This document shows, piece by piece, positions 1 to 64,000 of a DNA stretch of 64,000 bases. The stretch comes from Gammaproteobacteria bacterium (lineage in GTDB: Bacteria; Pseudomonadota; Gammaproteobacteria; Eutrophobiales; Eutrophobiaceae), in assembly GCA_963422205.2 (NCBI GenBank), contig CAXMWX010000001.1, positions 160,001-224,000 of the forward strand, given 5' to 3'. The translations under genes were made by a program, and so were the position numbers. Below the pieces are notes generated by a model. The model was not told the DNA's origin, ran no database searches, and saw nothing but the letters and a program-made list of their open reading frames with translations. Within the stretch, counting starts at the first letter, position 1, and the number at the start of each line of letters is the position of its first letter.

Positions 1-3000
1 TTGCTACTGAATAGAAAAATCATTCTGTTTTTGTTGCTCGTGCTGGCCATCTACATCGCGCTGAATTACCTGATAATCAACGTGGTGGTGGTGGACTCAT
101 TTAAGGAAGTTGAGCAGCAGGCCGCCGTTGCTGATACCCGGCGAATCGTCAATGCGATTGCACAACGACTGGAAGCGATCAAGCACAATGCCATTGATTA
201 TGTGCATCGTCATGCACTCGCTGAGCGAATACGTGCTGGCAGCGGTCATGCCGAGGGTGATAATCACAATTCAGCAGCGCATCTGCAACAGATCGAGCTT
301 GCCATGCGTTTGCTCTACAGCAATGAAGGCCGGCTGATCGCCCATAGTATCATCGATAGCGATGGTCAAACGATCACAGACATCAACACTTTGTTTATTC
401 AACCGCCGCTCCCGGATGATCGGCTGATATACCATGCCACTGCCGATAGCTTTGTCACCGGCATCATCAACACCCGCTTAGGGCCGATGTTAATCGCCTC
501 CCTGCCGGTGCTGTCAAACCTGCCGCACGGCGGCACCATCGGCACGTTCATCCAGGGCAGGTTATTGAATCAACCCGAGGTGCTGGCTATCTCCCGGCAG
601 ATCGGTGTGGATTTTACGGTCTTTAACGATGCAGAGGCCCCTGAGTTGGCGGCGATGATGGCAGATAAGGCCGCTGATCCGGCAAGCCATGCAAAGGCTG
701 ATGTGCAGCATGCTTATGCTGAATTGAAAGACATCTATGGCGCCCCGGTGGCCTGGATCAAGACCGTGCCGCCTTTGGGGATTTCCCTGACGGGCAAAGA
801 AGCGGCCGGGATGGCATTTTTTATTGAACTCATCGGCGGCATCATGTTAGTGCTGGGGATCTGGTTTTTTCTGCTGTTTTTCGTGATCGGCCGGATCAGG
901 CAACTGACCCGCCATGTCACCATGATTGAGCATGAGGGGGATTTAACCAAACGCCTTAATCTGACCACGCCGGATGAGATAGGCACCCTGGCCCGAAAAC
1001 TTGACCAGCTGATTGAGCAGCTACAGAAAACCAGTCATGAGCTGGCAGATTCTCGCGATAAAGCCCTTGAGTTGTCGAACGTGAAGAGTGAGTTTCTGGC
1101 CACCATGAGCCATGAGATCAGAACGCCGTTAAATGGCATGTTGGCGTTTGCTGAATTATTGCAGGATTCGGATTTAACGCCGGAACAAAAGCGTTATGCT
1201 GAATTGATATGCAGTTCGGGTGAAAACCTGCTGGGTATTATCAGTAATGTACTGGATTTCTCAAAAATAGAAGCAGACAAAATAGAGCTGGAGATGGTGG
1301 AGTTTGATCTGCGGAATCTGGTTGAGGAGGTCAGCGAAGTGCTGGCGGTGCGTGCCCATGACAAGGGGATTGATCTGGTGCAGGTGATTCCGCCGAATTT
1401 GCGTGAACAGCTCAAGGGCGATCCCACTCGCCTGCGTCAGGTGCTGATCAACCTGCTGGGTAATTCGATTAAATTTACTGAACACGGTCAGGTGGTGATC
1501 CGGGTCTCTACTGACAAGACGGACAATGAGAATGAACTTGATGTGCGGTTTGAAGTGGAAGATACCGGCATCGGCATCATGGAGAAGCAAAAACAAAATA
1601 TCTTCAAGGCATTCACCCAGGAAGATGGTTCAACCGCCAGGAAGTTCGGCGGCAGTGGCCTGGGCCTGACGATTTCACAGCAACTGGTCAGGAAAATGGG
1701 CAGTAACATCTTTGTAGAAAGCAAGCCCGGGGAGGGCTCGCTGTTCTGGTTTACCGCAAGATTTGAAACCCTGCTGGATGCCGAGAGCAAGACCCGCATC
1801 CCCACGGCGTACTTGAGAGATAAACATGCAGTCATCGTCGATGATAACCAGACTAATCTGGAGATACTGGAGTTACAGCTTAAAAACTGGGGCTTAAATA
1901 CCGCATCGTATACTGATGTCGCCGTGATGCTGGCCTCGTTACGGGACGATAAGCCAGGCCACTGCGATGTGTTGCTGCTGGACAGGAAGCTGAACGATAA
2001 GGATGGCATGGAACTGGTGCAGGAGATACGCAAGTTCCATCTTTTGCATGCAACCCCTGTCATTATGCTCAGCTCTTCTCTGGCGCCCACCCGGCCTGAA
2101 CAGCTACAGCAGTTAAATATCACGCATGTGTTGCAGAAACCGGTGCGCCAGGCGGATTTGTATAAAAGTTTATCGGAAGTCCTGGGCAAGGTGCCGTCTG
2201 AGTACCGGAAAAAAGTTGATCATCTTGCCCCCAGTAATCAAGCGGTCAAATTCAATGCACGCGTATTGGTGGTAGAGGATAATGCGATGAACCAACTGGT
2301 GGTCTCCACCGTGCTGGAGAAGTGTGGTTGCAGCGTGGTGATCGCCAACGACGGGCAAGAGGCCATCCATTTCTGGCTGCATAACGAGATTGATATCATA
2401 TTGATGGATCTCAGGATGCCAGTCATGGACGGGTTCACAGCCGCAACCGCGATACGGGAGAAAGAAAGAGAGCAAAACAGCAAAAAGCCGGTACCGATCA
2501 TTGCCTTGACCGCCGATGTGGTGAAAGAAGTGAAAAGCAAGGCGCTGACCGCAGGTATCAATGATTATCTGACCAAGCCATTCACACAGCTTATGCTGAC
2601 CACGATGTTCGCCAGGCATATCCCGCATCTGCGCTATCAGGTCGCCGATAACCAGACCGATAATCCGGCGAATGATGGCAAGCAGGATAAGCAGACCGCG
2701 GCCGTCTCCTCACATATCGATTTGAACGCCATTGAGTTATTGCGTGATCTGGTAGAGCCTGATGATAATGACAATGTGGTGGTTGACATGATCACATCGT
2801 ATTTTAAGTCCAGCCAGCACCTGATGCAGTCCGTTAAGGATTTTCAGAGTGATCACAATCTCAAAGCCGTGGCCGAGGCGGCACACAGCCTGCAATCGAG
2901 CAGCGGTTATCTGGGCGCTTTTAACATGGTGGCCGCCTGCAAACAGATCACGGCCGCCTGCAAGGCAGACGATGCCGAGACAGTCGCCCGGCTGTGTCAG

Positions 3001-3069
3001 TCCATACAGCAGGAATATGAACAGGTTTTGATTGCCCTTAACCAACTGATAGAGAAAGAAAACACCTAA
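1..3069 (+). CDS. Hybrid sensor histidine kinase (CHASE4-like sensor, HAMP, HisKA, HATPase, two REC, Hpt)
   Basis: H-box FLATMSHEIRTPLNG, N-box QVLINLLGNSIKF, G-boxes DTGIG and GGSGLGL, two receiver domains, Hpt AHSLQSSSG. The TTG start is at the window edge, so the 5' end is uncertain. Confidence 0.9.
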   Translation: MLLNRKIILFLLLVLAIYIALNYLIINVVVVDSFKEVEQQAAVADTRRIVNAIAQRLEAIKHNAIDYVHRHALAERIRAGSGHAEGDNHNSAAHLQQIELAMRLLYSNEGRLIAHSIIDSDGQTITDINTLFIQPPLPDDRLIYHATADSFVTGIINTRLGPMLIASLPVLSNLPHGGTIGTFIQGRLLNQPEVLAISRQIGVDFTVFNDAEAPELAAMMADKAADPASHAKADVQHAYAELKDIYGAPVAWIKTVPPLGISLTGKEAAGMAFFIELIGGIMLVLGIWFFLLFFVIGRIRQLTRHVTMIEHEGDLTKRLNLTTPDEIGTLARKLDQLIEQLQKTSHELADSRDKALELSNVKSEFLATMSHEIRTPLNGMLAFAELLQDSDLTPEQKRYAELICSSGENLLGIISNVLDFSKIEADKIELEMVEFDLRNLVEEVSEVLAVRAHDKGIDLVQVIPPNLREQLKGDPTRLRQVLINLLGNSIKFTEHGQVVIRVSTDKTDNENELDVRFEVEDTGIGIMEKQKQNIFKAFTQEDGSTARKFGGSGLGLTISQQLVRKMGSNIFVESKPGEGSLFWFTARFETLLDAESKTRIPTAYLRDKHAVIVDDNQTNLEILELQLKNWGLNTASYTDVAVMLASLRDDKPGHCDVLLLDRKLNDKDGMELVQEIRKFHLLHATPVIMLSSSLAPTRPEQLQQLNITHVLQKPVRQADLYKSLSEVLGKVPSEYRKKVDHLAPSNQAVKFNARVLVVEDNAMNQLVVSTVLEKCGCSVVIANDGQEAIHFWLHNEIDIILMDLRMPVMDGFTAATAIREKEREQNSKKPVPIIALTADVVKEVKSKALTAGINDYLTKPFTQLMLTTMFARHIPHLRYQVADNQTDNPANDGKQDKQTAAVSSHIDLNAIELLRDLVEPDDNDNVVVDMITSYFKSSQHLMQSVKDFQSDHNLKAVAEAAHSLQSSSGYLGAFNMVAACKQITAACKADDAETVARLCQSIQQEYEQVLIALNQLIEKENT

Positions 3070-3106
3070 TCTTTCCAGTCCCCCGGCCCATGACATCATC
3101 GTCCGG

Positions 3107-3526
3107 CTAAAGCAGGTCCAGGCAGGGCAGCAGGATCAAGCCGCCAGTCAACAGCCCCATGATGCCGAAGTATTTCTGGCCTTTGCAGAAAAACAGCACG
3201 GCGGCCATGAAACAGGCCGGGATTACCGAGAAGACGCCAGTCACGATCCCCAGCATCACCAGCGCATCACCGTGCCAGGGCTTTTTCAGGTACCAGTAAT
3301 GATCGGGCATGTCGGCCACGGAATGAGACCAGATGTCAGCAGGCGAGCCGCCCGCCAGCACCGCCTCAAAGACATAAGCAGGTGCTAACACATCATCCAT
3401 CACCAGCAGGGACAAGGTCGTGCCGATGATAACCAGCAGCGCAGCGATAATCGTGCTCCAGTAGATAATACCACCGTATACCCTGCCGATGCGCTCTGCC
3501 GTGTCAGGAATATGTGGTGTTTGCAT
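3107..3526 (-). CDS. Small membrane protein, DUF1634-like partner of TauE exporters
   Basis: Three hydrophobic segments; lies 12 bp downstream of the TauE gene on the same strand. Confidence 0.6.
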   Translation of the reverse strand: MQTPHIPDTAERIGRVYGGIIYWSTIIAALLVIIGTTLSLLVMDDVLAPAYVFEAVLAGGSPADIWSHSVADMPDHYWYLKKPWHGDALVMLGIVTGVFSVIPACFMAAVLFFCKGQKYFGIMGLLTGGLILLPCLDLL

Positions 3527-3538
3527 CCCGCCGCCTCA

Positions 3539-4564
3539 TCACAGCAAAGGTATGTCAACCGCTGTCATGCCCTCAATACCACGGGCGATCAATTTAACGC
3601 TGGTGGCGAGCAGCAGGATAATCAGCAGTTTTCTGATAAAGCCAGCATTGATATTCGCCAGCACATGGGCGCCAATGATGCCGCCGACCACCTGCCCCAG
3701 CATCCAGGGCGCCACAAACAGAGGCAAGACGGCGCCGATGCCGATATAAGGCCAGATCGCCGCCGCATTCCCCAGCGCCAGCAACACCCCGCTGCTGCCC
3801 GCCGCCAGCTTCAGCGGCACATACATCAACATGTTAAACACCGGCACCACCGCCCAGCCGCCGCCAAGGCCAAAGAAGCCGCCGATAAAGCCCACCAGCA
3901 ACAGCAGGCCGTATCTGCCCCGCCTGACTTTATAGGCGACCTCATCGTTCAGGTGTTTATCCCAAAACGAACCGAACAAGCCGATATGTCGGGCCAGCAC
4001 ACCCAGCCGGTCATTCTCCGGGGTCTCGGAGCGGCTGCCACCCAGGATGAATAAACCGGCAATACCGGCGATCAATAACCCCAGCAGCAGGCGCACAACA
4101 GCATCGCTCCCCGCCCCGGCATGATGGGCAAAATAGATGGCGGCGTAGGCGCCTGCAATAGAGCCGCCGATGATCGGCACCGAGCCAAAGAATACCAGCT
4201 TGATATCGGCCAGCCCGCTACGCATCAGGGGGCCGGAGGCGATCAGGCCGCTGAACATGGCCACCACCAGGCCACTCGCCCGCACGATTAAGGTATCCAT
4301 CGAAGTAAAGCCCAGCAGGATAGGGGTAAACATAACGCCGCCGCCGATACCGCCGATGACAGCGATGATGGCGATCAGCAGGCTGAACAGGAAGGAGATC
4401 AGCATGACCCCCACGATGAAGTGCACCGGCTGATGGCCGCCGGCGGCACTGTCGGCAAACAGGGCGATGAGGATATAGGAGAGCAGTAACAGCAAGACCA
4501 GCAGCGTTAGCTCCGGGATTCGTAAATACAAGGGTTTCTTCTGTGATGAGGCAGTTTGCATCAT
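3539..4564 (-). CDS. Sulfite exporter TauE/SafE family
   Basis: Two repeated Gly-rich motifs (GGIGGGVMFTP and GLGGGWAVVP) in a polytopic membrane protein. Confidence 0.85.
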   Translation of the reverse strand: MMQTASSQKKPLYLRIPELTLLVLLLLLSYILIALFADSAAGGHQPVHFIVGVMLISFLFSLLIAIIAVIGGIGGGVMFTPILLGFTSMDTLIVRASGLVVAMFSGLIASGPLMRSGLADIKLVFFGSVPIIGGSIAGAYAAIYFAHHAGAGSDAVVRLLLGLLIAGIAGLFILGGSRSETPENDRLGVLARHIGLFGSFWDKHLNDEVAYKVRRGRYGLLLLVGFIGGFFGLGGGWAVVPVFNMLMYVPLKLAAGSSGVLLALGNAAAIWPYIGIGAVLPLFVAPWMLGQVVGGIIGAHVLANINAGFIRKLLIILLLATSVKLIARGIEGMTAVDIPLL

Positions 4565-4837
4565 GATCTTCGGTAATACGGCATCATGGTATGTCCGGCT
4601 TCAGCAAGGCACTATCGCATGCAGGCAACATTTTCATACTCGCCCATAGCCGCCGGATTATAATATAGCCCGTTAAGAGACAGTGCCATTATTTCACTAT
4701 GCAAACCCAGCACCGGCCATCATTGCCTGCCGGTGCAGTCGCTTGTCGACTGCCCGCAAATTTCAGGTAAACTTGCGGCTTTTTATCTGCAAGCTAACTC
4801 ATAAGCCACTGCGTGACCGATTAAGAGACAGCCTGTT

Positions 4838-5740
4838 ATGAGCACATTGACCCATCTGCAACGCCTCGAAGCGGAGAGCATCTTCATTATGCGCGAGGTT
4901 ATCGCCGAGTGTGAACGCCCGGTGATGCTGTATTCCATCGGCAAGGATTCTTCGGTGATGCTGCATCTGGCGCTGAAGGCATTTCACCCGGCCAGGCCGC
5001 CGTTCCCCTTGCTGCACATCGATACCACGTGGAAGTTTAAGGAGATGATCGCCTTTCGCGACAAGGTGGCCAGCGAGCTGGGGCTGGAGCTGATCGTGCA
5101 TATTAATGAAGAGGGGGTGCGGCAGGGTATCGGGCCGTTCACGCATGGCTCGCAAGTCCATACCGATATCATGAAGACGCAGGCGCTTAAACAGGCACTG
5201 GATAAATATCGATTTACTGCCGCCTTTGGCGGGGCGAGGCGTGATGAGGAGATGTCGCGGGCGAAGGAGCGCATCTTCTCTTTTCGTACCAAAGAACATC
5301 GCTGGGATCCGAAAAACCAGCGGCCGGAATTATGGGCTGTCTACAATACCCGCATTCACAAGGGCGAGAGTATGCGCGTGTTTCCGTTATCGAACTGGAC
5401 CGAGCTGGACATCTGGCAATATATTCACCATGAGCACATTCCTATCGTGCCGCTGTATTATGCCCGGCCGCGACCGGTGGTTGAGCGTGATGGCATGTTG
5501 ATCATGGTCGATGATGCGCGTATGCCGCTGCATGAAGGTGAGCAGCCCGCAAGGCGAGAAGTGCGCTTTCGCACCCTGGGCTGTTACCCGCTCACCGCGG
5601 CGGTCGAATCCACAGCATCCAGCCTGACCGACATCATTCAGGAGATGTTGCTGACCAACTCATCAGAAAGACAGGGGCGGGTGATCGATCATGATACCGC
5701 CGCCTCCATGGAGAAGAAAAAACAGGAGGGGTATTTTTAG
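4838..5740 (+). CDS. cysD: Sulfate adenylyltransferase subunit 2
   Basis: [10 protein letters not shown]-loop, [19 protein letters not shown]-terminal KKQEGYF. Confidence 0.97.
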
Positions 5741-7645
5741 ATGGTGCATCAGTCGGCCTTGATCGAAACCGATATCGCTGCGTATCTCAAGGCACAGGAG
5801 CAGAAAAGTTTTCTGCGTTTTATCACCTGTGGCAGTGTGGATGATGGCAAGAGTACGCTGATTGGCCGCTTGCTCTATGACTCGAAATTGATCTATGAGG
5901 ATCAGTTACAAGCACTGGCAAGTGACAGCAAAAAGATGGGTACCCAGGGCGAGGAGATAGACCTTGCCTTGCTGGTCGATGGCCTGGCTGCTGAACGTGA
6001 ACAGGGGATCACCATCGATGTCGCCTACCGCTTTTTCTCCACCGACAAGCGCAAGTTTATCGTCGCCGACAGCCCGGGGCATGAGCAGTACACACGCAAC
6101 ATGGCCACGGCCGCATCGACGGCGGATCTGGCCATCATCTTGGTGGATGCGCGCAAAGGGGTGTTGACGCAGACCCGTCGGCACAGCTATATCGCCGCCC
6201 TGCTGGGCGTCAAGCATATCGTGGTGGCGGTAAATAAAATGGATTTGGTTGGCTATTCACGCACGGTGTTTGAACAGATAGCACAGGATTATCGCCTCGT
6301 TGCCAGACAGGCAAACCTCTCTGATGTCACCTGCATACCCCTGTCTGCGCTGCATGGCGATAATGTCACGAAGGCCAGCCGGCAGATGGACTGGTATCAG
6401 GGGGCGGCGCTGTTGCCGTTGCTCGAAGCTGTGGATGTGACACGAGAGAACAGCGGCATGCCGTTTCGTTTTCCGGTGCAATGGGTCAACCGGCCGGATC
6501 TGAATTTTCGCGGTTTTGCCGGCACCGTTAGCGGGACCGACATTCACACCGGCGATGCGATTACCGTGCTGCCCTCTGGCAGGCAGAGCCGCATCAAAAG
6601 CATTCTCACCCAGGCGGGCGAGGTGGGCAGTGCATCTGCCGATCAGGCGGTGACCTTAACGCTTGAGGATGAGATAGATATCTCCCGTGGCGATGTGATT
6701 TGCAAGGCCGATGCCGTGGCCGATCAGTCCAGTCAATTTGCCGCCCACCTGTTATGGCTGTCCGAACGCACCTTGCTGCCGGGGCGTGAATACCTGCTCA
6801 AGACCACCAACAAGCTGATCCCGGCGACAGTCACCGAGATCAAATACAAAGTGAATGTGAACAATTTCAAGCATGAGCCGGGCAAGTCGCTGGCGCTGAA
6901 TGAGGTTGGCTACGGCAATCTCAACCTCAGCCAGCCGATTGCCTTTGATCCGTATCAGGACAATCGCACCACCGGCAGCTTCATTCTCATCGATCGTTTG
7001 AGTAACAACACGGTGGGCGCCGGCATGTTGGCTTTCTCATTGCGCCGTTCGAAGAATATTATCTGGCAGGAACTGACGGTTGATAAAACGCGGCGCGCCC
7101 GGCTCAAACATCAGCGCCCTCATCTGCTGTGGTTTACCGGTTTGCCCGGTTCCGGCAAGTCGACCATCGCCAATCTGGTGGAGAAATGTTTGATCGATCT
7201 TGGTCGGCATACGTATCTGCTGGACGGGGATAATATCCGCCATGGCATCTGCAAGGATCTGGGGTTTACCGATGTCGATCGGGTGGAGAATATTCGCCGC
7301 ACTGGTGAGATCGCCAGGCTGATGGTCGATGCCGGGCTCATTGTGATTGCCGCTTTTATCTCGCCGTTTACCAGCGAGCGACGGGCGGTGCGTCATCTGC
7401 TGGCAGAAGATGAGTTCATAGAAATCTATCTCAACACATCGCTGGCCGTGTGTGAGAGCCGAGACCCGAAGGGGTTATACAAAAAGGCACGCCTTGGCGA
7501 GATTAAAAATTTCACCGGCATCGACTCACGTTATGAAGTACCCCAAAACCCGGCAATAACCATTAACACCGAAGCATGCACCGCCGAGGAAGCAGCGCTA
7601 AAGATCATGGAATACATCCAGCATAAAGGCTATGTCCATATCTAG
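5741..7645 (+). CDS. cysNC: Bifunctional sulfate adenylyltransferase subunit 1 / APS kinase
   Basis: GSVDDGKST, EREQGITIDVAYR and NKMD GTPase motifs; C-terminal APS kinase motifs WFTGLPGSGKST and LDGDNIRH. Confidence 0.96.
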   Translation: MVHQSALIETDIAAYLKAQEQKSFLRFITCGSVDDGKSTLIGRLLYDSKLIYEDQLQALASDSKKMGTQGEEIDLALLVDGLAAEREQGITIDVAYRFFSTDKRKFIVADSPGHEQYTRNMATAASTADLAIILVDARKGVLTQTRRHSYIAALLGVKHIVVAVNKMDLVGYSRTVFEQIAQDYRLVARQANLSDVTCIPLSALHGDNVTKASRQMDWYQGAALLPLLEAVDVTRENSGMPFRFPVQWVNRPDLNFRGFAGTVSGTDIHTGDAITVLPSGRQSRIKSILTQAGEVGSASADQAVTLTLEDEIDISRGDVICKADAVADQSSQFAAHLLWLSERTLLPGREYLLKTTNKLIPATVTEIKYKVNVNNFKHEPGKSLALNEVGYGNLNLSQPIAFDPYQDNRTTGSFILIDRLSNNTVGAGMLAFSLRRSKNIIWQELTVDKTRRARLKHQRPHLLWFTGLPGSGKSTIANLVEKCLIDLGRHTYLLDGDNIRHGICKDLGFTDVDRVENIRRTGEIARLMVDAGLIVIAAFISPFTSERRAVRHLLAEDEFIEIYLNTSLAVCESRDPKGLYKKARLGEIKNFTGIDSRYEVPQNPAITINTEACTAEEAALKIMEYIQHKGYVHI

Positions 7646-7651
7646 CTGAAC

Positions 7652-7728
7652 TGGTGCCCTGAAGAGGATTCGAACCTCTGACCTACCGCTTAGGAGGCGG
7701 TCGCTCTATCCAACTGAGCTACCAGGGC
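7652..7728 (-). tRNA. tRNA-Arg (anticodon CCT)
   Basis: Reverse complement folds as GCCCTGG TA GCTC-AGTTGGATA-GAGC G ACCGC-CTCCTAA-GCGGT AGGTC AGAGG-TTCGAAT-CCTCT TCAGGGC A CCA. Confidence 0.97.
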
Positions 7729-7888
7729 GATTCAGTCAAGCGGGCGCTTAGTATCTGATGATTATCCGCCTGGGGCAAGCTGGGCCGGGAGGTCTGTATT
7801 CTTAATCACAGTGTCAGGTGTTAAGATAGGCCCTGTCGTCTATCTCAATCAGCCGCATCACAGCCAGCCTGTATAAAGAGAACATACC

Positions 7889-8374
7889 ATGAGTGTCTCC
7901 ATCGTTGTTGCTATGGATGAGCAGAATGTGATTGGGCAGGGCGGTGGCTTGCCCTGGCATCTGTCGGCTGATTTGCAGAACTTTAAAAAGATCACCCTGG
8001 GCAAGCCCATCATCATGGGGCGAAAGACGCATGAGGCCATTGGTCGTGTGCTGCCGGGCCGGGAGAATATCATCATCACCCGGCAGACGGACTACACCCG
8101 CCCGGCGATCACTGTCTATCATACGATAGAGCAGGCAGTGAGCGCCTATGCAGACACGGTAGAGCTGATGGTCATCGGTGGTGCCGAATTATATGCCCAG
8201 ACCATCGGGCGCGCCCAACGTATCTACCTGACACGGGTTCATGCAAGCGTTGCTGGCGATGCCTGGTTTCCGGCGTTTCCCCTGCACGAATGGCAGCCGG
8301 TCTACCGCCAGGAATTTTGCCGGGATGAGCAGAATGACCATGCCTTCAGCTACCAGATTCTGGAACGAAAATGA
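7889..8374 (+). CDS. folA: Dihydrofolate reductase
   Basis: IGQGGGLPWHLSADL, IMGRKT, LPGR, VIGGA, GDAWFP. Confidence 0.96.
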   Translation: MSVSIVVAMDEQNVIGQGGGLPWHLSADLQNFKKITLGKPIIMGRKTHEAIGRVLPGRENIIITRQTDYTRPAITVYHTIEQAVSAYADTVELMVIGGAELYAQTIGRAQRIYLTRVHASVAGDAWFPAFPLHEWQPVYRQEFCRDEQNDHAFSYQILERK

Positions 8375-8401
8375 CAGGTCGGCCAGTCGCCTGGTCTGAT
8401 C

Positions 8402-9238
8402 TTAAGGGACGGTTGTCTGTTGTGATGGCACGCTGAAGTAACGCCCATCTTCCAGCCGCAAGGCCATCAGCTCGCCGCCCCACAGGCAGCCGCCATCAAT
8501 CGGATACACATTGAATCGGGCGAAGTCCTGTCCTGCCGTCAGCCGCACGGTAGACCAGTGGCCGAAGATAATTTTTTCCTGCCGGGTTTTTCTGTCTGGG
8601 TGAGCGAACCAGGGGATCAAGCCCTTGCGTGCTTTTGCCGGGCTGTTTTTCTCTTTAAGATCAATACGGCCATCGGCATGGCAGTAACGCAGGCGTGTCA
8701 GGCAGTCTGTGATGACACGGATTCGCCTCCAGCCGGTAAGATCGGCAGACCAGTTCGCCGTTTGCTCGCCATACATGGCCGCAAAGAACAGCGCCCGTTC
8801 ATCGCCACGCAAGACCGCCTCCAACTCCCTGGCCGCGGTCGTTGCGATTGCCCTATCCCAATGCGGATGCAGCCCGGCATGGGTCATGGTAAACCCGGTT
8901 GCCTCATCATGCAGCAGCAATGGCCGTCGGCCCAGCCAGTCAAGCAAGGTGTTTTTGTCCGTTGCCGCCAGTATCTCATCCAGGGTGTCTTTGGCCTGCC
9001 GCCGACCCTGCCCACTGGCAATGGCCAACAGGTGCAGATCATGATTGCCCAGAACCACTTCCGCCCGCTCTCCCAGGGCATGGACAAACCGCAGACAGGC
9101 CAGCGAGTCCGGCCCCCGGTTGACCAGATCACCGGCAAACCAGAGCCGGTCTTTTGCCGCATCGAAATTGATCAGCGCAAGCAGCGCCTGCAACTCGGCA
9201 TAACAGCCTTGCAGATCGCCGATGGCATAAGTCGCCAT
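8402..9238 (-). CDS. apaH: Symmetrical bis(5'-nucleosyl)-tetraphosphatase
   Basis: GDLQGC, GDLVNRGP, LGNHD, HAG and GHWS metallophosphoesterase motifs; directly follows apaG. Confidence 0.95.
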   Translation of the reverse strand: MATYAIGDLQGCYAELQALLALINFDAAKDRLWFAGDLVNRGPDSLACLRFVHALGERAEVVLGNHDLHLLAIASGQGRRQAKDTLDEILAATDKNTLLDWLGRRPLLLHDEATGFTMTHAGLHPHWDRAIATTAARELEAVLRGDERALFFAAMYGEQTANWSADLTGWRRIRVITDCLTRLRYCHADGRIDLKEKNSPAKARKGLIPWFAHPDRKTRQEKIIFGHWSTVRLTAGQDFARFNVYPIDGGCLWGGELMALRLEDGRYFSVPSQQTTVP

Positions 9239-9622
9239 TTAATGCAGGGTATTGGGTATGGCCAGACTGAAAGGGGCGATGGGTGAGTCGAACTCGACAC
9301 CATCGTCAGCAATAATATCATAGTGGCCCTGCATACAGCCCACGGGGGTCTCCAGCACCGCCCCGCTGGTGTATTGATAGGTTTGTCCCGGATTGATGCA
9401 GGGTTGTTCACCAATCACGCCATCACCATGCACCTCCTGCTTGTTATTGTTGGCATCGGTGATGATCCAGTGCCGCCGCATCAGCGTGCCTGAGATGGAG
9501 CCGCTGTTGGTGATTGAAACAGTATAGGCAAACACGAAACGTTTATCCTCAGGGATCGATTGCTCTGCTATAAAAGCAGTTTCAACCTCAACGACAAAGC
9601 GGTAGCGTTGTTTTCCTTTCAT
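9239..9622 (-). CDS. apaG: ApaG protein
   Basis: FAYTVSITN, RHWIITD, GDGVIGEQP, YTSG. The ATG at 9622 is more plausible than the GTG at 9688. Confidence 0.95.
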   Translation of the reverse strand: MKGKQRYRFVVEVETAFIAEQSIPEDKRFVFAYTVSITNSGSISGTLMRRHWIITDANNNKQEVHGDGVIGEQPCINPGQTYQYTSGAVLETPVGCMQGHYDIIADDGVEFDSPIAPFSLAIPNTLH

Positions 9623-9688
9623 GGGCGGCATTCTACCTGAAGTCAGCCGGTTGAAAAAATCGCTTTTTGAACCTGACCCCCGGCTCAC

Positions 9689-11210
9689 TCAAGGCATTCC
9701 CAGCCGTTGCCTGTCCAGATAGCGGTAAGAGATCGCTTCTGCCAAATGGTTAGCTTCGATCTGTGCCGATTGCTCCATGTCGGCGATCGTGCGGGCGACT
9801 TTTAATATCCTGTAGACTCCTCGGGCCGATAGCCGCAGGTGTTCAGTTGCCTGGCTGAGGAGTTGCTGCTGGGCCTTCCCAAGCCGGCACAGGGATTCAA
9901 GGGTGGCGTTGGTGAGCTTGGCATTCACAACCTCTTGCCGCTGCTCCTGCCAGGCCCGGGCACGGCTCACCCGCTCCCTGACCGCGGCGCTTTTTTCACT
10001 GTTTTTTTTGCCGAACTTCTGCATCAGCTCGGTGGTGATGTTGGTCACTTCAATATGCAGATCAATGCGGTCTAACAGGGGCCCGGAGATCCGCGCCCAG
10101 TACCGCCGGATCTGCTCGGCATTGCAGCTACAGCGGTCAGATTGATCGCCCAGGTAGCCACAGGGGCACGGATTCATCGCGGCAATGAGCTGGAAGGCCG
10201 CCGGAAAGCTGACCTGTGCGGCGGCCCGGGAGATACTGATCTGGCGTGATTCCAGCGGCTCTCTGAGCACTTCCAGCACATGCCGTTTAAACTCCGGCAG
10301 CTCATCTAAAAACAACACGCCGTGGTGCGCCAGTGAGACCTCGCCTGGCCGGGGGCGGCTGCCGCCGCCTGTGATGGCAACGGCCGATGCGGTGTGGTGT
10401 GGCATACGCATGGGCCGGATCTTCCAGTTTTCCGGCTGAAAGCCGCCGCGACTGATGGACTGGATGGCGGCGCTCTCCAGCGCCTCTGCCTCGCTCAAAG
10501 CCGGCAGAATCCCCGGCAGGCGCTCGGCCAGCATGGTCTTGCCGCTGCCCGGCGGGCCGACCATCAGCAGGTTATGCCCACCGCTGGCGCAGATCTCCAG
10601 GGCGCGCTTGGCATTGACCTGACCATGCACATCGGCCAGATCATGACCGCAGGTGGCCGGCATGGGCCGGGGCGGCGGCGGCATCGCCTGTAGCTGGCCG
10701 GGCTGGGTGAGTTCATGACATATCTCCAGCAGGTGGGTTGCCGGCAGGACGGACAAGTCCTGCACCATGGCGGCTTCGGCGGCGTTTGTCTCTGGCAGGA
10801 TCAGTTTTTTTCCCGCCTTGTGGACGGCGGTGGCAATCGGTAAGACGCCGCTGACAGAGCGCAGGCTGCCGGTCAGTGCCAGCTCGCCAATGAATTCATA
10901 ATCCGGCCAATGCGGTGGCAGGAAGCTGTTTTGATGCCGCCAGAATGCCGATAGCGATGGCCAGATCGTAACGTCCGCTTTCCTTGGGCAGATCGGCCGG
11001 GGCCAGGTTGATCGTGATGCGTTTCAACGGGAACTCAAAGCGGTTATGCAGGATGGCACTGCGTACCCGCTCTTTGCTCTCTTTCACCGCGGCTTCCGGC
11101 AGGCCGACGATAGACAGGGCGGGCAGGCCACGAGAGAGGTGCACTTCAACGGTCACTGCCGGGGCATGTATCCCCATCAATGCACGGGAATGAATGATAG
11201 CAATATCCAT
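9689..11210 (-). pseudogene. comM: ComM/YifB Mg-chelatase-like AAA+ ATPase, split by one extra base near 10903-10906
   Basis: The N-part (VGLPEAAVKESKERVR, NLAPADLPK) stops at 10896. The frame with DYEFIGELALTG continues through GPPGSGKT and LFLDELPEF to 9689. Could be a sequencing error. Confidence 0.85.
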
Positions 11211-11255
11211 TTATCGCCCTTCGTGGAGTCAGGTTGGGTCGGTTAAGGCCGGGGG

Positions 11256-11507
11256 TTAATCCTTGTTGTGCTGCTGTTCCAGATCGGTAATTTTGCTTTC
11301 CAACTCATCCAGGGCGATGCGTGTTCTGGCTAACAGGGCTGACTGTATATCGAACTCCTCCCGAGTGACCAGATTCATCCGCGCAATGGAGGCAGACAAC
11401 GCCGCCCGTATATTTTTCTCGATGTCCTGTTTTGAGCGTTCGATGTTCTCCGGCAGCAGCCGGAACACCTGCTGAACCAGCTCCTCTATCTGTTGTTTAT
11501 TTCTCAT
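11256..11507 (-). CDS. ubiK: Ubiquinone biosynthesis accessory factor
   Basis: LVTREEFDIQ motif and C-terminal coiled coil; usual position between comM and glnK. Confidence 0.9.
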   Translation of the reverse strand: MRNKQQIEELVQQVFRLLPENIERSKQDIEKNIRAALSASIARMNLVTREEFDIQSALLARTRIALDELESKITDLEQQHNKD

Positions 11508-11663
11508 GCCTGGATGATCGATTGTTCTGTGATCCGTTGCCGTTCCGATGGGCAGTCTACCTTATGCAAGCCAGAATTCCATCTTCCAAGCCGCATCATA
11601 GCGAGGCGAGCGGTTTTTATCAGGCCCTGCCAGGCACACTGTCAGGAGTGGCGTTTGCTGCTT

Positions 11664-11680
11664 TGCACAAAACCAGTGCA
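11664..11680. promoter_or_regulatory. NtrC-like binding site upstream of torF-glnK
   Basis: TGCAC-AAAACCA-GTGCA matches the TGCAC-N7-GTGCA consensus. Confidence 0.65.
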
Positions 11681-11754
11681 GCGGCGGTTTGCCGGGGCAG
11701 CAGGGCAGGGGCAATAAATTTTTAATCCATTGTAAAATAAAGAAAATTGGTTAC

Positions 11755-11770
11755 TGGCACAGTTTGTGTA
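11755..11770 (+). promoter_or_regulatory. Possible sigma54 promoter with a non-canonical -12 element
   Basis: TGGCACAGTTTGTGTA has a perfect -24 box and GT instead of GC at -12. An AT-rich tract separates it from the NtrC-like site. Confidence 0.5.
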
Positions 11771-11834
11771 TGTAAAGCATTTTGATGAGGGCTCTCCAGC
11801 CTCTTGACTACTATCGATAATAAGGAGATAGCCA

Positions 11835-12552
11835 ATGCAGAAAGCCCGTTTTGGGGTTATGTATTTTAACCGGTTGTATGAGTTCAGCCGTGCTTGTGGC
11901 TGAACCATCACCACACAGCGTCAGTGCGACCATGACGTTTACCACCGATTATCTATACCGGGGCATATCGCAGACCAGTGAGCAGCCGGCCATACAAGGC
12001 AGTGTTGATTACAGCCATGAACCCTCCGGTCTGTACCTTGGCGGCTGGGGATCCAATGTCGATTTTGCTGCCAGTTCAGAGTTTGATATCTACGGGGGTA
12101 TCGCCGGGGAGCTGGCTAACGGCATGCGCTGGGATGTGGGCGGGGTGTATTATATTTACCCCGGTTCGAGTGCACAGCCAGAGGAGAATTTCGTTGAGGT
12201 GTATTTCAATACCGGTTACACGTTTGCGTATCCTTACCAGCCCACACTGGCGGCGGGCCTGGCGTATTCGCCGGACTTCTTCGGGGAAGATGGGGCGGCC
12301 GTTTATGTCTATGGCAGTGTTGACTTCAGCCTGCCGCATGACTTTGGGCTGTCATTTCATGTCGGCTATCAGGATGTGGCCGGCGATCAGACGACCGGGC
12401 CAGCCGGTTTTAATTACAGCCATTACAGCATCGGGCTTGGCCGGCAGTTTGGCCAGTGGGAGGTGTCGGCTTCCTGGAATGATGCCGAGGATGATTGCGG
12501 CGGCGGGGGGATCTGCCAGGCGGTGGTTGCCAGTATCTCCGTGGGTTTCTAA
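11835..12552 (+). CDS. TorF-family putative outer-membrane porin, with an apparent extra base in TTTTGGGG near 11849-11856
   Basis: TDYLYRGISQT, PAIQGSVDY, GGWGSNVDF and a terminal Phe. The AAGGAG-preceded ATG at 11835 is one base out of frame with the ORF starting at 11851. Confidence 0.85.
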
Positions 12553-12796
12553 TCGGCATCATCAGTCACTGACACCATGTAGCCAGCCCCCCTTGACCTG
12601 CGCTGTTTTGCTGATGGTGTGTGGACGCTGCCGGGCTGGCTTTCAGGTGCTGCGGCCCTCTTCACGCCCTTGGCCTCAGCTTGGGGCGGGCTTTTAAATC
12701 TCTCCTCATCTCAAGCCACCTGCAATTCTGTCGATGGCTTGGTATGATACAGCATGGCAATCAGCCCTTACCTAACAGCCAAGAGGATCAAAGACA

Positions 12797-13135
12797 ATGA
12801 AGCTACTGGCCGCCGTCATCAAACCTTTCAAGCTGGATGATGTCAGAGAGGCCCTGTCACAGGCCGGCATACAGGGGCTGACCCTGACCGAGGTCAAGGG
12901 CTATGGTCGGCAGAAGGGCCATACCGAGTTATACCGAGGGGCGGAGTATATTGTTGATTTCCTGCCCAAAATCAAAATAGAAATCGCCCTGGAAGATAGC
13001 CAGGTGGAGGCGGCGATTGAGGCGATCACAAAGGCCGCCAGCACGGGCAAGATCGGCGATGGGAAGATCTTCGTCTATGGCCTGGATCAGGTGGTGCGGA
13101 TAAGAACGGGTGAAACCGGTGCCGATGCCCTGTAG
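12797..13135 (+). CDS. glnK: P-II nitrogen regulator, copy 1
   Basis: 112 aa; [28 protein letters not shown] (Tyr51), [16 protein letters not shown]. Confidence 0.92.
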   Translation: MKLLAAVIKPFKLDDVREALSQAGIQGLTLTEVKGYGRQKGHTELYRGAEYIVDFLPKIKIEIALEDSQVEAAIEAITKAASTGKIGDGKIFVYGLDQVVRIRTGETGADAL

Positions 13136-13191
13136 CCCCCAACCCTTAGCTGATCGCCTAATCCCCCCTCGCTTCCCGGTCGGGTACAGGC

Positions 13192-13208
13192 TGCACCAGT
13201 TTGGTGCG
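13192..13208. promoter_or_regulatory. NtrC binding site upstream of glnK2-amtB
   Basis: TGCACCA-GTT-TGGTGCG, one mismatch from TGCACCA-N3-TGGTGCA. Confidence 0.8.
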
Positions 13209-13283
13209 GCTGATCCTTAGAATGTACTGGCTGTCCCCCGTCAATCTGAGCTAATTCATTGTTTTTATTTGGTTTATATTTAT

Positions 13284-13732
<449 letters not shown>

Positions 13733-13745
13733 TGAGGACACTACC

Positions 13746-15047
13746 ATGAAGTTATCAACGCTATTTTCTGCAACCCGGCTGCTGGTGCTGCTTGCCGTCT
13801 TAACCCCCATCACAGGCCATGCCGAGGAGGCCGGTGTCAATTCGGCGAATACCGCCTGGTTGCTCACCTCAACCGCACTGGTGTTGTTCATGACCTTGCC
13901 GGGTCTGGCGCTGTTCTACGCTGGCCTGGTCAGGAGTAAGAACGCGCTCTCGGTGCTGATGCAGTGTTTCACCATTGCCTGCGTCAGTTCATTGCTGTGG
14001 TTAATTTTGGTCTATGGCTTGGCCTTCGGCGATGGTGGCCGCATGAACTGGTTTATCGGCCTGGGGAATTTCTTCGCCTCCGGCCTGACGATAGACAGCC
14101 TCAGCGGTGATCTGCCCGAGAGTGTCTTCTTCATGTTCCAACTGACCTTTGCCATCATCACCCCGGCGCTGATCGTGGGCGGATTTGCCGAGCGCATGCG
14201 TTTCTCTGCCGTGGTTTGGTTTTCCGGCCTCTGGTTGATCCTGGTATATGCCCCGGTGTGCCATTGGGTCTGGGGCGGCGGCTGGCTGGCCGACCGGGGG
14301 TTTCTGGATTTTGCCGGCGGTACGGTGGTGCATATCAATGCCGGCGTGGCGGCGATTGTGGCGGCGCTCGTTCTGGGTAATCGCCATGGCTTCCCGCAGA
14401 CGATGATGTTACCGCACAATATGACGATCACAGTGGCGGGGGCTTCCATGCTGTGGGTCGGCTGGTTTGGTTTTAATGCCGGCAGTGCGCTGGCGGCGGA
14501 TGCCAGTGCGGGCATGGCCATGCTGGTCACGCACATCGCCGCCGCATCCGGTTCGCTGGCCTGGATTGCCTGTGAATGGATCAAACACGGCAAGCCCAGC
14601 GTGTTGGGCATCGTCACCGGCATGGTGGCAGGCTTGGGTACGATCACGCCGGCATCGGGTTTTGTCGGCCCGGTGGGCGGGCTTATCATCGGCCTGCTGG
14701 CGGGCGTGATCTGCTATTTTGCCACCCAGTACATCAAGCGCTCGCTACGCATTGATGACTCCCTGGATGTCTTTCCGGTACACGGCGTGGGCGGTGCTTT
14801 AGGCACCTTGCTGACGGCGGTATTCTACGCCTCCAATATGGGCGGGCTGGCAGCGGCCGATTACTCCATCGCCTCGCAGTTGTTGATCCAGGCCACCGGG
14901 GTGCTGGCAACCATACTCTGGTGTGCCATCGTCAGCTTTGTGCTGCTGAAGCTGCTTGATGCGGTGATTGGCTTGCGCGTCAGTGCAGAAGATGAGACCG
15001 AAGGCCTGGACATCATCTCCCATAACGAGCGGGGATATAATTTGTAA
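13746..15047 (+). CDS. amtB: Ammonium transporter
   Basis: DFAGGTVVH, WFGFNAGS, DDSLDVFPVHG; signal peptide from ATG 13746 with a GAGGA RBS. Confidence 0.96.
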   Translation: MKLSTLFSATRLLVLLAVLTPITGHAEEAGVNSANTAWLLTSTALVLFMTLPGLALFYAGLVRSKNALSVLMQCFTIACVSSLLWLILVYGLAFGDGGRMNWFIGLGNFFASGLTIDSLSGDLPESVFFMFQLTFAIITPALIVGGFAERMRFSAVVWFSGLWLILVYAPVCHWVWGGGWLADRGFLDFAGGTVVHINAGVAAIVAALVLGNRHGFPQTMMLPHNMTITVAGASMLWVGWFGFNAGSALAADASAGMAMLVTHIAAASGSLAWIACEWIKHGKPSVLGIVTGMVAGLGTITPASGFVGPVGGLIIGLLAGVICYFATQYIKRSLRIDDSLDVFPVHGVGGALGTLLTAVFYASNMGGLAAADYSIASQLLIQATGVLATILWCAIVSFVLLKLLDAVIGLRVSAEDETEGLDIISHNERGYNL

Positions 15048-15067
15048 GATCAAGCAACCACCCTGGC

Positions 15068-15104
15068 AAAAAAACGGCTGCTTTTGGTGGCCGTTTTTAT
15101 TTTC
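15068..15104 (+). terminator. Rho-independent terminator after amtB
   Basis: AAAAACGGCTGC-TTTTG-GTGGCCGTTTTT stem followed by a T-rich tail. Confidence 0.7.
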
Positions 15105-15219
15105 TCCGGCAGGAAAAGTACCTGCCTGCCTGACAAAACCTGCTATTCCAATCGTATGGCACAGCCCTTAAAATGATACGCTTGGCCCTACACACAAGAC
15201 AGTCGCCCCGGGGAAGAGC

Positions 15220-16272
15220 ATGGTCGAGTTGGTTGATAAAAATTTATTAAAAAAATTCGTGCCTGCAAATGCCTTGAATGCGGACAATTACCGGGAGCTT
15301 TCCGGCAAGACAACGCTGGAGAGTATCGCCGCCGGCAAGGCGGTTTTCAGCATCGGTCAGACAGATCGCAAGACGGTGTTTTTAGTGGAAGGCGAGCTGG
15401 TAGTGCGAAATAACAGTGGCAAAACCAGCCTGGTGAGAGCGGGCACGGAGGCCGCCCGCCATGCCATTGCCAATAATCAGCCGAGAAAACACACCGTCAT
15501 CGCCAAGGTGCCATCAAAAATTATCCGCATTGACAGTGATTTGCTGGATGTATTAATCACCTGGGATCAGTTATCTGGCATTGAGGTGGGCGAAATTGCC
15601 ACTGAGGATGACGATGATGATGAGGATGTAACCAGCGACTGGATGACTCGTATTTTGCAATCGAAGGCATTTTTCAAGGTGCCGCCTGCCAATATCCAGG
15701 CCATGTTCATGCGTATTGAGGAGATCCCGGCCAGTCAGGGCGATACGATTATCAGGCAGGGCGACACGGGCGATTATTATTACATGATCAAGCTCGGCAA
15801 CTGCAAAGTGACACGCACCTCCAAGACCGGCAGCGAACTGGTGCTGGCCGAGCTCAACGATGGCGATGCCTTTGGTGAAGAAGCCCTGTTATCTGAGGAG
15901 AAACGCAATGCCAATGTCATCATGACTTCCAATGGCCGGCTGATGCGCTTGTCCAAACAGGACTTTAACGAGCTGCTGAAAGAACCCATGCTGAGCTGGG
16001 TGAGCCGTGCTGAGGCAAAAAAGCTGGTGGCGGCTGGCGGTGTATGGCTGGATGTCAGATTGAGCAGTGAACACAAGAATAATGCGATCAAAGGCAGCGC
16101 CAACATTCCTTTGTTTATGTTGCGTATGAAAGCGGAGAAACTCGATCCGAAGACAAATTATGTTGTGTATTGCGATACCGGCAGACGCAGCTCCGCTGGT
16201 GCATTTTTATTAAGCGAGAGGGGACTAAGAGCCTATTGCTTGACAGATGGTTTTAGCACAGGTGCTGCTTAG
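15220..16272 (+). CDS. Tandem cyclic-nucleotide-binding domains plus a C-terminal rhodanese domain
   Basis: IIRQGDTGDYYY and FGEEALL...RNANV cNMP motifs; LDVR and YCDTGRRS rhodanese motifs. Confidence 0.85.
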   Translation: MVELVDKNLLKKFVPANALNADNYRELSGKTTLESIAAGKAVFSIGQTDRKTVFLVEGELVVRNNSGKTSLVRAGTEAARHAIANNQPRKHTVIAKVPSKIIRIDSDLLDVLITWDQLSGIEVGEIATEDDDDDEDVTSDWMTRILQSKAFFKVPPANIQAMFMRIEEIPASQGDTIIRQGDTGDYYYMIKLGNCKVTRTSKTGSELVLAELNDGDAFGEEALLSEEKRNANVIMTSNGRLMRLSKQDFNELLKEPMLSWVSRAEAKKLVAAGGVWLDVRLSSEHKNNAIKGSANIPLFMLRMKAEKLDPKTNYVVYCDTGRRSSAGAFLLSERGLRAYCLTDGFSTGAA

Positions 16273-16306
16273 AGCAGGGCTTTAAGCCTGCCCATGGAGC
16301 CTGCCT

Positions 16307-17149
16307 GTGGACCTGGTACTGCCCGCTGATAAAGATAATTATTGTGTCATGGGCAACCCCGTTGCCCACAGCGTATCGCCGGCTATCCATGCTCGCTTTG
16401 CCGCCGAACTACAGCAGCCCGTGCATTATCAGGCATTGCTCGCTCCCAGGGATGATTTCGCCGCCACCCTGATGCGGTTTTTTGAAGCCGGCGGCAAGGG
16501 CTGCAACATCACACTGCCGTTCAAGCAGCAGGCGCTGGGGCTGGCCGACAGGATCAGCCAGCGCGCCCGGCAGGCCGGGGCGGTGAACACGCTTGCCCGT
16601 GATCCGGCCGGCCTTATCCGGGGCGATTCGACTGACGGCATCGGCCTGATGCGTGATCTGGCGCATAAACATATCCACCTGGCGGGCAAGACGGTGCTGA
16701 TTGCCGGGGCAGGTGGCGTGGTTCACAGTGTGATGGCGCCGTTGCTGCACGCCGGGCCGGAGAGGATAACCATCGCCAACCGGACGCTTGCCCATGCCGA
16801 GGCCATCGTGGCGCTGTTTGGCGGCAGTGAGGCGGCGGTCTCCTGCTGTGCTTATCAGGCGTTGCGGGGGAGGCGTTTTGAGGTGGTATTCAATGCCACG
16901 TCAGCCGGCCTGCTGACAGGCGAGGTGCCGCTGCCCGATGGCATTCTGGCGAGCCGTGCCGTGTGTTACGATTTGGCCTACGGCAAGGCGGCCCGGCCCT
17001 TTCTTGACTGGGCAGAGCATAACGGGGCAGCATTGCGTACGGACGGCTTGGGTATGCTGGTAGAACAAGCCGCCGAATCGTTTTATCTCTGGCGTGGGGT
17101 GAGGCCAGAGACAGCCGGTGTCCTGGCTGGCTTGCAGGCACAGATGTGA
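16307..17149 (+). CDS. aroE: Shikimate dehydrogenase
   Basis: GNPVAHSVSP, NITLPFK, GAVNT, GAGG, NATS, GLGMLVEQAA. Confidence 0.95.
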   Translation: MDLVLPADKDNYCVMGNPVAHSVSPAIHARFAAELQQPVHYQALLAPRDDFAATLMRFFEAGGKGCNITLPFKQQALGLADRISQRARQAGAVNTLARDPAGLIRGDSTDGIGLMRDLAHKHIHLAGKTVLIAGAGGVVHSVMAPLLHAGPERITIANRTLAHAEAIVALFGGSEAAVSCCAYQALRGRRFEVVFNATSAGLLTGEVPLPDGILASRAVCYDLAYGKAARPFLDWAEHNGAALRTDGLGMLVEQAAESFYLWRGVRPETAGVLAGLQAQM

Positions 17150-17200
17150 TTAGCTGATCGTGACCCGTGTTGCCCGGGGGCGGATAAGCCCCTTAACCGC

Positions 17201-18517
17201 TTATAAGCCCTGCAATTTATCCATGACATCCGGCAGCCAGGTGATGAGAGCAGGAAAACAGGCCAGCAAAATGATCGCCGCCACCTGTATCAACACAAAC
17301 GGGATAATGCCACGATAGATGTGCTGGATACGTACCGTATGAGGGACGACGGCTTTGAGATAAAACAGGGAAAAACCAAACGGCGGGGTGAGGAAAGAGG
17401 TCTGCAAATTGATAGCGATCAACACCGACAACCACAGCAGATCGATCTGCAGGGACTGGGCAATGGGGGCGAGGATCGGAATAACGATAAAGCAGATCTG
17501 CAAAAAATCGAGAAAAAAACCGAGGATAAAAATCAACAACATGCTGACTAAAATAAAACCCCAGGCCCCGCCGGGCAGACGGGTCATCACATCAAAGACC
17601 AGCATATCCCCTCCTAAGCCTCTGAACACCAGCCCAAAAGCCGTTGCCCCGATCAGGATAAGAAACACCATGCTGGTCAGGCGGGCGGTTAATTGCATGG
17701 CCGCTTTCAGGTTCTCACGGGTCAGCCGCCGGTGCAGGGCGGCCAGAGTCAGGGCGCCCAGAGCGCCCACAGCGGCGGACTCGGTCGGTGAGGCGATGCC
17801 AAAAAATATCGAACCCAGCACGCCGATCACGAGTAATAACGGGGGCAGCAGCGTGACAACGATCGCAAAGAAGAGAGACTCAGTGTCCGGGGCGGCGGCG
17901 ATGGCCGGGGCGGTCTCCGGTTTGCGCCAGGCGGTGAAACTGATATACAGCAGGAACAGCAAGACCAGCAACAGGCCGGGGACAACAGCACCGATAAACA
18001 AACGGCCGACCGGCACGCCCATCACATCGCCCAACAGGATCAAGATGATACTCGGCGGGATGATCTGCCCCAGGGTACCAGCAGCGGCAATCGTTCCAGA
18101 GGCGAGTTCAACCGCATAACCCCGTTTGAGCATGGTGGGCAGGGCGATGATTCCCATTGTCACCACGGTCGCCCCGACAACCCCGGTCGTGGCGGCCAGC
18201 ATGGCCCCGACAATCACCACCGAGATGGCCAGCCCACCGCGTAATTTTCCGAACAAACGTCCCATGGTCTCCAACAGTTGTTCGGCAATGCCGGATTTAT
18301 CCAGCACGATACCCATAAAAATAAACAACGGCACGGCAAGCAGGGTAAAGTTGGTCATAATTCCCCAGATTCGCAGCGGCAGCAGCTTCAAAAAATCCAG
18401 CCCAAGAAAAGCCGTGCCGAACACCATGGCGACAGCGCCCAGCGTGAAGGCGACCGGATAGCCCAGCATGAGCATGCACATGAGACAGACAAACATCAGG
18501 ATGATCCAAAGGCTCAT
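17201..18517 (-). CDS. dctM: TRAP transporter large permease
   Basis: GTLGQIIPPS, PTESAAVGA, SFLTPPFG. Confidence 0.93.
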   Translation of the reverse strand: MSLWIILMFVCLMCMLMLGYPVAFTLGAVAMVFGTAFLGLDFLKLLPLRIWGIMTNFTLLAVPLFIFMGIVLDKSGIAEQLLETMGRLFGKLRGGLAISVVIVGAMLAATTGVVGATVVTMGIIALPTMLKRGYAVELASGTIAAAGTLGQIIPPSIILILLGDVMGVPVGRLFIGAVVPGLLLVLLFLLYISFTAWRKPETAPAIAAAPDTESLFFAIVVTLLPPLLLVIGVLGSIFFGIASPTESAAVGALGALTLAALHRRLTRENLKAAMQLTARLTSMVFLILIGATAFGLVFRGLGGDMLVFDVMTRLPGGAWGFILVSMLLIFILGFFLDFLQICFIVIPILAPIAQSLQIDLLWLSVLIAINLQTSFLTPPFGFSLFYLKAVVPHTVRIQHIYRGIIPFVLIQVAAIILLACFPALITWLPDVMDKLQGL

Positions 18518-19037
18518 CGCTCTTCCCCGGTCAACAGGTAGATGAGATTTTGCAGCGCCTGGCTTACCCCCTGAATCATGAGCAACAGAAAAGCAGCAGG
18601 AATGACCGCTTTTATCAGCCAGCGATGCGGCAGGCCGCCCGGATCAGGCGAGCTTTCCCGGTGCATATAGGCTTGTTCTATAAATGGCCAGGTGCTGATG
18701 ATGATCAGCAGCGCAAAAGGCATGAGCATGAACAGGGCGCCAAGCAGATTGACCCAGGCACGCTTGCGAGGATTCATAAAGCGGCTTTTATAAAACAAGT
18801 CCAGGCGCACATGATCATCATGCTTTAAGGTATAGGCCGCGCTGAGTAAAAAAATCATGGAGAACAGGTGCCATTCCATTCCTGTAACGCGATAGAGCCG
18901 CTTTGAAACAGATACCGCATGGTCACATCGTAACTGACCAGGAGAACCAGCACTAACACCAGCCAGGAGACAAGCCTGCCGCTGAATTCCGTGAACCTGT
19001 CAAGTGCCTGTTGAATATGTCGCAGTATGGATAGCAT
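18514..19037 (-). pseudogene. dctQ: TRAP transporter small permease, one base missing near 18878
   Basis: The N-part (VSYDVTMRYLF...SIALQE) and C-part (EWHLFS...HVRLD...ESSPDPGGL) are in different frames. Adding one base restores ALQExEWHL. Confidence 0.85.
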
Positions 19038-19190
19038 GGTGTGCAGTGTTATTCCTTTAAGCCAAGGTAGCTTAATTCATTCTTTCAATAAAAACCATGC
19101 AGCACCCAAAGAGGATCATCGGGGATCACAGGGTGTTTTGATCTTAAATTTTATGCTTGTTTGTCTTGCGTGTTTGTGTGCCGTGCAGAT

Positions 19191-19982
19191 TCAAGGCTGT
19201 GCCATGTAATTGGCGATCCTGATATAGTCGCTGATGCTTAATTGCTCGGCCCGGTGCGCTGTTGGGATAGTCAACCGGACCAGGTCTGTCTTGCTGATAT
19301 GCTGCTTGAGCGAGTTACTGATTTTTTTCCGTCGCTGGCTGAATGCAGCGCGTACGATGGCGGCAAACCTGTCCTGATTTAAGATGCGCTGTTTGCGATC
19401 CGCATCGGGGGTGATCCTGACCAGGCTGGAGTCCACCTTGGGTGGTGGTGAGAATGCACCGGGCATCACATCGAATTGTTTGCTCACCCGACACTGTGCC
19501 TGCAACATCACACTTAATCTGCCATAACTCTTCCCGCCACAGTCGGCACAGATCCGCTCCACCACTTCTTTTTGCAGCATAAACAGCATGTCAGCAATAT
19601 GCCGGGTGGCATTGAGCAGATGAAATATCACGGCGGTGGAGATATTATAAGGCAGATTACCAACGATAAAAATTTTATCCGCCGCATAACAGGAAAAATC
19701 AAACTGCAACACATCACAGGCATGTATCTGTACGCTGTAACCCGCCAGTTTTTGGTGCAGACATTCCACCAGATCACGGTCAAGTTCAATGAGTTCAAGG
19801 CGGGGGTATTTCTCTGCCAGGTGTGTTGTTAATGCGCCCCGCCCCGGGCCGATTTCAATGATGCGCTGTTCGGTGCCTGCCGGCAGGCAGTGCATGATTT
19901 TGTCGATGATATACGCATCGTGCAGAAAGTGTTGCCCAAGTCGTTTGTTTGGCCGTTCCCCCGGTGCGTATTCTGATCTCAT
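19191..19982 (-). CDS. rsmA: 16S rRNA adenine dimethyltransferase
   Basis: KRLGQHFL, EIGPGRG, GNLPYNIS, FSPPPKVDS. Confidence 0.96.
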   Translation of the reverse strand: MRSEYAPGERPNKRLGQHFLHDAYIIDKIMHCLPAGTEQRIIEIGPGRGALTTHLAEKYPRLELIELDRDLVECLHQKLAGYSVQIHACDVLQFDFSCYAADKIFIVGNLPYNISTAVIFHLLNATRHIADMLFMLQKEVVERICADCGGKSYGRLSVMLQAQCRVSKQFDVMPGAFSPPPKVDSSLVRITPDADRKQRILNQDRFAAIVRAAFSQRRKKISNSLKQHISKTDLVRLTIPTAHRAEQLSISDYIRIANYMAQP

Positions 19983-21004
19983 GCTGGCCCCGGCTTGTGG
20001 TGATTGACCAGTGTAATGGCCATGTTGACCGCGGCGATGAGGCTTTGCGGATCAGCCTGCCCGGTGCCAGCCAGTTCAAACGCCGTGCCGTGATCGACCG
20101 AGGTTCTGATGACCGGTAAGCCAAGCGTGACGTTGACGGTCTCGCCAAAGCCGTGCGATTTGATAACCGGCAGGCCCTGATCGTGATACATGGTCAGCAC
20201 CACATCGGCCTGTTTCAGCACAGCGCTTGTGAACGCGGTATCGGCTGGCACCGGCCCGTGAAGTGCATAGCCCTTGGTCTGTAAATTCTGGGTCTGTAAA
20301 TTTTTCACCACCGGTGCAATGATCCGAATCTCCTCATCGCCCAGATAACCTTGCTCGCCAGCATGTGGGTTCAGCCCGCAGATCACTATCCGTGGCCGGG
20401 CAAGCCCAAACCTCTGCCGTAAATCTTTCGCAACGATCGTAATCGTCTGTTGCAATCGCTCGGTGGTAATCGCCGCGGCCACCTGATGCAGTGGCAGGTG
20501 GGTGGTGACCAGTGCCACCCGGCAGAAATCATTGACCAGCAACATCACCGGCAGATAGTCGCCGCACAGTCCGGCGATATACTCTGTATGCCCGGAGAAC
20601 GCAAAACCGGCCTCGGCGATCACCGATTTGCTCACCGGCCCGGTGACCATGGCAGCACACTCGCCATCAAGACAGGCGGTGACGGCGGTCTTGATGGTCT
20701 TGAGTACGTAGCTGGCGTTTGCCCGACTCGCCCGACCAGCAGTGACGTCAGCGGCCAGCTGCTCATCAACAAGCCATAGCTCACCGGGGGTGTGTCGGGC
20801 GCTGGGCGCGTGGGGATCATACTCTCGCAGGGACACTGTCAGGTTAAGATCGTCTGCGCGTTGCTGTAGCAAGGTCTTGCTGGCGCTGACGATCAACTGG
20901 GCCGGGAAGGTGTGTTGTGCCAACAGCAAGACCAACTCCGGGCCAATACCGGCCGGCTCGCCCGCGGTGAGCATGATCTTTGGGATGGGTGTGCCTGCTG
21001 TCAT
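19979..21004 (-). CDS. pdxA: 4-hydroxythreonine-4-phosphate dehydrogenase
   Basis: GEPAGIGPE, GHTE, GLNPHAGE, MYHDQG, RTSVDHGTA. Confidence 0.96.
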   Translation of the reverse strand: MTAGTPIPKIMLTAGEPAGIGPELVLLLAQHTFPAQLIVSASKTLLQQRADDLNLTVSLREYDPHAPSARHTPGELWLVDEQLAADVTAGRASRANASYVLKTIKTAVTACLDGECAAMVTGPVSKSVIAEAGFAFSGHTEYIAGLCGDYLPVMLLVNDFCRVALVTTHLPLHQVAAAITTERLQQTITIVAKDLRQRFGLARPRIVICGLNPHAGEQGYLGDEEIRIIAPVVKNLQTQNLQTKGYALHGPVPADTAFTSAVLKQADVVLTMYHDQGLPVIKSHGFGETVNVTLGLPVIRTSVDHGTAFELAGTGQADPQSLIAAVNMAITLVNHHKPGPA

Positions 21005-21138
21005 GATGCGTTATTTTCCACGAACACCTGAAGCGTACCTGCTCGTGCTCGCTATGCCGGCCACTTAGCCCCGCTGATCGGTGGTATGCCGTGACATCTA
21101 AAACAGCCACGCCGCCTGTGTTAAGTCAAGGTCACCGA

Positions 21139-22428
21139 TCAGAGCTCAATACGATACTCAACATAGGCATCATCGCGCATCTCACGCAACCAGTTGCCCC
21201 GTGCCTCATCCAGTTTTCTGCGCCTGATGGCCTCGCGTGCACGTGCGCGTTTGATATCTTCCGTGCTGTCATGCTCTCTGCGCTCCAGCACCTGCACAAT
21301 ATGAAAACCGAACGGCGTCCTGAATGGATGGCTTATCTCATTCGGCTGCAAGCCATTCATCACCTGTTCAAACTCTGGCACCAGATCGCCGGGGTTAGTC
21401 CAGCCCAGATCACCGCCCGCCGCTGCGCTTACCGTATCATTGGAGTGACCCTGCGCCAGCTCTGCAAAATTATCACCGCCTTCAATGCGGAGTTTTAGCT
21501 GTTGCAGACGTTGCCTTGCATCCGCCTCACTCGTAAGCTCATCAGGACGGATCAGGATATGCCGGGCGCGGGTTTGCGTGACAACGACTTTGTCAGTGCG
21601 GCGTACATCCACCAATCGAATGATGTGATACCCGCTGGGGCTTTTGATCAATTCGCTGGTGTCGCCTTTGTTCATGTCGGCCACGAAGCTGGCAAACAGG
21701 GTGGGTAGCTGGCCAGATTCTCGCCAGCCCAGATCGCCGCCATTCAATGCCTGCTGACCATCGGAATAGCTGACGGCCAAATCAGAAAAACTGCCGCCAT
21801 TTCTTAAATCAGCCAGTAATTTTTCAGCCCTGTCCCTGGTCTTGGCAACGGTATCGGATGCGGCATTTTCCGGGATGGCTATCAGGATATGGGCAAGGCG
21901 ATATTCGATTTCTGTATCGCCTTGATGCGCCATGTTGGCAAGGTAGTTTTCAATTTCCCGCTCACTGACGGTAATGCGATTATCCACCTGGCGCTGTTGC
22001 AGGCGGCTGATCATGATCTCGTTTTTGATATCTTCGCGAAAACTCTCATAACCATAACCTTCATTCTCAAGGATCTGCCGAAATTCATTCAGGCTCATGG
22101 CATTCTCCGCCGCAATATTGCTCAAGGTTCTGTTCAGCGTCTCATCATCAACCCGAATCCCGGTCTGCTGTGCCATCTGCATTTGCAGCTTGGTCAGGAT
22201 GAGTTGATCCAGCACCTGCTTCTCCAGCAGCCTGGCGGGGGGAAGCTGGGTTGCCTGCTCGCTGAGTTGATTTTTTACCCCGCGCACTTTATTCGCCAAC
22301 TCGCTGTGCATGATCACATCATCGTTGACAATGGCGACTATCTTGTCGAGTTCCACACCAGCAAGGGCGGGATGCACCAGAGAAAAAACCAGCAAAACTC
22401 TGTGTATCCATGTGTTGTCATATAGCAT
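21139..22428 (-). CDS. surA: Periplasmic chaperone / PPIase
   Basis: DKIVAIVNDDVI N-domain and two parvulin domains (GGDLGW); lies between lptD and pdxA. Confidence 0.95.
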   Translation of the reverse strand: MLYDNTWIHRVLLVFSLVHPALAGVELDKIVAIVNDDVIMHSELANKVRGVKNQLSEQATQLPPARLLEKQVLDQLILTKLQMQMAQQTGIRVDDETLNRTLSNIAAENAMSLNEFRQILENEGYGYESFREDIKNEIMISRLQQRQVDNRITVSEREIENYLANMAHQGDTEIEYRLAHILIAIPENAASDTVAKTRDRAEKLLADLRNGGSFSDLAVSYSDGQQALNGGDLGWRESGQLPTLFASFVADMNKGDTSELIKSPSGYHIIRLVDVRRTDKVVVTQTRARHILIRPDELTSEADARQRLQQLKLRIEGGDNFAELAQGHSNDTVSAAAGGDLGWTNPGDLVPEFEQVMNGLQPNEISHPFRTPFGFHIVQVLERREHDSTEDIKRARAREAIRRRKLDEARGNWLREMRDDAYVEYRIEL

Positions 22429-22433
22429 AAGCG

Positions 22434-24737
22434 TTAAAAACCATCGTTATAGCCCGGAATGGACTGGCTGATAAAATGTGTGGCTGCCTGCCCCAGACCG
22501 GCCAGCCCTTTAAGTTCAAATTGCAGAAAAAAGCCACGGGTAAAATCGCCATCCAGACTGGTTAAAAAACGTCTGCCGATTGCCCGCACAGCAAAGCAAC
22601 AACTGTCGTACTGTACACCAGCGAACATGTCCAGTGAACGGTTTTCCGAGACGGCATAATTCCAGCGTCCAACCACATGCCACTGCCGGCCAACTGGCCA
22701 GGCCAGCGAGATATCGGTTTGATCAATGTCCGTGGGGTTACGGCGGATAACGCCCGAGGCAGCCCGGCGGACACGATACCCCAGGTTCAGCACCTTGTCA
22801 TCGGCGGGGCGGTATTGTGCCTTGATGGCGAGTTTCTCTGTCACCTTGCCCTCCGGCTGCCAGTGCAGCTCGGCTGTCATCGTCCAGTGCTTGATCAAGG
22901 TTGTGCCCAACTCGGCCACCAGCGGTGAATAGATAGTATCGTTGCGAACACCGGTATTGACTAGCCTACCGTTACCTGCGATGCGTTGTGTGATCACATC
23001 CTGCGCTGCGAACCGGTAGGTCTGGGCGAGGCGGACATAGGCGGTTTCACTGCCGGTATTACGGTTGATCAGGCGGCTGGTAATCGCCGCCGTGATCTGG
23101 TTGGCATCGCCCATGCGATCGGCGCTTGAGAATCGATCCGCCCGGAACAGGGAATCATAGCTGGTGTTGTAGATCCCGGTATCGAACACCGGCAGATCGG
23201 ATTGGTCGTGATCAGGCACGTACAGGTAATACAGACGGGGTTCCAGGGTTTGCAGATACTTTGCATCAGACAAGTCTGTGTAACGATCAAAGATGAGCCC
23301 GGTATCCAGGCTGACCATCGGCAAGAGACGGCTGGGGCTGGAAGCAAACGGCCCGCTGTCGCTTAACTCATACCGGGTGTAGCGAAGCCCAACCGTGGGC
23401 GTGAAGTGCCCTGCCTGGTGCTGGTGGCGATAACTCAACATGGGGAAGACATCCATACGCAAGCCGTTGACATCATTTGCCAGTCCGGTCTCATCGGTTC
23501 TGTCAAAATGCACCAGCTCTGAGCGGAGGGTGAGATTGAGGCGGTTAGCCCCTGTCAGTGGCTGGTAATTGAACTGCACCTGTGGCAGCCGTTGATAGGG
23601 TTTGGAGGTGACGCTGATCGTCTCATCCACGCTCTGATACCCCTGAAGGCGTGCATGGAGTTGCCACCTGGCCGCACCGTAGCTAAATGCTGCCAACTGT
23701 GGCAGGTAGCGCTGGCTGGTGACTGTCTGTTGTGCGCCGAGGTCCTGAAAATAGCGCCGATCAGAGGCCCGATTATAGCGCAGCTGCAGTTTGCCCCGGC
23801 CAAGCACAGACTGATCATGTGCAAGCCGTAACAGGCTGCGATCCCGGCCCTGGAACAGATTATCGCCGGGCAAATAGTCAAGATTGACAAACCCCCGCAT
23901 TCGCCGGGTCAGGTAGCGAAACTCGCCCATGCCCATCAGCCCCCGGTCAGTGATCAGCCTTGGGGTGAGGGTGGCATCCATGTTCGGTGCGATGTTCAGG
24001 TACAGCGGCGTTTGCAATTCCAGCCCGCCATTGCTGGAGGTGCCATAAGTCGGCACCAGAAAGCCGGTCTTTCTCTTCTGGCTCAACGGGAAGGTCAGAT
24101 AAGGCGAGTAAAAAACCGGCACGTCTTTGATCTTCAGCATCACATGCCTGGCCGTGCCACGGTCTGTCTCATGGTTAAGCACCAGCTCTCTTGCGCTGAT
24201 CTTCCAGACATTGTCATCCAGGCGCCATCGCTCGGTCGCCGGGTCGCAGGTGGTGAAGTCCGCCACCTTGCCTCGGGTGATCTCATCGACATCAATGAAT
24301 AACTCCTCGGCATGACCACGGCCCCGGTTCTCCAGCAGATAGTAGTCGGCGTTGGCAAATACCCCCGTGCTGTTTTCCAGTTCAATATCAGCGGTGTCGC
24401 TGTGCAGGTAGAGGGATTCATCCCACAAGTTCACATCCCCCATGAGCCTGGCGTTATTCTTTGTGCGGTTATAGAACACCTCATCGGCACGCATGTGTTG
24501 CTCATCCCGGCGCATCTCCACATTCCCTTGCAGGTGTGAGAGCCCCGCTTCGATCAAATCGGCCTGGTCAGCATGTGCATAGGTGTCGCCAGCGTCCAGT
24601 TCAACATCAATCAACGGGCGGGCCGGGATATCAAGCGCACGGGGACACAGGGCGGAGGTCTGTGGCTGGGCAGCCGTGCTGATAAGCAGCAGGCCGGGAA
24701 AGACAAGCGCTTGCAGCGGCAATCGCGGGTTTTTCAT
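22434..24737 (-). CDS. lptD: LPS assembly protein
   Basis: FTTCDP, RKTGFLVP, QTLEPRLYYLYVP, YDSCC, FELKGL. Confidence 0.95.
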   Translation of the reverse strand: MKNPRLPLQALVFPGLLLISTAAQPQTSALCPRALDIPARPLIDVELDAGDTYAHADQADLIEAGLSHLQGNVEMRRDEQHMRADEVFYNRTKNNARLMGDVNLWDESLYLHSDTADIELENSTGVFANADYYLLENRGRGHAEELFIDVDEITRGKVADFTTCDPATERWRLDDNVWKISARELVLNHETDRGTARHVMLKIKDVPVFYSPYLTFPLSQKRKTGFLVPTYGTSSNGGLELQTPLYLNIAPNMDATLTPRLITDRGLMGMGEFRYLTRRMRGFVNLDYLPGDNLFQGRDRSLLRLAHDQSVLGRGKLQLRYNRASDRRYFQDLGAQQTVTSQRYLPQLAAFSYGAARWQLHARLQGYQSVDETISVTSKPYQRLPQVQFNYQPLTGANRLNLTLRSELVHFDRTDETGLANDVNGLRMDVFPMLSYRHQHQAGHFTPTVGLRYTRYELSDSGPFASSPSRLLPMVSLDTGLIFDRYTDLSDAKYLQTLEPRLYYLYVPDHDQSDLPVFDTGIYNTSYDSLFRADRFSSADRMGDANQITAAITSRLINRNTGSETAYVRLAQTYRFAAQDVITQRIAGNGRLVNTGVRNDTIYSPLVAELGTTLIKHWTMTAELHWQPEGKVTEKLAIKAQYRPADDKVLNLGYRVRRAASGVIRRNPTDIDQTDISLAWPVGRQWHVVGRWNYAVSENRSLDMFAGVQYDSCCFAVRAIGRRFLTSLDGDFTRGFFLQFELKGLAGLGQAATHFISQSIPGYNDGF

Positions 24738-24937
24738 GGCGCCATGTTACTGTGGGTTGTGACTGGCATGTTTACTGGCATGGGACGATAAAATGGCACA
24801 GCCTGACAACAGATTCAAATTTTTCCTCATACCGGTTCGGTTCAATGCAACTGGTCAATGCAACGGGATGCCACTTATACTGTAACATAACTGACACCTT
24901 ATCCATGCCTTAACTATATCAACGCTATGAGACAGTC

Positions 24938-26083
24938 GTGATGCGTATCCTGGTCATCCTGGCAGGTGCTGTCGTGACGGCGGTTGTCTTGTTTGTCACC
25001 CGCCCTCAATCCCATGCCGGTTTAAGGCCGCCGCCCTTACCACGTATCGACACGGTCACGGTGCTGCAAACAGCTGTTCAAACCACGGTCACGCTGGCCG
25101 GACGCCTGCAACCGGCCCGCCGGGCCAGCCTGCCGTTTGAGGTGGCCGGGCAGGTGATTGAGCGGCGGGCAGAGCCCGGCCAAGCCGTTGCCCGGGGCGA
25201 TGTCCTGCTGCTGATTGACAGCGGCGATTATACCGATACCGTTGCCGAGGCCAGGGCGATGCTGGCGCAGGAGAGCCGCGCTATTCAGCGGGATAACAGG
25301 CTGCTGCTGCTGGCGCAGAAAGAGCGCAAGATCATGCAGCGGGAGTTAAAGCGCCTAGGCTTGCTGGAGCAGCAATCACTGGCCTCAAAGTCGCGGTTTG
25401 AACAGGCACAACGTGCCTTACTCAGCCAGCAGGAACAGGAGGCCGCCCTCCAGCACAGTGTCGATACCGCCCCTGTACGCCGTGCCCGTTTGCAGGCCAG
25501 CCTGGACAGGGCCAGCAGGAATCTGCACCGCACGCGTCTGCTGGCGCCGTTCTCCGGCGTGGTGAACCATGTTGCGGTGGAGGTGGTTGATTATGTCAGC
25601 CGGGGGCAACAGGTGCTGGAGTTGATTCAGATAGAGGAGCTGGATGTCTATCTGGAGGTGAACGGCCAGCTTGCCCGCCTGCTCTCGCCGCCACAGTCGG
25701 TGGTGGTAAGGCACGAACAGCAGGCGATCACCGGCCTGATCGTTGCTGTCAGCCGTGCCCCGGATGCCGCCACCAATACCCATGCCGTGCGGGTTCGGCT
25801 GCCTGCGGATGGCCTGCACCCGGGCGCCATCGTGCGCGTGGAATTACCCGGCCAGTTCTTTGCGGCGGCGAAGGTCATTCCGGCCTCGGCCTTACTGCGT
25901 ACCGCCAGCCAGGATTATGTCTTTGAGGTCAATGCCGGCCGCCTTAAACGTGTGCCTGTATCGTTGCGTGCCAGCCTGCCCGGGCAGTATGTGATCGAGG
26001 GTATCAGCGCTGGCGCCATCATCGCCGAGCGCGATGTTGCCGCCTTCCAGGACGGGCAGCAGATCAGCGTATCTGCCCCTTGA
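24938..26083 (+). CDS. RND efflux membrane fusion protein
   Basis: FEVAGQV and LLAPFSGVV lipoyl half-motifs around a coiled coil; upstream of an RND permease. Confidence 0.88.
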   Translation: MMRILVILAGAVVTAVVLFVTRPQSHAGLRPPPLPRIDTVTVLQTAVQTTVTLAGRLQPARRASLPFEVAGQVIERRAEPGQAVARGDVLLLIDSGDYTDTVAEARAMLAQESRAIQRDNRLLLLAQKERKIMQRELKRLGLLEQQSLASKSRFEQAQRALLSQQEQEAALQHSVDTAPVRRARLQASLDRASRNLHRTRLLAPFSGVVNHVAVEVVDYVSRGQQVLELIQIEELDVYLEVNGQLARLLSPPQSVVVRHEQQAITGLIVAVSRAPDAATNTHAVRVRLPADGLHPGAIVRVELPGQFFAAAKVIPASALLRTASQDYVFEVNAGRLKRVPVSLRASLPGQYVIEGISAGAIIAERDVAAFQDGQQISVSAP

Positions 26084-26086
26084 CAG

Positions 26087-29000
26087 TTGATGAATATCAT
26101 CGGTTTTTCTATCCGCAATCCCCTGCTGGTGAACCTGGGGCTGGTGCTGGTCATGTTGCTGGGGGTGTTGGCCTGGTATGCCATGCCGCAGGAGGTCTTT
26201 CCGGTCGTGCAGTTGGACATGGTGCGTATCGCCACGGAGTTTGAAGGCGCATCACCGGCTGAAGTGGAACAACAGATCACCGTTGTGCTGGAGGAGGAAT
26301 TTGCCGATGCCCAGGATATTGACTTCATCTCTTCGATTAGCGGCGAAGGCTATTCCAGCATCTTCATACAACTCAAGGCCGGTTCGAATGTGGATGATTT
26401 TATGGCCGATGCCCGCACGTTGCTTGACCGCATTGATACCCTGCCTGAAATTGCCGAACCGCCGGAATTGAACCGGATCCGTGCCCGTTTCCCGGTGGCA
26501 ACGCTGACACTCTACGGCGAAGCGCCGCAAGCCGACTTGTCTGAACAGGCTGAACATCTGCGTGAGCAGATCATGCAGATCCCGGGCGTGGCCAGCGTGG
26601 GAGTTGCCGGCGAGCGTGACTGGGAGTTGCGGGTGGTGGTTGACCCTCATGAGTTGGCGGCCATGAAGATCTCATTGCAGCAGGTGATGCTCGCCCTGCG
26701 TGATAATTTACGCGATCAACCGGGCGGCAAGATCACCTCGGCGGAGGGGGATATTCGTCTGCGCGGCAAAGGGGTGGCGCCTGATCCGGAGCAGATCGAG
26801 GCGATTGTCCTGTTGAGCAATGCTAATGGCGGGCAACTGCGCCTGGGCGATATTGCCAGCATCATGCGCCAGTTCGAAGAGGAAAAGACCCATGCCAGAT
26901 TCTCCGGCCAGCCATCGATCAATTTGACCATCACCAAGACGGCCGATGCCTCAACGATTGCGGTGGCCGAGCAAAGCTGGCGCCTGGCACAGCAGATAGA
27001 GAAGCACCTGCCGCCGACCATCAGGATTGCCATGCATACAGATACCTCGGTGTATTTGAAGACGCGCCTGAATGTGGTCAAGTCCTCCGGTCTGGTCGGC
27101 TTGATACTGGTACTGGCCGCTTTGTATGTGTTGCTGAATTTTCGCGTTGCCCTGGTGACGGCGCTGGGGATTCCGGTTTCATTTTTAATCGCCGTTGTGC
27201 TTATGTATGGTTTTTCCTATTCCATCAACATGGTCTCGCTGTTTGCTTTTTTGATTGTGCTGGGCATGATTGTTGATGATGCCATCATCGTGACGGAAAA
27301 CATCTACCGGCATATAGAAGCCGGGCAGGGCTTTGCCCGTGCGGCGGAGTTGGGCGCAAAAGAGGTCTTCTGGCCGGTCGTGGTGTCGACATTGACAACG
27401 ATTGCGGCCTTCATGCCCATGCTCTCCATTGAGGGGATCTGGGGTGAGTTCATGGAGGTGATCCCGTTTGTGGTGTGTGCGGCCCTGCTGGGCTCGCTGA
27501 TTGAGGCGTTTGCCGTCCTGCCCAGCCATGCAGCCCATTGTCTGCGCCTGCAGCCGGGCAAACAACGGCGACTCATCCACTGGCCGGCGGTGTTGTCACA
27601 TTACCAGGGGGTATTGCGCTGGTCGGTGCAGAATCGTTTGACCGTGGCGGCACTTAGCCTCGCGCTTTTGATCATCACTGTGAGCTATGCGCTGACCCGT
27701 TTGCCTTACGAACAATTTGGTGATGTGGAGACCGGCCAGTTTTTTATCAACATTGAGACCCCCAACACCTATCGTCTGGAAGACAGCCTGGCGCTTACCG
27801 GCCAACTGGAAGAGATCACACAAGCCGTCATCACGCCGGAAGAATTGAAGTCTCTGATTGTCAATGTCGGCCTGTCTTTTATTGATTTTAATCGTTTTAA
27901 GGCCGGTTCTAACCTGATCCAACTGGTCGTTGATCTGGAAGAACCTGCCCCCCAGGGCGTTATCGAAAAATGGGTCTCGCCGCTGGTGAGCCTTGATTTT
28001 TCAGCGCACGGTACCCGCCTGCGTTCCACCGATGAGATCATCGATGCGATCAGGGGACGATTCGCCCATATCAGCGGCATTGAACGGTTCAGCATTCTCA
28101 AGCTGCAAGCCGGCCCGGCCGGCCCGGATATCTCGGTTGGTCTCGCCAGCGATGATGCTGCCTTACTGGCCGCCAGGGTGGATGAGATCAGCACCTATCT
28201 GGCGGCAGTCGATGGCGTACAGGATGTGCAACATGATCAGGAGCCGGGCAAGGTTGAGTATAAATATGAATTAAATGATCGGGGCCGGCAGTTGGGCATA
28301 TCACAATCGCAACTGGCCAGTGCTGTGCGTACCGGTTTTTTGGGCAGCGAGGTAGTGCATGTGACCTGGAAAGAGAAACGCCTGCCGGTGCGGGTGATCT
28401 ATCCTGACTACATTCGCCAGCAATCATCCAGCCTGCACCAACTGCCGATCGTTCTGGCGGATGGCCGCATGGTGTATCTTGCCGATGTGGCTGACATCAG
28501 CATCTCGCGTGGCCTGAACCAGATCCGAAGGCGCGATAATCAACGTATGGTGCGTATTAATGCCGAGGTGGATACCGCCGTGATCACGCCCCTGGCCGTC
28601 ACCCGGCTGATTGAGGAGAAGTTCTCGCCCAAACAAGACGATGCCGGTTACAGCCTGCGCTTTATGGGGCAGAAAAAAGACATGGAAGATTCATTTGCCG
28701 GCATGTATGAGGCGCTGACCATTTCGCTGATCCTGATATTTTTTCTGCTGACGGCCTTGTTCAAGTCGCTGCTGGATCCCTTTGTGATTATGTTGACGAT
28801 CCCGTTTGGTTTTATCGGCGTGGTCGCCGGACATGCCTTGTTTGATTACAATATTCAGTTTCTCTCCTTTATTGGCATGTTGGCCTTATCGGGCATTATC
28901 GTCAATGATTCCCTGATCCTGATTGATTTTGTCAAACAATCACGAATGAGAGGCCGCGATCGGATCAGCGCCGTGATTGATGCCGGGGTGGTCAGGGCAA

Positions 29001-29251
29001 GGCCGATCCTGCTGACCACAGTGACGACTTTTCTGGGCGTCTCACCGCTGATCTTTTTCTCTTCCGGACAGACAAAATTCCTTGCACCTATGGCTATCAG
29101 CTTAGGCTTCGGCCTGGTATTTGCCACGGCGGTCATCTTGCTGACGCTGCCGTGTCTTTATCTGCTGGCCGATGATGTCAAACAATCGCTGGGGCAATGG
29201 CTTCGCCATCGCAGTAAAATCAAACTTGCCCGACTCATCAACGAGATATAG
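26087..29251 (+). CDS. RND efflux permease (AcrB-like)
   Basis: GMIVDDAIIVTEN, GIIVNDSLILID, RARPILLT. Confidence 0.92.
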   Translation: MMNIIGFSIRNPLLVNLGLVLVMLLGVLAWYAMPQEVFPVVQLDMVRIATEFEGASPAEVEQQITVVLEEEFADAQDIDFISSISGEGYSSIFIQLKAGSNVDDFMADARTLLDRIDTLPEIAEPPELNRIRARFPVATLTLYGEAPQADLSEQAEHLREQIMQIPGVASVGVAGERDWELRVVVDPHELAAMKISLQQVMLALRDNLRDQPGGKITSAEGDIRLRGKGVAPDPEQIEAIVLLSNANGGQLRLGDIASIMRQFEEEKTHARFSGQPSINLTITKTADASTIAVAEQSWRLAQQIEKHLPPTIRIAMHTDTSVYLKTRLNVVKSSGLVGLILVLAALYVLLNFRVALVTALGIPVSFLIAVVLMYGFSYSINMVSLFAFLIVLGMIVDDAIIVTENIYRHIEAGQGFARAAELGAKEVFWPVVVSTLTTIAAFMPMLSIEGIWGEFMEVIPFVVCAALLGSLIEAFAVLPSHAAHCLRLQPGKQRRLIHWPAVLSHYQGVLRWSVQNRLTVAALSLALLIITVSYALTRLPYEQFGDVETGQFFINIETPNTYRLEDSLALTGQLEEITQAVITPEELKSLIVNVGLSFIDFNRFKAGSNLIQLVVDLEEPAPQGVIEKWVSPLVSLDFSAHGTRLRSTDEIIDAIRGRFAHISGIERFSILKLQAGPAGPDISVGLASDDAALLAARVDEISTYLAAVDGVQDVQHDQEPGKVEYKYELNDRGRQLGISQSQLASAVRTGFLGSEVVHVTWKEKRLPVRVIYPDYIRQQSSSLHQLPIVLADGRMVYLADVADISISRGLNQIRRRDNQRMVRINAEVDTAVITPLAVTRLIEEKFSPKQDDAGYSLRFMGQKKDMEDSFAGMYEALTISLILIFFLLTALFKSLLDPFVIMLTIPFGFIGVVAGHALFDYNIQFLSFIGMLALSGIIVNDSLILIDFVKQSRMRGRDRISAVIDAGVVRARPILLTTVTTFLGVSPLIFFSSGQTKFLAPMAISLGFGLVFATAVILLTLPCLYLLADDVKQSLGQWLRHRSKIKLARLINEI

Positions 29252-29870
29252 CCCGGGGTGCATCGGGCATGGACTGTGCGAGAAATTCCTGCCGGTTGTA
29301 GTGATAATATTGGGTGAGGTGTCTGAGCGCATTGACGATCGCCCGTGAGCTTACCGTGGCACCGCTGAGGTGATCGATCCGGCCGCCTTCGGGGCGGATG
29401 CGCCAGTCTTCGGCTGGCGTGTTCTGTACAGACATGCCGGTAAAAACATGCAGCCAGTCAGTGTTGCTCTGGTCTATCTGATCGCCGATATTTTCCGTTT
29501 CGTTATGGTGCAATACGTTCACGCCCATGATGCTGCCATCGATCTCAAGACCGACGATGAGTTCAATCGCCCCGTTATAGCCGCGTGCTGTTACTGGCTT
29601 AATCACCATGCCATACGTTACCCCGGCCCTGTTCAGCCGATGGATACGCAGCGTGGTGCGGGCACCGGTGTGCGTGGTGGTATCAAGGTCAACATAATCA
29701 TGCAGCGGATTGTTGTCATAGTCCTGCGTAATCACCGCGTTGAGTACGGCAAGTTCCTGTTGTTCCTGATTTTGCCGTATCCTGTCCTGCGTGAGTACGG
29801 CGGTGGCATAGATCAACACACAACAGACAAGACAGAGACTGACCAGGCGAATAGCGGATTCTCTTCTCAT
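29238..29870 (-). CDS. rnfG: Rnf electron transport subunit G
   Basis: GYNGAI, HNET, flavinylation motif SGATVSS. Confidence 0.88.
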   Translation of the reverse strand: MRRESAIRLVSLCLVCCVLIYATAVLTQDRIRQNQEQQELAVLNAVITQDYDNNPLHDYVDLDTTTHTGARTTLRIHRLNRAGVTYGMVIKPVTARGYNGAIELIVGLEIDGSIMGVNVLHHNETENIGDQIDQSNTDWLHVFTGMSVQNTPAEDWRIRPEGGRIDHLSGATVSSRAIVNALRHLTQYYHYNRQEFLAQSMPDAPRAISR

Positions 29871-29880
29871 GATGTTCTAT

Positions 29881-30897
29881 TCAGGCCCGCTCGCCGAATA
29901 CCCGCGGGCGCGTCTTCATATCAATCAGCGGCACGAAGGCATTGGCGAGCAACACGGCAAAGGCCGCCCCATCCGGGTAGCCGCCCCATACGCGGATGAT
30001 GTATAACAGGACGCCGATCAGGGCGCCGTAGACAAGCCGCCCGCGGGCAGTGGTGGAAGCAGATACCGGATCAGTGGCAACAAAAAACGCACAGAGCATG
30101 GTGGCACCACCGAACAGATGAAACACTGGCGAGGCATACATATCCGAATCATAAACAGCGCCCAGGCTGCTGCTGATAAACACGCCACTCAGCACCGCCA
30201 CCGGGATATGCCAGGTAATAACGCCCCGAAGTAACAGATAAAGACCGCCCGCCAGATAACACAGACTGACCCACTCCGTCCCGCGGCCGGCAAACTGACC
30301 AAAGGCTGTACTGCTGACTATCTCCGAGACCATGCTCATGCTGATCAGCCCGGTCTTTAATTCGCTCAAGGCAGTCGCCCCCGAATAGCTGTCGATCAAC
30401 CGGGCATCACCCGCAAAGATGATCTCAACCGCCTCTGTGAGTGTATGTGCCGATAAGCTGGCCGGCAGCGGCCAGGCATTCATCTCCACCGGGAAGGACA
30501 GCAGGACAAACACATAAGCTGCCATCGCCGGATTAAAAATATTATAACCAATGCCGCCAAACAGATGTTTGACCACAATCACCGCAAAGGCAATACCCAG
30601 AAGGCTGACCCACCAGCTGGTCAACGGCGTGATCGTGAGCGCGAAGATCACCGCGGTAACGATCACACTGCCATCTTTGAGGAACGGCTGCGGATCGCGT
30701 TGCCGTATTTTCAGCACGATAAATTCCAGGCTGAGGGCAAACACGATCGCCAGCAGGCAATGGATGATGATGCCCCAGCCAAACAACCAGGCCGAGCACA
30801 GGATGGCCGGCACCAGCGCCAGTATCACTTCCCGCATCATGGCGCTGACCGAAGTACGGTTATGCCAGTGTGGTGAGCTGATCGGCGACTCACGCAT
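29881..30897 (-). CDS. rnfD: Rnf subunit D
   Basis: SSPH start, KHLFGGIGYNIFNPA, SGAT flavinylation motif, FFVATDP, GYPDG. Real start is ATG 30897. Confidence 0.93.
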   Translation of the reverse strand: MRESPISSPHWHNRTSVSAMMREVILALVPAILCSAWLFGWGIIIHCLLAIVFALSLEFIVLKIRQRDPQPFLKDGSVIVTAVIFALTITPLTSWWVSLLGIAFAVIVVKHLFGGIGYNIFNPAMAAYVFVLLSFPVEMNAWPLPASLSAHTLTEAVEIIFAGDARLIDSYSGATALSELKTGLISMSMVSEIVSSTAFGQFAGRGTEWVSLCYLAGGLYLLLRGVITWHIPVAVLSGVFISSSLGAVYDSDMYASPVFHLFGGATMLCAFFVATDPVSASTTARGRLVYGALIGVLLYIIRVWGGYPDGAAFAVLLANAFVPLIDMKTRPRVFGERA

Positions 30898-32425
30898 CCC
30901 CGGCACTCGTTGAATCGTTGCGGGCAGATTCGGCGGCGGTTTCTCTCGCCTTGCGCCTTGCCTTGCCCCGGGCGACTGCGGCCTTAACATAGGCGGCCCT
31001 GTTCTCTGCTGTGTCCTCTGCTGCATCGCAGGGATTCTGTTTTGCGGCCCTCTGCCCGGACAGACGTTCGTTGCGGCTCTCAACGCGTTGCAAATTCGCC
31101 GCATTATCATAAAGCCGCCTCTCCTCAGCAGCGATCTCGGCCTTGGCAAAGCGGTAGTATTGCACCAGAGGAATATGGCTGGGACAGACATAAGCGCAGC
31201 AGCCGCACTCGATACAGTCAAACAAATGATGCGTCTGCATCGGCTTGAACTGCTCGCTTCGGGCATACCAGTAGAGTTGTTGCGGCAGTAGATTGGCCGG
31301 ACACACCGGCATGCAGGCACCGCAGCGAATACAGGGTAACTCTGCCTGCGGTGGGGGTTTGTTTTCCACCAGAATGCAGTTCGTGGTCTTAATCACCGGG
31401 ATGTTCGGCTGGGTGACCTGGATCCCCATCATGGGGCCGCCCAGGATCACGCGATGCTTATCAGTATGCTCATAGCCGCAGGTCTGAAGGCAATCTTTCA
31501 CTGGCGTACCCAGCAAAACTTGCAGGTTACCCGGGGCATCCACCTGCCCGGTGACCGTCACATAACGGGAGATGATCGGCTCACCACGGGTAACCGCACG
31601 ATAGACGGCGGCGGCGGTCGCGACATTATGAATCACGATGCCAACGTGAATGGGCAGGCCGCCACTCGGCACGGCTTTATTGGTCAACACCTTGATGAGT
31701 TGCTTCTCACCGCCGGCCGGATAACGTGTCGGCACACTGACCAACTCCAGATCATCATCGATCAATTTTGCCAGACAGTCATAGGCGGCCTGCATGTCAT
31801 CTTCAACCGCAATGACACAGTGTTTTGCCTGCACGGCATGGCGGATCATCTTCGCACCGGCAACGATATAACTGGCTTTTTCCTGGATCAGGCGATCATC
31901 GCAGCTGATATGTGGCTCGCACTCCACGCCATTAATAATGAGTGTCTCCACCGCATTGTCCACCCCCTCGCAGATTTTCACATGCGCCGGAAACCCCGCA
32001 CCCCCCAGGCCAGCGATCCCGCACTCACGAATGACCTCCTGTAACAGCTTAGGGTCAACCGAGGCGTATTCATTCACCGGCTCGATATCAAACAGCGTAT
32101 CCTCGCCATCCGGTTCCAGCACGATGCACGGTGCATCGAGGCCGGACGGATGCGGCACGGGGTAGTCGCCGATGTCGGTGATCGCACCGGAGGTGCTGGC
32201 ATGTACCGGCACACTCACATAGCCACTGGCGCGGGCGATCGGCTGGCCCTTGCGTACCTTATCGCCCGGCTTGACGATAGGCACAGCGGCGATGCCGATA
32301 TGCTGCTGCAAGGGCAGAAACATCCGCTCCGGCAAGGGGTGCAGGATGGATGGCTTCTGGTTGGTGATCTCCTTGTGCGGTGTCAGTGACAGCCCCCCGG
32401 GAAAGCGGTGCAATGCCCGGCTCAT
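30890..32425 (-). CDS. rnfC: Rnf subunit C
   Basis: GLGGAGFP, NGVECEP, YPAGGEKQ and two CxxCxxCxxxCP motifs. The start at 32425 overlaps the rnfB stop. Confidence 0.94.
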   Translation of the reverse strand: MSRALHRFPGGLSLTPHKEITNQKPSILHPLPERMFLPLQQHIGIAAVPIVKPGDKVRKGQPIARASGYVSVPVHASTSGAITDIGDYPVPHPSGLDAPCIVLEPDGEDTLFDIEPVNEYASVDPKLLQEVIRECGIAGLGGAGFPAHVKICEGVDNAVETLIINGVECEPHISCDDRLIQEKASYIVAGAKMIRHAVQAKHCVIAVEDDMQAAYDCLAKLIDDDLELVSVPTRYPAGGEKQLIKVLTNKAVPSGGLPIHVGIVIHNVATAAAVYRAVTRGEPIISRYVTVTGQVDAPGNLQVLLGTPVKDCLQTCGYEHTDKHRVILGGPMMGIQVTQPNIPVIKTTNCILVENKPPPQAELPCIRCGACMPVCPANLLPQQLYWYARSEQFKPMQTHHLFDCIECGCCAYVCPSHIPLVQYYRFAKAEIAAEERRLYDNAANLQRVESRNERLSGQRAAKQNPCDAAEDTAENRAAYVKAAVARGKARRKARETAAESARNDSTSAGDA

Positions 32426-32991
32426 GAGGCTTGCCCGTATCGGGGGGCCGGGTTTTGCCATTGCCAGTGCGGCGGCGGTGCCGGGATAATACGGATGCAA
32501 TCCACCGGGCAGGGCGGCAGACACAGTTCACAGCCGGTGCAGTGGGCGGGAATGATGACGTGTAGCTGTCTGGCCGCCCCGATGATCGCATCCACCGGGC
32601 AGACATGGAGGCATTTGACACAGCCGATGCACCGGTCCGGATCGATATGGGCAATGCGTGCCGCCGGTCGCCCGTTGTCGCCAGCGTTCTCCGAACGGCC
32701 AAGTAACCGGGCCAGTTTGTTTTGTGTGCGGTTGCCACCGGGCGGGCACAGGGAGAGGGATTCATTGGCATGGATCAGGGCAGCGGCATAAGGCGCACAG
32801 CCCGCATAGCCGCATTTGCCACACTGGGTCTGGGGCAGCAGCCGGTTCACCTGTTGCAGCAATTCAGACCGGGCGCTCGCCTTGTCTTCCTGCCCCTCGC
32901 CTGTCTGGCAATCATCAAACCGCAGCAACAGCAGAGACAACACGACACTGATGATGCTGGCAACAGCCAGGGCCGAGAGCAGCGCCAACAT
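32422..32991 (-). CDS. rnfB: Rnf subunit B
   Basis: LPQTQCGKCGYAGC, CPPGG and two ferredoxin motifs. Confidence 0.92.
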   Translation of the reverse strand: MLALLSALAVASIISVVLSLLLLRFDDCQTGEGQEDKASARSELLQQVNRLLPQTQCGKCGYAGCAPYAAALIHANESLSLCPPGGNRTQNKLARLLGRSENAGDNGRPAARIAHIDPDRCIGCVKCLHVCPVDAIIGAARQLHVIIPAHCTGCELCLPPCPVDCIRIIPAPPPHWQWQNPAPRYGQAS

Positions 32992-33573
32992 CTAGGATGC
33001 CGCCAGCCCGGTAAAGCCGAGAAAGGCCATGGCGATCAGCCCCAGGGTAATCAGCTGTATGGACAGGCCCTTGACCGGTGCCGGCAGATCGGCCACTTGC
33101 AGGCGGGCATCAATGGCCGTGAACATCAGCAACACCAGCGCAAACCCCACGCCCGTGCCAAGACCAAAGGCGATCGCAGCCGGGAGGCCAGGATTGCGCT
33201 CAAGCGTCAGCAGGCCGCCGGCCAGCAGCAGGCTGTTCATGGTCAGCAGGGCCTTGAAACGGTGGCTGAGCTCGGCCAGATTGGCGGCCAGCCGCTGTAT
33301 CGGTTTATCGGAGAGCTGGATGATGGCAAAGATACATAACACCAGTAGCAGATAACGAAAGCTGTGCATCCCGGCCAGGCTGAAGAGGGTGATATTAATA
33401 AGGTAGATCACCACGCTGGTCAGGGTCAGCAGATAGATCATGACCAGAGATAATTCGCCTGCCAGCCGCAGCCGCCTTGATGCTGCCAGCAGCGGGCTGA
33501 TGCCGAACAGGTGGTGTACAACGATGTTGTTTACCAGGGCCGTGGCGATGACGATGGAGAGCAGGGTGAGCAT
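32992..33573 (-). CDS. rnfA: Divergent Rnf subunit A (both conserved Cys replaced by Ser)
   Basis: 193 aa; LVNN start, ADLPAPVKG, LIAMAFLGFTGL. GISP and TMNS stand where RnfA normally has GLCP and TTNC. Confidence 0.85.
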   Translation of the reverse strand: MLTLLSIVIATALVNNIVVHHLFGISPLLAASRRLRLAGELSLVMIYLLTLTSVVIYLINITLFSLAGMHSFRYLLLVLCIFAIIQLSDKPIQRLAANLAELSHRFKALLTMNSLLLAGGLLTLERNPGLPAAIAFGLGTGVGFALVLLMFTAIDARLQVADLPAPVKGLSIQLITLGLIAMAFLGFTGLAAS

Positions 33574-33594
33574 GATTTTCAGGTGATGCCGTGG

Positions 33595-35610
33595 CTATTG
33601 TACGCGCATACCCGGTGCTGCTCCGCTATCGGGTTGCAGCAGATACATATCGCTGCTGCCATCGCTGGCCGCCAGCACCATGCCCTCGGAGATTCCAAAG
33701 CGCATCTTGCGGGGCGCCAGGTTGGCGACCATGACCGTCAGGCGTCCTTCCAGAGTGGCCGGGTCATAGGCCGATTTGATGCCAGCGAAGACCCGGCGTG
33801 TCTGCCCGCCGGTATCGAGCGTGAGTTGCAGCAGCCTGTCGGCCCCGGCCACCGGTTCCGCCTTGATGATCCTGGCAATCCGCAAGTCCAGCTTCATGAA
33901 GTCCTCTATGCTGATCAGTTCGGCAGCGGGTTGATCCTGACGCTGTGGGTTCGGCGTGGTACCGGTATTCAGGTTGGCTTTGCTGGCTTTAATCATGGCA
34001 TCTATGTTGTCCTGGGTCATGCGAATCATAAGGGGTTTGAATCTGTTGATGGTATGGTTTAGCAGTGGCTGGTCCAGATCATCCCAGGCCAGCGGTGCGC
34101 TGTTAAGAAAGGCTTCGGCAGCGGCTGCTGTTGCCGGCAGGACGGGCTTTAGGTAGATCATGAGCTGCCGGAACAGGTTGATCCCCTGTGTGCATATCGC
34201 CTGCAATCGGGCCTCATCATCTGCCTGGCGGGCGATGACCCAGGGCTTGTGTGCATCAATGTATTGATTGGCCTCATCGGCCAGTGCCATGATCCGGCGC
34301 ATGGCACGGGCATATTCACGCTGCTCATACGCACTGGCGATCTCCCCGGCTGCTGTACTAAAGGCGGCAAACAGCGCGCTGTCATGCAGCCTGCCACCGA
34401 GTTGGTTTTGAAAACGCTTGTGAATAAAACCGGCACAGCGGCTGGCGATATTGATCACCTTGCCCACCAGGTCGGAGTTCACTCTGAGGATAAAATCCTC
34501 CAGATTGAGATCGATATCCTCCACCCCGGCCCCCAGCCTGGCAGCGAAGTAATAGCGAAGATATTCAGGATTTAAGTGCTGGCTATAGGTCTCGGCGGTG
34601 ATGTATGTGCCGCGTGACTTTGACATTTTCTGCCCATCAACCGTCAGAAAGCCATGCACAAAAATGCCGTTGGGTTTGCGGAAACCGCTGGCTTGCAGCA
34701 TGGCCGGCCAGAACAGGGCATGGAAATACATGATGTCTTTGCCGATGAAGTGGTACAACTCAACCTCGCTGTCGGGCTGAAGGTAGTCGTCAATATTCAC
34801 CGCCTGGCGATCACACCAGTTTTTCAAGGAGGCGAAATAACCGATCGGTGCATCTACCCAGACATAAAAATATTTGCCCGGCGCATCCGGGATTTCAAAA
34901 CCGAAATAGGGTGCATCCCGGGAGATATCCCACGCCTGTAACCCGGCGGCAAACCATTCCTTGAGTTTATTGCTGATCTCATCCTGCAAATGCCCGCTGG
35001 CCGTCCAGTCTTGCAGCATGTCGGCAAAGGCCGGCAGATCAAAAAAATAATGCTCGGATTCTTTGACCAGCGGGGTAGTGCCCGAGATAGCCGATACCGG
35101 ATTGATCAAATCTGCCGGGGCATAGGTGCGGTTACACTGCTCACAACTATCGCCATATTGATCTGCTGCATGGCAAAACGGACACTCGCCGCGGATAAAG
35201 CGATCCGGCAGGAACAGCGATTTTTCCGCATCGTATAACTGCGTGATGCGGCGGCGCGTGATATGCCCGGCGGCTTGCAGGCGGCGGTAGATGAGGTGGG
35301 CAAAATAGCGGTTCTCTTCTGAATGGGTGGAATGATAGTTATCAAAGCCGATATGAAAGGCAGCAAAGTCACGCTTGTGTTCGTTTGCCGTGCGCTCGAT
35401 CAATGCCTCGGGCGTCACCCCCTCCTGTTCGGCTTTGAGCATGATGGGTGTTCCATGGGCATCATCGGCGCAGACATAAACACAGTCATGGCCGCACAGC
35501 CGCTGGAAACGTACCCAGATGTCGGTCTGAATATACTCCAGCAGATGACCGATATGGATCGGCCCGTTGGCATAGGGCAGGGCGCTGGTGATCAGTATTT
35601 TTCTCATCAT
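33595..35610 (-). CDS. metG: Methionine--tRNA ligase
   Basis: [18 protein letters not shown]-terminal tRNA-binding domain. Confidence 0.97.
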
Positions 35611-35766
35611 CAATTACGTTACCCGATCAACGGGTTATAAGCACTTGTCAATCAGCGACCTAACTTATCATCATTCCCATGCCGGGTGAAGCAAAGCCAT
35701 GATAAGAGATGGTAAAATCGTGTAGAATGCCTAGCGTGTTTGAACAGACAGACAGGTTGCCGCACG

Positions 35767-36855
35767 ATGCCAATCAGTAATGAGAAGATCGAAGATGCAC
35801 TGACAAATGTGATCGATGTCCACCTGCAACAGGATATTATCACCGCCGGCATGGTCAGGGAAATCGTCACCGATGCCGACCAGGTGAGCATACACTTAGA
35901 GCTTGCCTATCCGGCGGCCAGCTACCATGCCAGCTTGCAGCAGCAGATTGAACAATGCCTGCAAAACAACACGAACATCAGCTCCGTGCAGTGCCGGTTC
36001 AGCACCAACATCGTATCCCATGCGGTGCAAAAAGGCGTCAAGCCGCTGGATAATGTCAAGAATACCCTGGTTGTCGCCTCCGGCAAGGGCGGCGTGGGCA
36101 AGTCCACCACCGCCGTTAATCTGGCGCTGGCCTTGCAGGGTGAAGGTGCCAGTGTGGGTATTCTCGATGCCGACATCTACGGCCCCAGCCAGCCACGTAT
36201 GCTGGGTTGCCAGGCCAAGCCCGACAGCCCGGATGGCAAGCGCATTGAGCCGAACATCAGCTACCAGTTGCAATCCATGTCCATCGGGTATCTGGTCAAT
36301 GAAGAGACGCCCATGATCTGGCGGGGGCCGATGGTGACCTCCGCCTTGGAGCAGTTGCTGGGGGATACGAATTGGTCCGGGCTGGATTATCTGGTGATCG
36401 ATCTGCCGCCCGGCACGGGCGATATTCAGCTTACCCTGTGCCAGAAGATACCGGTCTCCGGGGCCATCATCGTCACCACCCCGCAGGACATTGCCCTGCT
36501 GGATGCGCGCAAGGGCCTGGGCATGTTTGAGAAAGTGGCGGTGCCGGTGCTGGGGATCGTGGAGAACATGAGCACGCATATCTGTCGCAACTGTGGCCAT
36601 GAAGAGCCTATCTTCGGTCACGGTGGCGGCCAGCAGATGGCACAGCAACATGGGGTTGATCTGCTTGGCACCTTGCCGCTGGACCGGGCTATCCGTGAAG
36701 GTGCAGATAATGGCCGGCCGACCGTGGCGATGGATGCCGACTCCGCCATTGCCGCCACCTACCGCACCATCGCCCGCAATGCCGCCGCCCGGCTGTCCCG
36801 GCGCGCAAAAGATTACAGCGGCAGGTTTCCGAAGATTGTCGTGGAGACGGCCTGA
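35767..36855 (+). CDS. apbC: Fe-S cluster carrier ATPase Mrp/ApbC
   Basis: [30 protein letters not shown]..CxxC; divergent from metG. Confidence 0.95.
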
Positions 36856-37421
36856 TGCCGGTAAAAAGCGATCGCTGGATCAGACGCATGGCCGCTGAGC
36901 AGCAGTTGATTGCCCCGTTTGAGCCGGCACAGGTCAGGCAAAGCGGCAGCACCCGCCTGATTTCCTACGGCACCTCCAGCTACGGTTATGATGTGCGTTG
37001 TTCCGATGAGTTTAAGATTTTCACCAATATCAATTCCGCCATTGTTGATCCGAAGAATTTTGACGAGAGCAGTTTTGTTGATTTTACCGGCGAGGTCTGC
37101 ATCATCCCGCCGAATTCTTTTGCCCTGGCAAAGACAGTCGAATATTTTCATATCCCGCGCAACGTGCTGACGATTTGTCTGGGCAAATCGACCTATGCCC
37201 GTTGCGGCATCATCGTCAACGTCACGCCGCTGGAGCCGGAGTGGGAAGGGCATGTCACGCTGGAGTTCTCCAACACCACGCCGCTGCCGGCCAGGGTCTA
37301 TGCCAACGAGGGCGTTGCCCAGGTCATTTTTCTGCAATCCGATGAGCCTTGCGAGGTGTCCTATAAAGACAAAGGCGGCAAGTACCAGGGCCAGCGGGGC
37401 GTTACCCTGCCAAGGGCCTAG
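36855..37421 (+). CDS. dcd: dCTP deaminase
   Basis: [24 protein letters not shown]. Confidence 0.96.
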
Positions 37422-37607
37422 TTCGGAGATCCCCGGATCGTTATCTGCCCATGCTGTGAATTTCGGCCCGGCAGCACGCCCCCGGAAGACTGTGACGAAA
37501 AACCTGCGGCTGTCCTGGACGCCGCTTTGCCCGCCCTCTGCTTCGCCTCTGCCAGCAGGGGGCATCATCGCCTGTCGACTTGGCTGCAATCCCGCCTACA
37601 ATAACGC

Positions 37608-39002
37608 ATGTATTTCTTTCCGGCATTTTTGAATCTGCAAGATCGCACCTGCCTGGTGGTGGGCGGCGGGGATGTTGCCTTACGCAAGATTCAGCCACTG
37701 CACAGGGCCGGGGCGCAACTGCGGGTGGTGGCGCCGGACATCTCCCCGGCGATAAGCCGCCTGCTGGCCACCGCGCCGCATGAATTGCACGAGCGGGCAT
37801 TTGCCAGGCCGGATATGGACGGGTGCGCCGTGGTGATCGCCGCCACCGATGATGAGGCCGTCAACAAGGCGGTATACCAGCAGGCGATGCAAAGCAATCT
37901 GCCGGTCAACACGGTTGATAACCTGGCGCTGTGCAGCTTCATCGTGCCGTCCACCGTGGATCGCGCCCCGGTGCAGATAGCCATCTCTACCGGTGGTACT
38001 TCGCCGGTGCTGGCGCGCCTGCTGCGCTCACGCCTGGAGACCCTCATCCCGTCCGGGTTCGGCAGGCTCGTCAGCTTGATGGGGGAGTTTCGCGATCAGG
38101 TGAAACAGCGTTTTCCAAATACCGATCAGCGGCGGCGCTTTTGGGAGAGAACAATACAGGGCCCCATCGCCGAGATGATGTTTGCCGGCCAGGACAAGGC
38201 CGCCCTGGCGGCTTTACGCCGGCAACTGACAGATCAGAATGCACGCGTTGAGCAGACCGGTGAGGTGTATCTGATCGGCGGCGGGCCGGGCGATCCTGAC
38301 CTGCTCACCTTTCGCGCCCTGCGGCTGATGCAACAGGCCGATGTGGTGTTGTACGATCGTCTGCTGGCCCCGGCCATCCTGGAACTGGTCAGGCGCGATG
38401 CGGAGCGAATCTATGTCGGGAAAAAACAGGACCGTCATGCGGTGCCACAGACGGAGATCAATGAACGGCTGATCACGCTGGCAAAACAGGGCAAGCGGGT
38501 ATGTCGCTTAAAGGGCGGCGACCCGTTCATCTTTGGCCGAGGCGGGGAGGAGATCGCCGAGCTGGCTGCCGCCGGCATACCGTTTCAAATCGTCCCCGGT
38601 ATCACGGCGGCGGCTGGTTGTGCCGCTTATGCGGGGATCCCCTTAACGCATCGTGATCATGCACAAGCCTGTTTGTTTATCACCGCTCACCTCAAGGACG
38701 GCGCCCTGGATATGAACTGGCCGGCGCTGATACAGCCGCAGCAGACGCTGGCGATCTATATGGGCGTCAGCGGCATTGAGGTATTGACAAGGGAGCTGTT
38801 GCGCCACGGCATGGCCGCCGCATTGCCCGCCGCCATCGTTCAGCAGGGGACAACACCACAGCAAAAAATCTACATAGGCACCGTGAGTACGTTGCCGGAT
38901 ATTGTCATGCACAACGACATCAAGGCGCCCGCCATGATCATCATCGGCGAGGTGGTGAAGCTGCATGAAAGACTGGCATGGTATGCCGAGGGCAAGCGAT
39001 AG
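37608..39002 (+). CDS. cysG: Siroheme synthase
   Basis: VGGGDVA N-terminal domain; GGGPGDPDLLT, RLKGGDPFIFGRGGEE. Confidence 0.96.
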   Translation: MYFFPAFLNLQDRTCLVVGGGDVALRKIQPLHRAGAQLRVVAPDISPAISRLLATAPHELHERAFARPDMDGCAVVIAATDDEAVNKAVYQQAMQSNLPVNTVDNLALCSFIVPSTVDRAPVQIAISTGGTSPVLARLLRSRLETLIPSGFGRLVSLMGEFRDQVKQRFPNTDQRRRFWERTIQGPIAEMMFAGQDKAALAALRRQLTDQNARVEQTGEVYLIGGGPGDPDLLTFRALRLMQQADVVLYDRLLAPAILELVRRDAERIYVGKKQDRHAVPQTEINERLITLAKQGKRVCRLKGGDPFIFGRGGEEIAELAAAGIPFQIVPGITAAAGCAAYAGIPLTHRDHAQACLFITAHLKDGALDMNWPALIQPQQTLAIYMGVSGIEVLTRELLRHGMAAALPAAIVQQGTTPQQKIYIGTVSTLPDIVMHNDIKAPAMIIIGEVVKLHERLAWYAEGKR

Positions 39003-39072
39003 CCGCCCAAAAAATCGGCCTGCTGGCAGGTTGGTCTCATCCGCCATGCCTGACGATGACGATGACGATGAC

Positions 39073-39348
39073 CTTGTCCGGTTAGCCCACACCTCTGCCC
39101 CTAACCAAACGCAAGACCGCCGCCTTGGTCTTTCCTTCCATTATATGCCGACCTGCACCAGGCAAATCATCGGCGCCTGGGACAGCGCCGCCCTGGTGCG
39201 CGGGGAAGACCGCTTTGGGCATTTTGAAATAACTCCCCGCCCCACCCAGGACTATGATCCTCAAGTGCTGCCTTTCCATGAAAAAGCGACCCATGCCATG
39301 CGGGACGTCTTGTTCAAAGAGGCTGAAAAAGTGCGCTCCACCCTTTGA
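39073..39348 (+). pseudogene. C-terminal fragment of a phytanoyl-CoA dioxygenase (PhyH)-family gene
   Basis: VRLAHTSAPN...DRRLG...DSAALVRGEDRFGHF resembles the distal-His/Arg end of PhyH-like dioxygenases; the N-terminal HxD part is absent. Confidence 0.6.
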
Positions 39349-39625
39349 GTCGCCTAAAGCAAAGACATGGTTCTGAAGAGATAACAGAAATTTTTCGTAT
39401 TTTTGCCTGAAAATATTTTGCATCGGAAGGTGATGGCTTTGCTTTTTGTTGGTCAAGCGGTTTTATCTTCCTCCTTCCGTTATTCATGGGTTGCCCATGG
39501 CGTTCTATGTGTTCCATTCGGGGCAGTGGGTTGTCTTTTGGCTGGCGAGTAGAATAGCAGATATAATCGAAAATGCGCCTTTGGCAGATAAGGTCATCGC
39601 ACCAATTAAGATAAAGAAAATACCT

Positions 39626-41335
39626 ATGGCTAACAAACAACAGAAATCGGACTTGCGAGGGAAAGAGCCGCTCGCAAAACAGCTTTGGAGGGCGGCAGAT
39701 AAGCTCAGAAAGAACATCGATGCCGCAGAGTACAAGCACGTTGTTCTGGGGTTAATGTTCCTGCGTTATATCTCCGATGCCTTTGAAGCGCTCTATCAAC
39801 AGCTCAAAGCAGGCGAAGGCGAATATGCCGGCGCCGACCCGGAAGACAAAGACGAATACAAGGCGGAAAATGTCTTTTTTGTGCCAAAGGAATCGCGCTG
39901 GCGTCACCTGCTCAACGAAGCGAAGAAACCCACCATTGGCAAGCGCATTGATGAGGCCATGGATGCCATCGAAAAGGAAAACCCTGCCTTGTTGAAAGGG
40001 GTGCTGCCGAAAGTCTATGCCCGCCAAAACCTGGATCCGGTCAGTCTTGGCGAATTGCTCGACCTGATCGCCAATATCGCCTTGGGCGATACCAAACAGC
40101 AAAGCGCCGATGTGCTCGGCCATGTGTTTGAGTATTTCCTCGGCGAATTTGCCCTGGCAGAAGGCAAGAAAGGCGGGCAATTCTACACGCCAGCAAGTGT
40201 CGTAGGCTTATTGGTGGCAATGCTGGAACCCTATCAGGGCCGCGTGTTTGATCCCTGCTGTGGTTCGGGCGGTATGTTTGTGCAGTCGGAAAAGTTCGTC
40301 CTGGAGCATCAGGGAAGAATCAATGACATTTCCATCTACGGACAGGAAAGCAACCAGACCACCTGGCGGCTGGCGAAAATGAACCTCGCCATACGCGGCA
40401 TCGACAGCTCACAGGTAAAATGGAACAATGAGGGCTCATTTCTCAACGATGCCCACAAAGACGTCAAAGTCGATACCATCATCGCCAATCCGCCGTTTAA
40501 CGACAGCGACTGGAGCGGTGATGTATTGCGTAAAGACGGGCGCTGGCAGTTCGGTGTACCGCCACAAGGCAACGCCAACTATGCCTGGATTCAGCACTTC
40601 CTGTACCACCTCGCCCCCGGCGGACAAGCGGGTTTTGTGCTGGCAAAAGGGGCCTTGACCTCCAAATCCTCCGGGGAGTGGGAGATACGCAAAAACCTGA
40701 TTGAAGCCGACCTGATCGACTGCATCGTCAACCTGCCCGCCAAACTGTTCCTCAATACGCAGATCCCCGCCTGCCTTTGGTTTATGCGAAGGAATAGAAA
40801 CCACCCCGCCCTAAAGGGCACCCCTCCATCGGAGGGGAATGTACCGCCTCGCCTTTCAGGCACCCCGCCAATGGAGGGGAATGTACCACCCCGCCTTTCA
40901 GGCACCCCGCCACCGGAGGGGAATCGAAGCAAGGAGATTCTTTTTATTGATGCCAGAAACCTCGGCCACCTCATCAACAGACGCACCAGGGAATTTTCAA
41001 AAGCAGACATTCAAACGATTGCCGACACCTACCACAACTGGCGCCATTCCCCTCCCTCGGAGGGGTGGCAGCCGTCAGAGACGGCTGACGGGGCGGTTCA
41101 TGAGGGCAACTACGAAGACATCCCCGGCTTTTGCAATTCCGCTTCCATTGAGCGAGTCAAAGCGCTCGATTACGTCCTCACGCCGGGGCGCTATGTGGGG
41201 CTGGCCGGGGAAGACGATGACTTTGATTTTGCCGAACGATTCGCCCAACTCAAAGCCGAGTTTGCAACACAATTAAAAGAAGAAAGCAGGCTCAATGAGA
41301 TTATTGTTGCCAACCTGGATAAAATGAAACCATGA
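39626..41335 (+). CDS. hsdM: Type I RM methyltransferase subunit
   Basis: [24 protein letters not shown] (motif I), ANPPF (motif IV), LTPGRYVG. Start is ATG 39626. Confidence 0.96.
40800..40924. repeat. Three tandem 42-43 bp hairpin repeats in frame inside hsdM
   Basis: Unit ACC(A/G)CC(C/T)CGCC..GGCACCCC(T/G)CC-nnn-GGAGGGGAAT, translating as (GTPPxEGN)x3. Confidence 0.9.
41046..41098. repeat. Same repeat family in the opposite orientation, in frame inside hsdM
   Basis: ATTCCCCTCC-CTC-GGAGGGGTGG-CAGCCGTC-AGA-GACGGCTG-ACGGGGCGGTT. Confidence 0.88.
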
Positions 41336-41754
41336 ACATAGACACACAATTTCTCGCCCGTTGCCTTGCCGCATTGGAAAAAGCCATGCAGCAGCTACCA
41401 CAGTTTACCGAAGCCGACATTGAATACGACATCTACCGGGCGGCCATTGTCAAAGAGTTTGAGATTGCGCTGGAACAAAGTGGCAAGCTGTTAAAAAAAC
41501 GCCTGCAACCCTTTTTTCACACCCACAAAGCGGCGGACAGGCTTCACTTCAAAGACATCTTCCGTCAGGCCGGGCAACACGGGCTGCTGGACATAGACGA
41601 GGTGGAACGCTGGCTGGCATACCGCGACAACCGAAACGCCACCGCCCATGATTATGGCGCGGCGCTGGCGCAACAAACCCTGCCGCTGATGCCGCAATTT
41701 ATCACCGATGCCAAAAAACTGGTCAGCATACTGCAAGCCAACCATGATCATTAG
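41332..41754 (+). CDS. HEPN-domain toxin (HI0074-like), copy 1
   Basis: [17 protein letters not shown] and the RX4HXY motif RNATAHDY; ATGA overlap with the hsdM stop. Confidence 0.85.
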
Positions 41755-42070
41755 AGCAAAAGACCGGCAACGCATACAGCGCATCGCGGGCGAGGTATTC
41801 ACCGCACCATTGGAAATATGGGCCTATGGCAGCCGGGTCACACACCGGGCGCACCCATGCAGCGATTTGGATCTGGTCATCCGCACCGAAAGCCTGAGGC
41901 CGGTGGATAGGGGGCAGTTGCTGACGTTTACAGAGTTGCTGCAAGAATCCAACATCCCGTTTATTGTGCAGGTATTCGACTGGGCAGAGCTGCCCGACTC
42001 TTTTCGGCAAAACATCCTGAACCATTACCAGGTATTTTTTTCTTCCCTGCCGGAAAAGCACAGTGTATGA
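41744..42070 (+). CDS. Minimal nucleotidyltransferase (MNT) antitoxin, copy 1
   Basis: GS-X10-DXD motif [16 protein letters not shown]; [13 protein letters not shown]. Confidence 0.87.
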
Positions 42071-42288
42071 GCGGAGAGGTGCAAAAAATTGTATCAGGTA
42101 GAGACGCAACATTTTGCGTCTCTACAATGGTCACAAATTGCGACCGGTTCGATTCTTTGAGGTCACAATCTGTCACCTCAAAAGGGCGCGGGGGAAGACG
42201 ATATCTTCCCTATGCCTTCACCGAGCAGGGCATAGCCATGCTTTCAGCCGTGTTGCGTAGCGAGACGGCCATCACCAAAGCCATGTAA
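42067..42288 (+). pseudogene. Chimeric remnant: HsdS-like tail, a REP, and an ORF6N-domain fragment
   Basis: MSGEV start, REP at 42098, then [39 protein letters not shown], typical of ORF6N; truncated at both ends. Confidence 0.75.
42098..42125. repeat. GTAG-type REP palindrome
   Basis: GTAGAGACGCAA-CATT-TTGCGTCTCTAC, perfect 12-bp arms. Confidence 0.92.
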
Positions 42289-42308
42289 CATAAAGAACCT
42301 TATAAATT

Positions 42309-42716
42309 ATGAACAACGACAACCGATGGAAGCAACGCTTTCAAAACTTTGAAAAATCTTACCGGGTATTGCTGCGAAGGGTAGAAGAATATCAAACAGA
42401 CCCCAATTCAGAAGCCTACCAAATGGCACTGATCCAGGGGTTTGAAATACTACAGGAACTCAGTTGGAAAACCTTAAAAGACTATCTGGAAAATGAAGGG
42501 GTGCCGGTAAAACCCAATCCCAAAGACACTATTAGAAACGCTTTTCAAAATGAACTTGTTGCCCATCCCGAAGCCTGGATAAAAAGCATAGAAAACCGCC
42601 ACCGCACCAGCCACACGTACAATGAGAAAATATTACATGAAACCGTACATTACATTGCTGAAGATTTTTATCCCATTGTGCGCGACCTGTATGATCAATT
42701 AAAAGCCAGGCTATGA
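42309..42716 (+). CDS. HEPN-domain toxin (HI0074-like), copy 2
   Basis: RWKQRFQNF, LIQGFE..ELSWKTLKDYL and the RX4HXY motif RHRTSHTY. Confidence 0.88.
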   Translation: MNNDNRWKQRFQNFEKSYRVLLRRVEEYQTDPNSEAYQMALIQGFEILQELSWKTLKDYLENEGVPVKPNPKDTIRNAFQNELVAHPEAWIKSIENRHRTSHTYNEKILHETVHYIAEDFYPIVRDLYDQLKARL

Positions 42717-44167
42717 AATACGGTCTGTCCGCTCAGCAACTACAGGAAATCACCGGCATTCTCGCCGCGTATGAGGAAGTAGAAACCGCCGTGCTGTTTG
42801 GCTCACGGGCCATAGACACCTACAAAGAAGCCTCCGATGTTGATATTGCCATCAAGGGCGAAAAGGCCGACTTTGGGCTTGCCCTAAGCATAAAAGACCA
42901 CCTCGAAGAAGAAACCTACCTGCCCTTTTTCTTTGATGTTATTTCCTATCAAAGCATTAGCAATGAGGAACTGAAAAAACATATCCGCACCAAAGGCAAA
43001 GTGATGTATCGGAAAAGCATGAAAGAATGGCGGGAAATACGATTAGAAAGGTATATCAAAACCAATAAAAAAAGTATTGGTATGGATTTTCCGTATCAAG
43101 AAATATTATATCTGGATACAGGTTCAATAACGAAAAACAAAATTGATAAATTACAAGAATTTTCATTAACGAATGCGCCCAGTCGAGCAAAAAGAATAGT
43201 TGAAGAGGAGGATATTATCTATTCGTCGGTAAGACCTAATCAGCTTCATTATGGTTTCATTAAAAACCCAAAAGATAATCTGGTAGTCTCTACAGGCTTC
43301 GTTGTTATTTCTTGTGATAAAGAATTTCTTGAACCAAAATACTTATACTATTTTCTCGCATCTGAAAATTCTACTGAATATTTACATTCAATAGCGGAAG
43401 CCTCAACCTCAGCATATCCTTCTTTAAAGCCAAGGGATATTGAAACTTTAGAAATCCTACTCCCACCCCTGCCCGAACAAAAAGCCATCGCCTCTGTCCT
43501 TTCCAGCCTGGATGACAAAATCGACCTGCTCCACCGCCAAAACCAAACCCTCGAACAACTGGCAGAAACCCTCTTCCGACAGTGGTTTGTGGAAGAAGCG
43601 GATGAGGGATGGGGGGAAGGTTGTTTAGGAGATGTTATTGAAATATTTGATAGTAAAAGAATACCTCTTTCAAAAATGCAAAGGCTCGAAATGAAGATTG
43701 GAAAGATGTATCCCTATTATGGAGCAGCCAAAATAATGGATTATGTGAATGATTTCATTTTTGATGGTGAATACATACTATTTGCTGAAGACGGAACTGT
43801 AAAAACTGATGAAGGTTATCCTGTTCTTCAATATGCAACAGGTCAATTTTGGGTCAACAATCATACCCATATTTTGAGAGCCAAAAAGCCTTATTCCAAC
43901 TTCTTCATTTGGTGTTATTTGGTTAAAAAAAATATTGAAAAATATATCACTGGGGCAGTCCAACCCAAAATAAACCAGTCCAATCTTAAGTCCATCGATT
44001 TTCCAAAGTTTCCAGGAGACTTAGTAGAAAATTGGAATGTTGAAACTGAGCCGATATTTGGCAAGATAAATCAAAATAAAACTCAGATAAAAACCATAAC
44101 CAACCTAAGAGACACCCTGTTGCCCAAACTCATGAGCGGCGAAGTGCGGGTGGAAATGGAAAATTAA
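42713..44167 (+). CDS. hsdS: MNT antitoxin fused in frame to the type I RM specificity subunit
   Basis: Residues 1-102: FGSRAIDTYKEASDVD, LPFFFDVI. From MKEWRE (43019): two TRDs, PPLPEQKAIA..LDDKI, LRDTLLPKLMSGEV. No stop between the two parts. Confidence 0.92.
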   Translation: MKYGLSAQQLQEITGILAAYEEVETAVLFGSRAIDTYKEASDVDIAIKGEKADFGLALSIKDHLEEETYLPFFFDVISYQSISNEELKKHIRTKGKVMYRKSMKEWREIRLERYIKTNKKSIGMDFPYQEILYLDTGSITKNKIDKLQEFSLTNAPSRAKRIVEEEDIIYSSVRPNQLHYGFIKNPKDNLVVSTGFVVISCDKEFLEPKYLYYFLASENSTEYLHSIAEASTSAYPSLKPRDIETLEILLPPLPEQKAIASVLSSLDDKIDLLHRQNQTLEQLAETLFRQWFVEEADEGWGEGCLGDVIEIFDSKRIPLSKMQRLEMKIGKMYPYYGAAKIMDYVNDFIFDGEYILFAEDGTVKTDEGYPVLQYATGQFWVNNHTHILRAKKPYSNFFIWCYLVKKNIEKYITGAVQPKINQSNLKSIDFPKFPGDLVENWNVETEPIFGKINQNKTQIKTITNLRDTLLPKLMSGEVRVEMEN

Positions 44168-44752
44168 ATGATTAGGAAAATAGAACTTTTCTTTTTATCA
44201 CTTTGGTTATTGTTTGTATTGATTATCATCATTACGGCAAAAATTCCTTTTTGCTTTTCAGAAGTTTGTGGGTTTGTTGGATTCGAATATCTCATTTTGA
44301 ATAATATCATCTCTCTGTTATGCATAATCTCATTAATTATTGGGGCTGTTGCTTATTTTGATTTCATTTATCAGATGAAGGGATCGCCCGAGTTATCTTT
44401 TAAGATAACTAAAATTGAAAAGATTGATTATGAACATTTGATCTTTCTTACGACATATATAATACCATTGGTATGCTTCAAATTTGAATCACTTAGATAC
44501 CAGATAGTGTTTTTTTTGATAATTGTGGTGATTGGAATAATTTATGTCAGAACTGACCTCTTTTATGCAAATCCAATACTGGCAATGCTTCAATTTCGAA
44601 TCTACAAAGTGGATGGAGAATTTAGAAATAATGAAACACGTGAAGCTAGAATATTAATTTCCAAAGAAAAACTAAGTAAAGAAGATAATGTCAAGTACTT
44701 GAAACTTGATGACCGAATATATTATGCATTTAGAGTAAAGAAAAATGACTAA
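44168..44752 (+). CDS. kwaA: Kiwa anti-phage membrane protein
   Basis: Four TM segments, YEHLIFLTTYIIPL, LFYANPIL..FRIYK; AT-rich; upstream of a KwaB-like gene. Recognised from family motifs, no search run. Confidence 0.8.
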   Translation: MIRKIELFFLSLWLLFVLIIIITAKIPFCFSEVCGFVGFEYLILNNIISLLCIISLIIGAVAYFDFIYQMKGSPELSFKITKIEKIDYEHLIFLTTYIIPLVCFKFESLRYQIVFFLIIVVIGIIYVRTDLFYANPILAMLQFRIYKVDGEFRNNETREARILISKEKLSKEDNVKYLKLDDRIYYAFRVKKND

Positions 44753-45728
44753 AGAAGAACTTAACCAGGCACTTCAGTTTATCAATAACCCACAAGGTGA
44801 ATTACAGATAATCTTATATACATTATTTAAGAATGGAGGAGATATAAAGAAAATAGATATACGAGTAGATGATCTTCCACAAATCCGTGAAATATTTATT
44901 CAGGGCATAAAGTCTTATGTTGTGGAAAAAGATGATCATGTTGTCCTGCCACTTTCTACAGCCGATGAAAGAGTGAACTGTTTTTATACCTATGACCTTG
45001 AATTGCCAGATGAACTGACATATTTAGAAAGTGTTATTGGCAATGATGATTTAGACAACTTTAACTTTCAAGATGATCAGTTATCTGAAATTGATGCACT
45101 TATTGTAATCCTCGCTGATAATGATTTTGAAATTTCTTTATTCAAAAAATTAACACCGGTAGAAGTAGTAGGCAGAGGTGGATATATGTTATGGAAATCA
45201 AATGAGAGATTTGAGCGATTTGATGAACAGCTATTGCGAATTACTCCTCGATTTCAAGTAATTCGAGTAAATAATGAGGTAGTCATTATTGATTTAAATA
45301 CAATAGAGAAAAGCCTTGGGTTCCATGATGTAATCACTAGGGAGGCTAGTGCAAGCCTTGATGTTATTAGACAAATGGAAATTGTAAGTAATATTGAGAG
45401 TTTAGAAGAACTGGTTACGGATGTCAGTTTTGCAAGAAAGTTAACAAGAGTGGCGAAAAATTCACCTGTCATTCAGAATAACATACCAAATACAGATATT
45501 ATCGCCTTTTCAAAAAGGTATCCCATTACAAGAAATAAGATGAGATATAATGAAGATGAAAGTCAATTTAATTTGGATACACGTGTTTCTAAAGACTTAT
45601 TTATCAAAATACTGAATGATGACCTCCTTACTTCAGAACTGACAAGGCTATATTATGACAGTCTGGCTAAAGATGGTGTTGGAATTGAAAATGTAGATGA
45701 AAACCAAGATGCTGATAATACCCTATGA
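44745..45728 (+). CDS. kwaB: Kiwa anti-phage protein (DUF4868-like)
   Basis: LSTADER, acidic 327-aa protein ending FIKILNDDLLTSELT..Y; overlaps kwaA. Confidence 0.8.
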   Translation: MTKEELNQALQFINNPQGELQIILYTLFKNGGDIKKIDIRVDDLPQIREIFIQGIKSYVVEKDDHVVLPLSTADERVNCFYTYDLELPDELTYLESVIGNDDLDNFNFQDDQLSEIDALIVILADNDFEISLFKKLTPVEVVGRGGYMLWKSNERFERFDEQLLRITPRFQVIRVNNEVVIIDLNTIEKSLGFHDVITREASASLDVIRQMEIVSNIESLEELVTDVSFARKLTRVAKNSPVIQNNIPNTDIIAFSKRYPITRNKMRYNEDESQFNLDTRVSKDLFIKILNDDLLTSELTRLYYDSLAKDGVGIENVDENQDADNTL

Positions 45729-45808
45729 CTTGCTTAACCAAAAACGAAATTGAGGAATTGGTCACACAGAAATTAAAAATCCCCGAAACCGAGGTTAAGG
45801 GGATATGA
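45725..45808 (+). pseudogene. 27-aa mini-ORF resembling the HsdR N-terminus
   Basis: MTCLTKNEIEE versus HsdR MTRLTESAIEN; ATGA overlap with the kwaB stop. Confidence 0.5.
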
Positions 45809-45841
45809 AAGGTTGGGCTGATGAGCGGTTGGGGTGATGTG

Positions 45842-45887
45842 GTAGAGACGCAAAATTTTGCATCTCTACAGGATATTTCGTCTCTAC
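45842..45887. repeat. GTAG-type REP plus one extra right arm, upstream of the RAYT
   Basis: GTAGAGACGCAAAATTTTGCATCTCTAC followed by AGGATATTTCGTCTCTAC. Confidence 0.9.
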
Positions 45888-46070
45888 GGGGGTATCGGAT
45901 ATTCATAATACATTGCACCAGAAACCCAAAAAAACAAAATAATGACCGGCCTTTACAAAAACAAATACCGCATCGCCTCTGCCCGCCACCCGGCTTGGAA
46001 TTATGGATGGAACGCTGCGTATTTTGTGACGATCTGTACCAAAGACCGGGTATGTTGGTTTGGGCAAATC

Positions 46071-46152
46071 GTAGAGACGCAAGATTTTGCGTCTCTACAG
46101 GATCTTGCGTCTCTACAAAATGTTGCGTCTCCACAGGGTATTGCACCTCTAC
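46071..46152. repeat. REP plus three tandem 18-bp right arms, in frame inside the RAYT
   Basis: GTAGAGACGCAAGATTTTGCGTCTCTAC, AGGATCTTGCGTCTCTAC, AAAATGTTGCGTCTCCAC, AGGGTATTGCACCTCTAC. Confidence 0.9.
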
Positions 46153-46337
46153 CACATGAACCACAAATGAAATTATCAGAAATGGGTGAAATCGCCCACC
46201 AATGCTGGTTGGAAATACCACAACATTTTCCGTTTGTGAAATTGGGAAATCACATTATCATGCCCAATCATGTACACGGCATTGTGATCATTGATAAACC
46301 GGATGATGGATTCGGTGAAAACCATGATTTACACAAC

Positions 46338-46383
46338 GTAGAGACGCAAAATCTTGCGTCTCTACAGGATGTTGCGTCTCTAC
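46338..46383. repeat. REP plus one 18-bp right arm, in frame inside the RAYT
   Basis: GTAGAGACGCAAAATCTTGCGTCTCTAC followed by AGGATGTTGCGTCTCTAC. Confidence 0.9.
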
Positions 46384-46627
46384 CGTCCAAACCATCAGAA
46401 ACCAACAAACCTAAAAACCAATTTGGCCCGCAATCCAAAAACCTGGCATCCATCATCCGCGGGTTCAAAACAGGGATCACCAAAAATGCCAGACGCATTG
46501 CCCCGGAATTTGCCTGGCAACCCCGATACCATGACCATATCATCCGAAATGAAAAATCCTATTATCATATTTCAGAATACATTGTGAATAATCCCCCGAA
46601 ATGGACAGAAGATGAATTCTATGCCCC

Positions 46628-49600
46628 ATGACCCGCTTAACTGAATCCGCCATCGAAAATTTCGCCATTGAACTGTTTGAACACTTGGGCTACCAGTACC
46701 TCTACGGCCCGGACATTGCCCCATTCCCCTCCTCTGGAGGGGTGGATTTCATCGAAGATGGAAGACGAGGTGGTGCAGACACTCGCGAAAGCTACAGCCA
46801 AGTCCTGCTCCTCAATCGCCTGCGAGAGGCCATTGCCAGAATCAACCCCGGCATTGCCCATGACACCCGGCAGGAGGCCATCAAGGAAATTCAGCGCCTG
46901 CATTCCCCGGCATTATTGACCAACAATGAGGCTTTTCATCGTCTGCTTACCGAAAGCATTCAGGTGACGTATCAAAAAGACGGTCAGCAAAGGGGCGATT
47001 TGGTCTGGCTGATTGATTTTGAAAACCCAGGCAACAATGATTTTGTCGTCACCAATCAATACACCATCATAGAAGATGGCAACAACAAACGCCCCGACAT
47101 AATATTGTTCATCAACGGTATCCCGTTGGTGGTTGTCGAGCTTAAAAACGCCGCCGATGAAACTGCAACTGTAGAGTCAGCATTCGACCAAATAGAAACC
47201 TACAAAGCCACCATTCCAAGCCTGTTTACTTACAATGCGTTTTCCATCATTTCCGATGGTCTGGAAGCCAAAGCCGGAACCGTATCTTCTGAAATCAGTC
47301 GCTTCATGGCATGGAAATCTGTGGACGGCAAAAAAGAAGCCTCTCATCGGGTCAGTCAGCTGGAGACCTTGATCCACGGCATGTTGAACAAGGAAACCCT
47401 GATTGATGTGATCAGGCATTTCATTGTCTTTGAGAAGTCCAGAAAGGAGGACGCTGAATCGGGGCAGATCACCATCAACAGCATAAAAAAACTGGCCGCC
47501 TATCATCAATACTACGCCGTGAATCGCGCCATTGACTCAACCCTGCGAGCGACAGGGTACAGGTTAGAAAGAAAGACACCTGTAAGCAGCGTACAGGAAT
47601 CACCGGAGAGTTACGGTGTGCCGGGGGTAAAGTCACAGCCATCGGGCGATAGAAAAGGCGGAGTCGTCTGGCATACGCAGGGAAGTGGAAAGTCGCTTTC
47701 CATGGTCTTTTATGCAGGCAAAATCGTGCAGGCCCTCCATAACCCCACAGTCGTCATGATTACAGACAGAAACGACCTGGACGATCAGCTGTTCGATACC
47801 TTTGCCGCCTCCGCGCAATTACTCAGGCAGGAACCCAAACAGGCCGCCGACCGCAATGATCTCAAGGCAAAACTGAAAGTCGCTTCAGGGGGTATTGTTT
47901 TCACCACCATTCAGAAATTCCAACCAGAAGAAGGCCATAGTTACGAGACGCTTTCAGCGCGAGACAACATTGTGGTCATCGCCGATGAAGCCCACCGCAC
48001 CCAATACGGCTTCAAGGCAAAACATGTCGATGCCAGGGACGCAAGCGGCCATGTCATGGGGACGAAAACCCGCTATGGTTTTGCCAAGTACATGCGTGAT
48101 GCCTTGCCCCATGCCACTTATCTTGGCTTTACCGGCACACCGATTGAAAATGCCGATGTCAACACGCCGGCCGTTTTCGGAAATTATATTGATGTCTATG
48201 ACGTAGCCCAGGCCGTGGAAGATGGCGCTACCGTTCCCATCTATTATGAAAGCCGCCTGGCCAAGGTCAATCTCAGTGATGAGGGCAAACAGTTGGTGGC
48301 AGAGCTTGAAGAGGAACTGGAACAGGAAGAGCTAACCGAAACCCAAAAGGTCAAAGCCAAGTGGACGCAATTAGAAGCGCTTATAGGCAGTGAAAATCGC
48401 CTTGCCACGGTAGCAAAAGACATGGTTCAGCATTTTGAGCAGCGACAGGAAGTCTTTACCGGCAAGGGCATGATTGTGACCATGTCCAGACGCATCGCCG
48501 CAGACCTCTATGCAGAAATCATCCAGCTCAAACCCGAATGGCATTCAGATGATCTCGACAAGGGTGCGATTAAAGTGGTGATGACTTCCTCATCATCCGA
48601 TGGCCCCAAGATGGCAAAACACCATTCCACCAAGCAGCAACGCAGGACTCTGGCAGAGCGCATGAAAGACCCGGACAATGCACTGAAGCTGGTTATTGTT
48701 CGGGACATGTGGCTGACCGGTTTTGATGTGCCCATGATGCACACGCTCTACATCGATAAACCCATGCAAGGCCACAACCTGATGCAGGCTATAGCGCGGG
48801 TGAACCGGGTCTATCAAGACAAGCCCGGTGGCTTGGTCGTGGATTATCTCGGCATTGCCTCGGACTTAAAGCAAGCGCTGTCCTTCTATGCCGATGCCGG
48901 CGGCAAAGGCGACCCGGCCATAGCACAGGAACAGGCCCTGTCCTTGATGCTGGAAAAACTAGAAGTCGTATCTCAGATGTACAATGAATGCCCCTCCCGT
49001 GCAGGAGTACCCGAAGGACGGGGCGGTAAATTCCCCTCCTCTGGAGGGGTGGATTTCATCGCAGATGAAAGACGGGGTGGTTTCGCTTACCAAAATTACT
49101 TTGATGCAAACACCTCAGAAAAGCTATCCATCATCCTGGCAGCAGCAGAACATATTTTAGGGCTGGAAGACGGGAAGAAAAGGTACATCAACCAGGTGAC
49201 TGCCTTGTCAAAAGCCTTTGCCATCGCTATCCCGCACGAGCAGGCCATGCAGGTGAAAGAGGAGGTTGGCTTCTTTCAAGCGGTAAAAGCCAGACTGGCC
49301 AAGTTTGATTCGAGCGAACCAGCAACCGGCTTAGGCAGAACGGATAAGGCCATAGAGACGACTATCCGTCAGGTGGTGGACAACGCCCTGGTCTCCGAAA
49401 AAGTGGTGGATGTATTCGATGCCGCAGGGATCAAAAAGCCCGACATCTCTATTCTTTCAGAGGATTTCTTAATGGAATTGAAAGGCATGGAACACAAGAA
49501 TGTGGCGCTGGAGGTGCTGAAAAAGCTGCTCAATGACGAGATAAAAAGTCGCGCCAAAAAGAATCTGGTCAAGAGCAAATCATTGTTGGAGATGCTTGAG

Positions 49601-49999
49601 AACTCGATCAAAAAATATCAAAACAACATTCTCACCGCCGCAGAGGTCATAGACGAACTCATCAAACTGAGCAAAGACATTGTCAATATGGACAGTGAAG
49701 CCCGGCAACTTGGCCTGTCAGATTTCGAGTACGCTTTCTACACCGCCGTGGCCGACAATGACAGCGCCAGGGAGCTGATGGCAAAAGACAAACTGCGCGA
49801 GCTTGCTGCCATTCTCACCGAAAAAGTAAAACAAAATGCCTCGATAGACTGGGCGATTAAAGACAGTGCCAAAGCAAAACTGAAGGTGATTATCAAAAGA
49901 ACCCTGCGCCAATATGGCTATCCGCCGGATATGCAAAAGCTCGCCACTGAAACCGTACTGAAACAGGCCGAGATGATTGCAGATGAGTTGGCAGCGTAA
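46628..49999 (+). CDS. hsdR: Type I RM restriction subunit
   Basis: RPDIILFINGIPLVVVELK nuclease motif, WHTQGSGKS, DEAH, FTGTP, MWLTGFD, QAIARVNR. Confidence 0.96.
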   Translation: MTRLTESAIENFAIELFEHLGYQYLYGPDIAPFPSSGGVDFIEDGRRGGADTRESYSQVLLLNRLREAIARINPGIAHDTRQEAIKEIQRLHSPALLTNNEAFHRLLTESIQVTYQKDGQQRGDLVWLIDFENPGNNDFVVTNQYTIIEDGNNKRPDIILFINGIPLVVVELKNAADETATVESAFDQIETYKATIPSLFTYNAFSIISDGLEAKAGTVSSEISRFMAWKSVDGKKEASHRVSQLETLIHGMLNKETLIDVIRHFIVFEKSRKEDAESGQITINSIKKLAAYHQYYAVNRAIDSTLRATGYRLERKTPVSSVQESPESYGVPGVKSQPSGDRKGGVVWHTQGSGKSLSMVFYAGKIVQALHNPTVVMITDRNDLDDQLFDTFAASAQLLRQEPKQAADRNDLKAKLKVASGGIVFTTIQKFQPEEGHSYETLSARDNIVVIADEAHRTQYGFKAKHVDARDASGHVMGTKTRYGFAKYMRDALPHATYLGFTGTPIENADVNTPAVFGNYIDVYDVAQAVEDGATVPIYYESRLAKVNLSDEGKQLVAELEEELEQEELTETQKVKAKWTQLEALIGSENRLATVAKDMVQHFEQRQEVFTGKGMIVTMSRRIAADLYAEIIQLKPEWHSDDLDKGAIKVVMTSSSSDGPKMAKHHSTKQQRRTLAERMKDPDNALKLVIVRDMWLTGFDVPMMHTLYIDKPMQGHNLMQAIARVNRVYQDKPGGLVVDYLGIASDLKQALSFYADAGGKGDPAIAQEQALSLMLEKLEVVSQMYNECPSRAGVPEGRGGKFPSSGGVDFIADERRGGFAYQNYFDANTSEKLSIILAAAEHILGLEDGKKRYINQVTALSKAFAIAIPHEQAMQVKEEVGFFQAVKARLAKFDSSEPATGLGRTDKAIETTIRQVVDNALVSEKVVDVFDAAGIKKPDISILSEDFLMELKGMEHKNVALEVLKKLLNDEIKSRAKKNLVKSKSLLEMLENSIKKYQNNILTAAEVIDELIKLSKDIVNMDSEARQLGLSDFEYAFYTAVADNDSARELMAKDKLRELAAILTEKVKQNASIDWAIKDSAKAKLKVIIKRTLRQYGYPPDMQKLATETVLKQAEMIADELAA
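46723..46774. repeat. CCCCTCC/GGAGGGG hairpin repeat in frame inside hsdR
   Basis: ATTCCCCTCC-TCT-GGAGGGGTGGATTTCATCGAAGATGGAAGACGAGGTGGT, translating as FPSSGGVDFIEDGRRGG. Confidence 0.88.
48988..49082. repeat. Two tandem copies (the first degenerate) of the same repeat, in frame inside hsdR
   Basis: Translates as CPSRAGVPEGRGGK-FPSSGGVDFIADERRGG; the second copy is nearly identical to 46723-46774. Confidence 0.88.
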
Positions 50000-50068
50000 A
50001 AAATTGCTTTGCGGCGGGAGGGCGATGCCTTCACCTCATCTTGCCCTGGTAATTTTGACGGCTCTTAA

Positions 50069-50731
50069 CTAAGTACGCCTGTTGAGATTTCCCTCAAGCC
50101 GCCGGGCGCGTTCCCGCCAGCTCGTTGACAAGACTGCCAGCGCTTTCAAGGCGGTGATCGCTGTCCTGTCTCGGTCATTGCCAACCAGCAAACCCAACAC
50201 CCGGGCCACCGGCCATTCAGGATACGGGCGTGCCAGCAAGGCGATGCTATCGCCCGCCCGCACTTCGCCCGTGTTGATGATGCGGTAATACCAGCCGCTG
50301 CGGCGACTGTCGATGACCTGGCGTACCATGTCCGCTGCGCCGAACCGGTGGCCTAGCTTCCAGCAGGGCTGTCGCCCCTGGCTGATCTCGACTGTGGCCG
50401 TGCCCAGGCGGAATTGATCGCCTATGCAGACTGTCGCTTCGGTCAGATCATGGCTGGAGATATTCTCACCAAAGGCGCCGGGGGCGGCGAAGTGTTCGGC
50501 CAGTTCCGGCCGCTCCTGTTGCCAGGCCGGGTAGTGGTCATAGCTGTAATGCAGCAGCGCCTTGTCTGGGCCGCCATGATAGCGGGGGTCGGCCTGCTCA
50601 TCGCCCTGTAATCCTGTTTTAGTGAGGGCGATAGCCGCATCAACCGGTTGTTTACGAAACGCGCTGGGCTCGCCCTTCGGCCCGAATGGCTGAACCCGGC
50701 CGGTAAGCACGGCATGGATGGTTGTCTGCAT
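50069..50731 (-). CDS. MOSC-domain protein (YiiM-like)
   Basis: GDEQAD..HGGPDKA, FGEN, QGRQPCWKL, GWYYR. Confidence 0.9.
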   Translation of the reverse strand: MQTTIHAVLTGRVQPFGPKGEPSAFRKQPVDAAIALTKTGLQGDEQADPRYHGGPDKALLHYSYDHYPAWQQERPELAEHFAAPGAFGENISSHDLTEATVCIGDQFRLGTATVEISQGRQPCWKLGHRFGAADMVRQVIDSRRSGWYYRIINTGEVRAGDSIALLARPYPEWPVARVLGLLVGNDRDRTAITALKALAVLSTSWRERARRLEGNLNRRT

Positions 50732-51126
50732 CAGTCGGGTTGCTGTTTCAATGTCAAGGCCACCGAGTTGATGCAGTAGCGCAGGCCGGTGGGATCAGGG
50801 CCATCGGGAAAGACATGGCCGAGATGGGCATCACAGCCATGGCATATCACCTCGGTGCGTACCATGCCGTGGCTGTTATCGGTGGCCGTTTTGATGGCCT
50901 TATCCGCAGCGGGCTGATAAAAACTGGGCCAGCCGCTGCCGGAATCAAATTTGCTGGTCGAGTTGAATAATGCCTGGCCGCAGCAGATGCAGTGGTACAT
51001 GCCAGCGGCTTTGCAGTCATGATATTCACCGCTGAAAGGGCGCTCGGTGCCCTTGTTGCGGCAGACGGCATATTGCTCCGGGGTGAGGTGTTCACGCCAG
51101 TGTTGTTCGGTCTTTTCTCTGCTCAT
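50731..51126 (-). CDS. msrB: Peptide-methionine (R)-S-oxide reductase
   Basis: [33 protein letters not shown]. Confidence 0.96.
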
Positions 51127-51324
51127 CACGCTGCCTCTGGTGTAGCGGTCATTATAGGGCGAGGATCAGCATTGTCACTGACATCCTGCGGTGTTGTTGG
51201 CCGGTTTGCTCATTAGAACCTGCTCGCCAGGAAGATAAGGCAAGGCGACAGGCTGATCATCCAAGGGCGATGTTTCTGGCGGGCTTCTTACCGGTGCGGG
51301 CATGATGGCGGGGACCTCCGGGTG

Positions 51325-52806
51325 TTATAACACGGGCGAATCAATGATCTGGTATTCGACCAGCTGATCGCCCGGCTTGGCTTGCTCCTGGGTTAATTGC
51401 ACCAGGACGTTATAGTATTTGCGTATGTTTTTCACGAACTGCACCGGTTCATGTCCCCGGGCATAGCCGTATCGGGTTTGTGCATACCATGACTTTTTGC
51501 TCAGCAAGGGCAGGTGCGTTTTCACCGCATCCCATGAATCCGGATCAGCGCCCTGTTTTTGCGTCAGCACCCGCGCATCCTCCAGATGGCCAAAGCCGAC
51601 ATTATAGGCCGCTAACATGAACCACGTCCGATCCGGCTCGCCGATGCGGGCGGGGATTTTCTCTGCCAACTGCCGCAGGTAGTTTGCACCGCCCTGGATG
51701 CTTTGTTGTGCATCCAGTCGGTCTGTCACGCCGACGTGTCGGGCTGTGGCCCGGGTGAGCATCATGATCCCTCTGACCCCGGTGGCCGAGCGCGCCATCG
51801 GATCCCAGTGTGACTCCTGATAACTCAGGGCAGCGAGCAGGCGCCAGTCGAAGGCAAACTCCGCCGCCGCCGCCTGGAACAAAGGTTTAAGCTCACGCAA
51901 CCGCCGGTGGTAGCGATCGATAAATTTGCGCGAGTCCACATAATCGAAAAATTCAACAGGGCCGTAGAATTGCTGTATCAACTCGGCCAGCCTGCCGTCA
52001 GCCGTTATTTTTTGATAGAACTGCTGTACCGATTGCAGCAGGGAGTCATCGTGGTCTTCCAGCTTCAACAGCCAGCTTAAGGGTTGTTGTGAAGAGATAT
52101 CAAATGCGGTTCGGATCTCCGGGTTCAGCAGCCTGGCATGGGCAAGTTCATTGGAATAGGCAACGGTGTAGCGGATCTCGCCTCTCTCCACCATCTGCAA
52201 TAATTCGTAGGTACTCTTGTCAGGATGTATCTCCCAGGCCAGAGTGGGATATCGCCGGCGGTATTGCTCAAGGACGGCGCTTTGCAGCATCCCTTCGGAC
52301 AGGTGCAGTATATGCGGATACATCTCCCCCAGGTTGTGCGGTTTGCTCTGGCCGTTGCGATACACCACCTGCTTTGTGACCCATTGATAACCGGGACCAA
52401 ACACCAGTCGTTGATCATTGTCTGTCGGGTGAATCATGCCAACGGCGGCCAGATCGGCCTGGTTTGTGCTGATAAGCTGCGCTATATCGGCTGTGTTATT
52501 GACGATGACAAGTTCATAATCAACGCCAAGCTCCCGGGCGAATCTGCTCAACAATTCATACTCCAGGCCAGTCTCGCCGTCTTTGTCGATGTAGTATGTG
52601 CTGGGGGCAAGACGGGTGATCACCCGGATCACGCCGGCCTCCTGTATCGCCTCAAGGTGTGTGCGTTTGTCAGCGCAGGCCGATAAAACAAATACGCATA
52701 ACAGGCTGGCTGCCCTGCTGATGACCGGCGGGTATCGCAAGTGGTGCGCTCTGTTCACCGGGTTTACAGGGCGGCGGTGCGGCCTGGATTTAAAGTGGCC
52801 ATGCAA
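51325..52806 (-). CDS. mltF: Membrane-bound lytic murein transglycosylase F
   Basis: SBP domain (GLEYEL) plus SLT domain (YQESHW, GIMML, AAYNVG, YGYARG). The start codon is uncertain. Confidence 0.92.
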   Translation of the reverse strand: MHGHFKSRPHRRPVNPVNRAHHLRYPPVISRAASLLCVFVLSACADKRTHLEAIQEAGVIRVITRLAPSTYYIDKDGETGLEYELLSRFARELGVDYELVIVNNTADIAQLISTNQADLAAVGMIHPTDNDQRLVFGPGYQWVTKQVVYRNGQSKPHNLGEMYPHILHLSEGMLQSAVLEQYRRRYPTLAWEIHPDKSTYELLQMVERGEIRYTVAYSNELAHARLLNPEIRTAFDISSQQPLSWLLKLEDHDDSLLQSVQQFYQKITADGRLAELIQQFYGPVEFFDYVDSRKFIDRYHRRLRELKPLFQAAAAEFAFDWRLLAALSYQESHWDPMARSATGVRGIMMLTRATARHVGVTDRLDAQQSIQGGANYLRQLAEKIPARIGEPDRTWFMLAAYNVGFGHLEDARVLTQKQGADPDSWDAVKTHLPLLSKKSWYAQTRYGYARGHEPVQFVKNIRKYYNVLVQLTQEQAKPGDQLVEYQIIDSPVL

Positions 52807-52874
52807 TCCTCACTGGGCGACTCTCACTGGGCAATCCTCACCGGGCGGCTCTCACTGGGCGATGCTCATCGCCC
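52803..52874. repeat. Imperfect 14-bp tandem repeat (about 5 units) ending in a hairpin
   Basis: GCAATCCTCACTGG GCGACTCTCACTGG GCAATCCTCACCGG GCGGCTCTCACTGG GCGATGCTCATCGC; GGGCGATG-CT-CATCGCCC at 52857-52874. Confidence 0.8.
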
Positions 52875-52948
52875 AAGCAGCGCTTGCGTGAAGAGGGTGC
52901 GGCAAGAAGAGGCTCAAATAACAAACAGCGCACCATGCGGGTTGGGTA

Positions 52949-53947
52949 TTATTTACGCACCAGCAGTAATGAATAATATTCGTTGCCGGGTTGAAAGTGT
53001 GCTATCCGGGTGAAGCCCGCCGCCGTCAGCATCTGCTCCAATTCGTGATAGGCAAACTTGTGGCTCAACTCCGTGAGTATTTGCTCGCCTGCCTGCAACT
53101 CAATGGTCTCATCCAGCGCTTGCAGGGTGATGGTTTGGGTGATCAGCGAGACAAGATACATCTCAATGCGGTTCAGCTCGGTGTTATACAGGGCCTTATG
53201 GGAGAAATTGTCCACGGCAAAATCGGCGCCCAATTCCCGGTTCAACACGCATAACAGGTTCAGGTTGAATCTGGCAGTCACGCCCCGGGCATCATTATAG
53301 GCACAGTGCAGGGTGTTGGTATCCTTGATGCGATCAGCCCCTAACAGAAAGTGATCATCGGTATTCATGCAGTGGTAGACTTCATTAAGAAAACGCCTCG
53401 CCTCGGTGCGGGCAAAGTTGCCAATCGTGCCGCCGAGAAACAGATACAGGCGTGAACCGTAAAAGTCAGGCAGGTTATCAAGGCCGGCATGATAATCGCC
53501 GAGCATGGGCGTAATCCTCAGCCAGTCATAGTGGGTTTTCAGCGTGTGCGCCGCTTCATGCAGGGCCGGCTCACAGACATCAAACGGCGCATAATCACAG
53601 GCATGGGTCTGCTCTTCACAGGCATCAAACAAGTGCTTGGTCTTGGCCGAACTGCCGCTGCCGAACTCGATAATTTTATCCGGTCGTGCCCGGGAGATGA
53701 TCGCCGGGCTGTGTTCAAGCAGCAGATTGTCTTCCGTGCGGGTCGGGTAGTATTCTGTGGTCTGACAGATCTCCTGAAACAATTTGGCACCGGTATCATC
53801 ATAAAAATATTTCGGCGGCAGCGCTCTTGGTGCGGTCAACAGGCCGCTGCGGGCATCTTCAAGCAGGCCCGGTAGTTCTCTGGATGGTTTAACGTGAAAC
53901 ACGCCCGCCGAATCGGCAGGCTGAAGCGCATCTGCGTAAAATTGCAT
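52949..53947 (-). CDS. egtD: L-histidine N-alpha-methyltransferase
   Basis: LPPKYFYD..G..LF, EYYPTRTE, EFGSGS, TIGNF, AYND..GVTA.FN, RIEMYL, TELSHK. Confidence 0.9.
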   Translation of the reverse strand: MQFYADALQPADSAGVFHVKPSRELPGLLEDARSGLLTAPRALPPKYFYDDTGAKLFQEICQTTEYYPTRTEDNLLLEHSPAIISRARPDKIIEFGSGSSAKTKHLFDACEEQTHACDYAPFDVCEPALHEAAHTLKTHYDWLRITPMLGDYHAGLDNLPDFYGSRLYLFLGGTIGNFARTEARRFLNEVYHCMNTDDHFLLGADRIKDTNTLHCAYNDARGVTARFNLNLLCVLNRELGADFAVDNFSHKALYNTELNRIEMYLVSLITQTITLQALDETIELQAGEQILTELSHKFAYHELEQMLTAAGFTRIAHFQPGNEYYSLLLVRK

Positions 53948-54073
53948 TATGATTAATGTTTATTTCCTGACGGCGACACACTACCATTTAGCGCTGGCTG
54001 TTTGCAACCAGCCAACACCGGCAAAAGCCGGGTTCACGCATGCCGCCATGCCGGTTCATGTCAGGAGAGCGCA

Positions 54074-56731
54074 ATGACTACCCAGAGCATCGATCAGTAT
54101 CTTGATAAGCGTTACACGGTGGTTACCGCAACCAACCGGCTGGCCAGATACTTTCGCCATCGTTATGCTGAAAGACAGGCCGAGAAGGGCAGGCAGAGTT
54201 GGGAGTCTGCCGATGTTTTGCCGTGGAGCGCCTGGTTGCAGCGCCTGTGGGAGCAGCACAATCTGCATCACGGGCAGGCGTTTTTGCTGCTCAATCCATA
54301 CCAGCAGAAACTGATCTGGCAAGCTGTCATTCAAGCCTCGGCATACAGCCGCAACATCCTGCATGTCGATGCCCTGGTGAGCGAGGCAATGGCCAGTTAT
54401 GCCCTGTGCAAGGCATGGCATATTCCGGTGTTTCCGAGCGGTTACTATTTGAATGATGATGCCCATGCCTTTAAGACCTGGCTGGCATCGTATGCACAAA
54501 AGCTACAGCACAAACGCTGGCTTGACGTGGAAACGCTGCCGGATTTTTTGCTCGAACACGGCATGAGCAGGCAGCATGGCAATAACACCGTTTTCTCCGG
54601 TTTTGATTTTATCACCGCCCAGCAGCAGGCAATCATACAGGCGCTGCACACTCTGGGGCTGACGGTGCTTATCGATACCCCGCCCGCAATCAACCAGAGT
54701 GCCGGGTACATGGATTTTCCTGACACCGATACGGAAATGACGGCGGCGGCCAGTTATGCACGGCAGGTTGCTGCCGCCGGGCAAGGGCAGAGGATAGGGA
54801 TCATCGTACCGAATCTGGCCGAGGATCGGGAAGCGATTATCCGTATTTTCCAGCGCGTGTTGCAGCCTGCCAGCCTGCTGACAGATCACGGCGATGACAG
54901 TGCTGTGTTTACTATCTCACTCGGCAAGCCGCTGCAAGACTATGCGCTGGTGCAAGCCGCATTGACCGTGCTGGCACTGGCCCGGCGGCAGGTGTATTTT
55001 TCTGATGTCAGCCGATTGCTGCATTCGCCCTACATCGCTGGTGCAGAAAAAGAAGCGGTAGCACGCGCCGGGCTGGAGTATGAATTACGCCGTCATGGCG
55101 AGCGGGTATGGTATAAGGATACGCTGCTGCACAGGCTGGGACAGGCGGCTGGCAAGGAAAATCATGCGCCGGATTTTATCCAGAGATTAAGCGCCATGGA
55201 GTCCGCCATGCTGGCCTGTTCGGGCAGGCATCGTCTTGCAGATTGGGTCGGGTTGTTTTCGCGCCTGCTGGATAGTGCCGGCTGGCCGGGTGAGCGGGAG
55301 TTAAGCAGCGAGGAGTACCAGCTGGTCAATGCCTGGCATGAGCGGGTGGCAACGTTGACCAGCCTGGATCACCTGCTGGGTGAAATCGATTATGCACAGG
55401 CCATCTTGCAGCTAACTCGCATCATCAATGCCACCCGGTTTCAGCCGGAGACAGCCGAGTCGGGCATCCAGGTGTTGAACATCACCTCGGCCGCCGCCAT
55501 GCAGTTTGATCATCTCTGGATAACCGGCCTGCATGATGCCGCCTGGCCGCCTGTGATGGGAAATTACCCGTTTATCCCGGCCAGACTGCGCGCCGAATCA
55601 GCCATGCCTTTTGCCGATACAGCCCGGCATTATGATTATACCAAAGCACTGTTAAAGTCGCTGGTCAGCTCCGCCCGGCATGTTGTGTTGAGTTTTGCAC
55701 ACCGGGAAAAAGACAGTGTACGAAGCCCCAGCCCGCTGCTGAAAGACCATGCCCGGCGTGATCAGGATTGTCTGGTGCTGGCCGAGGATGTGCGGCAGTC
55801 AATCCGCCGGGCAGCGGAGTTGGAGCAGATAGAGGATATGGCCTGTCATGTGCTGCCATCGACAGAGATCAGCGGCGGGGCGGGTATCTTCACCGATCAG
55901 GCCAAGTGTCCATTTCGCGCATTTGCCAAACATCGCCTTCATGCAGACAGCCTGCCTGAATTGACTGTTGGACTTGATCGTATGCAGAGAGGCTCGCTGG
56001 TGCACCTGGCCATGGAATTGTTCTGGGGCGAGATAGAATCACAGCAGAATTTACAGCAACTGACCCCGGCAGAGCAGCAGATGTACGTGCAGCGCTGTGT
56101 TGATCAGGCCATTGAACAGACGCTGGACAGGCAGCCGGCCATCGTCAATGCGAACTTCATGCAGGTTGAAGGCCAGCGCCTGGCCGCCCTGCTGAACGAG
56201 TGGCTGGAGTATGAAAAAACCCGCACCCCGTTCATCGTCAAGGCCACCGAAAGCCGACAGACGGCGCAGATAGGGAATATCCGCTGCAAGATGCGCCTGG
56301 ATCGGATCGATGCGTTGGCCGATGGAAGCGAGATCATCCTCGATTACAAAACCGGCCAGGTCAATAAGGCAAACTGGTTTGATGAGCGGCCCGCCGACCC
56401 GCAACTGCCTGTCTATGCTGTCAGTCATGGCGAGCCGCTGGCCGCCGTGGCCTATGCCCATGTCAGGCAGGGCGAATGCCGGTTCAGCGGTGTCAGCCGA
56501 TCAGCACACCTGCTGCCGGGTGTCGATGCCCTGACCGCATCTGACACGGCGGCCAACGGCGAGCGACCATCCTGGCCGGGGCAGTTGGATCACTGGCGGG
56601 AGATCATCCACCAACTGGCGCATGAGTTTCAGCAGGGCGTGGCCGAGGTTAAGCCGTTACATTCCGAGGTCTGCCGTTATTGCGACCTGCCGACCCTGTG
56701 CCGCATCCGTGAGGTAATGGCAGAAGAATGA
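54074..56731 (+). CDS. AddB-like DNA repair protein (inactive helicase fold plus PD-(D/E)XK nuclease)
   Basis: C-terminal RLDRID..ILDYKTG..QLPVY; Fe-S cysteines in CPF and CRYCDLPTLCR; AGGAG RBS before ATG 54074. Confidence 0.85.
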   Translation: MTTQSIDQYLDKRYTVVTATNRLARYFRHRYAERQAEKGRQSWESADVLPWSAWLQRLWEQHNLHHGQAFLLLNPYQQKLIWQAVIQASAYSRNILHVDALVSEAMASYALCKAWHIPVFPSGYYLNDDAHAFKTWLASYAQKLQHKRWLDVETLPDFLLEHGMSRQHGNNTVFSGFDFITAQQQAIIQALHTLGLTVLIDTPPAINQSAGYMDFPDTDTEMTAAASYARQVAAAGQGQRIGIIVPNLAEDREAIIRIFQRVLQPASLLTDHGDDSAVFTISLGKPLQDYALVQAALTVLALARRQVYFSDVSRLLHSPYIAGAEKEAVARAGLEYELRRHGERVWYKDTLLHRLGQAAGKENHAPDFIQRLSAMESAMLACSGRHRLADWVGLFSRLLDSAGWPGERELSSEEYQLVNAWHERVATLTSLDHLLGEIDYAQAILQLTRIINATRFQPETAESGIQVLNITSAAAMQFDHLWITGLHDAAWPPVMGNYPFIPARLRAESAMPFADTARHYDYTKALLKSLVSSARHVVLSFAHREKDSVRSPSPLLKDHARRDQDCLVLAEDVRQSIRRAAELEQIEDMACHVLPSTEISGGAGIFTDQAKCPFRAFAKHRLHADSLPELTVGLDRMQRGSLVHLAMELFWGEIESQQNLQQLTPAEQQMYVQRCVDQAIEQTLDRQPAIVNANFMQVEGQRLAALLNEWLEYEKTRTPFIVKATESRQTAQIGNIRCKMRLDRIDALADGSEIILDYKTGQVNKANWFDERPADPQLPVYAVSHGEPLAAVAYAHVRQGECRFSGVSRSAHLLPGVDALTASDTAANGERPSWPGQLDHWREIIHQLAHEFQQGVAEVKPLHSEVCRYCDLPTLCRIREVMAEE

Positions 56732-59700
56732 CGCTGCCGCCTGCCGCCCTGCCCACCGATAACGAGGCGCGCTCATCAGCGATCCGGCCCGGACGCTCTT
56801 TTATCGTCCAGGCACCGGCCGGCTCTGGCAAGACCGAGTTGCTGATCCAGCGCTATCTCGCCTTGCTCGCCACGGTTGATCATCCCGAGGAGGTCATCGC
56901 CGTGACCTTCACGCGCAAGGCGGCCACCGAGATGCAACAGCGCATACTGGCGGCACTCACCGCGGCGGTGTCGGCACAGGCGCCAACGACAGCACATGCA
57001 CACCGAACGTACACGCTCGCCCTTGCGGTCATGGAAAAAAGCCGGCAGGGCGACTGGCACATTATTGATAATCCGGGGCGGCTGAGGATACAAACCATCG
57101 ATTCTTTATGTGCCTATCTGACGAGGCAGATGCCTGTTCTCTCGCAACACGGCGGCCGGGTAAAGACCGTGGAAGATACGGGGGCGCTGTATGAAGAGGC
57201 GGCGATCAACACGCTCAGTACCATTTTATCGGCTGATTTTTATTCCGATACGTTTCAGCACCTGCTGTTACATCTGGATAATGATCTGCCCAGATTGGCA
57301 TCCCTGTTACAGGACATGCTCGGCCAGCGCGATCAGTGGTCACGTTATCTCTCTGCTGCTGGCAACCGCCAGGAGTTGCAACACGCCATCGGGGTGCTGG
57401 TGGAGGAGAGGTTGCGACAGGTGGCTGCTTTATTTCCGCAGGATTGTGTGGCCGACTTGCTGGCCCTGCTGGATTATGCCGCCGGGAAGTTAGCCAGCCA
57501 GGGCGATGATACGCTAGTGCCCTGCCAGGGCCTGGCGGCATTGCCCGGCAGCGAGATCGGTGATCTGGCGGCATGGCAGGGTATTGCCGATTTTCTACTG
57601 ACCCGGAAAGGTGGCTGGCGGGTGCAAGTGGACAAGCGTCAGGGCTTCCCATCTCCGGCGGAGAACCAGGCGGAGGCGGTGCTGCGAAAAGAAAAGAAGG
57701 CCGCCATGAAGGCACTGCTGCTGGCCTTGCATGAGAAGTCTGAACTTGCTGCCCTGTTGGGTGATGTCCGATTACTGCCTGCCCCTGAGTACAGCGATGC
57801 AGAATGGCGGGCGGTTGATGGCCTGTGCGAGTTGCTGAAAATAGCCAGTGCCGAGCTAAAAGTGCTCTTCTCCACTAGCGGTGAGTCGGATTTCATCGGC
57901 ATCGCCGAGGCCGCCATGAATGCGCTGGGTACGCCGGATGAACCCACCGATCTGGCCTTGTATCTGGATTATCAGGTGAAGCATATTCTGGTGGATGAGT
58001 TTCAGGATATTTCAGTCAATCAGTTCCGGCTGGTGGAGGCGCTGGTGGCCGGCTGGCAGGCCGATGATGGCCGGACATTATTTCTTGTCGGCGATCCCAT
58101 GCAGTCTATTTATGGCTTCAGAGAGGCCGAGGTCGGGCAGTTTATCTCAACGTTTCACCGCCGCCGCCTGGGCGATGTTGCCCTGACCGCATTGCGGTTA
58201 AGCTGTAATTTTCGCTCCCAACCCCGGATCATCGACTGGATTAATCACAGTTTTACTAGCGTATTCCCGGCATACGATGATGTGGCGGTCGGGGCGGTTA
58301 AGTTCAGTCCCTCAACGATGCTGGAGGAGGCGCCAGCCGGGATGGTTAAGGTGTATCCGTATCAGTCCGGCCAACACGCCGCAGAAGCACAACAGACCGC
58401 CGATATTATCCAGACCATCCGGGCCGAACATCCAGCCGACAGCATTGCCCTGCTGGTCAGGAGCCGCCGTCATCTTGGCGATATCCTGCCGCTGTTACGA
58501 GATGCGGGGGTGACCTATCAGGCGATTGATATTGATGCCCTGGGCGAGCAGCCGTACATACAGGATGTATTCGCCTTGACCCGGGCCTATTTATACCCGG
58601 CTGATCGCCTGGCCTGGTTATCCGTTTTAAGGGCGCCCTGGTGCGGCTTGCCGCTGGATGATCTGTTTACCATCGTCCATGCCGCTAACAGTCAATCAAC
58701 GGGCCGATCCCTGTGGCACTGTTGCCAGCAGGTGCTCGATGATGAGGTGCTTGAGGGCAGCGCCCGGCAGCGGCTGGCCGCCCTGGTGGCTGCCTTTGCC
58801 CCCGTGCTGTCCAATCGGCAAAGACACAGCGTAAGGCACAGCGTTGAGTCCATCTGGTGTCGCCTGGGTGGCCCGGCCACCTTGACCCACGCCGCCCAGC
58901 TCGACAATGTCGAAGCCTTCTTCCGGCTGATTGCCAGCCTGGATAAGGCCGGCCGTATTGATGACATAGGCCTGCTGGAGCGAAAAACAGCCGCCCTGTA
59001 CGCCTTGCCGGACAGTCATGGCGAACAAAACCCGGTGCAGGTGATGACCATGCACAAGTCCAAAGGACTGGAATTTGATCATGTGGTGTTGCCGCAACTA
59101 GGCCGTAAGCCCAAGGCACGCCAGAGCGCCCTGTTGCTGTGGATGCTGCACCCCGATCACTCAGGCCATGCTCACCTGCTGTTATCCCCGATCGCACCAA
59201 TCGGGCGGAACGACCAGGGGCCGGGCCGGTTGTATCGTTATCTGGCGATGATCAAAAAACGCAAGGCCGAGCATGAGGCCGCCCGTCTGCTGTATGTGGC
59301 CGCCACCCGGGCCAGGTGCTCGCTGCATCTGCTGGGGCAGGCCAAATCGGTAACGACCAGCGAGGCAGAGCAGGCGTATAACCCCCCGTCCGGCTCCTTG
59401 CTGGCACATCTGTGGCCAGCGGTGGCCGATCAATTTGCTCATGTTGCCGGGGAGGGGGATCAGCGCCCGCCCGCCGCCTCGCCGCCTGCCGCCCCGCACT
59501 GTCTGACACGGCTGCCTGCCAACTGGCAACTACCGGCTATCGACATACCGATCACGCCCCGCCAGCGGCGGCATGATCATCCGCTGGATTATCCTGAGCT
59601 GGTGATACACTTTGATTGGGCGGGGGAGACGATCAAGCATGTCGGTACCGTGGCGCACCGTTATCTGGCACAGATATCGGACGTGCCAGAGCCACGCCTT

Positions 59701-60150
59701 GGCGGCAGTCCGGCGCTTGCCGCCTCGATCCGTCACGGCCTGCTGCAAGCCGGTGTCAAGGCGAGCGAAGTCAGCCGGGCAGGTGAGTTAGTGCTGACGG
59801 CGCTGCATAACATACAAACCGACGAGCGAGGCCGCTGGCTGTTTTGTCGAACACACACACAGGCCAGCAATGAATATGCTTTGAGCGGCATGGTCGCCGG
59901 CCAGGTCATGCATGTTGTGATGGATAGAACCTTTATCGACAAGGCGGGCTGTCGCTGGATTATTGATTACAAGATCAGCCGACACGAAGGCGATGATCGG
60001 GAGAGTTTTCTTGATCATGAACTGGACAGATACCGGCACAAGATGGCGCTTTACGCCCGCATCATGGCCGGTCTGGAACAACGGCCAACCCGGCTTGGCC
60101 TGTATTTTCCCCTGCTAAAGGGCTGGCGGTGCTGGCAGTTCACCGGCTGA
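56728..60150 (+). CDS. AddA-like UvrD helicase-nuclease
   Basis: QAPAGSGKT, VDEFQD, VGDPMQSIY.FR, MTMHKSKGLEF, LLYVAATRA, C-terminal WIIDYK; overlaps the addB-like gene. Confidence 0.9.
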   Translation: MTLPPAALPTDNEARSSAIRPGRSFIVQAPAGSGKTELLIQRYLALLATVDHPEEVIAVTFTRKAATEMQQRILAALTAAVSAQAPTTAHAHRTYTLALAVMEKSRQGDWHIIDNPGRLRIQTIDSLCAYLTRQMPVLSQHGGRVKTVEDTGALYEEAAINTLSTILSADFYSDTFQHLLLHLDNDLPRLASLLQDMLGQRDQWSRYLSAAGNRQELQHAIGVLVEERLRQVAALFPQDCVADLLALLDYAAGKLASQGDDTLVPCQGLAALPGSEIGDLAAWQGIADFLLTRKGGWRVQVDKRQGFPSPAENQAEAVLRKEKKAAMKALLLALHEKSELAALLGDVRLLPAPEYSDAEWRAVDGLCELLKIASAELKVLFSTSGESDFIGIAEAAMNALGTPDEPTDLALYLDYQVKHILVDEFQDISVNQFRLVEALVAGWQADDGRTLFLVGDPMQSIYGFREAEVGQFISTFHRRRLGDVALTALRLSCNFRSQPRIIDWINHSFTSVFPAYDDVAVGAVKFSPSTMLEEAPAGMVKVYPYQSGQHAAEAQQTADIIQTIRAEHPADSIALLVRSRRHLGDILPLLRDAGVTYQAIDIDALGEQPYIQDVFALTRAYLYPADRLAWLSVLRAPWCGLPLDDLFTIVHAANSQSTGRSLWHCCQQVLDDEVLEGSARQRLAALVAAFAPVLSNRQRHSVRHSVESIWCRLGGPATLTHAAQLDNVEAFFRLIASLDKAGRIDDIGLLERKTAALYALPDSHGEQNPVQVMTMHKSKGLEFDHVVLPQLGRKPKARQSALLLWMLHPDHSGHAHLLLSPIAPIGRNDQGPGRLYRYLAMIKKRKAEHEAARLLYVAATRARCSLHLLGQAKSVTTSEAEQAYNPPSGSLLAHLWPAVADQFAHVAGEGDQRPPAASPPAAPHCLTRLPANWQLPAIDIPITPRQRRHDHPLDYPELVIHFDWAGETIKHVGTVAHRYLAQISDVPEPRLGGSPALAASIRHGLLQAGVKASEVSRAGELVLTALHNIQTDERGRWLFCRTHTQASNEYALSGMVAGQVMHVVMDRTFIDKAGCRWIIDYKISRHEGDDRESFLDHELDRYRHKMALYARIMAGLEQRPTRLGLYFPLLKGWRCWQFTG

Positions 60151-60211
60151 GGGGTGGAACCAGCGCCCGGTTAATCCAGATCAAACCGAAGGCAGATGCC
60201 CCTCGCCCGTG

Positions 60212-61183
60212 CTAGTGCATCTCCAGCGAATCGTGTTCTACCACATGCGCCAGCGCCTGTTCCATAAGAAAACGTGCCTGGCCGGTGATGTTGCCCAGAT
60301 AGCTGTGCAACTGCTTGTCCCGGTCATCCAGGCTCTCGCACTCGCCGCTGTAGATTTCAAACTCGACCAGCTTTTTGATGATGCCAACCAGATGCAGCGG
60401 GCATTCACAGCCGACGATATTGGCCTTGTCGGTGAGCTGGGTGAGTTGCTCATTGGTATAAAGCCTTGCCTGGCTGGCCGACCCGGTCGCCACCGTCCGG
60501 TGATTTCGCCGCTGATGGGCATCCCGCAGGCTGTCTATCAACTCAAACAGGCTGTCCACAGAAACGGGCGCCTGCTTGCAGATGGTCACTTGTTGCATCA
60601 GTTGCTGTAGCAGTCTCTCCTTGGTGAAACCGTAGATCACAATGAATTTGGCGCGCTCATTTAATCGTTGCAGGTGCCCGATCTCATCCAGGGTGGTGGC
60701 CTGGATGCTGGGATATTCCAGCACAATAATGTCTGCTGTTTCTTTGCCGATGGCCGCCTTGAACTCTGCCAGGGAGCGGCTGGCGATGATGAACTCATAG
60801 TCAGGCGACTCATCCTCATCCGGTAATTGCAGCGGCAGAAATTGCCCATAAACAGCGACCTTGACGGTGTTGGTATTCTGCTCGGTATGATAGGCCGAGG
60901 TCTTGAATTGCCGCATCAAATACAGGCGCTGGGATAACTCTTCCAGGCTGAGACGGGCGATCCGGCCGATGGCATCCCCCCGGTCAACCAGGGTCTTGAG
61001 AATGGAAAGGCGGTTGATCTGCGCGCTGTTATACAGGCGATGGCTGCCTTGCTCTCTTGCTGGCGTGACAACGCTGTAACGTCGCTCCCAAATTCGCAAG
61101 GTATCCACCGAAATCCCGGTCAGGCGTGAGACGGCACCGATGCGGTACATCTGCTCTGTGCAATGTGCGGCTGGTTTTGACAT
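60212..61183 (-). CDS. MerR-family regulator with a CarH/LitR-type HTH and a Cys/His-rich C-terminal domain
   Basis: YRIGAVSRLTGISVDTLRIWERRY...RLY; C-terminal CECPLHL; strong AAGGAGG RBS. Confidence 0.85.
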   Translation of the reverse strand: MSKPAAHCTEQMYRIGAVSRLTGISVDTLRIWERRYSVVTPAREQGSHRLYNSAQINRLSILKTLVDRGDAIGRIARLSLEELSQRLYLMRQFKTSAYHTEQNTNTVKVAVYGQFLPLQLPDEDESPDYEFIIASRSLAEFKAAIGKETADIIVLEYPSIQATTLDEIGHLQRLNERAKFIVIYGFTKERLLQQLMQQVTICKQAPVSVDSLFELIDSLRDAHQRRNHRTVATGSASQARLYTNEQLTQLTDKANIVGCECPLHLVGIIKKLVEFEIYSGECESLDDRDKQLHSYLGNITGQARFLMEQALAHVVEHDSLEMH

Positions 61184-61438
61184 GTTTTCCTCCTTAATAT
61201 AGACTTAACATGGACAGTTTAACGGATAAAAATCTGCTTTATATCTCTGGCTAAACACACTTAACTGGTTAATAACTAATAAAAATATATTTTTTTATGG
61301 CCAAGCATCTGTTGTAGCCTGGCTTATTTATAGCTGAACGAATACTGTTTGTCTACAACAAAACATAAACGAAGGTAATAGTGTGTGTCTATTCGCTGGC
61401 AATGTCCACGAAATAAATCAAAACAAGCCGGTACAGCC

Positions 61439-62353
61439 ATGAACAAAGTACGGTTTCATGCCTTTATGGCGAGTTTGATTGTCTGTTTTTGTATAGATTC
61501 TGTCAAGGCTGAACCGGTAGATTACCTGCAAACCCCGTCCGGCCTGTTTGTCTTGTTCGATACCCACAGGCTGTATTACGACTGCCGGGGGGAGGGCAGG
61601 CCCACTGTCCTGATCGATGGCGGCATCGGTGATTCCTCGGCCAACTGGCTTGGCATCCAGCAGGCGGTTGCCCGCCATACCCGGGTGTGCGTGTACGACC
61701 GGGCGGGCTACGGGATGAGCGATGCCGGGCCCGGGCCACGCAGCACCGAGATAATAGTCAGCGAATTACACCGGTTGCTGGCAATCGCCGGACTTAAGCC
61801 GCCCTATGTGCTGGTCGGGCAGTCCTTCGGCGGCTTCACAGCACAGTTATTTGCCAGGCGATATCCAGAGCAGACAGTCGCCCTGGTGTTGGTTGACTCA
61901 TCACATCCTGAACAGGTTGAACGGCTGGCGGCGCTGGACAGCCTGCCGGATGATGAACGGGTCATCATCACCGGCCATGATCCGGATTTATCAGCCAGCC
62001 TGACGCCCCGGCAGCGCCAGTGGAACATCTTGAACACCCGGCGCAAGGCCATTGTCGCGCAGATGGATGAGCTGCGGCATTTCGCCAGGAGTGCAGCGGA
62101 GGTGAGCCAAGCCGGGCCGGTGACCGGCATGCCCGTCATCGTCTTGACCCGGGGGATAGCGCAGCTACCTGAACTGGCCGATGGCCGCTCTATGGAGCAA
62201 GAGTGGCGCTTGATGCAGCGCCAGCTTGTCAGTCAGCATCCGCTGAGCCGGCAGAGAGTGGTGCCAGATGCCGGCCATAATATTCACATGGAACAACCCG
62301 AGGCGGTAAGCCAGGCCATTGTCGAGCTGCTGGATACGCTGGCTGAGCATTAG
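61439..62353 (+). CDS. Exported alpha/beta hydrolase
   Basis: Signal-like N-terminus, YDRAGYG, GQSFGG nucleophile elbow, AGHNIH. Confidence 0.88.
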   Translation: MNKVRFHAFMASLIVCFCIDSVKAEPVDYLQTPSGLFVLFDTHRLYYDCRGEGRPTVLIDGGIGDSSANWLGIQQAVARHTRVCVYDRAGYGMSDAGPGPRSTEIIVSELHRLLAIAGLKPPYVLVGQSFGGFTAQLFARRYPEQTVALVLVDSSHPEQVERLAALDSLPDDERVIITGHDPDLSASLTPRQRQWNILNTRRKAIVAQMDELRHFARSAAEVSQAGPVTGMPVIVLTRGIAQLPELADGRSMEQEWRLMQRQLVSQHPLSRQRVVPDAGHNIHMEQPEAVSQAIVELLDTLAEH

Positions 62354-62392
62354 CTGGCTTTCGCTTGTGCGGGCAGGGCGGGAACGAGTAGT

Positions 62393-63664
62393 ATGAATCC
62401 TGCCATGAGACTGAGACGATGCCTGCCGGGGTTTTTCCTGCTGCTTTTTGCCGGGCAAATTCACGCCGATACAACACCGCATGAGGCGGATGCCACCGCC
62501 CGGCAGACCTTGTCTCGCTACCAGAAATTGCAGGTGCAGACGGCCGCAGTACATGGGGTCTATGATGTGGCGAATCTGGAGCTGCTCATCCGCATCGGTC
62601 AGCTACAGCAGTCACTGGGCCAACACCCCGATGCCATCACGGCGTTCTCGCAGGCGATACAAATCATCAAGGTCAACAACGGCCTGTATGCCCGCCAGCA
62701 ATTACCGGTGGTGGAGCGGCTGCTTGACAGTCTGCATGTGCTGAACGATGAGCAGGCACTCAGGCGCTATTACGCCTATCTGCTATGGGTCTACAAACGC
62801 CATTATGCTGATGATAACGCCAGCGTGCTGCCCATCATCAAAAGAGTAGGGCAGTGGTATTATGAACTGTACGATTTCAGCCCGCCCGGCAGCGACCTGG
62901 AGCCGTTGGTGGCGGCGGACAGCTTGTACGATGAGGCCTTGGCGTTCACAGAGGCGGGGCTGGATGACAGGGTCATGCTGCTGTACCGCCGGGCGCTGGT
63001 CAATTACCGTCTGGCCGAGGCCGTGATGGATCATACATTCTCCCATCGTGAAATTCGTGCCGCCATGCTGGCACATAAACGCAGCTCGCCCTATGTGCAT
63101 GAGATTGCGGTCAGGCAGTATTTTTTCGATCAGAGTTTTTTCAAAGCCCGGCGGGCGATTGAGCAGATTATTGCACTCTATGAGCGCAGATTGCCGGACA
63201 GTGCAGTGGCCTATGCCGAGGCGCTGGTGTTTCTGGCGGACGGGCATCATCTGTTGAGGCGCACCTGGAATGCCGATAAGTATTACCGACAAGCCTATGC
63301 TGTGCTGCTGGAGAATCAGGCCGGGGATGAGGCCATCCGGCAGATCTTCGGCAAGCCCGTGCCGATTGACCCCCCGCTGCTGCCGGGCGAGGCCCGGCAG
63401 CAGCCGGCCAGGACAGCGACTTATGTGGATGCCTTGCTTGATGTGCCGGTCAGCGGCTGGCCGACCAATATACGAATCGTGCAGCCAGGCCCAGCCACCA
63501 ACGGCTCGGACAGCGATGATCTGTTACACGCACGTGCCAGGCAGGCCATTGCCGCCCTGCGTTACCGCCCCCGTTATGTCAAGAGTGAAGCCGTGGCCAC
63601 CTCAGATGTGAAATTACGCTTTGTATTTAAGCAGACAACGGCACCAGGGCGGTTACATTTCTGA
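62393..63664 (+). CDS. Exported TPR-like helical protein with a TonB C-terminal-like end
   Basis: Signal peptide, helical repeats, C-terminal RYRPRYV..V...VKLRFVF resembling TonB_C. Confidence 0.6.
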   Translation: MNPAMRLRRCLPGFFLLLFAGQIHADTTPHEADATARQTLSRYQKLQVQTAAVHGVYDVANLELLIRIGQLQQSLGQHPDAITAFSQAIQIIKVNNGLYARQQLPVVERLLDSLHVLNDEQALRRYYAYLLWVYKRHYADDNASVLPIIKRVGQWYYELYDFSPPGSDLEPLVAADSLYDEALAFTEAGLDDRVMLLYRRALVNYRLAEAVMDHTFSHREIRAAMLAHKRSSPYVHEIAVRQYFFDQSFFKARRAIEQIIALYERRLPDSAVAYAEALVFLADGHHLLRRTWNADKYYRQAYAVLLENQAGDEAIRQIFGKPVPIDPPLLPGEARQQPARTATYVDALLDVPVSGWPTNIRIVQPGPATNGSDSDDLLHARARQAIAALRYRPRYVKSEAVATSDVKLRFVFKQTTAPGRLHF

Positions 63665-63757
63665 TTTTCCGGCATTTAACCCCCTCTGCCTTCAATAAAG
63701 TATTGAAAATCATCTCAATACTGCTAGTATTTGCTGAAAATTACGGGGACTGTATAA

Positions 63758-64000
63758 ATGATATTCGGCAAGTTATTCGGTAAGCAGGATGCAGCTCCTG
63801 CTGTAGATGTTGGCGCCCTGAAGCAGCAACTCTCGCAGTTGAAAGGGCAGAATACCAAGCTGATAGAGCATAACAAGATGATGATTGCGGCACTGGAGTT
63901 CTATGCTGACAAAAAAAGCTGGGAGGAAGGGCATAAGTACCGTGATGATGATGATGCCACCATCTTTGCCGATAATTCCGAATCAGCCATCACAGCAGAT
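63758..64000 (+). CDS. Hypothetical protein, runs off the window
   Basis: Open frame of 81 codons (MIFGKLFGKQ...ALEFYAD...) after a GGGGA RBS. Confidence 0.55.
   Translation, partial: MIFGKLFGKQDAAPAVDVGALKQQLSQLKGQNTKLIEHNKMMIAALEFYADKKSWEEGHKYRDDDDATIFADNSESAITAD

Follow-up and report, generated by a model that had tools for sequence, protein, structure and literature searches.

Much work has been devoted to type I restriction-modification (RM) systems and to HEPN-MNT toxin-antitoxin (TA) pairs, and the occurrence of HEPN genes within RM operons is known; to our knowledge, however, the link between an RNase and an RM enzyme is understood for one case only, that of PrrC. PrrC is a large protein in which an ABC-ATPase is joined to HEPN, and it is held silent by binding of the RM enzyme. 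Passages of the literature on EcoprrI, a type Ic RM system, describe this HEPN-family RNase as encoded in the hsd operon and presumably acting as a fallback defence once restriction has been disabled. The window analysed in the present study, i.e., the whole stretch of 64,000 nucleotides, likewise contains a predicted HEPN-family RNase gene within a type I hsd operon, but the HEPN protein in question (HEPN2) is a single domain of 135 aa lacking the N-terminal ABC-type NTPase, its predicted link to the RM system is a covalently tethered modifying antitoxin, and the HsdR subunit is HindI-like, not EcoR124-like.

[quoted passage not shown] The best fold match of the MNT domain is also a Legionella chain, 8XEO_B (target-normalised TM-score 0.93, rmsd 1.3 Å over 101 columns). 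According to sections of the report by Jin et al. 2024 (PMC11586414), the Legionella MNT AMPylates Y105 of the HEPN motif RX4HXY and has no C-terminal α4 helix, yet is a working antitoxin. The α4 helix, with which MntA-type antitoxins dock to HEPN, is absent from the AlphaFold2 model of the window MNT as well, and the HsdS part begins exactly at the α4 position of other MNTs. The HEPN and MNT genes overlap in both cases (by 8 bp in Legionella, as those sections give it, and by 4 bp in the window), and both HEPN proteins carry RX4HXY. The Legionella MNT is a free protein, whereas the chain of the window MNT runs on into HsdS; moreover, no RM operon is described for the Legionella pair in these parts of the report, the words 'restriction' and 'phage' occurring 0 times in PMC11586414.

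The same logic, AMPylation of the RX4HXY tyrosine by MNT, is shared by HepT-MntA of Shewanella oneidensis and HEPN-MNT of Aphanizomenon flos-aquae (PDB codes 6M6U, 7BXO and 7AE9), to whose MNTs the window domain shows fold matches with E-values from 4.7e-04 to 1.2e-03. These MNTs are free proteins possessing the α4 docking helix; such MNT genes usually lie 5' of HEPN, as passages dealing with these pairs indicate, whereas in the window HEPN comes first and MNT is fused to HsdS. HI0073/HI0074 of Haemophilus influenzae (PDB codes 1NO5 and 1JOG) belong to the same Pfam families, with a target-normalised TM-score of 0.83 between the MNT domain and 1NO5_B and a sequence match of 1.3e-04 between HEPN2 and 1JOG, but they are free-standing, with no HsdS fusion. 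Full-text literature searches, covering the wording of papers, found none on an MNT-HsdS fusion; the legend of Figure 5 in Anantharaman et al. 2013 defines 'RM_TRD', and a related operon may be drawn in that figure.

The MNT::HsdS protein and its operon

The fusion gene is a single frame of 484 aa at 42713–44167 of the forward strand, composed of MNT (aa 1–102; 42713–43018), a predicted AMPylating antitoxin, and a complete two-TRD type I HsdS. Pfam searches revealed PF18765 (Polbeta) at aa 11–102 (6.9e-15), PF01909 (3.3e-06) and, in two stretches, PF01420 Methylase_S (3.2e-29). The catalytic motif of MNT, GS-X10-DXD, is intact, with G30-S31 at 42800–42805 and D42-V-D44 at 42836–42844. The HsdS part is full length, as residues 103–483 align to positions 1–400 of PDLC03068, a PADLOC Specificity_I model of 403 positions. 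The AlphaFold2 model of the fusion (mean pLDDT 90.4, pTM 0.73) contains two TRDs and two long conserved HsdS helices, a central one (aa 253–294) and a C-terminal one (aa 435–475), and the HsdS part matches the solved HsdS folds 5YBB_D (8.8e-21), 3OKG, 1YF2, 1YDX and 2Y7C_A. The two PF01420 stretches, PDLC03068, the secondary structure of the model and the solved chains place the HsdS part at 43031–44167 (+), with TRD1 at 43031–43462, the central conserved helix at 43469–43594, TRD2 at 43613–44008, the C-terminal conserved helix at 44015–44137 and the stop codon at 44165–44167.

The junction (43019–43030, +) includes an internal ATG (M103, 43019–43021) that opens an MKEW sequence typical of the start of a free HsdS. 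The linker comprises only about six residues (pLDDT 74 for aa 101–110); in the model, the MNT fold ends with the strand 96–100 and the HsdS strand 107–110 comes next. W106 is invariant across 62 aligned sequences.

HEPN2, a predicted RNase toxin, is encoded immediately upstream, at 42309–42716 (+), and belongs to PF08780 (NTase_sub_bind, HEPN family; 2e-33). Its RX4HXY motif reads R97-HRTS-H102-T-Y104 (RHRTSHTY, 42597–42620), and its frame overlaps that of MNT::HsdS by the four bases ATGA (42713–42716). The earlier note, made from the letters alone, had described one frame joining an intact MNT to a complete HsdS, coupled by this overlap to an HEPN gene with an intact RX4HXY; the ORF, Pfam and PADLOC analyses confirm the former, and the sequence itself bears out the latter.

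The gene for the methyltransferase subunit, hsdM, lies at 39446–41335 (+; PF02384 in two stretches, 6.3e-102; PF12161, 7.6e-26), and since its HsdM_N domain begins only at residue 76, the real start codon probably lies further into the frame. The gene hsdR (46628–49999, +) encodes a protein with a HindI-like C-terminal domain (PF11867, 7.7e-123; PF18766, 4.1e-77; PF04313, 1e-53). The fused HsdS is thus encoded together with hsdM and hsdR, all three on the same strand.

Between hsdM and HEPN2, there is a second HEPN-MNT pair, composed of the toxin-like HEPN1 (140 aa; 41332–41754, +; PF08780, 9e-20; HepT-like PF01934, 1.7e-05), whose RX4HXY reads RNATAHDY, and of a free-standing minimal nucleotidyltransferase, MNT1 (41708–42070, +; PF18765, 4.2e-08). 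Where MNT1 starts is uncertain; with the in-frame ATG at 41744, it would overlap HEPN1 by 11 bases. MNT1 shares 24% identity with the fused MNT of the window, and 41% and 39% with those of two further MNT::HsdS proteins (P0091 and P0106). The pair is followed by a fragment of an ORF6N-domain gene (42067–42288, +), containing only the C-terminal part of the domain (PF10543, profile positions 50–86 of 86), which is probably a scar between the HEPN1-MNT1 and HEPN2-MNT::HsdS cassettes. A REP-like palindrome is located inside the fragment, at 42097–42126.

Recurrence of the fusion

The combination of an NTP_transf-type domain with Methylase_S, for which the earlier note had proposed a search, turned out to be widespread, an outcome in favour of the interpretation given in that note. 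PF18765 together with PF01420 was found in at least 19 of 119 other homologs, among the matches listed; the PADLOC Specificity_I model PDLC03138 (485 positions) covers both the MNT and the HsdS domains; and in a library clustered at 50% identity, the 60 closest MNT relatives include 36 proteins of at least 400 aa, with MNT at residues 1–101. In species-representative genomes, 80 loci of the MNT clade of the window were collected, 37 of which, under 17 phylum labels, have MNT fused to HsdS; as the query alignment was built from fused proteins only, this fraction describes the clade in question and not MNTs generally. The surroundings recur as well, including the upstream HEPN gene, about whose conservation the same note had asked: 33 of the 37 fused loci have an HEPN with RX4HXY immediately upstream and 32 have the four-base overlap; hsdM is upstream in 35, and an hsdR match falls within the locus in 23. 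The catalytic GS is retained in 38/38 fusions and DxD in 37/38. MNT::HsdS is a genuine gene fusion and, more likely than not, a selected one.

The same genome contains a second, divergent cassette of the HEPN→MNT::HsdS type, with an MNT 36% identical to that of the window, inside an EcoR124-type operon of a different gene order. A search of the genome with the window MNT domain gave two matches at E ≤ 0.001, its own copy and the MNT of the second cassette, and revealed no close free MNT paralogue at this threshold. A third MNT lineage, that of MNT1, is also fused to HsdS in other genomes.

Among related genomes, a match at E ≤ 1e-5 was found in 1 of 24 genomes of the same family and in none of the genus, which was represented by a single genome (92% complete). 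Vertical inheritance was rejected, the cassette being sporadic and not lineage-conserved among the same-family and same-genus genomes searched. A tblastn search of PLSDB with aa 1–140 returned 85 records. Identity is below 60% throughout, and no record covers at least 80% of the query or contains a fused junction; the matches are free MNT-HEPN pairs, 77 of the 85 in Piscirickettsia, and an origin in plasmid addiction finds no support in this search.

The homologs of the fusion are annotated simply as 'restriction endonuclease subunit S', so the TA layer goes unnoticed.

Possible consequences of the tethering

The reading favoured here, on balance and with some reserve, is that the RM specificity subunit carries a type VII antitoxin, so that antitoxin supply is tied to HsdS and toxin control to the RM system. 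HEPN2, the putative RNase toxin, would be translated first, followed by MNT::HsdS through translational coupling at the ATGA overlap; the MNT part would then bind HEPN2 oligomers and AMPylate Tyr104, silencing the RNase. Were the antitoxin made only as a part of HsdS, HEPN2 would be neutralised only while the cell makes and keeps the specificity subunit. Such a tie might provide a backup layer of abortive infection, make the cell addicted to the hsd locus, or do both. Toxicity of HEPN2, its AMPylation, assembly of the fusion with HsdM and HsdR and any influence of the condition of the RM enzyme on the outcome are inferred. The further steps taken in the earlier note, namely neutralisation depending on RM integrity, a PrrC-like guard and addiction to the specificity, are pure inference. 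If the tie is real, the link between RNase and RM enzyme is in the window written into a protein, with the antitoxin as a part of the specificity subunit, and the arrangement offers a testable model of the coupling of restriction with abortive infection or addiction. Certain short MNTs form a class without the docking helix that other MNT antitoxins need, and the arrangement may account for this lack as well.

Complex prediction lends weak support to the formation of the HEPN2-MNT complex. The prediction with two copies of HEPN2 and MNT aa 1–102 scored 0.35, and the best of three controls 0.00, which passes the mark. Of 80 solved complexes, 58 pass it too, as do 2 of 110 mismatched pairs; only 7 of the 80 solved complexes, but both of the passing mismatched pairs, do so with a score of 0.60 or below. 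At least 95% of contacts are shared between the runs, and the partner pLDDT is at least 89. As a similar complex has already been solved, the pass may reflect memory of that structure.

The main rival, to which we assign a minor but substantial chance, is that the fusion is a neutral convenience, where loss of a stop codon fused two coupled neighbours at no cost and the domains work as if alone. The locus would then comprise, with the same limited likelihood, an ordinary TA pair beside an ordinary HsdS in a defence island, with toxin control and restriction uncoupled. In agreement with this, the MNT tree has fused forms interleaved with free ones and requires 18 parsimony changes, only 2 of them forced by well-supported branches; the tree was built from 100 columns, 41 of its 80 inner branches are open, and it is too poorly resolved to distinguish a single fusion from repeated ones, but the interleaving suggests that fusion and fission are easy. 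Free MNTs up to 72% identical to that of the window exist (loci L008, L010 and L011), the linker varies from none to about 45 residues, and, among the 43 unfused loci, 38 lack a downstream HsdS match, so that the HEPN-MNT pair works without HsdS; 35 of these 38, many of them cyanobacterial, also lack hsdM. Where the clade is found within a type I operon and its state can be read, however, fusion dominates, with 37 loci against 5 with a separate MNT, although these five also indicate that fusion is not obligatory. Three divergent lineages of MNT show the fusion, which persists under 17 phylum labels, and the same cassette is present in two unrelated type I operon layouts of one genome; these observations likewise speak against neutrality. 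Moreover, most junctions are tight (e.g., ..YRKG-WRE..), with the HsdS initiator Met lost, suggesting an integrated protein.

Some arguments weigh against reading the tie of antitoxin supply to HsdS as a simple guard. AMPylation is covalent, and toxin that is already modified would not regain activity immediately upon loss of MNT; the interleaving of fused and free forms and the five RM-embedded cassettes with a separate MNT argue in the same direction.

A bolder version of the coupling, which we regard as rather unlikely, makes HsdS a sensor platform, where the state of the type I enzyme decides whether the tethered MNT can both hold and AMPylate HEPN. An MNT lacking α4 would need a second docking surface, and TRD1 of HsdS follows it with almost no linker. 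The enzyme could be free, DNA-bound, engaged on unmodified DNA, blocked by a mimic of the Ocr/ArdA type or degraded, and the RNase would be released upon phage interference with restriction or its overload. If true, a PrrC-like guard would have been built independently from a type VII TA system and would be widespread, given the range of phyla.

It is improbable that the working HsdS of the window arises from the ATG at 43019, with the long frame serving mainly for MNT and the tethering being of little consequence here. The product of this start, MKEW.., resembles the N-termini of free HsdS relatives (MSEW, MTEW), and a weak purine-rich stretch, GGAAAAG, lies just 5' of the ATG. This stretch is a poor Shine-Dalgarno match, an argument that is not decisive because the HEPN2 start also has no clear Shine-Dalgarno sequence. 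No stop codon separates MNT from HsdS, and ribosomes starting at 42713 would all make the fusion. Furthermore, an ATG is kept at the junction in only 5 of 38 family members, and in 16 of the 38 neither ATG, GTG nor TTG is found there; the family does not depend on such a start, and for most members HsdS exists only as the fusion protein. The suggestion that HsdS is made only from the internal ATG is thus excluded for the family, 33 of 38 members having no ATG at the junction, but the window keeps its ATG, and a separate HsdS may be made from it.

That MNT acts on another target, e.g., regulating restriction by nucleotidylating HsdM, HsdR or DNA with HEPN as a substrate-binding partner, is very improbable. 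The idea echoes the Pfam name of PF08780, still 'nucleotidyltransferase substrate binding protein like', and passages of the older literature in which HEPN was originally proposed to bind the substrate for MNT, as its subunit. The homologous pairs with solved structures speak against it, as their MNT AMPylates the RX4HXY tyrosine of HEPN (sections of PMC11586414; titles of PDB entries 7AE9, 6M6U and 7BXO), and this tyrosine (Y104 in HEPN2) and the catalytic R97 and H102 are invariant in 35 aligned sequences.

An assembly or sequencing artefact (lost stop codon, frameshift or chimeric join) can be dismissed with near certainty: public contigs do break at 43453–43501, inside the central conserved region of HsdS, where a loose end leads into other sequence and the TRD1-TRD2 join hence passes through a repeat, but the MNT-TRD1 junction lies well within Logan contigs of two runs (42250–43488; 0 differing letters, 0 gaps, word depths 6 and 561), which come from one study, possibly of the source sample, and are not independent support, and the same in-frame junction recurs in 37 other genomes and in the second locus of the same genome. 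A search for sequencing runs that hold this sequence listed no RNA run. Neither the sequence nor these contigs contain a stop codon or frameshift at the junction, for which the earlier note had advised a check of the reads near 43010–43020, and the second cassette and the contigs together exclude that the fusion is unique to the assembly or a read error.

Neighbouring genes and inserts

A Kiwa pair sits between hsdS and hsdR (kwaA, 44168–44752; kwaB, 44745–45728; both +; KwaA 6e-75, KwaB 1.4e-116, PF16162), with a GC content of 0.29–0.34, and the kwaA ATG abuts the hsdS stop codon. No KwaA or KwaB match was found among the 80 other loci of the MNT clade, and the Kiwa insertion thus appears particular to the window. 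Between kwaB and hsdR, an ORF of 229 aa (45942–46631, +) matches 0 Pfam families and was assigned by eye only as a candidate REP-associated tyrosine transposase-like ORF; REP palindromes at 45841, 46070 and 46337 interrupt or flank it. Palindromic inserts are found within the hsd genes as well: hsdM contains in-frame palindromic and tandem inserts at approximately 40817–41097 (repeat families D2 and D4), and hsdR contains two in-frame palindromic inserts of family D2, at 46723 and 49030.

The fused frame and its junction

The region 42713–44167 (+) is a single open frame of 484 aa, which shares an ATGA overlap with the preceding 135-aa frame (42309–42716, +). Pfam searches assigned aa 11–102 to a Pol-beta type minimal nucleotidyltransferase, MNT (PF18765, 6.9e-15; PF01909, 3.3e-06), two stretches behind it to HsdS (PF01420, 3.2e-29) and the preceding frame, HEPN2, to a HEPN family named 'NTase substrate binding protein' (PF08780, 2e-33). 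The motifs named in the earlier note were all found, on the + strand: the MNT signature GS-X10-DXD (GS at 42800–42805, DVD at 42836–42844), the HEPN2 motif RX4HXY, present as R-HRTS-H-T-Y (42597–42620), and an in-frame internal ATG at 43019. A PADLOC specificity model matched aa 103–483 over positions 1–400 of 403, so the HsdS is complete. AlphaFold2 modelling of the fusion (pLDDT 90.4, pTM 0.73) predicted an alpha/beta MNT at aa 1–100, a six-residue junction (pLDDT 74 over aa 101–110), two TRDs and long helices at aa 253–294 and 435–475. In Foldseek searches, solved HsdS chains (5YBB_D, 8.8e-21; 3OKG, 1YF2 and 1YDX) matched the last 380 residues of the fusion, and 8XEO_B, the MNT antitoxin from Legionella, matched the first 100 (target-normalised TM-score 0.93, rmsd 1.3 Å). 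The junction contains no stop or frameshift; contigs of two public runs cover 42250–43488 at depths of 6 and 561 with no differing letters and no gaps. Both runs come from one study, possibly on the source sample itself, and so do not count as independent evidence. The fusion in one frame is confirmed.

The contigs of both runs end in the central conserved region of HsdS (43453–43501), where a 255-nt loose end has a different sequence upstream. This indicates a second sequence in the sample with the same conserved segment, which would be another hsdS allele, the second MNT::HsdS system of the genome or another organism.

Free HsdS relatives start with MSEW or MTEW, and this Trp, W106 of the fusion, is invariant in 62 of 62 aligned sequences; in most fusions the last MNT strand runs straight into it (..YRKG-WRE..). 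Among 38 fusions (37 from the genome scan below plus a second locus of the window's genome), the stretch from MNT residue 96 to the Trp contains an ATG in five, only GTG or TTG in 17 and no start codon in 16, so for most family members the fusion protein is the only form in which HsdS can be made. The suggestion that HsdS is made only from the internal ATG thus fails for the family; in the window, which belongs to the minority with a junction ATG, a separate HsdS might still be translated from 43019.

Recurrence of the architecture

MNT::HsdS is a conserved, widespread architecture joining a type VII antitoxin to a type I specificity subunit, and it is better supported than the earlier note could know. 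Besides the query itself, the full-length search listed 119 proteins, 19 of which combine PF18765 with PF01420 (39–59% identity); source names include Nitrospirota, Desantisbacteria and an uncultured gammaproteobacterium. The PADLOC 'Specificity_I' model PDLC03138 (485 positions), the N-terminus of which also matches the free MNT1 of the window, covers both domains, so the architecture is already in reference sets, unremarked. When 1.84 billion 50%-identity representatives were searched exhaustively by HMMER with only the MNT domain as query, 2321 matches at E<=0.001 were obtained; the best 60 comprise 36 proteins of at least 400 aa with MNT at residues 1–101, 15 of 150–399 aa and nine shorter than 150 aa, which indicates that the nearest MNT lineage is mainly fused. 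At ranks 101–150, only 5 of 50 have at least 400 aa.

Species-representative genomes were scanned with eight aligned MNT domains; since every one of these was taken from a fusion protein, the resulting sample leans towards this clade. A script classified each of the 80 loci returned. MNT is fused to HsdS in 37 of them, under 17 phylum labels, so that the NTP_transf plus Methylase_S combination, for which the earlier note had proposed a search, is recurrent in proteins and genomes alike. The HEPN gene is conserved upstream, as the same note had asked: 33 of the 37 fused loci have an upstream ORF matching HEPN2 or HEPN1 (the toxin of the window's first, separate pair) with RX4HXY, 32 with an overlap of exactly 4 bases; hsdM lies upstream on the same strand in 35, and hsdR is matched inside the ~4-kb flank in 23. 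Among the fused loci, L007, L030, L037 and L069 gave no HEPN match, but L030 does have a 118-aa upstream ORF with the motif. GS is kept in all 38 fusions and DxD in 37 (L032 is the exception); R97, H102 and Y104 are invariant in 35 aligned HEPN proteins (33 from cassettes, HEPN1 and that of the second locus).

HEPN is still upstream in 29 of the 43 unfused loci. In five of the 43, MNT is a gene of its own and hsdS follows further down; the remaining 38 show no downstream HsdS match. Three of these 38 (L031, L055 and L058) keep hsdM and are cut or adjoined by a contig end, and the other 35, many of them cyanobacterial with one clade of 16 among them, are without hsdM. For this MNT clade in type I operons with a readable state, these counts give 37 fused against 5 separate. 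MNT domains of this clade also occur in frames of 324, 284 and 361 aa (L028 1169–2143, L056 4001–4855, L003 4001–5086), which fit neither a free MNT nor a complete HsdS fusion and could be truncated fusions, half-size HsdS or other fusions.

Apart from the window's copy, the own-genome search with the MNT domain (2 matches, E<=0.001) found only one MNT, 36% identical and inside a 572-aa frame. It belongs to a second HEPN–MNT::HsdS cassette at G000:C3:441579–443653 (L002 1127–3201, L083 7579–9653), whose 119-aa HEPN (PF08780, RNKMSHVY) overlaps the fusion frame by 4 bases. The operon order there is hsdR (EcoR124-type), YhcG/DUF1016, HEPN, MNT::HsdS, GmrSD, hsdM, i.e., another type I family and another gene order than in the window. 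A fusion unique to this assembly is ruled out by this locus and the 37 found elsewhere. MNT1-type domains, a third MNT lineage, are also fused to HsdS in other organisms (MNT1 is 41% identical to P0091 and 39% to P0106); diverged copies across lineages and operons indicate that the HEPN–MNT::HsdS unit behaves as a recurring module. The HsdS of the second cassette has a repeated Ser/Gly-rich peptide (..PSATLRQRSGGESDSSTAVGE..) in the MNT–TRD1 linker and the central region.

Toxin control and the specificity subunit

The solved proteins closest in sequence are the HEPN toxin 8XDJ (6.8e-21) and the MNT 8XEH_E (1.1e-11) of Legionella pneumophila. Jin et al. 2024 (PMC11586414) describe an 8-bp overlap of the two Legionella genes, poly-AMPylation of Y105 of RX4HXY, incomplete modification of HEPN, and weak MNT binding, to the HEPN tetramer only. 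The MNT domain of the fusion is of the same short type as the Legionella MNT, which lacks alpha-4, the C-terminal helix by which MntA-type antitoxins dock on HEPN; in the AlphaFold2 model, HsdS starts exactly at the position that alpha-4 would occupy. HEPN2 would thus be an RNase toxin, the tethered MNT would bind it and AMPylate Y104, and the ATGA overlap would couple synthesis of the antitoxin–HsdS protein to that of the toxin. The mechanism has reportedly been studied in Shewanella MntA-HepT and an Aphanizomenon pair. Predicted as a complex, two copies of HEPN2 and MNT aa 1–102 scored 0.35 (best of three controls, 0.00), passing a mark that 58 of 80 solved complexes and 2 of 110 mismatched pairs also pass; only 7 of the 80, but both of these mismatches, pass with a score of 0.60 or less. 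The runs agreed in at least 95% of contacts with a partner pLDDT of at least 89; the pass may stem from prior exposure of the predictor to a similar complex whose structure is known, and the modelling lends weak support to a HEPN2–MNT complex.

The own-genome search with the MNT domain leaves the HsdS frame as the sole source of the predicted HEPN2 antitoxin; we infer from this that toxin control would depend on how the specificity subunit is made, how stable it is or which conformation it adopts. We lean slightly towards the reading in which the fusion links toxin control to HsdS in function. The main rival, a neutral fusion of two adjoining, coupled genes, seems rather unlikely: fusion and fission look easy on the MNT tree, where fused and free forms interleave with 18 parsimony changes (100 columns, 41 of 80 inner branches unresolved, only two changes forced by well-supported branches), and five RM-embedded cases are split, but the 37-to-5 dominance of the fused state in RM context speaks against it, as do the tight junctions, the loss of initiator codons and the fact that the fusion recurs in three MNT lineages and in operons of two types.

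Functional coupling has two readings. One would make it a backup abortive-infection layer, by analogy with PrrC and EcoprrI; its simple form is not favoured, since AMPylation is covalent and DNA mimics are not known to act on the N-terminus of HsdS. The other, addiction to the hsd locus, is not favoured either, as none of 85 PLSDB records carries a plasmid-borne fused copy. A specifically PrrC-like guard sensing the state of the RM enzyme is improbable.

The searchable text of Anantharaman et al. 2013 reports that HEPN families cluster with RM operons, that RM-associated HEPN may act by analogy with PrrC, that PF08780/DUF86-type HEPN are occasionally fused to MNT and methylase domains, and that HEPN fuses with nucleases, helicases and ATPases but not with methylases; it places MNT nearly always 5' of HEPN, whereas in the window HEPN comes first. 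The MNT::HsdS fusion is absent from that text and from the mentions of HEPN-MNT modules in the accessible text of Makarova et al. 2013 and a 2026 BREX survey; a full-text literature search found no paper on it. The architecture is apparently unstudied; it is not categorically new, because all parts belong to known families and it is well established that HEPN toxins can be embedded in RM loci, and the experimental path is clear and cheap.

The surrounding locus

On the + strand, hsdM (39446–41335) is directly followed by the HEPN1–MNT1 pair (41332–41754 and 41708–42070), a C-terminal ORF6N fragment (42067–42288) with a REP-like palindrome inside, HEPN2 and MNT::hsdS, the Kiwa genes kwaA and kwaB (44168–45728; PADLOC 6e-75 and 1.4e-116), a RAYT-like ORF without a Pfam match among REP palindromes (45942–46631) and hsdR (46628–49999; PF11867, HindI-like). 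GC content is ~0.6 in flanking housekeeping genes, 0.43–0.47 over HEPN2 and MNT and 0.29–0.38 over the TRDs and Kiwa; together with the gene content, this identifies the hsd locus as a mosaic defence island. Conservation of the HEPN2–MNT::HsdS cassette does not extend to relatives: a search of 24 genomes of the family yielded a weak match in a single one (E 3.9e-7, 34% identity), and nothing was matched in the only genome from the genus (92% complete).

The Kiwa pair is complete and placed between hsdS and hsdR, with the kwaA ATG immediately after the hsdS stop codon and a GC content of 0.29–0.34 against ~0.6 in flanking genes; KwaA and KwaB had no matches in the 80 related loci. The ORF6N fragment and REP behind MNT1 suggest an older cassette cut off on arrival of the HEPN2–MNT::hsdS–Kiwa block. 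The REP-like palindrome (core GAGACGCAA..TTTTGCGTCTC) has four copies, at 42097–42126, 45841–45870, 46070–46099 and 46337–46366 (8 strand matches where 0.01 would be expected), and three copies lie in or beside the RAYT-like ORF. Among the loci fetched from other genomes, only L006, from a Sedimenticolaceae MAG, has it, in three copies, one of which is translated as part of the C-terminal tail of its MNT::HsdS. A second palindromic element (..CCCCTCC..GGAGGGG..) lies in frame in hsdM (40817–40900 and 41046–41097, with a 42-nt tandem) and twice in hsdR (46723–46774 and 49030–49081), where it encodes Pro/Gly-rich peptides.
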